Of a stretch of 32,000 bases of DNA, positions 1 through 32,000 are shown in pieces (within the stretch, counting starts at the first letter, position 1; each line of letters starts with the position of its first letter). Origin of the DNA: Acaryochloris marina MBIC11017. GTDB lineage: Bacteria > Cyanobacteriota > Cyanobacteriia > Thermosynechococcales > Thermosynechococcaceae. Where the stretch lies: positions 1,530,001 through 1,562,000 of the forward strand of contig NC_009925.1 in the NCBI RefSeq assembly GCF_000018105.1, read 5' to 3'. The notes under the pieces are model-generated. The model did no database searches and had not been told where the DNA came from. It saw only the letters and a program-made list of their open reading frames with translations. A program made the position numbers and the translations under genes.

Positions 1-69
1 GACTGGCGGTTCACGACGCAAGATGCCAGGGTCAAATTACACAGACTTTACCCATCAATAAATCTTTGA
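1..69 (+). mobile_element. 3' end of a transposase ORF entering from the left window edge (...DWRFTTQDARVKLHRLYPSINL*)
   Basis: Frame 1 is open from base 1 to the TGA at 67-69. From memory, the W-x-F-T-x-x-D-A-R-x-K-L-x-x-L-Y-P tail is typical of the C-terminus of IS630/Tc1-like DDE transposases common in cyanobacteria. Only 22 codons are visible, and no terminal inverted repeat can be identified. Confidence 0.4.
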
Positions 70-120
70 CGGAATACTAGTAGGTAATACGCAACTTTAG
101 ACTAACCCAACTGTGATGGC

Positions 121-450
121 ATGAGAATCAGTAACAATAAAATATGGGCCAAGGAAGCGATGGCAAACGTTGAAGCCGTGCAGGCGATCTTACGACGTTG
201 GGACCCGATGGACCTGGCCCCCGGTGAATTTGCCCCGGCAGACGAGTACGATAGCTACGCCCCTCAGATTGTGTCGTTGGTTGCACAAGGATGTTCAGTC
301 GAACAGATATTTGACCATCTGCAGAGATTGCGGTCCGGCATGGTTTGTATGAGAGAAAACCCCAAGCATGATAAAGAAATTGCCGGTGAGATAATTGCCA
401 CATTGCGGGGAGACCTAGGAATGGACTTCAATCCATCAGTTAGCCAATGA
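121..450 (+). CDS. small soluble hypothetical protein (109 aa)
   Basis: ATG at 121, TGA at 448-450, with no TM segment or signal peptide. The motif RRWDPMDL...PADEYDSYAPQIVSL resembles, from memory only, small helical DUF1871 or immunity-like proteins. The antisense ORF at 128-403 is judged spurious. Confidence 0.6.
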   Translation: MRISNNKIWAKEAMANVEAVQAILRRWDPMDLAPGEFAPADEYDSYAPQIVSLVAQGCSVEQIFDHLQRLRSGMVCMRENPKHDKEIAGEIIATLRGDLGMDFNPSVSQ

Positions 451-525
451 CTAAATGGTATGGTGCTGCCCTTAGGTCTTATCCATTCAGCAAACTACGG
501 GGCTCAGTCTCTTATTAATCCAGCA

Positions 526-999
526 CTATAAGAAACACCCTACAGGGGTTTTACATACCGAAGCATCTACCACTAGGTCTAACTGATCCAATAACGCTTG
601 CGAACCTGCTGGTGCGTAGGGCGCTAGCAATCGCTCTAGGGTAAATCCCGTATAGGCCATCGTATTCAAACCTTCTGCTTTCAAACGCTTTGCCAGTAAA
701 GCTAAAGCTGATGCTTGCCAAAAGGGTTCTCCTCCGGCAAAGGTCACCCCCTCATTCTTAGGATTGCGAACAATGGTTCGAAACATGCGATCAATCGATA
801 TCAACTCATTGAGTTCAAAGGACCAAGATTGTGGATTTGCACAGTCAGAACAATGACGATGACAGCCTTGTAACCACACTACCGCCCGACAGCCTGGACC
901 ATTCTCTTCCGATGCATCCCAATACCCCATAACGTTCAAATAACCGGGTGGCACTGCAATCAGGGATAGTAAAGGATCTATTTTCTGGGTGGTCTTCAT
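526..999 (-). CDS. NrdG-like radical-SAM activating protein (anaerobic RNR activase family, 4Fe-4S single-cluster domain)
   Basis: 157 aa. GPGCRAVVWLQGC-HRH-C-SD-C gives the CX3CX2C radical-SAM cluster motif in the NrdG-type context. It is followed by GVTFAGGEP (SAM-binding GGE-type motif) and a short C-terminus typical of the small activases. Confidence 0.8.
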   Translation of the reverse strand: MKTTQKIDPLLSLIAVPPGYLNVMGYWDASEENGPGCRAVVWLQGCHRHCSDCANPQSWSFELNELISIDRMFRTIVRNPKNEGVTFAGGEPFWQASALALLAKRLKAEGLNTMAYTGFTLERLLAPYAPAGSQALLDQLDLVVDASVCKTPVGCFL

Positions 1000-1146
1000 G
1001 ATGTTTACTACCGTTATGACGGGTATCTAGGGTTGCGATCGCACCTATCGTTCCTTGCCTCAATCTCCAAAAGAGGGAAGGGCGACCCATACCAGCCGCC
1101 CCAAGCTGTTCATTCAGAGGAGATTGCAGCAACAGGAGTCAAAGTT

Positions 1147-1806
1147 TTAAGATTCAGCAATCAGAGTGGAACTATGAGGGCTGAGGTTAGCCTGCGCTTC
1201 TAGAGACTGGCAGGCCACCATGGTTTTCACATGTTCCATTTCATCGTCCCGAATATTGACAAACACGTCGTATAGGTTATCCACGGCAGGACGACGTTCT
1301 TCGGGAACACGAGCGGACTGGAACTCATCAAACATGTAGAGATCGCCATCGCGATAATAGCTAACGGCTATCTGGGGCGCAGGTTGACCTTTGAGTTCCT
1401 CGGCATGGTCATGCAGAAAAGAATTGTAGGTCTGAAAGGCTTCCTGCTCGACGAGTTCCATGAAATGATAGGCGGAACGGGGTGACACCACATACAGCGC
1501 CACAACAATCCAGTAGTACAGCAACGCCACATGGCGAGCGAGAAACCGATCAATCCACTTTTTATCTCCACCCAACGCTTCCATAATCAGCAGGTGGTGA
1601 AGTTCATTCCAAGACTCCGCAAAATGCACCTTCAGCCAATCAGCCCGTCGCCAAAACCCCAGAGTTTCATAGAAATGCAGCACCGATAGATAGGAAAAAT
1701 AGGGAATTCGAGCCACCGTTTCTAACACATAAAAACGCGGTATAGGACGATCTCGATAGACCGTTTTTAAAACAAAGACGAGCACACCAACCAGTAGTCG
1801 AATCAT
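1147..1806 (-). CDS. ptox: plastoquinol terminal oxidase / alternative oxidase family di-iron protein (PTOX)
   Basis: 219 aa with the di-iron carboxylate ligand motifs of AOX/PTOX: LETVARIPYF, ESWNELHHLLIME, ELVEQEAFQTY, IRDDEMEHVK. Confidence 0.9.
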   Translation of the reverse strand: MIRLLVGVLVFVLKTVYRDRPIPRFYVLETVARIPYFSYLSVLHFYETLGFWRRADWLKVHFAESWNELHHLLIMEALGGDKKWIDRFLARHVALLYYWIVVALYVVSPRSAYHFMELVEQEAFQTYNSFLHDHAEELKGQPAPQIAVSYYRDGDLYMFDEFQSARVPEERRPAVDNLYDVFVNIRDDEMEHVKTMVACQSLEAQANLSPHSSTLIAES

Positions 1807-1867
1807 GTCTAAGGGTTCCCTCTAGCTACTGCTTGCATCCTGACTGATCCCTCCTAGAGCGGCAAGA

Positions 1868-1900
1868 TAGTTACCTAAAGGTATACCTAGTTACCTAAAG
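1868..1900. promoter_or_regulatory. candidate operator: array of TACCT half-sites in the PTOX/HxlR divergent intergenic region
   Basis: A 13-bp direct repeat TAGTTACCTAAAG occurs at 1868-1880 and 1888-1900, a 20-bp phase. TACCT lies at 1872-1876, 1884-1888 and 1892-1896, and AGGTA at 1879-1883. These give inverted repeats TACCTaaAGGTA and the perfect palindrome AGGTATACCT (1879-1888). Confidence 0.4.
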
Positions 1901-2030
1901 TAAAAAGCTAGCGTCCGATCTATCCTTGACGGACTTCTGAACGAATTCTTAAATTTTGGATAATCTGTCCCCTATCCCTTGACGTCCCCTCTAGAACCGT
2001 CAGGATGGAAGTGTACTGCCCCTGGGGTGA

Positions 2031-2396
2031 ATGATGGACGATACCCAAAACTGTCTCAGCTCCTGCTGTCCGATTGAATATACCTTGGATAGAATTGGCG
2101 GCAAGTGGTCTATTCCCATTTTGCGAGAACTGTTTAGCGGTCCCCAACGCACCCATCAACTCCAATCTGCATTACCTGGCATCAGTACCAAAACCCTGAT
2201 GGTACGTCTACGGGATTTAGAGGATCATGGCCTAGTCGAGCGGCAAGTGTTTGCAGAGGTTCCCTTGCATGTGGAATATTCCATCACCAACAAGGGGCGA
2301 CAGATTCAACCTGTTTTAGCCGCCCTCTATCAAGTTGGACAGCAATGGCTGCAGCAGGAAGAGTGCCATTGTCCCTTAAACGAAAAGGTAGGCTAG
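2031..2396 (+). CDS. HxlR (DUF24/MarR-like) family transcriptional regulator
   Basis: 121 aa. CPIEYTLDRIGGKWSIPILRELF...THQLQSALPGISTKTLMVRLRDLEDHGLVERQVF..VPLHVEYSITNKG is the HxlR winged-helix signature. A Cys-rich N-terminus (CLSSCC) lies at the position of the redox-sensing Cys in YodB/HypR-type members. Confidence 0.9.
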   Translation: MMDDTQNCLSSCCPIEYTLDRIGGKWSIPILRELFSGPQRTHQLQSALPGISTKTLMVRLRDLEDHGLVERQVFAEVPLHVEYSITNKGRQIQPVLAALYQVGQQWLQQEECHCPLNEKVG

Positions 2397-2426
2397 CTCT
2401 CTCAAGTCGATGACTGCGGGTAAAGC

Positions 2427-3395
2427 CTACAAATCGCTCTTGGGAATCTCTTCTTTAAAGTCAACGACTAACTGCATGGCTTCTAACACCAAGGCCCGTA
2501 AATCCTGGGTTAGGGGAACCTTTGCCTGGTCTCCAAACCAGCGATCAAACGTCTCCACATAGGATGCTTTACCTTGCAAATACCCTTGCATAAAGCGCAC
2601 TAACGAATAATTAACTTGATCGGCAAACTTAGAGTTATTCTCAGGCATCATGCAGGCAATCCCTTCTTTGGAAAAATACCCGATAATATTGAATGCGCTA
2701 GGATTTTTAGCCGTTTGCAGCCAAGCATCCAATAGAATGCCATCGGCGGCAAAAGCATCCACTTTACCCTGCTGAAGGGCGTCATATCCTTCCCCATGAT
2801 TTTTTACAATCACGATTTGGGCTTGCGGCTGAGCTCGACGGATGGCCGTTTCATTGGTGGTGGCTGCAAGGGCCGCAATTTTCTTATTTGCTAGGTCAGG
2901 GGTTTCCCACGCTGCATTTTCCTGCTTTACGAGCAGGCGAGTACCCGTCAGGCCATAGCTCACAGAGAAGTCAATTTGCTTATCCCGCTCCCAAGTATAG
3001 CTACTGGCATCACAAACGATATCCACCTTCCCTTGGACTAGTTTAGGAATCCGGTCTTCGGGATTGATGGCAACCAGCTGTAACTGAACCTCTCGCCCTA
3101 GCTCTTTGGTCAACTGATCTTTGATCAATTGCAGCATCTCAATCGAGTAGCCTTGTAATTGCCCTTGCTCATCTGCAAAGGCAAAAGGTTGCGCTTCTTG
3201 GCTAGTCCCAGCCGTTAACTGCCCCGTACGCTGCACTTTCTCCAACACTGATTCGGCAGCAGCAAACGGTGCTCCTAAGTAGGTGAACAGAATCGTCAGG
3301 ATAGCGATTGTTTTTGGCCGCCTGAGCAGGCTCGGTCGGCACGGGGAAGAAGGAGAAGCGTCACTCTCGGAGGGGCTAAGATTGCCTAGTTTCAT
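2427..3395 (-). CDS. amino-acid ABC transporter substrate-binding protein (family 3 SBP)
   Basis: 322 aa. Hydrophobic signal/anchor TIAILTILFTYLGAPFAAAES, then SBP_bac_3-like blocks (AGTSQEAQPFAF, GYSIEMLQLI, DIVCDASSYTWERDKQIDFSVSY, VDAFAADGILL). No permease or ATPase gene is adjacent. Confidence 0.85.
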   Translation of the reverse strand: MKLGNLSPSESDASPSSPCRPSLLRRPKTIAILTILFTYLGAPFAAAESVLEKVQRTGQLTAGTSQEAQPFAFADEQGQLQGYSIEMLQLIKDQLTKELGREVQLQLVAINPEDRIPKLVQGKVDIVCDASSYTWERDKQIDFSVSYGLTGTRLLVKQENAAWETPDLANKKIAALAATTNETAIRRAQPQAQIVIVKNHGEGYDALQQGKVDAFAADGILLDAWLQTAKNPSAFNIIGYFSKEGIACMMPENNSKFADQVNYSLVRFMQGYLQGKASYVETFDRWFGDQAKVPLTQDLRALVLEAMQLVVDFKEEIPKSDL

Positions 3396-3604
3396 AGGGG
3401 AAGACGGTATTAGTATAGGATTTTCAAAGCTGAGTCAAATCAACAAAGCTAGTGCAGATGCGTTAAAGAGTGCATCCATAAGCGACACATCTGCCAGAGA
3501 TTCCAATGAACCTTGAACGCTAAACTACCAGCAATACCTGAGCTTGAGAAGGCAAACGTCATGTTCTGTTACGAGGCTGTTGCTGCCTTAGCAATGACTG
3601 AGTC

Positions 3605-3634
3605 AAAAAAAAGCACACTTGAGTTAAGTGTGCT
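3605..3634 (-). terminator. Rho-independent terminator (minus strand)
   Basis: The minus strand reads AGCACACTT-aactc-AAGTGTGCT followed by TTTTTTTT. The perfect 9-bp stem spans 3612-3620/3626-3634, the loop is 5 nt, and the U8 tract spans 3605-3612. There is no U tract in the plus orientation. Confidence 0.65.
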
Positions 3635-4572
3635 GAATGGAGTTCACGTAAGAGATGTGTTGGTTGGTGCAAGCTCCTTTATTATACATAGATTTATATA
3701 TATCTTCAATCATGAATAGATTTATTTTAATCTATCAATAATCTAAACGTTTCTTGACTTTGACTGTTGTCGAGATAGACGGCAGTGGCTCCAAATGGCT
3801 TCTCTGTCTAGCTTTTGGCCACTCATGGACAAACAGAGCACCACTTCATCCCAGCAAGCAGCTTCGAACAGATGATCTGTCCCTAAAATTTGCTCAGCAC
3901 CTTGCTGCTTGATACCAATTACGGTTTTGCCGATGCAAACCCCTAAATTGCCAACCCCCGGCAAGATTTCAATGGCGGTTCTAGGGGCTATCAGCTAAGT
4001 CGTTTGAGCATCATTTCGATAACCAAAAATCCACAGTTGTTGTGGCGGTCGAGTTTTGGCCAAGCTTTGGTAGAAACTAGCAGGAATGTGGGACTTTATG
4101 GTCACAAATAGAAGTATCAAACACAGAAATACAATATTATTTACTGCCAATACAAATTGCCAGCAGAATTCAAAGCAATATGCGGATGCAACAAATCAAG
4201 ACTTCATTGCAGATCGCAGCAGTGTGCTACTACCCAATTGATAGCAATCCCTATCTAACTCACCTACAACAGGGTGAAATCCAAAAATCTTGACTCAGCT
4301 AATTAATAGTCGTTATCAATAATTAGTCTTTTAGGGTCTCCACTTTTTAGACTGTCTTAACGAACTCATGCCAATTCAAACCCCTGAAATACCCTCACCA
4401 CAATTAATTCATAGGAAGCCTAAGTTGTAGAGGCCCTATGACAATGAATAATATTTTTGATTTAAATCAAAAAATTACTTATTCTATTTGCTTCTAATAG
4501 TTGCAGTAAGCCGTATTTATGACTGATGATTGATCTCAATAGCAGTTCTTAAAAAGCAGCCCCAGTAGCCCT

Positions 4573-5490
4573 ATGACCCTCGATAATCGCCAAGATGTGC
4601 GCAATGTGCTCGTCACAGTCTTGTTTTTAAATGTGACGGTGATGTTAATTAAGGCCGGACTCGGATGGTGGACTGGGTCCCTTAGCTTATTTGCCGATGC
4701 CCTCCATAGCATTACGGATAGTGCCAATAATGTCCTGGGATTGACGATGAATCGGTTGGCATCCCCTGAACCGGATCGAGAACATCCCTATGGACATCAA
4801 AAATTTGATGCCATCGGCGCATTAGGTATTGCTGCATTTTTAGGAATTGCCTGCTTTGAAATTTTAGAAGGGGCGGTGGGACACCTCTTCAACCATGAGT
4901 CTCCCGTGGAGATGTCTCCCCAAGTCTTAGAGCTATTGCTGGTGGTGTTGGGCATCAATATTGTGGTGGCGGTGTACGAACGCCGCGTGGGTGAGCGGGT
5001 TGGCAGCAGTATTCTGCTATCGGATGCCCAACATACAATGAGCGATATTTGGGTGACGGCCATGGTCATGCTTGGCCTGGTTGGCGTGGGGTTGGGCTAT
5101 CAGTGGGTTGATGTGTTGCTGGCCTTTCCCGTTTGTATTTTGGTGTTTGCCAGTGGCTGGTCAGTACTGCAGCGCAATCTGCCCTGGTTAGTAGATGAAA
5201 TGGCCATTGCCCCAGAAGCCATCCATGACGCCGTTATTAATGTGCCTGGCGTACTCAACTGCCACGATATTGCTTCTCGGGGGTTGTTGGGACGTCAAGC
5301 TTTTATCGAAATGCACTTGGTGGTTGATTCAGATAGTGTTGAAGTGGCCCATAACATCACAGAAGAGGTGGAATCGATTCTGGATGAAAAGTATGCTCCT
5401 GTCCGGGCCACCATTCACATTGAGCCCCGGTCTTATTCCTCCGAACAAATTAGTTTTGGTGAAGTACCTGCCACAGAGCAAGGTGTCTAA
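4573..5490 (+). CDS. cation diffusion facilitator (CDF) family divalent-metal efflux transporter
   Basis: 305 aa with about 6 TM helices. CDF metal-site motifs HSITDSANNVLGL (TM2) and HTMSDIWVT (TM5), plus a C-terminal cytoplasmic domain (HDIASRG...FIEMHLVVDSD...HIEP). Confidence 0.9.
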   Translation: MTLDNRQDVRNVLVTVLFLNVTVMLIKAGLGWWTGSLSLFADALHSITDSANNVLGLTMNRLASPEPDREHPYGHQKFDAIGALGIAAFLGIACFEILEGAVGHLFNHESPVEMSPQVLELLLVVLGINIVVAVYERRVGERVGSSILLSDAQHTMSDIWVTAMVMLGLVGVGLGYQWVDVLLAFPVCILVFASGWSVLQRNLPWLVDEMAIAPEAIHDAVINVPGVLNCHDIASRGLLGRQAFIEMHLVVDSDSVEVAHNITEEVESILDEKYAPVRATIHIEPRSYSSEQISFGEVPATEQGV

Positions 5491-5629
5491 TTGGAAGAGT
5501 TTGGGGATTGACTTAAGGCGATCTCAATCCAGTATCGTCACATGGTGATCTGCGATCGCAATTTTCCTCAGCATGGTTGAACGATTTCAATCCCTGACAA
5601 TTCACGCAATTTGATAATGGATACTATGG

Positions 5630-8377
5630 CTATGCCTTCCCTTTGAGAGACAAGGCGTTATCAACCAAGTCAGCAATTTGATCGAATTGAAACCCGCTAA
5701 ATAGCTTCATTAGCTTCTTAGTCAACCTGGGATTGTCAGCAGTAATGTCCGCTATTTTTTGACTCACTAATTCCTCATCCAGTTCCACCGCTGCTTGTTG
5801 AAATTGAGTTAGCCATTCTTCAGTCCGTTGCGATAACTGCAATTCTGCTTCTCGATCTCTCATCAACGGTGAATCCCCATCACCAGATGCCGCAACGGTC
5901 TGCCCCTGATTACCATACAAGAACTTCAAATTCAGATGTTGGACCAGAAGCTCGTATAACATACTGGGTTGATAAGGTTTGCATAGAAAATCATCACAGC
6001 CCACGTCTTCGCATTCAGCTTGAGTATCTTCAAAGACACTAGCAGAGACCGCAATAATGATGGTTCTTTCAGGCAACCGATCCGTAATCTCAACAGCATT
6101 TTGTGAAGCAAGATCGCCAGCATCCTGATCTTGAGCTTCTAAGGAGCGAATAGCTTTCGTTGCTTCATATCCATTCAGGATCGGTAGTTGCCAATCCATC
6201 CAAATCATATGAGGACGCCAAGTTTGCCAGCACTCTACCGCGGCTTGGCCATTGTCGACGGTTTGCACCTCAAATCCCAACTCCGTCATCAGTCGCTTTA
6301 GGATCTGACGGTTTTCTGGATTATCTTCGACGATCAGCATTCGGATCGGTGCTTGGTCAGGAGCAAGACCAATAACATTCGCATAGGCAGAGTCTTCAAC
6401 AGCCTTCACTTCTGGGATCAATACAGGAATCTGCACAGATACTGTTGTTCCTTGCCCCAGCTGACTCTGGATCTGAATATCGCCTTCCATCAGGTGGATA
6501 AAGTGATGACAAATCGCTAGGCCCAACCCCGTTCCTTCATGTGAGCGTCGCCCCGATGAGGTTTGGATAAAGGCTTCAAAAATATGATCGAGTTCATTGT
6601 TCGCTATGCCAATTCCCGTATCTTCGACGTCAAAGCATAAAGAGAGACTCGGTTGAAGTGTCTCCTGATTTAGCGAAAAGGGTGCAGGTAAGGGTTGGGT
6701 AAAAACTCTCAGAGTAACGGAGCCAACATCTGTAAACTTCAAGGCGTTGGTCAACAGATTAATCAATACTTGCCGAAGCCTGCTTTCATCAACACGGATA
6801 TGAGACGGTAATTGGCTTGATTTTTGAATGTTCAGCACTAACCCTTTCGACTTGGCCTTTAAAGCAAACATTTCTTGCAAGGAATCTAGCAAGGGGAGCA
6901 GGTCACAGTTTTTGGGATTGAGGGCAATTTTTCCTGCTTCTATCTTGGACATGTCCAACACATCATTGATCAAACTCAGTAGATGGGAACCACTCCGATT
7001 AATAGTATTGAGAGTTTGTTTTTGTTCAAGAGTTAGGTTTTCATCCCGCGCTAACAGTTGGCTAAACCCCAAAATGGCATTCAGCGGCGTTCTCAACTCA
7101 TGACTCATATTGGCTAAAAAAGCACTTTTAGCTTTATTTGCTGCTTCTGCTTTATCTCTGGACTCTCGGACCTGCTTTAATAACTCTGCCTGTTGCAATG
7201 CCACACCGAGCTGAGCCCCTGCCTGCTTTAAGAGGTAAAGTTCGACTTTATGCCATTGACGTGGGACGTTAAGCTGATAGGCTGCCAGCAATCCCCATAA
7301 GGTTTCTCCAATGAAAACAGGAACAACCATATAGGCACGAATCTTGTACCATTCCAAAATCTCTAAATGGCAGTCTCTATAAGATTCTTGGTAAATGTCA
7401 GCTACAACTGTAGTAGCATTATCTCGGTACTTTCCCCCTTGGTTTTCTTGCAAATAAGTATCCTGCCAAACCATTGGCACCTCTAATTCTGAGAGGGGCA
7501 GGATGTTAGGGGCAGTTGCTTCAACGAGAAATTCTCCAGACCAATCAGGAAAAAATTTGTAGACGACGACGCGATCGCATCCCAAAGACTCCCGCACATC
7601 ATGGGTCGTCGCCCGAAAAATATCTTGAATATCTAAACTTTGCCGAATACGCAGAATAATCTCAGCAATATTACGCTCATACTTTGCTTTCCAAGCCTCC
7701 TGCTCCTTTTGGATCTCAACCTGCTGTAGAGCAAGTTGTAATTGCTGAGACTTTTCCAAGGCATGCTCATATAATTTTGCCTGCTTTAGCGCAATGCTGA
7801 GCTGAGTTGCCAGTTGCTGGACAAACTCAATCTCAGTCGGTAACCAGACACGAGGCCCTGAGCACTGATGAATACATAAAAATCCCCATAATGTATCCCC
7901 TTGAAGCATCGGAACCACCAATGTTGCCCGTACTTCAAACCGCGCATAAATTTGAATATGAAACTCACTCAATCCCGCTTTATAAACATCTTCAATGGCA
8001 AACACCTGTCCTAACTGATACCTAGAAACAGGATTCAGCCCCAAAGACTCTTCACGAACTTGAGCCGAAACGACAGAACAAAAGACGGGTAAAACCCTCT
8101 CTGCAACAAATACACCTTCTGTATAGTTAGATTCAGGATCAAGCCGAAATATCGCGACGCGATCTGCTTTTAATATGTTCTGAATTTTATCGACAGCAAT
8201 CTGAAAGATAGTATTGGTATCAAGGTTCTGTTGAATTTCATTCGTTACCTCTCTCAACAAAGTAGAATGCTGTAGCAGCATTTCGAGCTTTGCATCGCGA
8301 CTTGGAGTATGGTCTTCTTCTGTAAAACCATTTTGATGGCATGAGCAGGGCGGATGAAAAGGTTTCGGTTCAGTCAC
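5630..8377 (-). CDS. hybrid sensor histidine kinase (GAF-GAF-HisKA-HATPase-REC with helical C-terminal tail)
   Basis: 915 aa. Two GAF-like modules (about aa 40-200 and 240-400) are separated by coiled coils. H-box FLANMSHELRTPLNAILGF. ATPase boxes LINLLTNALKFT, DTGIGI, GTGLGLAI. Receiver MLIVEDNPENRQIL...IWMDWQLPILNGYEA...DDFLCKP. The last roughly 90 aa are helical, with no HxxKG Hpt motif seen. Confidence 0.9.
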   Translation of the reverse strand: MTEPKPFHPPCSCHQNGFTEEDHTPSRDAKLEMLLQHSTLLREVTNEIQQNLDTNTIFQIAVDKIQNILKADRVAIFRLDPESNYTEGVFVAERVLPVFCSVVSAQVREESLGLNPVSRYQLGQVFAIEDVYKAGLSEFHIQIYARFEVRATLVVPMLQGDTLWGFLCIHQCSGPRVWLPTEIEFVQQLATQLSIALKQAKLYEHALEKSQQLQLALQQVEIQKEQEAWKAKYERNIAEIILRIRQSLDIQDIFRATTHDVRESLGCDRVVVYKFFPDWSGEFLVEATAPNILPLSELEVPMVWQDTYLQENQGGKYRDNATTVVADIYQESYRDCHLEILEWYKIRAYMVVPVFIGETLWGLLAAYQLNVPRQWHKVELYLLKQAGAQLGVALQQAELLKQVRESRDKAEAANKAKSAFLANMSHELRTPLNAILGFSQLLARDENLTLEQKQTLNTINRSGSHLLSLINDVLDMSKIEAGKIALNPKNCDLLPLLDSLQEMFALKAKSKGLVLNIQKSSQLPSHIRVDESRLRQVLINLLTNALKFTDVGSVTLRVFTQPLPAPFSLNQETLQPSLSLCFDVEDTGIGIANNELDHIFEAFIQTSSGRRSHEGTGLGLAICHHFIHLMEGDIQIQSQLGQGTTVSVQIPVLIPEVKAVEDSAYANVIGLAPDQAPIRMLIVEDNPENRQILKRLMTELGFEVQTVDNGQAAVECWQTWRPHMIWMDWQLPILNGYEATKAIRSLEAQDQDAGDLASQNAVEITDRLPERTIIIAVSASVFEDTQAECEDVGCDDFLCKPYQPSMLYELLVQHLNLKFLYGNQGQTVAASGDGDSPLMRDREAELQLSQRTEEWLTQFQQAAVELDEELVSQKIADITADNPRLTKKLMKLFSGFQFDQIADLVDNALSLKGKA

Positions 8378-9000
8378 TTTAGGTAAAGCTCTAGCAAAGA
8401 CTTTTACGACTTAAGATAGCTTAAACCCCTCAATCATGATTACACTAATCCTGACTAAAGGGTTCAAAAATCCAGAGTGAATAAACCTATATTGCCCATA
8501 ATTTTAACCGACAGTTTTAGTTATCAAGTATGGTGTCTAACTCTAGAAAATAAAAAATCTATGATAAAGATTATTATTAAAATTACTACGGTCAATTAAA
8601 AAATCTATTTGTGATTTACTCATTAAAATCAGCGAACAATCTATGCATAGCATTAAAATCCAAAGGTTCGCCTGTTCATATAATGCCAGGTAGTTAAAGA
8701 TTTTATCGAAAGTATTTTCGATGAAATCTTATTCTTATATCTTCAATAAACCAAGTTTCTTGTTCCAGGAATTGAGAACTATATGAGGCTTAGCTATCGG
8801 CTGCTTTTTGCTGATAGCTTTGTGCTTTATACAGTTTCTTTAGAGAAAGATAAAACTGAATCATTTCATGAACAAACGTTAGAATAAAAAATTACCAAGC
8901 ATTACCTCTGTTTTTTTGAGGTTATTTACTATTCAAACATCTAATATCTAGAATATGAAGTGCTTGCAGTAGAAACAAAAAGCGTTTTAATCCCATTCAA

Positions 9001-9468
9001 TTACATCAATAAAGTTCGAGTAAGTTGTAGTGCAGGCCCCATTAGTTCAGATTCTTCGGGTGATAAATGATCTTCCACGACTTTAGGCATTTCTTGCCAA
9101 GTGAGCGAGGAAGCTTCCTCGCTCTGAATAGCACGTACGATGGTTCCTTGCCATATTAATAACCCCTCACGCAGTCTATCTACATCATTGAACAACATCG
9201 CTGCGGCTGAGTGACGTAGCGTATTTTTCCGATCTCGACGGCATATCTCTGAACAATCTTCAGTTCCCTTCTGAAAGATCTGAGGATCAATCGATTTAAG
9301 GTTCTCCTCCACCTGATCCATGATCACCTCTTCAGCATCTCGAACTTTTTCATAGGTACTTATACGTTGACGCACAGAGCCAAGATAGGCTTTTAAGAAT
9401 GCCAGTTCTTGTTCTGTCGCATAGCGGCCATCTGTTTCAATTCGCAAGTTTTTGAGTTGTGAAAACAT
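9001..9468 (-). CDS. phycobilisome-protein-like (globin-fold) protein
   Basis: 155 aa, all-helical. The N-terminal DGRYATEQELAFLKAY..R...YEK and central ICRRDRKNTLRHSAAAML blocks match, from memory, the phycobiliprotein fold family (PF00502-like). This includes a C-x-R-D motif at the position of the bilin-attachment Cys. The gene lies 26 nt downstream of the ferredoxin gene on the same strand. Confidence 0.7.
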   Translation of the reverse strand: MFSQLKNLRIETDGRYATEQELAFLKAYLGSVRQRISTYEKVRDAEEVIMDQVEENLKSIDPQIFQKGTEDCSEICRRDRKNTLRHSAAAMLFNDVDRLREGLLIWQGTIVRAIQSEEASSLTWQEMPKVVEDHLSPEESELMGPALQLTRTLLM

Positions 9469-9494
9469 GAGATATCTCCTTGATCAATATTGAT

Positions 9495-9977
9495 TTAATT
9501 CAGCTGGGAAGTTGCAACTTGAGTGGCAACTTCACTTTGGGTTTCTTTCAGTTGAGTAATCATGGATCGAGTAATCAATTTTCCCGTCTCCACTAGGACT
9601 CGGCCATCAAGAGGATGCAAGATATTCTCCTCAGTGCGACGACCAATCAGATTTTCAATCTCACTCATCTCACTGAGATACATGCCAGATGGAAGCTCTA
9701 CGACCACACCTTCGCCGACGACCTTACTTTGGCAAGCCAGGCGGGACTGATGCTGGCATGTTGCAATTACCCCCAATGTGCGGCGTTCCCGGCGACTCAC
9801 TGGCGATAAATGCTCCATCCCCTCTTTGATGAAGATATGGCAAGTTGCACACATGCCCCTGCCCCCACATTCCTGTAAGACCTGCAATTCTTGCTTTAGT
9901 AACACCGACAGCAAATGATCGTTGGTACTCACAGTTGCTTCTTGGCCAATCGGGTCCAGTCTGACGACCTTTGACAT
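9495..9977 (-). CDS. [2Fe-2S] ferredoxin-domain protein with C-terminal extension
   Basis: 160 aa. Cys pattern C-x5-C-x2-C...C (ECGGRGMCATCHIF ... SRLACQSKV) is typical of 2Fe-2S ferredoxins. About 60 extra C-terminal residues have no recognisable motif. Confidence 0.85.
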   Translation of the reverse strand: MSKVVRLDPIGQEATVSTNDHLLSVLLKQELQVLQECGGRGMCATCHIFIKEGMEHLSPVSRRERRTLGVIATCQHQSRLACQSKVVGEGVVVELPSGMYLSEMSEIENLIGRRTEENILHPLDGRVLVETGKLITRSMITQLKETQSEVATQVATSQLN

Positions 9978-10687
9978 TCAGATATTCTCCAGAATCGCTT
10001 TCTGATCAACCTCACCAGTGGCCGCTATCTAGTTAGCAGTGATGACAGATTGCCTAGTGAACTATCTCAATGGCCAGTTCAGTTGACATGTTCTATACGG
10101 GTAGGTGAACTTCAGTAAAAACAGTTCATAGCCACCTACATCAAGTGATGGGTTCACAAACCCAACCGGATAGGGTTGGACTTTTCACATTTTTAAAATA
10201 AGCAAGGATAGTAAAGAAAAGGCAGAAGAATTCGGGAAGAATTCAGGAAATCTTATTAATACACTTTTCCTATCAAAGCCATTGCTAAGTTAATAGTAGA
10301 AATAGCTATAAAACTCTGTCAGTATAGATAAGACTGATTGAAGTATTGTATTTCTGATTGAAAACCACATAATCCCAAAAAAAATATCTGAGCCCATCAG
10401 CATCTAGCCACTAGTCCGTATTCCTGCGGTTAGCACGTCAATCCTATGCTTTTAGTGTCTACTAGAAAACTCACTTTTAAAGCTATGAATAGCCATCCTG
10501 TAGTGATTCTTCTAGAGTACTGTGGCCCTATGTAGAAAGATATCGAGCAACCCACCCTTGAATGTCTGTCGCCATTAGTAGGCCGGAAACGCTGCACATC
10601 AATTTCAACAGAGCTATTTGTGAAGCACAACACTCTCTCCCCAACGGATTACTATAAAGATAGTCCTGCAGTATCCACCCAAAAGGG

Positions 10688-11350
10688 ATGACCAAGTCTG
10701 ATCCCAATCGAATATTACGTTTACTGCCCTTTGCAGTTGGGGGGCTAGGCGGAACCCTACTCATGCTGAACCGCCTACTGACCCCAAATTTAACGACATC
10801 CCAAGCTCGCTCCGATGCAGTTGGCGTCATTATCAGTGCTGTACTGATATTGACAGGGTTACTCTGGCAACGAGTTCAACCGCGATCACCTGAAGCGGTC
10901 GAACTGATTGGAGAACAGGGCTTTGAACTCGCACCTCACTTACCAGAATCCATGCAAACGGAGTTGGCTTGGGCCTCTCACATTTTGCTCACCAATACCG
11001 TTACCAAATCTGTGGTGATTTGGTATCGCGATCAGGTATTGCTCCGACGAGGAGTCTTAGGACCGACCTCAACGGTGAAACCTGGTGCCATTGTTGAGCG
11101 GGTTTTGAATACTGGAAAAGCGGTCTATTTAGTAGCCCTGAAGCTTTATCCAGGCAGGGTTGAGTTCAATTATCTCCCTGAAAATACTCAGGGTGTAATC
11201 TGCCAGCCCATTGGTCAGGAAGGCGTTCTTATTTTAGGTGCCAATGTCCCTCGCAGCTACACCAACCAGGATGAAGCATGGGTGAGTGCGATCGCAGATA
11301 AATTAGACAATACCCTCAGCCAACAAGAATCAACCCCCATTTCTGGATAA
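10688..11350 (+). CDS. membrane-anchored protein, probably cofactor-assembly-of-complex-C subunit B-like (CCB2/CCB4, DUF2930)
   Basis: 220 aa with two N-terminal TM helices (LLPFAVGGLGGTLLML; VGVIISAVLILTGLLW) followed by a soluble domain. Size and layout match my recollection of cyanobacterial DUF2930 proteins. Coding status is solid; the family call is tentative. Confidence 0.55.
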   Translation: MTKSDPNRILRLLPFAVGGLGGTLLMLNRLLTPNLTTSQARSDAVGVIISAVLILTGLLWQRVQPRSPEAVELIGEQGFELAPHLPESMQTELAWASHILLTNTVTKSVVIWYRDQVLLRRGVLGPTSTVKPGAIVERVLNTGKAVYLVALKLYPGRVEFNYLPENTQGVICQPIGQEGVLILGANVPRSYTNQDEAWVSAIADKLDNTLSQQESTPISG

Positions 11351-11901
11351 TGTCTGTGGACTTTCTAAGCACTCTTCAAGACCAGCAAATCATTCTGTAT
11401 TGGATCCTTATCGCCGTCATGATCATCGGCGTTATCGGCTCCGTTGTCCCCGCTTTACCAGGCTCTAGCCTTGTACTAATTGCCATCTTGCTCTGGGGCT
11501 TAGTGGTCGGCTTCGGCAAAATTGGCGTGGCCTTGGGGGTCGCCATAGCAGTACTCGTCATCAGCACAGCCGTAGATTTTCTAGCCACTTTTTGGGGAGC
11601 GAAAAAAGCCGGGGTCAGCCGTTGGGGGCAGATTGGCGCAATGGTCGGATTAGTTGCAGTTCTATTTGGCCTTTTACCCCCTGCACTAGTCGTTGGCGGT
11701 CCCATTATTGGTCTGCTGATTGGCCCATTTCTGGGTGCATTTATCGGAGAGTTTTTGTATCGGCGCAACCTCAAGCAGGCATTAAAAGCTGCGGTAGCAG
11801 TCGTTGCTAGCTCCTTGATCGGTAATTTAATTCAGGGTATATTGGCGTTGGGGGCCGTGATTGTCTTTCTCATCACAACTTGGTCGAGTGTAATGGGTTG
11901 A
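11350..11901 (+). CDS. DUF456 family membrane protein
   Basis: 183 aa, very hydrophobic and Gly/Ala-rich. The motif FWGAKKAGVSRWGQIGAMVG...GLLIGPFLGAFIGE is typical of DUF456. The start overlaps the upstream stop by 1 nt (TAATG), implying translational coupling. Confidence 0.8.
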   Translation: MSVDFLSTLQDQQIILYWILIAVMIIGVIGSVVPALPGSSLVLIAILLWGLVVGFGKIGVALGVAIAVLVISTAVDFLATFWGAKKAGVSRWGQIGAMVGLVAVLFGLLPPALVVGGPIIGLLIGPFLGAFIGEFLYRRNLKQALKAAVAVVASSLIGNLIQGILALGAVIVFLITTWSSVMG

Positions 11902-12080
11902 CAAGGCGACTCGAGCAAGCCCAACTATTCCATCATTTTGCACAACAGGTGAATTACACGCCCCATATTGAGCGTAGATCCCCTACTGCAACTAGTAGAC
12001 ACGAATCGATGCAGATTCTAGGTCTGCACGAAATCTAGAGAGTTTTGCAAGCCCCACCCATAGAACCCGCGGTCTTATTA

Positions 12081-12126
12081 GGTCTCAGAATTTCGAGGTC
12101 TAACGAGATCTTGGAATTCTGAGACC
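12081..12126 (+). terminator. long stem-loop between convergent genes (candidate 3' end structure of the DUF2930-DUF456 operon)
   Basis: Perfect 12-bp arms GGTCTCAGAATT (12081-12092) and AATTCTGAGACC (12115-12126). As plus-strand RNA the stem extends inward to about 21 bp using three G-U pairs, closing on loop AACG (12102-12105). Only a weak AUUU tail follows. Confidence 0.4.
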
Positions 12127-12164
12127 ATTTCAGCTCATGACTCTAAGGTAAACGCGTTTGACTC

Positions 12165-15100
12165 TCAAACTTGATCAGGATTTTCAATCACCATAAATAC
12201 ATGGTCTTTGAGTAAGTCTGCACCTACACCTGCAAAGAAAGCCAGATGATCGCCTGTACTTGCAACGCTTACCGCTGAGCTGTGTCCTACAGAGGTAACC
12301 CTAAGGTCGTTAAATGAGAGGTGCTCGGCCATCAAGATCACTTTATCAACAGCTACATCAAAATCAAGAATATAATCTCTCTCTTCACCCGGTTCAAGGA
12401 CAAAAGTATCTGATCCTGCGCCACCAACCAGCAGATCTTTACCGTTTCCACCTCTCAATCGATCATGACCATCACCGCCAAACAGATAATCACGACCATG
12501 GCCTCCTAGCAACTCATCATCACCCGATCCTCCCTTGAGAGTATCCTTGCCAGCATTACCCTGAATATGATCATTACCACCCCGTCCAAATAGATGATCG
12601 TCACCGCCAAGGCCTCTAATGGTGTCATGTCCATCCATACCGACAAGTTTGTCATGGCCATGAGTCCCATGCAGCACTTTGCCCGAGCTAGTATTTTCTT
12701 CGCCATCTCCTGAATCATTCTCATTTCTCTCCTCTCCCTCATCATCCGAATCATTATCTTCATTCGAGAAATCATCGTTCAAGATAGTGGTGGTGGCAGA
12801 GTCGGTGCTAATAGTTGCGATGCCGGGGGCAGTTCCATTCGAAAGGGACACCACAATGGTTTCATCAGGCTCTATATGCGTGTCGCCTAATACATCAAGG
12901 GTGATGGTTTTGCTAGTTTCATCGACACCAAAATTGATAGTCCCAGTTAAACCAGATGCGCTACTGGTACCGCCAATATTGTTGAAATCTTCCGTATTGG
13001 TTGCAGTACCTCCAAACGTAAAGTCAACACTGCTAGCGGTTTGAGTAGAGCCAGTTCGAGTGACTGTGAAGGTGACTTGTTGGGCTCCACTATCTCCCTC
13101 AGTCAGCGTGACTGGACTTGTTGTTATAGCGTAGTCAATATCAGCTGGGGGTGGTGGCGGAGGTGGAGCAACATCATCATTCAAGATGGTTGTGGTTGCA
13201 GAGCTAGTACTGATAGTCACTGTACCAGGTGCAGTCCCATTGGCAAGGGACACCACAATAGTCTCATCTGGCTCAATATCAGTATCACCTAGAACATCAA
13301 GGGTAATCGTTTTGCTAGTTTCATCTGCTCCAAAATTGATAGTTCCGGTTAAACCAGCAGCACCACTAGTTCCGCCAATATTGTTAAAGTCTTCCGTATT
13401 AGTAGCTGTACCACCAAACGCAAAGTCAACACTGCTGGCATCTTGAGTGGCCCCTGTTCGAGTCACTGTAAATGTGACTTGCTGTGCTCCACTATCTCCC
13501 TCAGTGACATTTACTGCACTCGTCTCGATGACGTAATCAATATCAGCAGGTGGAGGTGGTGCAGCATCATCGTTCAAGATAGTTGTGGTCGCTGAATCGA
13601 TACTAATAGTTGCGGTGCCAGGAGCAGTTCCATTAGCAAGGGACACAACGATGGTCTCATCTAGCTCAATATCAGTGTCACCCAAGACATCCAACGTGAT
13701 GGTTTTACTGGTTTCATCTGCTGCAAAATTGATCGTTCCAGTTAAACCAGCAGCACCACTGGTGCCACCAATATTATTGAAATCTTCAGTATTAGTTGCC
13801 GTACCATCAAAACTGAAATCGATGCTGCTGGCAACTTGAGTAGCCCCTGTTCGAGTGACTGTGAAAGTGACTTGTTGGGTTCCGCTATCTCCCTCAGTCA
13901 ACGTGACTGGATTTGTTGCTATGGCGTAGTCAATATCAGCTGGGGGTGGGGGCGGCGGTGGAGCAACATCATCGTTCAAGATAGTTGTGGTCGCAGAGTT
14001 AGTGCTGATAGTCGCTGTACCAGGAGCAGTCCCATTGGCAAGGGAAACAACGATAGTCTCATCTAGCTCAATATCAGTGTCACCCAAGACATCCAACGTG
14101 ATGGTTTTACTGGTTTCATCTGCTCCAAAATTGATAGTTCCAGTTAAACCGGATGCACCACTGGTGCCGCCAATATTGTTGAAATCTTCCGTATTCGTTG
14201 CTGTGCCACCAAAACTGAAGTCAACACTGCTAGCGTTTTGAGTCGCTCCTGTTCGAGTAACCGTAAAGGTAACTTGTTGGGCTCCGCTATCTCCTTCTGT
14301 GAGTGTGACTGGATTTGTTGCTATAGCGTAGTCAATATCAGCTGGGGGTGGAGGCGGAGGTGGACCAACATCATCGTTCAAGATGGTTGTGGTTGCAGAG
14401 CCAGTGCTGATAGTCGCTGTGCCAGGAGAAGTAGGGTTGGCAAGAGACACAACGATGGTTTCATCGGGTTCAATATTGGTGTCGCCCAGAACATCAAGGG
14501 TAATCGTCTTACTGGTTTCACCAACACCAAAATTAATAGTGCCCGTTAATCCCGAAGCACCACTGGTGCCACCAATATTAGTGAAATCTTCAGTATTCGT
14601 TGCTGTGCCACCAATCGTAAAGTCAATGCTTGTAGCAGCTTGAGCAGCAGCCACTTGAGAGAACGCACTGCTAGTAGATTGAGTCGTACCTGTTCCTGTT
14701 TGAATAACTGCAGCGCTAGCAACCTGAGTGATCTCTGTCCGAGTGACGGTGAAGGTGACTTGCTGGGCGCCACTATCCCCCTCAGTGAGCGTTACGGCAC
14801 TCGTCGCTATAGCGTAATCAATATCAGAAGGTGGGAGTATAGGGGTGATATTACTGCCAAGACTATATCTACCAGTTGTGTCACCAACTCCATCAAATAG
14901 AAGGGTATATGTACCACTATTGGCTAACGAGAAACTATCAATTTCAACGTCATCCAACGCAGCATTAGATACATCAGAAGCTAAAACAGTCATGCCATCA
15001 GTATCTAACAAGCGAACGCGTATTCTTTGTAAACCAGATGTGGTCAAATTATCTGCAAAAACTGAGAATTGAGTACCAGCCTGAGCATCAAAAGTATAGG

Positions 15101-16616
15101 CTTCACCATCGCCTGCAAATTCTAAGGTTTCAACTATGTTTGAATTATTACCAATAGTCAAAGCCCCTTGTGTGAAATTGGTTAAGCCAAGGGTGTAATC
15201 ACTAACACTATCTCCTATTCCATCAACTAGGAGAGTATAGGTTCCACTTGTCTCTATCTTGAAAGGTAAAGGAGTATCTCCAAAATTGAGGGTGCCCTCT
15301 CCAATCGCAACATCCCGGTTGCCACCTCGAACACTGGCATCTGAGTCCAGTAATGTCATACCATCCACATCTAGCAGACGGATGCGAAGACCTGGGTTCC
15401 CATCTGTCAAATTATCAACAAAGGCTTCAATTAAGTCTCCAGACTGAGCATCAAAGGTGTAAGACTCTCCATCTCCAGCAAATGCAATATTTCCAGATAG
15501 GCTTTGATTATCATCAATAGTCAAAGCCCCTTGTGTGAAATTGGTTAAGCCAAGGGTGTAATCACTAACACTATCTCCTATTCCATCAACTAGGAGAGTA
15601 TAGGTTCCACTTGTCTCTATCTTGAAAGGTAAAGGAGTATCTCCAAAATTGAGGGTGCCCTCTCCAATCGCAACATCCCGGTTGCCACCTCGAACACTGG
15701 CATCTGAGTCCAGTAATGTCATACCATCCACATCTAGCAGACGGATGCGAAGACCTGGGTTCCCATCTGTCAAATTATCAACAAAGGCTTCAATTAAGTC
15801 TCCAGACTGAGCATCAAAGGTGTAAGACTCTCCATCTCCAGCAAATGCAATATTTCCAGATAGGCTTTGATTATCATCAATAGTCAAAGCCCCTTGTGTG
15901 AAATTGGTTAAGCCAAGGGTGTAATCACTAACACTATCTCCTATTCCATCAACTAGGAGAGTATAGGTTCCACTTGTCTCTATCTTGAAAGGTAAAGGAG
16001 TATCTCCAAAATTGAGGGTGCCCTCTCCAATCGCAACATCCCGGTTGCCACCTCGAACACTGGCATCTGAGTCCAGTAATGTCATACCATCCACATCTAG
16101 CAGACGGATGCGAAGACCTGGGTTCCCATCTGTCAAATTATCAACAAAGGCTTCAATTAAGTCTCCAGACTGAGCATCAAAGGTGTAAGACTCTCCATCT
16201 CCAGCAAATGCAATATTTCCAGATAGGCTTTGATTATCATCAATAGTCAAAGCCCCTTGTGTGAAATTGGTTAAGCCAAGGGTGTAATCACTAACACTAT
16301 CTCCTATTCCATCAACTAGGAGAGTATAGGTTCCACTTGTCTCTATCTTGAAAGGTAAAGGAGTATCTCCAAAATTGAGGGTGCCCTCTCCAATCGCAAC
16401 ATCCCGGTTGCCACCTCGAACACTGGCATCTGAGTCCAGTAATGTCATACCATCCACATCTAGCAGACGGATGCGAAGACCTGGGTTCCCATCTGTCAAA
16501 TTATCAACAAAGGCTTCAATTAAGTCTCCAGACTGAGCTGTGAAGGTATAACTTTGAGTATCTCCTGGGAAAGCAATACTCGCAGCAAGAATTTGGTCAT
16601 CATTTATAGGAGGCAT
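12165..16616 (-). CDS. giant secreted repeat protein: 5 PPC-like modules, 5 Calx-beta modules with polyproline linkers, an acidic linker, RTX calcium-binding repeats and a C-terminal tail (probable T1SS substrate/adhesin)
   Basis: 1483 aa with no N-terminal signal peptide (MPPINDDQIL).
- aa 1-597: five ~120-aa modules with a YTF.A..G......SGTYTLLVDG.GD...YTL pattern, resembling the pre-peptidase C-terminal domain.
- aa 598-1282: five Calx-beta-like modules (DIDY...VTLTEGDSG.QQVTFTVTRTG...EDF...ETSKTITLDVLGDT.IE.DETIVVSL...ILNDD) joined by PPPPPPP linkers.
- aa 1283-1312: acidic linker (NEDNDSDDEGEERNEND).
- aa 1313-1407: GGxGxD nonapeptide RTX repeats (GLGGDDHLFGRGGNDHIQGNAGKDTLKGGSGDDELLGGHGRDYLFGGDGHDRLRGGNGKDLLVGGAGSD). 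Confidence 0.95.
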   Translation of the reverse strand: MPPINDDQILAASIAFPGDTQSYTFTAQSGDLIEAFVDNLTDGNPGLRIRLLDVDGMTLLDSDASVRGGNRDVAIGEGTLNFGDTPLPFKIETSGTYTLLVDGIGDSVSDYTLGLTNFTQGALTIDDNQSLSGNIAFAGDGESYTFDAQSGDLIEAFVDNLTDGNPGLRIRLLDVDGMTLLDSDASVRGGNRDVAIGEGTLNFGDTPLPFKIETSGTYTLLVDGIGDSVSDYTLGLTNFTQGALTIDDNQSLSGNIAFAGDGESYTFDAQSGDLIEAFVDNLTDGNPGLRIRLLDVDGMTLLDSDASVRGGNRDVAIGEGTLNFGDTPLPFKIETSGTYTLLVDGIGDSVSDYTLGLTNFTQGALTIDDNQSLSGNIAFAGDGESYTFDAQSGDLIEAFVDNLTDGNPGLRIRLLDVDGMTLLDSDASVRGGNRDVAIGEGTLNFGDTPLPFKIETSGTYTLLVDGIGDSVSDYTLGLTNFTQGALTIGNNSNIVETLEFAGDGEAYTFDAQAGTQFSVFADNLTTSGLQRIRVRLLDTDGMTVLASDVSNAALDDVEIDSFSLANSGTYTLLFDGVGDTTGRYSLGSNITPILPPSDIDYAIATSAVTLTEGDSGAQQVTFTVTRTEITQVASAAVIQTGTGTTQSTSSAFSQVAAAQAATSIDFTIGGTATNTEDFTNIGGTSGASGLTGTINFGVGETSKTITLDVLGDTNIEPDETIVVSLANPTSPGTATISTGSATTTILNDDVGPPPPPPPADIDYAIATNPVTLTEGDSGAQQVTFTVTRTGATQNASSVDFSFGGTATNTEDFNNIGGTSGASGLTGTINFGADETSKTITLDVLGDTDIELDETIVVSLANGTAPGTATISTNSATTTILNDDVAPPPPPPPADIDYAIATNPVTLTEGDSGTQQVTFTVTRTGATQVASSIDFSFDGTATNTEDFNNIGGTSGAAGLTGTINFAADETSKTITLDVLGDTDIELDETIVVSLANGTAPGTATISIDSATTTILNDDAAPPPPADIDYVIETSAVNVTEGDSGAQQVTFTVTRTGATQDASSVDFAFGGTATNTEDFNNIGGTSGAAGLTGTINFGADETSKTITLDVLGDTDIEPDETIVVSLANGTAPGTVTISTSSATTTILNDDVAPPPPPPPADIDYAITTSPVTLTEGDSGAQQVTFTVTRTGSTQTASSVDFTFGGTATNTEDFNNIGGTSSASGLTGTINFGVDETSKTITLDVLGDTHIEPDETIVVSLSNGTAPGIATISTDSATTTILNDDFSNEDNDSDDEGEERNENDSGDGEENTSSGKVLHGTHGHDKLVGMDGHDTIRGLGGDDHLFGRGGNDHIQGNAGKDTLKGGSGDDELLGGHGRDYLFGGDGHDRLRGGNGKDLLVGGAGSDTFVLEPGEERDYILDFDVAVDKVILMAEHLSFNDLRVTSVGHSSAVSVASTGDHLAFFAGVGADLLKDHVFMVIENPDQV
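12396..12680 (-). repeat. RTX (hemolysin-type) nonapeptide Ca-binding repeat region
   Basis: About ten consecutive G-G-x-G-x-D-x-L/I-x units in aa 1313-1407 of the giant ORF. Confidence 0.85.
12771..14825 (-). repeat. diverged tandem array of about 400 bp x 5 (Calx-beta modules plus Pro linkers)
   Basis: Module lengths are 162, 134, 131, 134 and 124 aa. Antisense ORFs recur at 13186, 13585, 13987 and 14383, a spacing of 396-402 nt. Unlike the 363-bp array, copies differ at many positions, and module 1 carries a roughly 28-aa insertion. Confidence 0.85.
15152..16538 (-). repeat. perfect 363-bp tandem repeat, about 3.8 copies (encodes identical 121-aa PPC-like modules)
   Basis: Line-by-line comparison at a 363-nt offset shows the units 15152-15514, 15515-15877, 15878-16240 and 16241-16538 to be base-identical. 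Four identical antisense ORFs at 15259, 15622, 15985 and 16348 confirm the phase. Identity breaks at 15151 and at 16539. Confidence 0.95.
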
Positions 16617-17422
16617 TTTTCTACCTAAGATAAGTTTTTATTTATTGCAAAACCTCAAATACAAATGGAATTAGCTTCATCTGTATCCAGCATTCAAAGT
16701 ACACATACCATTAGACTTATAAGGTCTAAAATCAGCATGTGATAATCGCTGCCCAATGATTATCTGAGATACTCAATTAAGTAGCAGCGCTAAGGTAAAA
16801 CTTGGTCTTGAATAGCTATGAGATGAGACCAACCTAGGTTCAAGAAGCGCATCTTGAATTTAGATATAAGAACTATCTATCTTTCGACAGGTGGCTGACT
16901 ACACTTCTAAGATAGAGCACTAAGAACGACATCTTAAGCTTATCTATTGGCCTAGACAGCTACTCTAGAAACATATTAGAAATGTTGAAAGACTATTTTC
17001 ATAAAATACTTTATTTGAGGCATTAAATATTTAAATTTTCTAAAATATATTTTCTCATAAAACTTCTGAAAAAGAATTTAATAGCAACTTGATTACAATA
17101 AGAAATCTACATCTCAATCTCATTTATTTGTCAAAACTTTAATGAAACTTTTTTATATCAATCAACAAAAAATAGAAAAAAGCAAAGAGACAGGAAGTCA
17201 ATAATAGACTTAAAAACATCTCGTCTTCCTAGATTTTTGGGGGAGTTTGTATTACATATGCAGAACAACAGAGGCTTCAGATATCTTGGAAGGAATAAGC
17301 TACCTATCAAAATCTATGGATATCTCTGCTGATTAGATAGGAAAGAGCTGCTTTGTCGTTTGCGATCGCAACTCATCCATCCAAACTTCCTAGCGCCACC
17401 TCACATTTTTCCGTTTTCCCCC

Positions 17423-17454
17423 TTGACTCTCACCCTACGTGAGGTTTCTATCAT
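17423..17454 (+). promoter_or_regulatory. candidate MerR-type promoter/operator with over-long spacer
   Basis: TTGACT (17423-17428), a 20-nt spacer, then TATCAT (17449-17454). The spacer contains the inverted repeat CTCAC-cctac-GTGAG (17429-17443). The site lies 65 nt upstream of the MerR-family start at 17519. Confidence 0.45.
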
Positions 17455-17518
17455 GGAACCATTCACACATGAGGATTGCTTCCCAATGCCGGAGAGAAAC
17501 ATCAGTCAACGGGTTTCT

Positions 17519-18256
17519 ATGAAAGTGGGCGAATTAGCTCAACAAACTGGCGTCTCCGTGCGTACATTGCACCACTACGACAAGATCGGTTTACTCTCGC
17601 CCTCTCGACGCACCGAAGCAGGATATCGACTCTATGGCGATGATGACATTATTCGCTTGCAGCAAATTGTCTCATTACGTCAACTTGGTTTTTCCCTAGC
17701 GCAAATCCAAGACTGCTTGAATCAGAATGAATTTTCTCCCCATGACGTGGTGCAACTGCATCTATCCAAACTCAAAGAACACATTGAGCTACAGCAGCTA
17801 TATGCACGGCTAGAAATCATCGCTTCTCAGCTGCAGTCTACAGAAGCAATCTCAATTCAAGACTTCCTTCAATTAATAGAGGTCACAAACATGATCGAGA
17901 AATACTACACCCCAGAACAGCAAGCGCAACTTCAGGCTAGACGGGAAGCTCTAGGTGAAGAGCACATCCATCAAGCCGAGGCAGAATGGCAAACGCTAAT
18001 TGACCAAGCCCGGACTGAAATGGCAAAAGGCACGAATCCAGCCAGTGAAGCCATGCAAGTCATCGTTCAAAAATGGCAATCACTGATCCAACAGTTCACT
18101 GGGGGCGATTCAGGTATTGCCTCATCTTTACAGTCGATGTATCAACAAGAGGGGGCAGAGGTAGCGAGTAGAGGCATGGTGGATCCTGAGCTGATGGAAT
18201 TTATGGGGAAAGCGATGGCAGCCACCAAAGGCTCGGATCATACTGGCCAGGTTTAA
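17519..18256 (+). CDS. MerR family transcriptional regulator with TipAS-like C-terminal effector domain
   Basis: I call the start at ATG 17519 because MKVGELAQQTGVSVRTLHHYDKIGLLSPSRRTEAGYRLYGDDDIIRLQQIVSLRQLGFSL is a canonical MerR N-terminus. The track's TTG at 17360 and the ATG at 17453 would add a non-conserved leader and overlap the putative promoter. The C-terminal YYTPEQQAQLQARREALGEE...WQ.LI....GGD resembles the TipAS antibiotic-recognition domain. Confidence 0.85.
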   Translation: MKVGELAQQTGVSVRTLHHYDKIGLLSPSRRTEAGYRLYGDDDIIRLQQIVSLRQLGFSLAQIQDCLNQNEFSPHDVVQLHLSKLKEHIELQQLYARLEIIASQLQSTEAISIQDFLQLIEVTNMIEKYYTPEQQAQLQARREALGEEHIHQAEAEWQTLIDQARTEMAKGTNPASEAMQVIVQKWQSLIQQFTGGDSGIASSLQSMYQQEGAEVASRGMVDPELMEFMGKAMAATKGSDHTGQV

Positions 18257-18492
18257 TCGACGGGGTGAACAGTATTGCCATTGCCTGAATCGGCCATCGC
18301 TAAATGAGGGGGGTTCACCAAGCGATATCCATATCACAGAAATCTTAAGCCATCAGATTGGTATGCTTCTCAATGGCTGCCAGGAAGATTTGGGAGCTGC
18401 AATCGTTCATGCATCCCCATTTGTTTTCAACCTAGATCCTAGCTTTTCGACAGATCCTTAACAATGGAAGAGTTATCAGCATTCCACACAAA

Positions 18493-18540
18493 CACCTCAC
18501 ATGATGTGTAACTAGAGTATATTGCACATCATGTGAGGTG
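18493..18540. repeat. perfect 16-bp inverted repeat (hairpin) between convergent genes
   Basis: CACCTCACATGATGTG (18493-18508) and its exact reverse complement CACATCATGTGAGGTG (18525-18540), separated by 16 nt. No U tract lies on either side. Confidence 0.6.
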
Positions 18541-18640
18541 GAACGGATAACAATTACGGTCCCCAGATTTAAGCAACCAAAGGTTATTTGCAGCCTCGAA
18601 GTGCTGCAAACTTCAACCCAAGAACAGCAACATTAAAACA

Positions 18641-19186
18641 TCATTTGTCTCCACTGATAGGCGGTTCAATGGCCATGGATTTTGCCATCTCAATGACTTC
18701 TTCCTTTGAGGCTCCTAATTCAAGGGCACCAATCGAGTAAGTTTGACCATCCTGTTGCCAATACACATAGTTGGCTTTCCCACCCCGGCCTTGGCCAAGA
18801 GCGATGTGATACCCCTGAATCCCCTGGGCAAGCTCAACCTGTAAGCGATTCTTGCCGTTAGGTGGCCATGCCTGCTCTTGCGTAAGGATACCTGCTCCTC
18901 CGATGGTGCAGGAGGGGACTTGGCAACTCGGTTTGAAAGCCAGATATACCCCGAAACTCTGAGCATCAGTCTTCAAATAGGGATATAGCGTTACGTCTGA
19001 ATCTGGTAAATAGGCGGGTAGTCGTAGCATTCCTCCTGGGGGAAGTTGCTTACGAATTTCACTGATGACGGGTTGAAAGACGGGGGCTGGCGCTGCGGTA
19101 GCGGTGCGGATACATTCAAAGGCTTCAATCCCCACCATCGATAGACTTGATATCAATAGGGTCTGTAGCGATAGTTTCATCACCAT
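18641..19186 (-). CDS. hypothetical exported protein
   Basis: 181 aa with an N-terminal hydrophobic signal-like segment (KLSLQTLLISSLSMVGIEAF...ATAAPAP). No recognisable family. Divergent from the adjacent two-component operon. Confidence 0.65.
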   Translation of the reverse strand: MVMKLSLQTLLISSLSMVGIEAFECIRTATAAPAPVFQPVISEIRKQLPPGGMLRLPAYLPDSDVTLYPYLKTDAQSFGVYLAFKPSCQVPSCTIGGAGILTQEQAWPPNGKNRLQVELAQGIQGYHIALGQGRGGKANYVYWQQDGQTYSIGALELGASKEEVIEMAKSMAIEPPISGDK

Positions 19187-19320
19187 TCACTCCTACAAAG
19201 GTTTGCTGAGTTCAAAGTAACAACGCTGACATCTCGTGACTGGTCTCAATAGTCAAAAGAATTGATGACTTTGGTCATGTATTATCTTTGGCACAATATT
19301 GCAGGATAGAGACAGCCTAA

Positions 19321-20520
19321 GTGCAGTTTCTACCCTGCAATATGCCTACCAGTTCTGATCCACCGATTCTGTCTCGTCGGACGATACAACGTATTGATTG
19401 GCTACTCCTGCTGATGAGCTTACTGTTGGGGTGGATCGGGGGGAGCTACACGTTATCAGCACAAATATCTCAGCAGATATTGTTCTTTCATGGCGTCTTC
19501 TTCCTTTTGAGCTGGATAATTCCCCTCAAAGGTCCGTATTGGCACAAATGGACCTTTGTGTGCTTAAACAGCCTTGTATTTACCGTTTTGGCTGGCCTCA
19601 GCTTAACTTTACCGCTGCAAATGTATTGGTTTATTGCCAAAACCTGCTTTATATTGGGCTGTCAAAACGCCATTAAAACGGTGGTTGTCTTGGGTTCAAC
19701 GTATTTAGTTGCTTCACATTGGAGTCGTCCCAGGCTGCTAGCAAGGGTTGCAGAGATTGGGATTGATCGGTGGCTTGATCCCAATTACATCTTTTTCAAT
19801 CAATTGGCCTTTTACGTGGGGGCAAGCAGCTTTACACTCCTCTTTGCCTTACTGGTCATCGCTGAGCAAAAAAGCCGCCTTAAAGCAGAAGCCTTAACCA
19901 AACAGGTAGAAACCTTAGCCGCAACCCTAGAGCGGACCCGAATTGCCCGCAATATCCATGATTCCCTTGGGCACTCACTCACCACATTAGATGTGCATCT
20001 GGAGTTAGCTCAACGTCTGTATCATCAAGATTCCATTCAAACAGAACAGTCTTTACAAACCGCTAAGCAACTGGCTCAACAATGTCTAACTGAGGTCCGT
20101 CGCTCCGTACAAACAATACGGGAAGAAACTTTGAATCTTAATGAGCAGATTGCAACCCTTACGAACTCGATTGATCCCAACCACTCCTTAACCATTCAGC
20201 TTGACCTTGACTTACCGCCTCTGCCATCACAGATCGGCCATCAGCTTTACTGCATCCTTCAAGAAGGATTGACCAATGTACAGAAACACGCGGAAGCATC
20301 AAACGTAATTCTTACTGGCAAGTACGACACGGGCAAGATAAGGATTGAGTTACATGATGATGGGATAGGATTTAACCGCCATAACCATCAGTCTGGGTAT
20401 GGTCATCGGGGTATGTACGAGCGCACTCAAATCCTAGGTGGAGTGTTTACCATTCAAAGTTATCCGGGTGAAGGAACCACCTTACAGATCGTCATTCCAT
20501 ATCCGTCAGAGTCATCATGA
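19321..20520 (+). CDS. membrane sensor histidine kinase, NarL-partner type (HisKA_3 + HATPase)
   Basis: 399 aa from GTG 19321 (an in-frame ATG at 19342 is an alternative start). Multi-TM N-terminal half. HisKA_3 H-box RIARNIHDSLGHSLT. ATPase motifs EGLTNVQKHA, DDGIGF, GYGHRGMYER, GEGTTL. Confidence 0.9.
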   Translation: MQFLPCNMPTSSDPPILSRRTIQRIDWLLLLMSLLLGWIGGSYTLSAQISQQILFFHGVFFLLSWIIPLKGPYWHKWTFVCLNSLVFTVLAGLSLTLPLQMYWFIAKTCFILGCQNAIKTVVVLGSTYLVASHWSRPRLLARVAEIGIDRWLDPNYIFFNQLAFYVGASSFTLLFALLVIAEQKSRLKAEALTKQVETLAATLERTRIARNIHDSLGHSLTTLDVHLELAQRLYHQDSIQTEQSLQTAKQLAQQCLTEVRRSVQTIREETLNLNEQIATLTNSIDPNHSLTIQLDLDLPPLPSQIGHQLYCILQEGLTNVQKHAEASNVILTGKYDTGKIRIELHDDGIGFNRHNHQSGYGHRGMYERTQILGGVFTIQSYPGEGTTLQIVIPYPSESS

Positions 20521-21164
20521 TTCGGCTACTGCTTGCAGATGATCAGGCTCTATTTCGCCAAGGGCTGGCCTCACTTTTAGAGCTAGAGGAAGATTTATCC
20601 GTTGTGGGGCAGGCACAAGATGGACGAGATGCCATCCTATTGACCCAAACCCTACAGCCTGATGTGATTCTTATGGATGTACGGATGCCAATCTGTGATG
20701 GTGTGGAGGCTACCCGAGAGATCCATCAACGGTTTCCTTGGATTCGTATTTTGGTCTTGACCACCTTTGATGAAGACGAATATATCTGGACATCATTGCA
20801 GGCAGGGGCTTTGGGTTATTTACTGAAGAGTACACCCGCTAGTCAGCTTGCAGCAGCAATACGGATGCTGCACGATGGCCACTTTCAACTCGGACCGACT
20901 ATTGCCCCAAAGGTGATTGCCCAATTGCGCCCCCCTCCTCTCAAAAATGAGCAAAACCACTTGGAACGGTTGAGTGACCGCGAACTGGATGTCCTTAACT
21001 TGATCGGCCAGGGCAAGAGTAATCGGGAAATCTCACAGATTTTGCATTTAACCGAAGGCACCGTTAAAAATTATGTGAGTCAGTTGTTAGGGAGTTTGGG
21101 GGTTCGTGATCGCACCCAAGCGGCCCTATGGGCACAGCAATATCTATCCCCACCTCAAACGTAA
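20517..21164 (+). CDS. NarL/LuxR-family response regulator (REC + LuxR HTH)
   Basis: 215 aa. IRLLLADDQALFRQG...DVILMDVRMPICDGVEAT...ILVLTTFDEDEY...GALGYLLK, then LSDRELDVLNLIGQGKSNREISQILHLTEGTVKNYVSQLL. A 4-nt ATGA overlap with the kinase gene. Confidence 0.95.
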   Translation: MIRLLLADDQALFRQGLASLLELEEDLSVVGQAQDGRDAILLTQTLQPDVILMDVRMPICDGVEATREIHQRFPWIRILVLTTFDEDEYIWTSLQAGALGYLLKSTPASQLAAAIRMLHDGHFQLGPTIAPKVIAQLRPPPLKNEQNHLERLSDRELDVLNLIGQGKSNREISQILHLTEGTVKNYVSQLLGSLGVRDRTQAALWAQQYLSPPQT

Positions 21165-21282
21165 ATGGCTGATGCCAAATAGAAGAAGTGACGAATGTCA
21201 CCTTTATCTATGACTTTTAGGAGCGGTAGAACCTATCAGCCAACCCCTAAGGTAATCAGGAGATGATCCACCGTAGGTTTAT

Positions 21283-21669
21283 ATGATGCTTCAGTTCATT
21301 CGTTGTGTTGGTTTTGGCTTACTCGTTACAACACTCAGTTGGGGGCAAGCTGCACAGGCAAGCACCTGTAACTTTACCCAATGGTCAGGGGGGATTGAGT
21401 TTGGCCATTGTCCCAATCCTGGATTGCAGATAGGTCGTTCAGCATTTACTGGAATTTCAAAGAGGGAGGAAGAGATTTTTAGAATTAGTATGATTCGTCG
21501 GTTTGATGGGGTTGTAGCTAAGTACAATGCAGCATTTCCTGCTGTTTATGCCCATCGGGAAAGACAACAGAGAGTATTGGCTAAGATTTCAAGTAATGAA
21601 GGGCCAGGTTTAATGAAATTGTCAGGGGCGGTTAGCCAAGTTGATCAAAATCGCCATATTAACCCCTAA
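21283..21669 (+). CDS. hypothetical exported protein
   Basis: 128 aa with a signal peptide (FGLLVTTLSWGQAAQAS). No recognisable family. Confidence 0.6.
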   Translation: MMLQFIRCVGFGLLVTTLSWGQAAQASTCNFTQWSGGIEFGHCPNPGLQIGRSAFTGISKREEEIFRISMIRRFDGVVAKYNAAFPAVYAHRERQQRVLAKISSNEGPGLMKLSGAVSQVDQNRHINP

Positions 21670-21780
21670 ACATTGTTGATAGGCGACAATTGCATAAACC
21701 GAATACATGACCGCCTGACAATTACGTAGCCTCTTTAAAAATCAGAATCTAGTTGTTGAATGTCAATATATAAAGGTAGA

Positions 21781-22290
21781 TCACTTAAATCCACTGTCCT
21801 GACCTAAACTCATGCGAGTACCTATCGTTTCAAAACCTTGCGATTGATAAAATTTTAAGGCTGATGAGTTGGAAGTGTACATATCAAACCAAATCCATTT
21901 CAGGTTTTCGACTTCTTGAGCAAACCGTTTCATGGTAGAAATCAGCTGACTACCGACTCCTTTTCTACGAAATTCCTTCACTACATAGATTTGGTGCAAA
22001 TAGATATTTTTTCTGGCATGGGAAAAGATCGTTTCTGCCCGTTCACAAACCTCAAAGTGGATATACCCCACCAGTTGGTCATCAGTCACTGCAACATAGA
22101 TAAATTCTTGCTCAACCCCTATTTTCTCTTCTAAATACTCCCTAGCATGATCCACCCGTAGGGGGCGATGGATATCTGGGTGTGATTGCACCGCTATTTG
22201 GCTGAGATCAATCATCAAATTGGCGACAGCACAAATATCAGGCTGCTCTATGGGTCGAATAATGGGGCCAACTACCGCTGTACTCTCCAC
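21781..22290 (-). CDS. GNAT family N-acetyltransferase
   Basis: 169 aa with acetyl-CoA motif A: IYVVKEFRRKGVGSQLISTMKRFAQE...ALKFYQSQGF. Confidence 0.85.
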   Translation of the reverse strand: MESTAVVGPIIRPIEQPDICAVANLMIDLSQIAVQSHPDIHRPLRVDHAREYLEEKIGVEQEFIYVAVTDDQLVGYIHFEVCERAETIFSHARKNIYLHQIYVVKEFRRKGVGSQLISTMKRFAQEVENLKWIWFDMYTSNSSALKFYQSQGFETIGTRMSLGQDSGFK

Positions 22291-22375
22291 GGTCCACTCA
22301 CCTATTTATTTTTATGTTCTATGGTATTTCCAACTTGAGAGATGGCAACCCCTCTCGATTGCCAATTCTCAAAAT

Positions 22376-23068
22376 CTATCCTTCATTCGTAGCTGTTTGC
22401 TCTGTAGGAAGTCGGCGAGATACAACGGCAAAAAAGGGATCGCTTCCCCCTAATCCCATCCAAGATAAGAGGGTCGATTGAGGCGTTTGATTCGATACCA
22501 CCTGGGGTTCACTCAAGCCTTCGACAGATCCCATATAGGATCGCACCAGTTGGACCCGCTGAGCATCCGTTCCGTCTCGCCAAGCCTGGATCGCTTTTTG
22601 ATAAAACATGCGGTTGGAGAAACTGACAATCACCACACCACCAGGCTTCAGCACTCGATGGATTTCGCTAAAAATGGCTTCAGGATATTGCAAATACTGG
22701 ACAGAAACGGCGATCAATACCGCATCAAAGGTCTGATCGGCTTGAGGAAGCTGCAGCTCTTGATTGAGATTTTGGACGAAACACTCATCAAAGCGAGGAT
22801 TCTTGGCCAGCTCTTCAGCATTTAGACCATGGCCCACCACCTGATCAAACTTGATATCCTCTGGCAAATGAGACACCCAGCTACTCATCAAATCTAAGAT
22901 GGTAAATCCTGGCTGGAGATGCTGCCGATACAGATCCGTGAGTTGTTGAATAAACCCATCATCAACATGGGTGACAAAACGCGGATAATCATAGAAAAAC
23001 TGATCATCGCCATTGTCTAGCTTGGTTCGTTGATGGGGTTGCAGCAACATAGTCAGGTCAAAATACAC
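22376..23068 (-). CDS. class I SAM-dependent methyltransferase
   Basis: 230 aa. Motif I-like ILDLMSSWVSHLP, FDAVLIAVSVQYL, LKPGGVVIVSFSNR (Methyltransf_11-like). Confidence 0.85.
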   Translation of the reverse strand: MYFDLTMLLQPHQRTKLDNGDDQFFYDYPRFVTHVDDGFIQQLTDLYRQHLQPGFTILDLMSSWVSHLPEDIKFDQVVGHGLNAEELAKNPRFDECFVQNLNQELQLPQADQTFDAVLIAVSVQYLQYPEAIFSEIHRVLKPGGVVIVSFSNRMFYQKAIQAWRDGTDAQRVQLVRSYMGSVEGLSEPQVVSNQTPQSTLLSWMGLGGSDPFFAVVSRRLPTEQTATNEG

Positions 23069-23225
23069 TCCAGAGATAGGCCCCAGTCTTCATCACAAAG
23101 ACTCAGTCAAAGCCCAAGGCTTACCTCAAAGTGTAAAAGAATATGATTCACAGGTGTGTTGCCCTCTATTGGTTAGGCGAGAACACCCCGACAAAGATAA
23201 GGAATCAAGCTCTAGCAGCAATAAG

Positions 23226-23837
23226 CTAGAGACGCTTACAGAGCAGTAGTCGTTTGGGAGAAGCAAACAGAATATTGGGCCAAGACGGTGGGCTGTCTAT
23301 GAGTTGATATCCCGCTTTCGCATAGAGCCGACGAGCCGGGGTATTGTCATCCATCACATGGAGATAAAGGCGGTGATGTCCCCACTGACGAACCATTTCT
23401 TCACAGGCAAATAAGAGCTGCTTGCCCACTCCCTGACAACGACATTGAGGTGCCACTGCCAGATTGGAGATATAGGGCACAGACGGAGCAAAGGGCATCC
23501 AAGGCGACAAGGATTTTAGAGACACCTCAACGGTACCCACCAGTTCCGACTCTACGGACGACTCCCGAGCAATTTGAGCACCAATCAAGCTCGTAAACGG
23601 CATCAGGCGGACGCTGTAGCGGGACTGCAGATCGTGAAAGATACCCATTTGCATAATGGGGTTAAACCAGGACTGCCAGCCTTCCTGAGGATAGAAACAC
23701 CGACAGAGGAGGGCCGCCACCTCAGACAAATCTTTTGGTTTTAAAGTACGCAGTCGAAATGAGGCATCCACTCGACTGATATATCGAGCACCGTCAATGG
23801 CGGAGTCTTTGGAACGAAAAATACCTAAATCTGCCAC
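23226..23837 (-). CDS. GNAT family N-acetyltransferase
   Basis: 203 aa. ISNLAVAPQCRCQGVGKQLLFACEEMVRQWGHHRLYLHVMDDNTPARRLYAKAGY (Q/RxxGxG/A motif A plus motif B). Confidence 0.85.
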   Translation of the reverse strand: MADLGIFRSKDSAIDGARYISRVDASFRLRTLKPKDLSEVAALLCRCFYPQEGWQSWFNPIMQMGIFHDLQSRYSVRLMPFTSLIGAQIARESSVESELVGTVEVSLKSLSPWMPFAPSVPYISNLAVAPQCRCQGVGKQLLFACEEMVRQWGHHRLYLHVMDDNTPARRLYAKAGYQLIDSPPSWPNILFASPKRLLLCKRL

Positions 23838-23951
23838 GAATCTCTATAGAAACTGCACGAAACAATCTGAGTCTTAAAGCAGGAATGCCAGCCATTATAA
23901 GGTGATCTCCCTAGGGAAAGCCTTACAATTTCTTTACGGAGTGTCCAAGCC

Positions 23952-24842
23952 TTAGGGAGAGGTACTTGCAGACGTTCCGTCATCGGTTTCAACGTCTAGT
24001 TCACTCAAGGCAGCCTGAATTTCAGGGGTCGCAAACACCACTTTAGTATCCGCAATCAACTTTTCGCCCCAGAGGTTCTCTTCGAGGAAGGCTACCTTGC
24101 CATAGCGTCCATCCAATTTCAGGGCAGACATAGCTAAAGACAGCCCTTCTTCTTTATCGCCTTCGACATAAGTCGCGACAGCAAGGGCCAACTTTGGTTC
24201 ACCGGATTTCTGATCAATCTCAATCGCCGCTTTCCACTGCTTAATAGCTCGGCTAACCTCACCCTTTTCGTATTGGACTAAGCCAATATTATTGATGGCG
24301 GGCCAGAATTTTTCGTTTTGATCTAAGGATTTCTCATACTGTTTGATGGCATCTTTCAATTTACCCATTTTGTAAAAGGTATTGCCTAAATCAAACAGGG
24401 CTTCTGGAACGTCCGGCTTAATTTTGAGGCCCATGGTCAACAGTTGGGCCGCTTGTTCATATTTCTCTTGGCCAAAGTAGGCAGCACCTAGACTGAAATG
24501 AACCCCTGCATTTTTGGCATTTAAGGTTCTGGATTTTTCTAGCGCAGAAATCCCTTTATCGACTTCTTTTTGGCTGAGGTATAACCCTCCCAACAAGGCC
24601 CAGGCATCTGCAGACTTAGGAGCGAGTTGGGTTGCCAATTTGACGCGAGCTAGAGCAGGTTCAACTTGCTGAAATTGGCTCAGGTAAACCGCTTCTTTGA
24701 ATAAGACCAGCCCCGTTTTCTCGAGTTCTTTGGAATCGAGTTTAAGGGTCCGAGGCACAACTGCCTGTCCTAAGGCAGGTTGGGCAACAGCACCAAGACC
24801 TACGGCTAGGAAAAGCGAAAGTAGAGTTGAACGTTGAAGCAC
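23952..24842 (-). CDS. exported tetratricopeptide-repeat (TPR) protein
   Basis: 296 aa. Signal peptide LLSLFLAVGLGAVAQPALGQA, then about 6 TPR units (e.g. ADAWALLGGLYLSQKEVDKGISALEKSRTLNAKN; PEALFDLGNTFYKMGKLKDAIKQYEKSLDQNEKF). Confidence 0.85.
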   Translation of the reverse strand: MLQRSTLLSLFLAVGLGAVAQPALGQAVVPRTLKLDSKELEKTGLVLFKEAVYLSQFQQVEPALARVKLATQLAPKSADAWALLGGLYLSQKEVDKGISALEKSRTLNAKNAGVHFSLGAAYFGQEKYEQAAQLLTMGLKIKPDVPEALFDLGNTFYKMGKLKDAIKQYEKSLDQNEKFWPAINNIGLVQYEKGEVSRAIKQWKAAIEIDQKSGEPKLALAVATYVEGDKEEGLSLAMSALKLDGRYGKVAFLEENLWGEKLIADTKVVFATPEIQAALSELDVETDDGTSASTSP

Positions 24843-25080
24843 AGCAGATGCCCAAATATAACGTATTCATAAGTTAGCTTAGCTCAGATTTTCAGCTCTT
24901 GACTGAAACCGTTACAGACTATTGATTGTGAAAAGGGAATCAGCCATTGCATAGGTCCCTTCCTATTCCAGATTCTTCACCCCAACAATTGACGTTTACC
25001 GTTATGATTCGGTTGTTAGAATTATTAAGTCTTGTACACATTCAATTGGCAACGAGGGTACCTTGGTGGATAGTCAAACG

Positions 25081-25242
25081 ATGCGCGATCGCATTGCCTT
25101 ATTGGAATCAAAACGTGGGTTATTGGTGCAGCTACTCGAGCAACCCGATTTAGGCACCCTCCGCATTGACGTCAATCAGGCCCTGGAGGAAATGGATGAC
25201 CTGATTGATGAATTCAGAAAAACCTTTCCTGCTAATGCCTAG
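25081..25242 (+). CDS. possible small helical protein (53 aa) upstream of selU
   Basis: ATG 25081 to TAG 25240-25242: MRDRIALLESKRGLLVQLLEQPDLGTLRIDVNQALEEMDDLIDEFRKTFPANA. It is below the track's length cut-off, lies 16 nt upstream of selU, and has amphipathic-helix character. There is no independent support. Confidence 0.35.
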   Translation: MRDRIALLESKRGLLVQLLEQPDLGTLRIDVNQALEEMDDLIDEFRKTFPANA

Positions 25243-25258
25243 AGACTGCTAGACCTGG

Positions 25259-26326
25259 ATGCCCCTCACCCCCAACATCACAGCCGATATTTGCCCACAA
25301 CTATATAGCGAAATTATCGATGTACGATCCCCCGCTGAATATGCGGAAGATCACCTCCCCGGTGCCATCAATTTGCCCGTACTCACGGATCAAGAACGAG
25401 CTGAGGTGGGGACGCTATATAAGCAAGTGTCGGCATTTGTGGCCCGCAAGAAGGGGGCGGCACTGGTCTCTCAAAATCTCTCTTATCACCTCAAGCACCA
25501 CTTTGCAGATCACCCCAAGGGGTATCACCCGTTAATTTACTGCTGGCGTGGGGGACAGCGATCCCAAAGTATGGCCCTGGTACTCACCCAGGTGGGATGG
25601 CGTACAACCCTTTTGAAAGGGGGATATAAGACCTATCGCACCTATGTCCGAGAACAGCTAGAACAGGTGCCGTATCACTTTTCGTATCGTGTATTGTGCG
25701 GACTCACGGGCACTGCCAAAACGGAGATTTTGCAGCGTTTGGCTCAAGCTCAGGTGCAGGTCCTGGATTTAGAAGGATTGGCCAACCATCGGGGCTCGTT
25801 ATTAGGAGCAGCAGAAACCTCTGCCCAACCCTCTCAAAAGCAATTTGAATCGGATTTACTGTCGGCCCTCCAAACCTTCGATACCGCCCACCCGGTTTGG
25901 ATCGAGGCAGAAAGCAATAAAATCGGTGAGCGCTTTGTCCCCAAGGCTCTCTGGGACCAAATGCAAGCTGCTCCTTGTGTCGAAGTCCAAGCCCCCATGA
26001 GCAGTCGAGTGGACTGGTTGGTGACCCACTACGAGCATTTCACCCATAATTCCGCTTTACTCAAAGACAAGCTCAATTTACTCCGACGCAGTTACAGCAA
26101 AGCCCAACTGCAGCACTGGCATAACCTCATCGACGAGCAACAGTGGCCAGCATTCGTTCAGTCTCTGTTGGAAGAGCATTATGATCCGGCCTATCGCCGA
26201 TCGATGAAGCGCCAATATACCAATATCCAGCAGCAACATCAGCTACCTGATTTATCAGCCACCAGTTTGCAACAGTTGGTGAACCAACTCGCTACAAACT
26301 GCAATCAGCCTGCTACGACCGTGTGA
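25259..26326 (+). CDS. selU: tRNA 2-selenouridine(34) synthase
   Basis: 355 aa. N-terminal rhodanese domain with IDVRSPAEYAEDHLPGAINLPVL.D.ERAEVGTLYKQ and active-site loop YCWRGGQRS. P-loop GLTGTAKT. LDLEGLANHRGSLLG. This is collinear with E. coli YbbB/SelU as I remember it. Confidence 0.92.
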   Translation: MPLTPNITADICPQLYSEIIDVRSPAEYAEDHLPGAINLPVLTDQERAEVGTLYKQVSAFVARKKGAALVSQNLSYHLKHHFADHPKGYHPLIYCWRGGQRSQSMALVLTQVGWRTTLLKGGYKTYRTYVREQLEQVPYHFSYRVLCGLTGTAKTEILQRLAQAQVQVLDLEGLANHRGSLLGAAETSAQPSQKQFESDLLSALQTFDTAHPVWIEAESNKIGERFVPKALWDQMQAAPCVEVQAPMSSRVDWLVTHYEHFTHNSALLKDKLNLLRRSYSKAQLQHWHNLIDEQQWPAFVQSLLEEHYDPAYRRSMKRQYTNIQQQHQLPDLSATSLQQLVNQLATNCNQPATTV

Positions 26327-26615
26327 GCAAGATCATCTGCTCTTGATGATTGAGATCAACGGTCCCCAGTAATGCACATCCTAGGATTGGACTAACACAT
26401 AACAAAACCAACGCCTCAACCTAGCGTGACCTAAAGAATAGAGGCATATGGGGGGTACCAATCAAAGCGAAACCCTTAGAGTTTCCCCTGATTTGGTTCA
26501 ACGCTGATTTACGTAAGGGACTCAATCCAACTGAATCCATTGGGTCGATGACCGTCTCAATTCCGAGAATCATCTGCTGAGTCCCGGGTTTTTATCCAGA
26601 TTATTTGAATCCATC

Positions 26616-27302
26616 ATGAATTATTCTGCGACCTTTCTCAGTTTGCTGAAAGACCGTCAATCCTTCCTGCAAGAAATTCACGATCGCAAACGGTTACACA
26701 GTAAAATTTCGGCCTTATTGCTCTGTAGTTTTTGCTGCTTTGCCATCTACGGCGGCATTGTGGGTTCCTTTCATAGCCCCATGCAGGCCCTGTCATCGGC
26801 GGTTAAGTTGCCTGCTCTCTATCTGATTACCCTGGTGGTTTGTTTGCCCGCCCTCTATATTTTTAATGCCCTCTTCGGCTCCCAGAAAACCCTGGCCCAG
26901 CATTTTACCTATGTCCTGAGTGCCGCTTCTGTGATCTCTATTCTGCTCTGCGGGTTTGCTCCCGTTACGCTCTTCTTTGTCATTACCATTTCTCCCATCA
27001 AAGACTACGCTTTCTACCAGCTTCTAAATGTGGTGATTTTTGCCCTGACAGGAGTGTTTGGGGTGACCTTCCTCTATCAGGCTATGCGGCCAGCCGATGA
27101 AGATAGCGCCAACTATAAGCTCCGACTGACAATCTTGAGATTGTGGTTAGGACTCTATGGCATCGTTGGTAGCCAGTTGGGATGGATTCTGCGACCCTTC
27201 TTCGGTTCTCCTGGCCAGTTCGAATGGTTTCGAGCCAGAGAAGGCAATTTTCTGACTGGGGTTTGGAATGCCCTAGCGAATCTTCTGGGCAGTGCTGGAT
27301 AG
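26616..27302 (+). CDS. multi-pass membrane protein of unknown function
   Basis: 228 aa with about 5 TM helices (ALLLCSFCCFAIYGGIVG; LPALYLITLVVCLPALYIF; VLSAASVISILLCGFAPVTLFFV; LLNVVIFALTGVFGVTFLY; LWLGLYGIVGSQLGWIL). Conserved-looking tail RPFFGSPGQFEWFR. Confidence 0.75.
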   Translation: MNYSATFLSLLKDRQSFLQEIHDRKRLHSKISALLLCSFCCFAIYGGIVGSFHSPMQALSSAVKLPALYLITLVVCLPALYIFNALFGSQKTLAQHFTYVLSAASVISILLCGFAPVTLFFVITISPIKDYAFYQLLNVVIFALTGVFGVTFLYQAMRPADEDSANYKLRLTILRLWLGLYGIVGSQLGWILRPFFGSPGQFEWFRAREGNFLTGVWNALANLLGSAG

Positions 27303-27304
27303 GG

Positions 27305-27994
27305 ATGATGACCCCAGCATTAGAAGATTTACGCATCTCTACCCTTGAAATTGAACGGCTCAGCGGCCTGGAAGTCAGTGATCATTTTCTCAATGGCTTC
27401 CTAATTGGTACCTATCGGTTGCCCTTAAATGCTCCTGGACGTCTCTTGGTGGTCGCCACAACGGAACCCTTAGTTCTGGGACTCTTGCTGATGTTTGCGA
27501 CCCCCATCGGCCTAGGACTGGCTCGTGGCTCAACGTCTGATCTGATGGTCTTGGGATGGATTGGTGCGATCGCACTGGGTCTCTGGATCGTTCGTCAATT
27601 CAGAATGTGGCTCAAAGCCCGGCATCTGCGTAGCTTGATGCGACTGCTCGATGAGGTGGACCATTATCATCAAGTTCTGCAAGCGGTCGATTTATTCGAG
27701 CAATTAGGCGGTGCCGAACAGACACAAACCACAATTTTAGAAGCCCTCAATAAAGCCCGCGAAAGTTTAATTGCGGGTCTCATGACGGAGAAAATTCTAC
27801 GGCAGAATCGGGGCCTGCTGTCTCGTCGCCAAGCCCTGTTGGACAATATCGAGCAAAATCTGATCACCCTGCAGGCGATAGAACTCCAGCATCAGGCCCA
27901 AACCTATAGCGATATTTTGAATCAGGCCGTCGATATCAGTATCCGGGTGCAAGATGAGGTCACCCAGCTATCCCATCTCGAATCAAGCCGTTGA
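27305..27994 (+). CDS. membrane protein with C-terminal coiled-coil, unknown function
   Basis: I call the start at ATGATG 27305, 2 nt after the upstream stop. The track's 27182 start would overlap the previous gene by 121 nt. Two TM helices (LLVVATTEPLVLGLLLMFATPIGLGL; LMVLGWIGAIALGLWIV) are followed by a roughly 120-aa helical region. Confidence 0.7.
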   Translation: MMTPALEDLRISTLEIERLSGLEVSDHFLNGFLIGTYRLPLNAPGRLLVVATTEPLVLGLLLMFATPIGLGLARGSTSDLMVLGWIGAIALGLWIVRQFRMWLKARHLRSLMRLLDEVDHYHQVLQAVDLFEQLGGAEQTQTTILEALNKARESLIAGLMTEKILRQNRGLLSRRQALLDNIEQNLITLQAIELQHQAQTYSDILNQAVDISIRVQDEVTQLSHLESSR

Positions 27995-28014
27995 CCCGCT
28001 AGGTGGTCAGAGTC

Positions 28015-28500
28015 TTAGTTCGCTGCCGATTGCAACCATTGATCTAAGCGGGGAAATTCATCCTCAATGGCCAGCTTGCTTCGTTTGCTCGTAGGGGATT
28101 CATCTGTGGAGAATAATCCATACTCAAGACCTGCCATCAGCAAATGTCGAAAGCTGCTTTTATCTGCTGGATTCATATCCTTGAGCAAGCTGAGCACTTG
28201 CTCTTCCCCCAGTTGATACGTCACTTTTGCCAAGACTTCGCCATGCCAATAACAGAAGGATGCTCCTCCACAGTCAAACTTGATCAGGGTCTGAAAGGCT
28301 TGGGAATCGCCATTGATAGATTGTTGAATCAAGTTTTTATAGGCGTTCTGTTCTTGGCCATCAAAAAAGTTAAACAGCTCTTGCCGAATAGGGATTTCTG
28401 AAACTTGTGGGGGACTGCTGGCGAGCCACATACTGGCTACTAACACTCCCAATGCATTCAGAACTTGTCCAAAAAACACAGTATAGACCTCTTGCTTCAA
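28015..28500 (-). CDS. small membrane-anchored/exported protein, paralogue A (CGGxSFCYWHGEVLAK family, unknown function)
   Basis: 161 aa with an N-terminal TM anchor (VLNALGVLVASMWLASS). The core is about 60% identical to the ORF at 28731-29138 (PIRQEL...FDCGGASFCYWHGEVLAKVTYQLGEEQ...AGLEYG). Confidence 0.75.
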   Translation of the reverse strand: MKQEVYTVFFGQVLNALGVLVASMWLASSPPQVSEIPIRQELFNFFDGQEQNAYKNLIQQSINGDSQAFQTLIKFDCGGASFCYWHGEVLAKVTYQLGEEQVLSLLKDMNPADKSSFRHLLMAGLEYGLFSTDESPTSKRSKLAIEDEFPRLDQWLQSAAN

Positions 28501-28730
28501 GGACCGTTATAGCAGTGGAATTCAAGATATACCACTGTAATTTCCTCAATAAATTTTGAGGAATTTCATGGCATTAGTCTCTTCATAATGTTGCGGAAGC
28601 CTTGCGACAACTTGCATCTACCACGCCGACAAGTGTATTCATCTACTTTCTGAATCACCACTTAGTTTGAGTCTATTAGCAACCATTGATTTAAGCGTGG
28701 GAATTCATGCTCAATTTCTAAATTACTAAG

Positions 28731-29138
28731 TTAGTTGGTTAATGTTCCATCTGTCGTAAATGATCCATATTCCAGGCCAGCTCTAAGCAAGTGGTGGAAT
28801 CGGCTCTTATCTTTGGGGGTCATATTTTCAACCAGTTCTAGTATTTTCTCCTCACCCATGTGATAGACGATTTTCGCTAATACTTCGCCATGCCAATAGC
28901 AAAAGGACACTCCTCCACAGTCAAAGTGGATCAACCGGATAAATGCCCTTGAGTTGCCGTCAATGGATCGGCGCATTAGATCTTTATAGTGATTCTGGTC
29001 TAGAAGATGGGAAGAGTCATACAGTTCTTGCCGAATTGGAATTCCCACCATTTCAGGAGGACCACAAGCCGTCAGCAATAAAGCAGTAACCACCACCCAC
29101 GCCAGTTTCGATGGCCCAATCAACATGATGTCTAACAC
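28731..29138 (-). CDS. small lipoprotein-like exported protein, paralogue B (same family), ends at an in-frame TAA relative to paralogue A
   Basis: 135 aa with a lipobox-like signal VVVTALLLTAC. Core PIRQEL...FDCGGVSFCYWHGEVLAKIVYHMGEEK...AGLEYG. The start lies 7 nt after the kinase stop codon, implying co-transcription. Confidence 0.75.
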   Translation of the reverse strand: MLDIMLIGPSKLAWVVVTALLLTACGPPEMVGIPIRQELYDSSHLLDQNHYKDLMRRSIDGNSRAFIRLIHFDCGGVSFCYWHGEVLAKIVYHMGEEKILELVENMTPKDKSRFHHLLRAGLEYGSFTTDGTLTN

Positions 29139-29145
29139 TAGGCGC

Positions 29146-31158
29146 TTACTGTAGCTTTTTTAGTAAATCGCGGGTGATTCGATACCGTTTAGTATCGCCT
29201 TGTTGCTGAAATAAGTCCTCTGCAATTTTCAGATCCTCAACTGCACCGGCAATATCATTCAGCTTACTTTTGGCACTACCCCGGTTGTAGTAGCTATCGG
29301 CAGGGCTATCGCTATTGCCCCAACCCGAATTAATCGTTAAGGCCTGAGTATAGTCTTCGATAGCAGCTTTATACCGTTTGAGAGCATGATGAGCCTTGCC
29401 ACGGGCGCTGTAGGCAAAGGAACTTTGAGGATCTAAGCGGATGGTTTCGGTGCAGTCTTTGATCGCCCCTTCTGCATCCTTTAACTTCAGCTTAGACTCC
29501 CCTCGGTTGCAATAGGCAAACGAATTCTTGGGATTAAGACGTATGGCTTCGGTGAAATCTTTAATGGCTTGACGGCTTTCGCCCAACTTGTAGCGGGCTA
29601 CCCCCCGACTATTGAATGCATTATCATTGTCGGGGTTGAGGCGAATAGTTTCGGAATAGTCCTCGATGGCCCCCGCATAGTTGGTCAAAGCCGCTTTAGA
29701 AACCCCTCGCAGTAGATAGGCAGGCTCATATTGGGGATTGAGTCGAATAGCTTGGCTAAAGTCTTCAATGGCAGCTCGATGTTCCTTAAGGGCAGATTTG
29801 ACATTGCCGCGATTGTAAAAGGCCAAGGCAAACTGAGGATCGGACTGAATCGCTTGATTATAGTCTTGGATAGCCCCCTCAAAGTCTTTGCGAGCAAATT
29901 TGACATTGCCCCGACCATTGAAAGCATAAACATAGTCCGGGTCGTGCTTTAAGGCTTCGTCATAGTCTATCAGGGCCTCTGGATATTCTTCTAAAGCGTA
30001 CCTGGCATTCCCTCGCCCCAAATAGGCTTGGGCATTGTCTGGACTCAGACGAATCGCTTCGGAATAATCTGCGATCGCATCTTCGTAATTCCGCCGATTA
30101 TACTTGGCATCTCCCCGACGAATAAAGGCTGTGGCGCTTTCTCCCGAGGTTTCAGAGGACGACATGCGCGTGGCAATCATATAGGTGATACCGGACAAAC
30201 TGCCAAGGGTTAAGAATGCGATCGCTGTGCCGATCCAAATCTTCCGGGAGGCCCCTATCTGATTGAGCCAAGAAGACGGGCTTGGAGGATTATGGGTTAA
30301 GTCAGCCAAAACCTGCTGAGCGGACTGATACCGTTGTGCCGGATCAAGTGAAAGCAACTGGGTCAGGATTGCTTGTAGTTCAGGGGTAGTCCGATCCACA
30401 TGAGACTGCCAATTCTCGATCCAGGACTGACCTTGGGTTTGTGCTAGCTCTGAAGGAGAAATACCGCTTAGGAGGTGAAAGCAAGTAGCCCCAAGTCCAA
30501 ACAAATCACTGACAGGGCTAGCCTGTCCTTGTAGTTGCTCAGGAGGCCGATAGCCCAGGGAGCGGCTGCTAGTAGGCCGTTGCGAAGTTTGATTTTCATT
30601 AAGGAACTGAGCAATGCCAAAGTCAATCAGAATGTAGTGCCCCTGGGTATCTTGAAGAATATTTTCTGGCTTGAGATCTCGATGCACCACCCCTTGGTTA
30701 TGCACCACCTGCAACACTGGCAATAAATCCGAGAGAAAATTGCGAACTTGAGGCTCAGTGAACGTCCCTTGCTGGAGCTGATCGAGTAGGGTTTTCCCTT
30801 CAATCAACTGGTGCACCAGATAGAGATACTCCCCTTCTTGGAAATAGGCTAATAAGTCCGGGAGTTGGGAATGATGGCCCAAGGCTTGGAGCTGTTTAGC
30901 TTCTTCTCGAAAAAGTTGAACGGCATTGGGACTAGCCCCAAATGTTTTCAGGGCTAACTGCTTAACAATGCATGGGGTATTGAGCTGATCAACATCCTCT
31001 GCCAGATAGGTCTTCCCCCAGCGTCCAGCTCCAAGGGGTTTGATGATGTTGTAGTGTTTGTGGAGAAATGGGGCGAGGGCCGTGCCACATTGCTGACAAT
31101 ACTTGTGAGTGTCAGGGTTTAGCGGTTTGGTACACTCAGGGTTCAGACAACATGTCAT
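29146..31158 (-). CDS. Ser/Thr protein kinase with N-terminal 4-Cys zinc-ribbon prefix, one TM helix and a C-terminal TPR array
   Basis: 670 aa. CCLNPEC...YCQQCG 4-Cys prefix. Kinase motifs LGAGRWGKTY, CIVKQL, VHRDLKPENIL, IDFGIAQ, GYRPPEQ. TM IWIGTAIAFLTLGSLSGITYMIAT. About nine 34-aa TPR units follow (e.g. AQAYLGRGNARYALEEYPEALIDYDEALKHDPDY). Confidence 0.92.
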   Translation of the reverse strand: MTCCLNPECTKPLNPDTHKYCQQCGTALAPFLHKHYNIIKPLGAGRWGKTYLAEDVDQLNTPCIVKQLALKTFGASPNAVQLFREEAKQLQALGHHSQLPDLLAYFQEGEYLYLVHQLIEGKTLLDQLQQGTFTEPQVRNFLSDLLPVLQVVHNQGVVHRDLKPENILQDTQGHYILIDFGIAQFLNENQTSQRPTSSRSLGYRPPEQLQGQASPVSDLFGLGATCFHLLSGISPSELAQTQGQSWIENWQSHVDRTTPELQAILTQLLSLDPAQRYQSAQQVLADLTHNPPSPSSWLNQIGASRKIWIGTAIAFLTLGSLSGITYMIATRMSSSETSGESATAFIRRGDAKYNRRNYEDAIADYSEAIRLSPDNAQAYLGRGNARYALEEYPEALIDYDEALKHDPDYVYAFNGRGNVKFARKDFEGAIQDYNQAIQSDPQFALAFYNRGNVKSALKEHRAAIEDFSQAIRLNPQYEPAYLLRGVSKAALTNYAGAIEDYSETIRLNPDNDNAFNSRGVARYKLGESRQAIKDFTEAIRLNPKNSFAYCNRGESKLKLKDAEGAIKDCTETIRLDPQSSFAYSARGKAHHALKRYKAAIEDYTQALTINSGWGNSDSPADSYYNRGSAKSKLNDIAGAVEDLKIAEDLFQQQGDTKRYRITRDLLKKLQ

Positions 31159-31370
31159 AAAGCTGCAATCTTTCGGGCTTCACAGGCCACAAGCTGTTGT
31201 CAAAGCATACTTAGTATCGGATAAAGACCTGGCTGAGAGCAAACTCAATTCTTCAAGAAGTGAAAAATCCCAGCTCTCTCATCGGGCTTGTTGAAAGAGC
31301 TCAGTCCAGGGAGCAGTCAAACACAGAATACGGAGATATATCTCCGACGATACATCCATCATTGCGGTAG

Positions 31371-32000
31371 CATCAGAAGACAACAGCTTCTCCAGGAACC
31401 AAAGGAGACAAACCATTCACACTATCCATCATTACCGCCACCCATAACCGAGCAAAGATCCTCCGGTATAACGTTTTAGCCAGTCTGCTCCAGCAATCTA
31501 GGCTGGACTTTGAATGGATTGTTATCAACGATGGCAGAGATAAAGCCACCCGACACCTGATTCAATCCACCTCATTACCCTTTCCTCATCAATACCTAGA
31601 AATCGATCATCCCGTAGAAGAGTTTGGTCTCTGTATCGCTCGCAACCTAGGGATTGAAGCTGCTTCTAGCAACTATGTCTGCTATCTCGACGATGACAAT
31701 AGCTTTCGTCCGGCTTTTGTAGCAACCATCCTTAATTGGATTGAGCAGTATCCCCATAGTCGATTTATCTTGCCTCAGCAATGGCGTCGCAGAGATGTGA
31801 TCAAGGAAGGGAAAATGATCAAACAGGGCAAACCCTTTATATCTCCCAGTGCTGACACAACCCTTGATGATCTGGTCTGTCAGCAAGCCCTCTTTGACAG
31901 CAACGGCTTTGTCCATCGTCGACTCAATTCACTGGGCTGGAATCCCCAGTACAGAGTTTTCTGCGATTATGAATTCTTTCTTCAATGTTTAAGTCAATGC
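31371..32000 (+). CDS. family 2 glycosyltransferase (partial; runs off the right edge; start codon unresolved)
   Basis: The frame is open from 31371 (after TAG 31368-31370) to the window end. It encodes FTLSIITATHNRAKILRYNVLASLLQQSRLDFEWIVINDGRD...GLCIARNLGIEAASSNYVCYLDDDNSF, which carries the GT2 N-terminal beta-strand/NR motif, a D-x-D-type DDD motif and NxG. There is no ATG, GTG or TTG between 31371 and the conserved SIITATHNR block. Confidence 0.7.

Follow-up and report, generated by a model that had tools for sequence, protein, structure and literature searches.

A run of base-identical tandem units inside one gene of Acaryochloris marina MBIC11017 raises the question of how copies within coding DNA stay identical to one another, and whether their number is a fixed or a changing property of the encoded protein. 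We analyzed a stretch of 32,000 nucleotides of this genome (the window) in which the units lie at the 5′ end of an open reading frame on the minus strand (12165..16616). The gene, delimited from the list of open reading frames and its translation and annotated by Pfam and NCBIfam matches, encodes 1,483 residues, and its product matched A. marina MBIC11017 ABW26586.1 (UniProt B0C951) with 100% identity and coverage; a literature search found no paper mentioning the ABW26586.1 protein. Five PPC-type modules open the protein and are followed by five of Calx-beta type; an acidic linker then leads to the RTX repeats, behind which lies a C-terminal tail. A sequence-only reading of this DNA had called it a giant RTX/Calx-beta gene. 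At 1,483 residues the protein is large instead, and the family label holds as far as it goes, since both Calx-beta (PF03160; E 2.8e-37, five stretches in the whole protein) and RTX (PF00353) were found, but it omits the PPC type of the module that is actually repeated. The RTX nonapeptide (beta-roll) region (residues ~1313–1448; 12273..12680, minus strand) gave four stretches with PF00353 (E 9.2e-21) and a partial match to NF033943 (RTX_toxin) over residues 1313–1448. It is followed by a tail of about 35 residues, and the two presumably form the type I secretion end of the protein. Pfam matches to AcrIIA4, PLipase_C_C, BppU_N, and Choline_bind_3 were rejected as weak matches with zero significant stretches, their scores being summed over repeated copies.

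The array itself was examined by offset comparison, TRF, and BLASTN and TBLASTN self-matches. Units 15152–15514, 15515–15877, and 15878–16240 and the partial unit 16241–16538 displayed no mismatches among all four, as had been noted from the sequence. The longest run in which every base equaled the base 363 positions further on was 1,024 bases, which cannot arise by chance and which sets the periodic region at exactly 15152..16538 (minus strand), that is, 1,387 bp or 3.82 units; both this copy number and the base-perfect state are as given by the reference assembly of MBIC11017. TRF reported nearly the same region (15139–16538, period 363, 3.9 copies, 99%). A BLASTN search of the window with one unit returned three 100% copies and a 93% copy at the head; module 5 gave a weak match, and the rest of the window none. 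In terms of the reading frame, the array covers the body of module 1, modules 2–4 as a whole, and the opening few codons of module 5. Since 363 is 3 × 121, the unit is a multiple of three and its gain or loss stays in frame. The units of orthologues measure 333 and 336 bp, and the open frame is kept in all variants. Promoter and terminator scans gave counts within shuffle expectation, and the promoter-like matches inside the 363-bp units were one sequence met four times. Upstream of the gene lie a MerR/TipAS regulator and a two-component system, which are regulators, not recombinases.

Each 363-bp unit is predicted to encode one PPC-type (collagen-binding-domain–like) beta-sandwich. An AlphaFold2 model of a representative 121-residue module (residues 124–244; 15885..16247, minus strand) had eight strands (pLDDT 77, pTM 0.76), with a low-confidence loop at 76–83. 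The best PDB matches in Foldseek were the ColH collagen-binding domain (3jqw; TM 0.69/0.70, rmsd 2.8), Tk-SP (3afg), the ColG collagen-binding domain (1nqj), and a Bacillus anthracis PPC domain (5sv5), whereas searching the PDB by sequence with a single module produced no match even at E 10. On PF04151, whose cut-off is 25.9, the whole protein scored 29.5 bits, and the stretch that matched best (residues 507–572) lies in the diverged fifth module; the identical modules score weakly on this family, and their closest relatives from a representative search reach 39–198 bits. One orthologue fragment carries the NCBI name "PPC domain-containing protein." In ColG s3b, acidic residues of the N-terminal linker and of a loop coordinate Ca2+; conserved Asp/Asn positions in the A. 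marina module alignment were D17, D36, N37, D51, and D70. The likeness to the collagen-binding domains of ColG and ColH and to the C-terminal beta-jelly-roll of Tk-SP is one of single-module fold (Foldseek TM 0.65–0.70, probability 1.0), and ColG also carries its PPC/collagen-binding domain in tandem copies (5iku). Sequence identity between these solved domains and the A. marina module is, however, just 14–20%, and the proteases carry the domain at their C terminus as an appendage of one or two copies, whereas in Acaryochloris five to seven copies form an N-terminal array in a non-enzymatic RTX protein.

Both edges of the array differ clearly from the unit, in line with the earlier description. 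The diverged head, the 26 codons with which PPC module 1 opens (MPPINDDQILAASIAFPGDTQSYTFT; 16539..16616, minus strand), forms the 5′ edge and is identical to the matching unit segment at 44 of 78 nucleotides. It is homologous to the unit end but without homogenization, and it is identical in strain MBIC10699; the N-terminal sequence is kept in all five strains compared below. At the 3′ edge, past 15152, ungapped identity to the unit drops to 132 of 327 positions. The fifth and terminal PPC module that forms this edge (residues ~485–597; 14826..15164, minus strand) shares 47% amino acid and about 60% nucleotide identity with the unit, and against MBIC10699 it shows only three mismatches per 500 bp. 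Neither end of the identical tract falls on a domain boundary. A single clean duplication would have left a whole number of units; the non-integer count of 3.82 and the homologous but diverged edges fit conversion or crossover inside a pre-existing module array. The Calx-beta modules further downstream had been said to carry many substitutions, and they do: this second tandem array (12771..14648, minus strand), whose five modules start at 14825, was recovered by TRF as 402 bp × 4.7 with just 81% matches. It is older than the 363-bp PPC array.

The sister strain MBIC10699 is syntenic with MBIC11017 at this locus (ANI 98.0). Its array (gene nucleotides 79–2191) starts where that of the window does, shares its 3′ junction sequence, and contains 5.82 base-perfect units. 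The MBIC10699 genome, whose ONT reads are under BioProject PRJDB13468, is an ONT/Flye assembly that, like that of strain Moss Beach, was Pilon-polished with short reads, a step that could artificially homogenize near-identical copies. The PPC modules are identical in protein within and between the two strains, and the units differ by one synonymous G/A change in a Val codon, GTG in four of four copies in MBIC11017 and GTA in six of six in MBIC10699. In the window this site is position 16455 of the minus-strand gene and recurs at 16092, 15729, and 15366, with C on the plus strand at all four. The upstream flank (window 24790–16617) differs from MBIC10699 at about six bases in 8 kb. Because each strain carries its own synonymous base in every copy, the units appear to be under concerted evolution, and the proposal of recent amplification or ongoing homogenization thereby gained support. 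Judged from the two sequences, the array seems to have changed by two units and to have fixed one variant in all copies while its flank barely moved. The Calx-beta array appears to be dynamic as well; in MBIC10699 it has one extra base-perfect 402-bp unit.

We extended the comparison to five strains in all (MBIC11017, MBIC10699, CCMEE 5410, S15, and Moss Beach); roughly 26 other Acaryochloris strains have been sequenced. Orthology of the locus in the other four strains was established by synteny, with DUF456 and CCB2_CCB4 genes downstream and acetyltransferase/methyltransferase genes upstream. The numbers of PPC modules, which depend on the assemblies, were five in MBIC11017, seven in MBIC10699, four in CCMEE 5410, six in S15, and seven in Moss Beach. 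Module number had been anticipated to vary among strains, and it does so even within two pairs at an ANI of about 98%; close relatives do not all carry 3.8 perfect copies. In S15, CCMEE 5410, and Moss Beach, the internal modules are 93–98% identical within a strain but 83–84% between strains, whereas the first and last modules match by position (85–87%). The same pattern was seen at closer range between S15 and Moss Beach (ANI 98%): their terminal modules differ by one and eight mismatches, and their internal modules by 11–29, compared with 0–10 among the internal modules of Moss Beach, two of which are identical. Internal modules thus group by strain and terminal ones by position in this pair. 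The MBIC-type modules share 53–62% protein identity with those of CCMEE 5410 and S15, with flanks at 94–96% and 82–86%. As a separate observation, an unrelated protein from a metagenome has modules that correspond to the MBIC-type ones at each position, and the GC3 of the MBIC-type modules is lower. A search of genome contigs with the unique C-terminal 291 residues found just generic RTX proteins from unrelated bacteria and none from Acaryochloris. Among metagenome contigs, no exact match was found to a 36-mer of the unit in which the variable site was written as R, and a search with the module alignment returned one 2.1-kb contig, too short to inform.

Together, these results make it very probable that the locus is a real in-frame array of 363-bp (121-codon) PPC units at the 5′ end of a chromosomal gene, whose copies are homogenized and whose number changes, presumably by out-of-register exchange. 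Most likely, this happens through homologous recombination out of register, or through replication slippage with gene conversion. Units this long and identical would let chromosome copies align with one another in a shifted register. Whole modules could then be gained or lost, with the frame intact, by unequal crossing-over, replication slippage, and gene conversion, and copies would be continually overwritten by one another, which is concerted evolution. The edges (the first 26 codons and the fifth module), being only about 56–60% identical to the unit, would be unable to pair out of register and would follow ordinary descent.

An array that exists could nevertheless have been miscounted. Repeat collapse or expansion during assembly might have produced the copy number in MBIC11017, and possibly its perfect identity, in which case the actual number of copies might be the same as in MBIC10699. 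The 1,387-bp perfect repeat exceeds one Sanger read, and the 2008 reference of MBIC11017 is reportedly a Sanger assembly with reads shorter than the 1.39-kb array, making collapse or expansion by whole units possible; genes of this kind are described in the literature as often misassembled. That short-read assemblies would fail here had also been predicted, and the short-read draft of NIES-2412 breaks exactly at the arrays: it consists of fragments, one of which ends inside module 1, with one 1,070-bp contig between the arrays. We dropped the notion that NIES-2412 is a synonym of MBIC11017, as papers treat it as a separate strain; its allele is of S15 type. Collapse, however, cannot create a G/A variant that separates two strains in every copy, and the independent ONT-based assembly of MBIC10699 has the same type of array with the same edges. 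Moreover, the one-module difference between S15 and Moss Beach involves units that are distinguishable (93–98% identical) and hence assemblable. We regard an assembly origin of the MBIC11017 count as unlikely. It is also quite improbable, in our judgment, that each lineage amplified a single unit very recently without continuing turnover, so that identity would reflect youth. A very young amplification predicts the zero divergence seen here, and the local flank divergence between MBIC11017 and MBIC10699 is tiny; yet the non-integer edges common to both strains place an array with a converted module-1 body before their split, and all copies nonetheless carry the strain-specific base. The graded within-strain similarity in S15, Moss Beach, and CCMEE 5410 (0–25 mismatches) and the lack of one-to-one orthology among internal modules likewise indicate repeated turnover, although the distinction between a burst and a contraction to one unit followed by re-expansion is partly semantic.

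Homogenization and out-of-register exchange also account for the data better than two further explanations that we consider extremely improbable. If purifying selection on the protein, and not a process at the DNA level, kept the copies alike, the identity of the modules in protein within and between MBIC11017 and MBIC10699 would be expected. Such selection does not preserve synonymous sites, whereas all third-codon positions are identical across the 1,387 bp, the sole difference between the two strains is synonymous and present in all copies, and the tract ends away from domain boundaries; synonymous-site identity refutes purifying selection on the protein alone. Programmed diversification by a site-specific recombinase, a diversity-generating retroelement, or a phase-variation switch is scarcely credible either, since neither the window nor the syntenic loci have a reverse transcriptase, invertase, or integrase among the neighboring genes, Rfam detected no family in the 32-kb window, and the variation takes the form of whole-unit gain or loss with homogenization, not of targeted mutagenesis or inversion.

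The domain architecture suggests that the product is a Ca2+-dependent, type I–secreted surface or extracellular protein. Glycine- and aspartate-rich nonapeptide RTX repeats are present near the C terminus (residues 1313–1448 of 1,483). The protein starts with MPPINDDQILAASIAFPGD and enters its first domain at residue 3, and inspection of the sequence by eye revealed no hydrophobic h-region such as a Sec/Tat signal peptide would have. No genes for an ABC transporter, a membrane-fusion protein, or a TolC-like protein were found in the 32-kb window or the syntenic loci; adjacency of transporter genes is common but not obligatory, and their absence nearby does not exclude a secretion system encoded elsewhere. 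An N-terminal retention module, which in RTX adhesins of the LapA/MpIBP type plugs the outer-membrane pore, is absent, as the first PPC module, beginning at residue 3, leaves no room for one. Pfam and NCBIfam detected no ligand-binding region before the beta-roll, where the stretch from the last Calx-beta module to the RTX repeats consists of the acidic linker only.

The phenomenon is familiar from RTX adhesins and Gram-positive surface proteins and is no surprise to a specialist. In the streptococcal alpha C, Rib, and R28 proteins, Esp, Bap, and Aap/SasG, in-frame, nucleotide-identical repeats each encode one small beta domain, isolates differ in copy number as a result of recombination or slippage, and experiments have shown that the number of repeats plays a role in immune escape. 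Unlike the A. marina protein, these are Sec-exported, sortase-anchored proteins of pathogens with another fold. The closer parallel is with RTX adhesins (MpIBP/MpAFP, LapA, FrhA, and the Aeromonas adhesins), which likewise combine a C-terminal RTX beta-roll with a long tandem run of beta-sandwiches that are identical or nearly so in DNA and variable in number among strains. For tandem extenders, the A. marina protein has five PPC modules (four with identical bodies) and five Calx-beta modules. The extenders of RTX adhesins are BIg-like, whereas the A. marina module has a PPC/collagen-binding-domain–like fold. The A. marina protein further differs in that its array starts at residue 3, with no N-terminal retention module and no separate ligand-binding region detected; at 1,483 residues it lies at the lower size limit of the class, its host is a cyanobacterium, and, in contrast to LapA-type systems, no type I secretion, LapG, or LapD genes lie nearby. 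Identical extender repeats of 250–650 bp in RTX adhesins defeat short-read assembly, and about 120 identical 104-residue repeats are given for region II of Marinomonas primoryensis MpIBP/MpAFP (PMC4083281). Recombination between direct repeats in a gene for a surface-exposed protein, yielding in-frame variants, is described for Helicobacter pylori cagY (PMC2194252). The cagY repeats are many, short, and heterogeneous and belong to a type IV secretion system, whereas the A. marina array consists of one long unit repeated head to tail.

The locus offers a clean natural case of concerted evolution, in which a synonymous variant sits in every copy and two modules have been gained or lost beside an 8-kb neighbor with about six changes, and it indicates that the homogenized extender modules of RTX proteins can be PPC-type domains as well, not only BIg-like ones. 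We tentatively suggest, as a possibility that we ourselves find doubtful, that the PPC array might act as a contingency-type locus of this cyanobacterium, which uses chlorophyll d. Its module number might vary within cultures, or between genome copies if the cells are polyploid, and its N-terminal cassette might have been swapped between lineages, tuning or diversifying a surface structure for attachment (to ascidian or red-algal surfaces) or for escape from phages or grazers. The idea of a swapped cassette derives from the low identity of the MBIC-type modules (53–62%) despite flanks at 94–96% and 82–86%, from the metagenomic protein match, and from the lower GC3. Should adhesion depend on the number of modules or on the type of cassette, either could bear on how Acaryochloris occupies hosts and surfaces. 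In practical terms, a length given for this type-strain locus by short reads or by an old assembly is not to be relied on, and sizing of the PCR product makes the array an inexpensive marker for typing strains.

The repeat gene (12165-16616, minus strand) is an ORF encoding 1,483 aa with the 363-bp array at its 5' end, and its product is 100% identical over the full length to P0003, the MBIC11017 protein ABW26586.1 (UniProt B0C951). The perfect tandem identity claimed in the sequence-only reading was confirmed: the four units displayed no mismatches, the 363-bp period was perfect over 15152-16538 (1,387 bp, 3.82 units), and the longest run of positions matching the base 363 further on was 1,024, delimiting exactly this interval. 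A run of this length rules out chance as the cause. TRF reported 15139-16538 (3.9 copies, 99%), and BLASTN matches of one unit within the whole window were confined to the array copies. Both edges were abrupt, as gene nucleotides 1-78 agreed with the matching segment of the unit at only 44/78 positions and ungapped identity past 15152 fell to 132/327.

Module 1 of the encoded protein consists of 26 diverged codons followed by a body of repeat sequence, modules 2-4 are identical, and module 5 is diverged (47% amino acid identity). Five Calx-beta modules with poly-proline linkers between them form a second, older array (12771-14648; TRF, 402 bp x 4.7, 81% matches), and the C-terminal part comprises an acidic linker, RTX repeats and a tail of ~35 aa. 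Pfam searches detected Calx-beta in five stretches (E 2.8e-37) as well as RTX nonapeptide repeats (E 9.2e-21), and the diverged module 5 of the N-terminal part matched PPC (pre-peptidase C-terminal domain) above the cut-off; NCBIfam gave only partial RTX-type matches (residues 1313-1448). By inspection, the first domain begins at residue 3, which would leave no space for an N-terminal signal peptide or retention module.

At E <= 0.001, a HMMER search of the whole library using one 121-aa module retrieved 213 representative proteins, most of which bear 2-17 tandem module copies. The closest representatives scored 39-198 bits on Pfam PPC, and two of them join PPC arrays to RTX repeats. A sequence-only search of the PDB with the module found no match. 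The AlphaFold2 model of a single module, generated from an alignment of 14 module-variant sequences, had eight strands (pLDDT 77, pTM 0.76), and its best PDB fold matches were the collagen-binding domains of the clostridial collagenases ColH and ColG, the Tk-SP C-terminal domain and the B. anthracis PPC domain (TM 0.65-0.70, probability 1.0). On the basis of the PPC scores of its relatives and the fold matches of the model, one unit encodes one PPC-type beta-sandwich, which may bind Ca2+ by analogy with ColG.

We compared four syntenic orthologous loci, each bordered by DUF456 and CCB2_CCB4 genes at one end and by acetyltransferase/methyltransferase genes at the opposite end: those of A. marina MBIC10699 (L001, AP026075), S15 (L002, CP064923), CCMEE 5410 (L003) and 'Moss Beach' (L015, CP071717). 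MBIC10699, the nearest relative of MBIC11017 (ANI 98.0; ONT reads assembled with Flye and polished with Pilon), carries 5.82 base-perfect units versus 3.82, with the same array start (gene nucleotide 79) and end junction sequence, and its protein is 1,859 aa long versus 1,483 aa. The units of the two strains differ at one synonymous third-codon position, the coding-strand base being G in all four MBIC11017 copies (window 16455, 16092, 15729 and 15366) and A in all six MBIC10699 copies. In a distant homologue from a metagenome, all four related modules have GTA at this codon, weakly suggesting that G is derived and swept through the MBIC11017 array. Over window 24790-16617, the 8 kb that lie upstream of the repeat gene, only ~6 substitutions separate the two strains. 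By this comparison, the locus has shifted by two modules and had a base replaced in every copy while the adjoining DNA hardly changed.

Module number varied among all these strains, with PPC/Calx-beta counts of 5/5 in MBIC11017, 7/6 in MBIC10699, 4/5 in CCMEE 5410, 6/8 in S15 and 7/8 in Moss Beach. In the partly diverged arrays, internal modules grouped by strain: their identity was 93-98% within S15 and 97% within CCMEE 5410 but 83-84% between them, and the first and last modules of these strains paired by position (87% and 85%). S15 and Moss Beach (ANI 98%) differed by 1 and 8 mismatches in their terminal modules and by 11-29 in internal modules, while internal modules inside Moss Beach differed by 0-10, two being identical. 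The Calx-beta array is also active, as an additional, base-perfect 402-bp unit is present in MBIC10699 (L001 gene nucleotides 2987-3860); S15 and Moss Beach have eight Calx-beta modules with a 393-bp period. Direct comparison of strains thus supports the earlier proposal of homogenisation and variable module number.

Identical interior copies, edges evolving by descent, strain-specific variants present in all copies and in-frame length changes of whole units together form the textbook pattern of a tandem array undergoing concerted evolution. A single recent burst per lineage does not fit, because the edges are common to both MBIC strains and yet a variant occupies all copies, and because similarity among copies is graded in other strains. 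Protein-level selection cannot explain the identity of the copies either, since synonymous sites are identical too. The identical tract begins midway through domain 1 and stops a few codons into domain 5; this offset from domain boundaries and the non-integer copy number argue for a DNA-level process that worked on homologous modules already arranged in an array, and neither a single clean duplication nor selection at domain boundaries accommodates them. As for programmed diversification of the array, neither a recombinase nor a reverse transcriptase was found among the neighbour genes in the window or at the syntenic loci, and the window yielded no known RNA element.

The exact MBIC11017 copy count may nevertheless be wrong through an assembly artefact, since the 2008 genome project reportedly used Sanger reads, which are shorter than the array, and Pilon polishing could over-homogenise ONT assemblies. 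Collapse, however, could not put a strain-specific base into every copy, and the count difference between S15 and Moss Beach concerns distinguishable units. Short reads do not suffice to assemble the repeat gene, as illustrated by the NIES-2412 draft, where it is left only as two fragments: P0189 and P0190, of which the 105-aa N-terminal one stops in module 1 and the 356-aa one takes up the whole of a 1,070-bp contig that lies between the arrays.

Concerted evolution of the array would proceed by out-of-register homologous pairing, through replication slippage or through unequal crossing-over that involves sister or multiple genome copies, acting together with gene conversion. We infer the enzymology (RecA-dependent or otherwise) and the rate from what is generally known about the instability of tandem repeats. 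The outcome is protein length variants with more or fewer beta-sandwich modules at the N-terminus; by analogy with RTX adhesins, this difference would alter reach or valency outside the cell if the putative secretion and function hold.

Streptococcal alpha C/Rib-type proteins are a classic case of identical repeats in variable number. Type-I-secreted RTX adhesins have identical 250-650-bp extender repeats whose number varies and which defeat short-read assembly, and the repeat gene behaves like both groups. PMC4083281 describes ~120 identical 104-residue repeats in MpAFP/MpIBP. Judged by its predicted architecture, however, the repeat protein is not a canonical fibrillar RTX adhesin, because it has neither the retention module nor the ligand-binding region of that class, no T1SS genes adjoin its gene, and its homogenised module is PPC-type rather than BIg-like. 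Our literature search found no paper naming this protein; it represents a tidy case of a well-known phenomenon, in a new host and with another type of domain.

The N-terminal PPC region (window ~14834-16495) forms a separate allele class in MBIC11017 and MBIC10699. BLASTN of this region against CCMEE 5410 and S15 found no match, whereas identity in the flanks is 94-96% and 82-86%, respectively. MBIC-type modules share 53-62% amino acid identity with those of CCMEE 5410/S15 and, position for position, 66-69% with the metagenomic protein P0006. GC3 is 0.30 in the PPC region versus 0.36 in the rest of the gene, and a ~100-aa extra domain (SPNSISENGG...) follows the PPC array in the other strains but not in the MBIC strains. 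The region may represent a cassette replacement; we consider it rather unlikely that the locus is a contingency-like surface locus combined with N-terminal cassette replacement between lineages. A distant homologue on the ENA metagenome contig L014 (ctg149005l, 6001-14455) contains two arrays, a homogenised PPC array of its own (342 bp x 3.4, 98%) and another of 303 bp x 7.9 (87%); its ORF has an apparent frameshift at the end, directly before a separate ORF bearing RTX repeats, and PPC modules also occur in the gene before it.

Across window 2193-26289, MBIC11017 and MBIC10699 showed a strongly mosaic pattern of divergence, from the nearly invariant upstream 8 kb to as many as 61 mismatches per 500 bp at 8152-11151, with 33 per 500 bp at 26289-25790. 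This pattern suggests recent homologous-recombination tracts, one probably ending in or near the repeat gene. In both strains, two minus-strand genes lie between the CCB2_CCB4 and GAF histidine kinase genes, one with a 2Fe-2S ferredoxin domain (9495-9977) and one of the PF00502 phycobilisome family (9001-9468). S15 lacks both at that position, and in CCMEE 5410 it is occupied by two unrelated genes. A divergently oriented MerR/TipAS regulator (window 17360-18256, plus strand) lies upstream of the repeat gene in MBIC11017, MBIC10699 and CCMEE 5410; S15 and Moss Beach lack it. An IS element with a DDE_Tnp_1/DUF4277 transposase (L002 16243-17925) is inserted directly downstream of the repeat gene in S15.

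Follow-up and report, generated by a model that had tools for sequence, protein, structure and literature searches.

The locus and its features

The window analysed here, a 32,000-nucleotide stretch of the chromosome of Acaryochloris marina MBIC11017, carries on its minus strand a gene for a Ser/Thr protein kinase and, directly downstream of it, two small homologous genes that are referred to as paralogues B and A. The minus-strand open reading frame of B ends at a TAA at 28733-28731, behind which the frame continues to a further TAA. The relevant features are the following:

29146..31158, minus strand: Ser/Thr protein kinase with TPR repeats, directly upstream of B
28731..29126, minus strand: truncated ORF of paralogue B, 131 aa from the ATG at 29126, or 135 aa if the GTG at 29138 is the start
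28731..28733, minus strand: premature TAA of B at codon 132, formerly CAA (Gln), with a C>T transition at 28733
28725..28733, minus strand: cluster of three lineage-specific C>T changes, at positions 28733, 28729 and 28725
28665..28730, minus strand: post-stop segment (tail) of B, 22 in-frame codons encoding LSNLEIEHEFPRLNQWLLIDSN
28662..28664, minus strand: ancestral stop of B, TAA, at the same alignment position as the stops of A and of the orthologues
28015..28479, minus strand: intact paralogue A, 154 aa from the GTG at 28479, which is the start called in orthologous loci

For A, the longest ORF begins further upstream, at a TTG at 28500 (28500..28015, minus strand). The N-terminus of B reads as a probable signal sequence with a lipobox-like L-T-A-C motif, and identical copies of the 131/135-aa product of B are present in NCBI and Logan records.

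On the plus strand, a gene at 25259-26326, 2.4 kb from the stop in B, encodes a protein with rhodanese and AAA_SelU domains, of the tRNA 2-selenouridine synthase type. This gene implies selenium use by the organism and has no bearing on a UAA codon. At 27182-27994 (plus strand), the longest ORF has 270 aa and overlaps the preceding gene by 121 nt, while orthologous loci call a product of 228 aa, which corresponds to a start at 27308. This ORF and its neighbour at 26616-27302, likewise of 228 aa, were considered as a second tandem duplicate, a possibility that was rejected as the two sequences are unrelated.

The post-stop segment of B compared with paralogue A

A sequence-only reading of this DNA had proposed that an in-frame TAA truncates B and that the codons beyond it have stayed in frame and conserved up to a final stop shared with A, and this description is borne out by the coordinates, the translation and the alignment of A with B. 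Its title gave the tail a length of 21 codons, which has to be corrected to 22, while the in-frame run to the TAA at 28664-28662 stands. In a global alignment, the mature region and everything after it, up to the shared stop, align gap-free between A and B; 13 of the 22 tail residues are identical to the C-terminus of A, the final stop falls at the same position, and the internal TAA of B lies opposite an AAA codon of A, all as had been described. The tail on its own matches A with E = 2e-7 (BLASTP), and its homology to paralogue A is real. An open run of 22 codons would be unremarkable when taken alone (P about 0.31 at the local base composition). Peptides encoded by the tail include LSNLEIEHEFPR, LNQWLLIDSN and EIEHEFPR. 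Separate translation of the tail was considered as well and rejected, as the first post-stop codons contain no in-frame ATG, GTG or TTG start.

The stop codon in independent assemblies

A single base separates the stop allele from the intact allele, and a sequencing or assembly error, with a sense codon in the true sequence and an intact gene, had accordingly been one of the three readings offered for the conserved tail. The exact truncated product was found on 11 Logan contigs, with runs SRR29694079, SRR29694090, DRR374621 and DRR374622 among their sources, so that two projects and no fewer than four individual sequencing runs are represented. It was also found on an NCBI chromosome of 6,503,724 bp and on AP026075.1, a complete chromosome of 6,415,507 bp. 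The latter is the chromosome of Acaryochloris marina MBIC10699, which has an ANI of 98.0 to the strain of the window (PMC9324425).

Across B and its tail (477 nt) the window and AP026075.1 are identical, and AP026075.1 is likewise 100% identical to the contig from DRR374621. In the flanks of the locus, AP026075.1 and the window diverge by 0.8-1.5%, and the two sequences therefore come from different strains. The same TAA and the same tail are thus present in two complete chromosomes, belonging to two strains that differ elsewhere in the locus, and in the Logan assemblies, and the TAA is accompanied by two more lineage-specific changes in the next two codons. These observations refute the error reading, the probability of which we consider close to nil.

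Ancestral codon and origin of the stop

Orthologues were searched for at the protein level, using B with its stop replaced, and all orthologue data derive from such protein-based look-ups. The search returned full-length orthologues of 154 aa at 92% and 83% identity (P0001 and P0002, respectively) and a third 154-aa allele (P0017) within the same 90% cluster. Contigs L001/L002, L003 and L009 share the gene order of the window, in which the TPR Ser/Thr kinase is followed by B, A, two opposite-strand genes for 228-aa proteins and a SelU-like gene. The four intact orthologous B alleles on these contigs (L001, L002, L009 and L003) have 84-95% nucleotide identity and encode 154-aa proteins that stop at the same site as the ancestral stop of B.

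Codon 132 is CAA in every one of these four alleles and the TAA is confined to the lineage of the window; when compared codon by codon, the intact alleles read CAA CCT AGC and the window reads TAA CTT AGT. The presence of CAA in all four intact alleles indicates that the stop is derived and that a C>T transition in a Gln codon gave rise to it. The alignment with A had earlier been taken to suggest a single A-to-T change from an AAA (Lys) codon, a path that the orthologues do not bear out, as theirs leads from CAA to TAA. Among the relatives, the residue aligned with the stop codon is Gln, Lys or Glu and is located in a variable linker.

Together with two other C>T changes specific to the lineage, the nonsense change forms a series with an exact spacing of 4 nt that converts CAACCTAGC into TAACTTAGT. 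The chance that three of nine substitutions fall inside 9 nt is 0.057, and the triplet could represent one multi-nucleotide mutational event. Conversion from A, considered as a possible origin of the TAACTTAGT cluster, was rejected, as A has AAACGAAGC at that site. Exact-pattern DNA scans with either allele gave no match in the GTDB species-representative genomes or in the JGI metagenomes.

The protein family and its conserved C-terminus

Scans of A and B against Pfam and NCBIfam assigned them to no family, and neither did Pfam scans of 10 longer distant relatives. A profile search against 1.84 billion representatives identified 286 related clusters, whose proteins are about 140-160 aa long and start with an N-terminal signal sequence; in B and in many of the relatives this sequence contains a lipobox-like L-T-[AG]-C. 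The conserved blocks occur in a common order, with an invariant C-x5-CYWHGEVLAK followed by AGLEYG-x-F, a variable linker and a C-terminal motif, L-x-IE-x-EFP-x-L-x3-L. The last of these is found family-wide and is encoded in B by the post-stop segment, and of the 40 positions that are invariant or nearly so across the family, 8 fall within the tail.

The tail was surveyed in the 146 family representatives that include the N-terminal part of the protein. The alignment extends through the tail motif in 110 of them, another 28 have at least 12 further residues past the end of the alignment, and the remaining 8, which are shorter, are either obvious fragments or have an [FY]P tail. No complete member that ends at the linker or lacks the tail was found among the 146. 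An AlphaFold2 model of an intact orthologue is all-helical with a mean pLDDT of 81, reaching around 90-95 in the core and 62 in the linker. In this model the tail forms short helices, and residues 141-150 have a mean pLDDT of 94. A Foldseek comparison of the model with the PDB gave no meaningful match (best E-value 2.6). Based on the family-wide occurrence of the tail and its confident modelling, the stop removes a conserved, confidently modelled terminal element, the stop site itself being situated in the variable linker just ahead of the conserved C-terminal helix.

In all seven distinct related loci, the family gene is located directly downstream of a TPR Ser/Thr kinase, which suggests that the two are functionally linked.

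History of the duplicates and age of the stop

In three more distant relatives, namely the MAG of an Acaryochloris sp. (L008) and Logan contigs L011 and L012, the kinase is followed by a single A-type copy and B is missing; neighbour joining places the B clade as sister to that of A. B is thus an extra, less constrained copy that is confined to the Acaryochloris marina clade. Sequences are available for roughly 37 strains of A. marina (PMC8949462). Evolution is faster in B than in the genes beside it, dN/dS being 0.19-0.45 in B, 0.04-0.08 in A and about 0.06 in the kinase, and the low values for A indicate that this paralogue is under strong purifying selection. On the branch of the window, B has acquired 6 nonsynonymous and 2 synonymous substitutions as against 3:3 on each of two sister branches, a difference that is suggestive of relaxed constraint on B and is not significant. 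The B allele of L001 (5001-5465), which is otherwise intact, has Leu in place of Pro at codon 143 in the nearly invariant EFP of the tail motif, and this adds to the evidence for loose constraint on B across the clade.

Divergence at the locus is distributed as a mosaic. Paralogue A has 100% nucleotide identity between the window and L001 (5677-6141), while 120 of 2013 nt differ in the kinase gene and 23 of 465 nt in B, a sign of recombination breakpoints inside the locus. Between the window and MBIC10699, a 5.2-kb block that comprises the kinase, B, A and the two genes for 228-aa proteins (window 26750-32000) contains no differences at all. The adjoining intergenic region, 26250-26750, shows 84 mismatches or indels relative to MBIC10699 (L005/L013), and the next 7 kb (19239-26289) diverge by 0.8%, suggesting a recent recombination or sweep of the 5.2-kb block.

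Substitutions on the lineage of the window were polarised with L001, L009 and L003, which yielded 9 unambiguous and at most 12 substitutions in the 465 nt of B. Two or three of these affect the tail, namely P133L, a synonymous change at S134 and possibly a synonymous change at L150. In a simulation, the tail stays free of stops after one, two or three random substitutions with P = 0.94, 0.88 and 0.82, respectively. With so short a stop-carrying branch, a tail that is still open and conserved is the expected outcome. The view that the nonsense change is very recent, another of the three original readings, is therefore supported by a stop that is derived relative to four intact alleles and by the small number of substitutions on its lineage. 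Between the stop-carrying strains, there are zero differences across the kinase, B and A genes. The ratio of 1 nonsynonymous to 2 synonymous changes in the tail leans weakly towards constraint (P about 0.1, a binomial estimate from site counts), but these 2-3 changes may be older than the stop.

Truncation, selection or read-through

Taken together, it is highly probable that a recent CAA to TAA nonsense mutation truncates B, that the 22 post-stop codons persist as an untranslated relic and that the locus presents the early loss of a redundant duplicate. The nonsense allele is fixed in the MBIC11017/MBIC10699 lineage of A. marina. In mechanistic terms, the C>T change at 28733 turned the Gln codon into TAA, and translation of B would end at 131 aa. 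The 22 post-stop codons would then be an untranslated remnant that still looks like coding sequence since there has been too little time for decay, and the truncation would be a first step towards loss, or at least functional impairment, of the redundant duplicate. The truncated product is presumably impaired, with A likely compensating for it. As the core of 131 codons is free of any further disabling mutation and carries an ordinary CDS annotation, the truncated protein may continue to be produced and might be partly functional.

Perhaps the truncation is instead tolerated or even adaptive, the 131-aa isoform working without the C-terminal helix and being kept by selection. Such an isoform would fit the otherwise intact core ORF of B and the position of the stop in a poorly conserved, low-confidence linker (pLDDT 62) outside the helix, and the sharing of the stop allele by two strains within the difference-free 5.2-kb block, next to sequence that differs by at least 0.8%, could reflect a recent sweep or recombinational transfer. 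However, the identical block also spans the kinase and A, so that nothing in it is specific to B, and the 6:2 ratio on the branch of the window is near the neutral expectation. The family survey, with its lack of any tail-less complete member, and the invariant residues in a confidently modelled tail also count against a protein that can dispense with this element, and selection for the short form appears improbable. Programmed or tolerated read-through of the TAA, by which the 154-aa protein would still be made and its tail kept under purifying selection, completes the set of readings originally proposed. It draws on the tail being intact, in frame and running to the ancestral stop, on the excess of synonymous over nonsynonymous changes in it, and on the C directly 3' of the stop, a nucleotide not seen after any of the 10 natural TAA stops of the window. 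A C in this position is a comparatively weak termination context in E. coli.

Recency alone, though, explains the intact tail, and the stop-carrying strains, being identical in the block, give no sign of selection on the post-stop codons. Conservation of the stop across orthologues is a hallmark of programmed read-through, whereas at this position each of the four intact orthologous alleles encodes Gln. Both release factors recognise UAA, which of the bacterial stops leaks least, and in the window TAA is the commonest normal stop, found at the end of 10 of the 23 long ORFs, with the kinase, A and the original terminus of B all among them. The RNA around and after the stop is no more stably folded than shuffled sequence (z = -0.86), and no tRNA genes were found within the window. 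Given a TAA that serves as a normal stop here, replaces a sense codon of the orthologues and has no stimulatory structure, read-through with selection on the tail is both unsupported and unneeded, and we regard it as very unlikely. Slightly less credence still is due to read-through of the UAA at a physiologically meaningful level, which would give mostly the 131-aa, tail-less putative lipoprotein and a minor full-length form; if true, this would be a cyanobacterial gene in which UAA read-through has newly arisen and is seen at its very beginning.

Comparison with known systems and significance

Among known systems, B resembles incipient pseudogenes, i.e. bacterial duplicates truncated by a nonsense mutation, in having a single derived stop in an otherwise intact ORF, intact orthologues in sister strains, an adjoining intact and more conserved paralogue, a raised dN/dS in the affected copy and a downstream remnant that is still recognisable. 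It differs from the typical case in that the truncation costs the protein no more than its final 15% and has been followed by no other lesion, and loss of function is putative. With programmed read-through, such as that of the UGA in the coat gene of phage Qbeta that yields A1, it shares an in-frame extension that runs from the first stop to a second one. The cases known from bacteria and phages rely on a leaky UGA (or UAG) that is conserved among relatives, whereas B has a UAA that none of the orthologues shares and that lacks any stimulatory element. Recoded stops, i.e. the UGA for selenocysteine with its SECIS element and the UAG for pyrrolysine, likewise offer an in-frame stop within a conserved frame, and the nearby SelU gene (25259-26326) adds a further likeness to selenocysteine recoding. 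In B, however, the codon is UAA, the relatives have Gln, Lys or Glu in a variable linker rather than Cys or a catalytic site, and no standout hairpin lies downstream.

The feature is real but ordinary, and it matters little beyond annotation. For annotation, the 131/135-aa ORF in genomes of the MBIC11017 type and in MBIC10699 is to be read as an allele in which the C-terminus of a 154-aa protein is cut off. Acaryochloris is a genus known for genome expansion, and B shows clearly, on a small scale, what becomes of a tandem duplicate early on. The family itself, consisting of small proteins predicted to be secreted or lipoproteins, may merit more attention than the stop codon.
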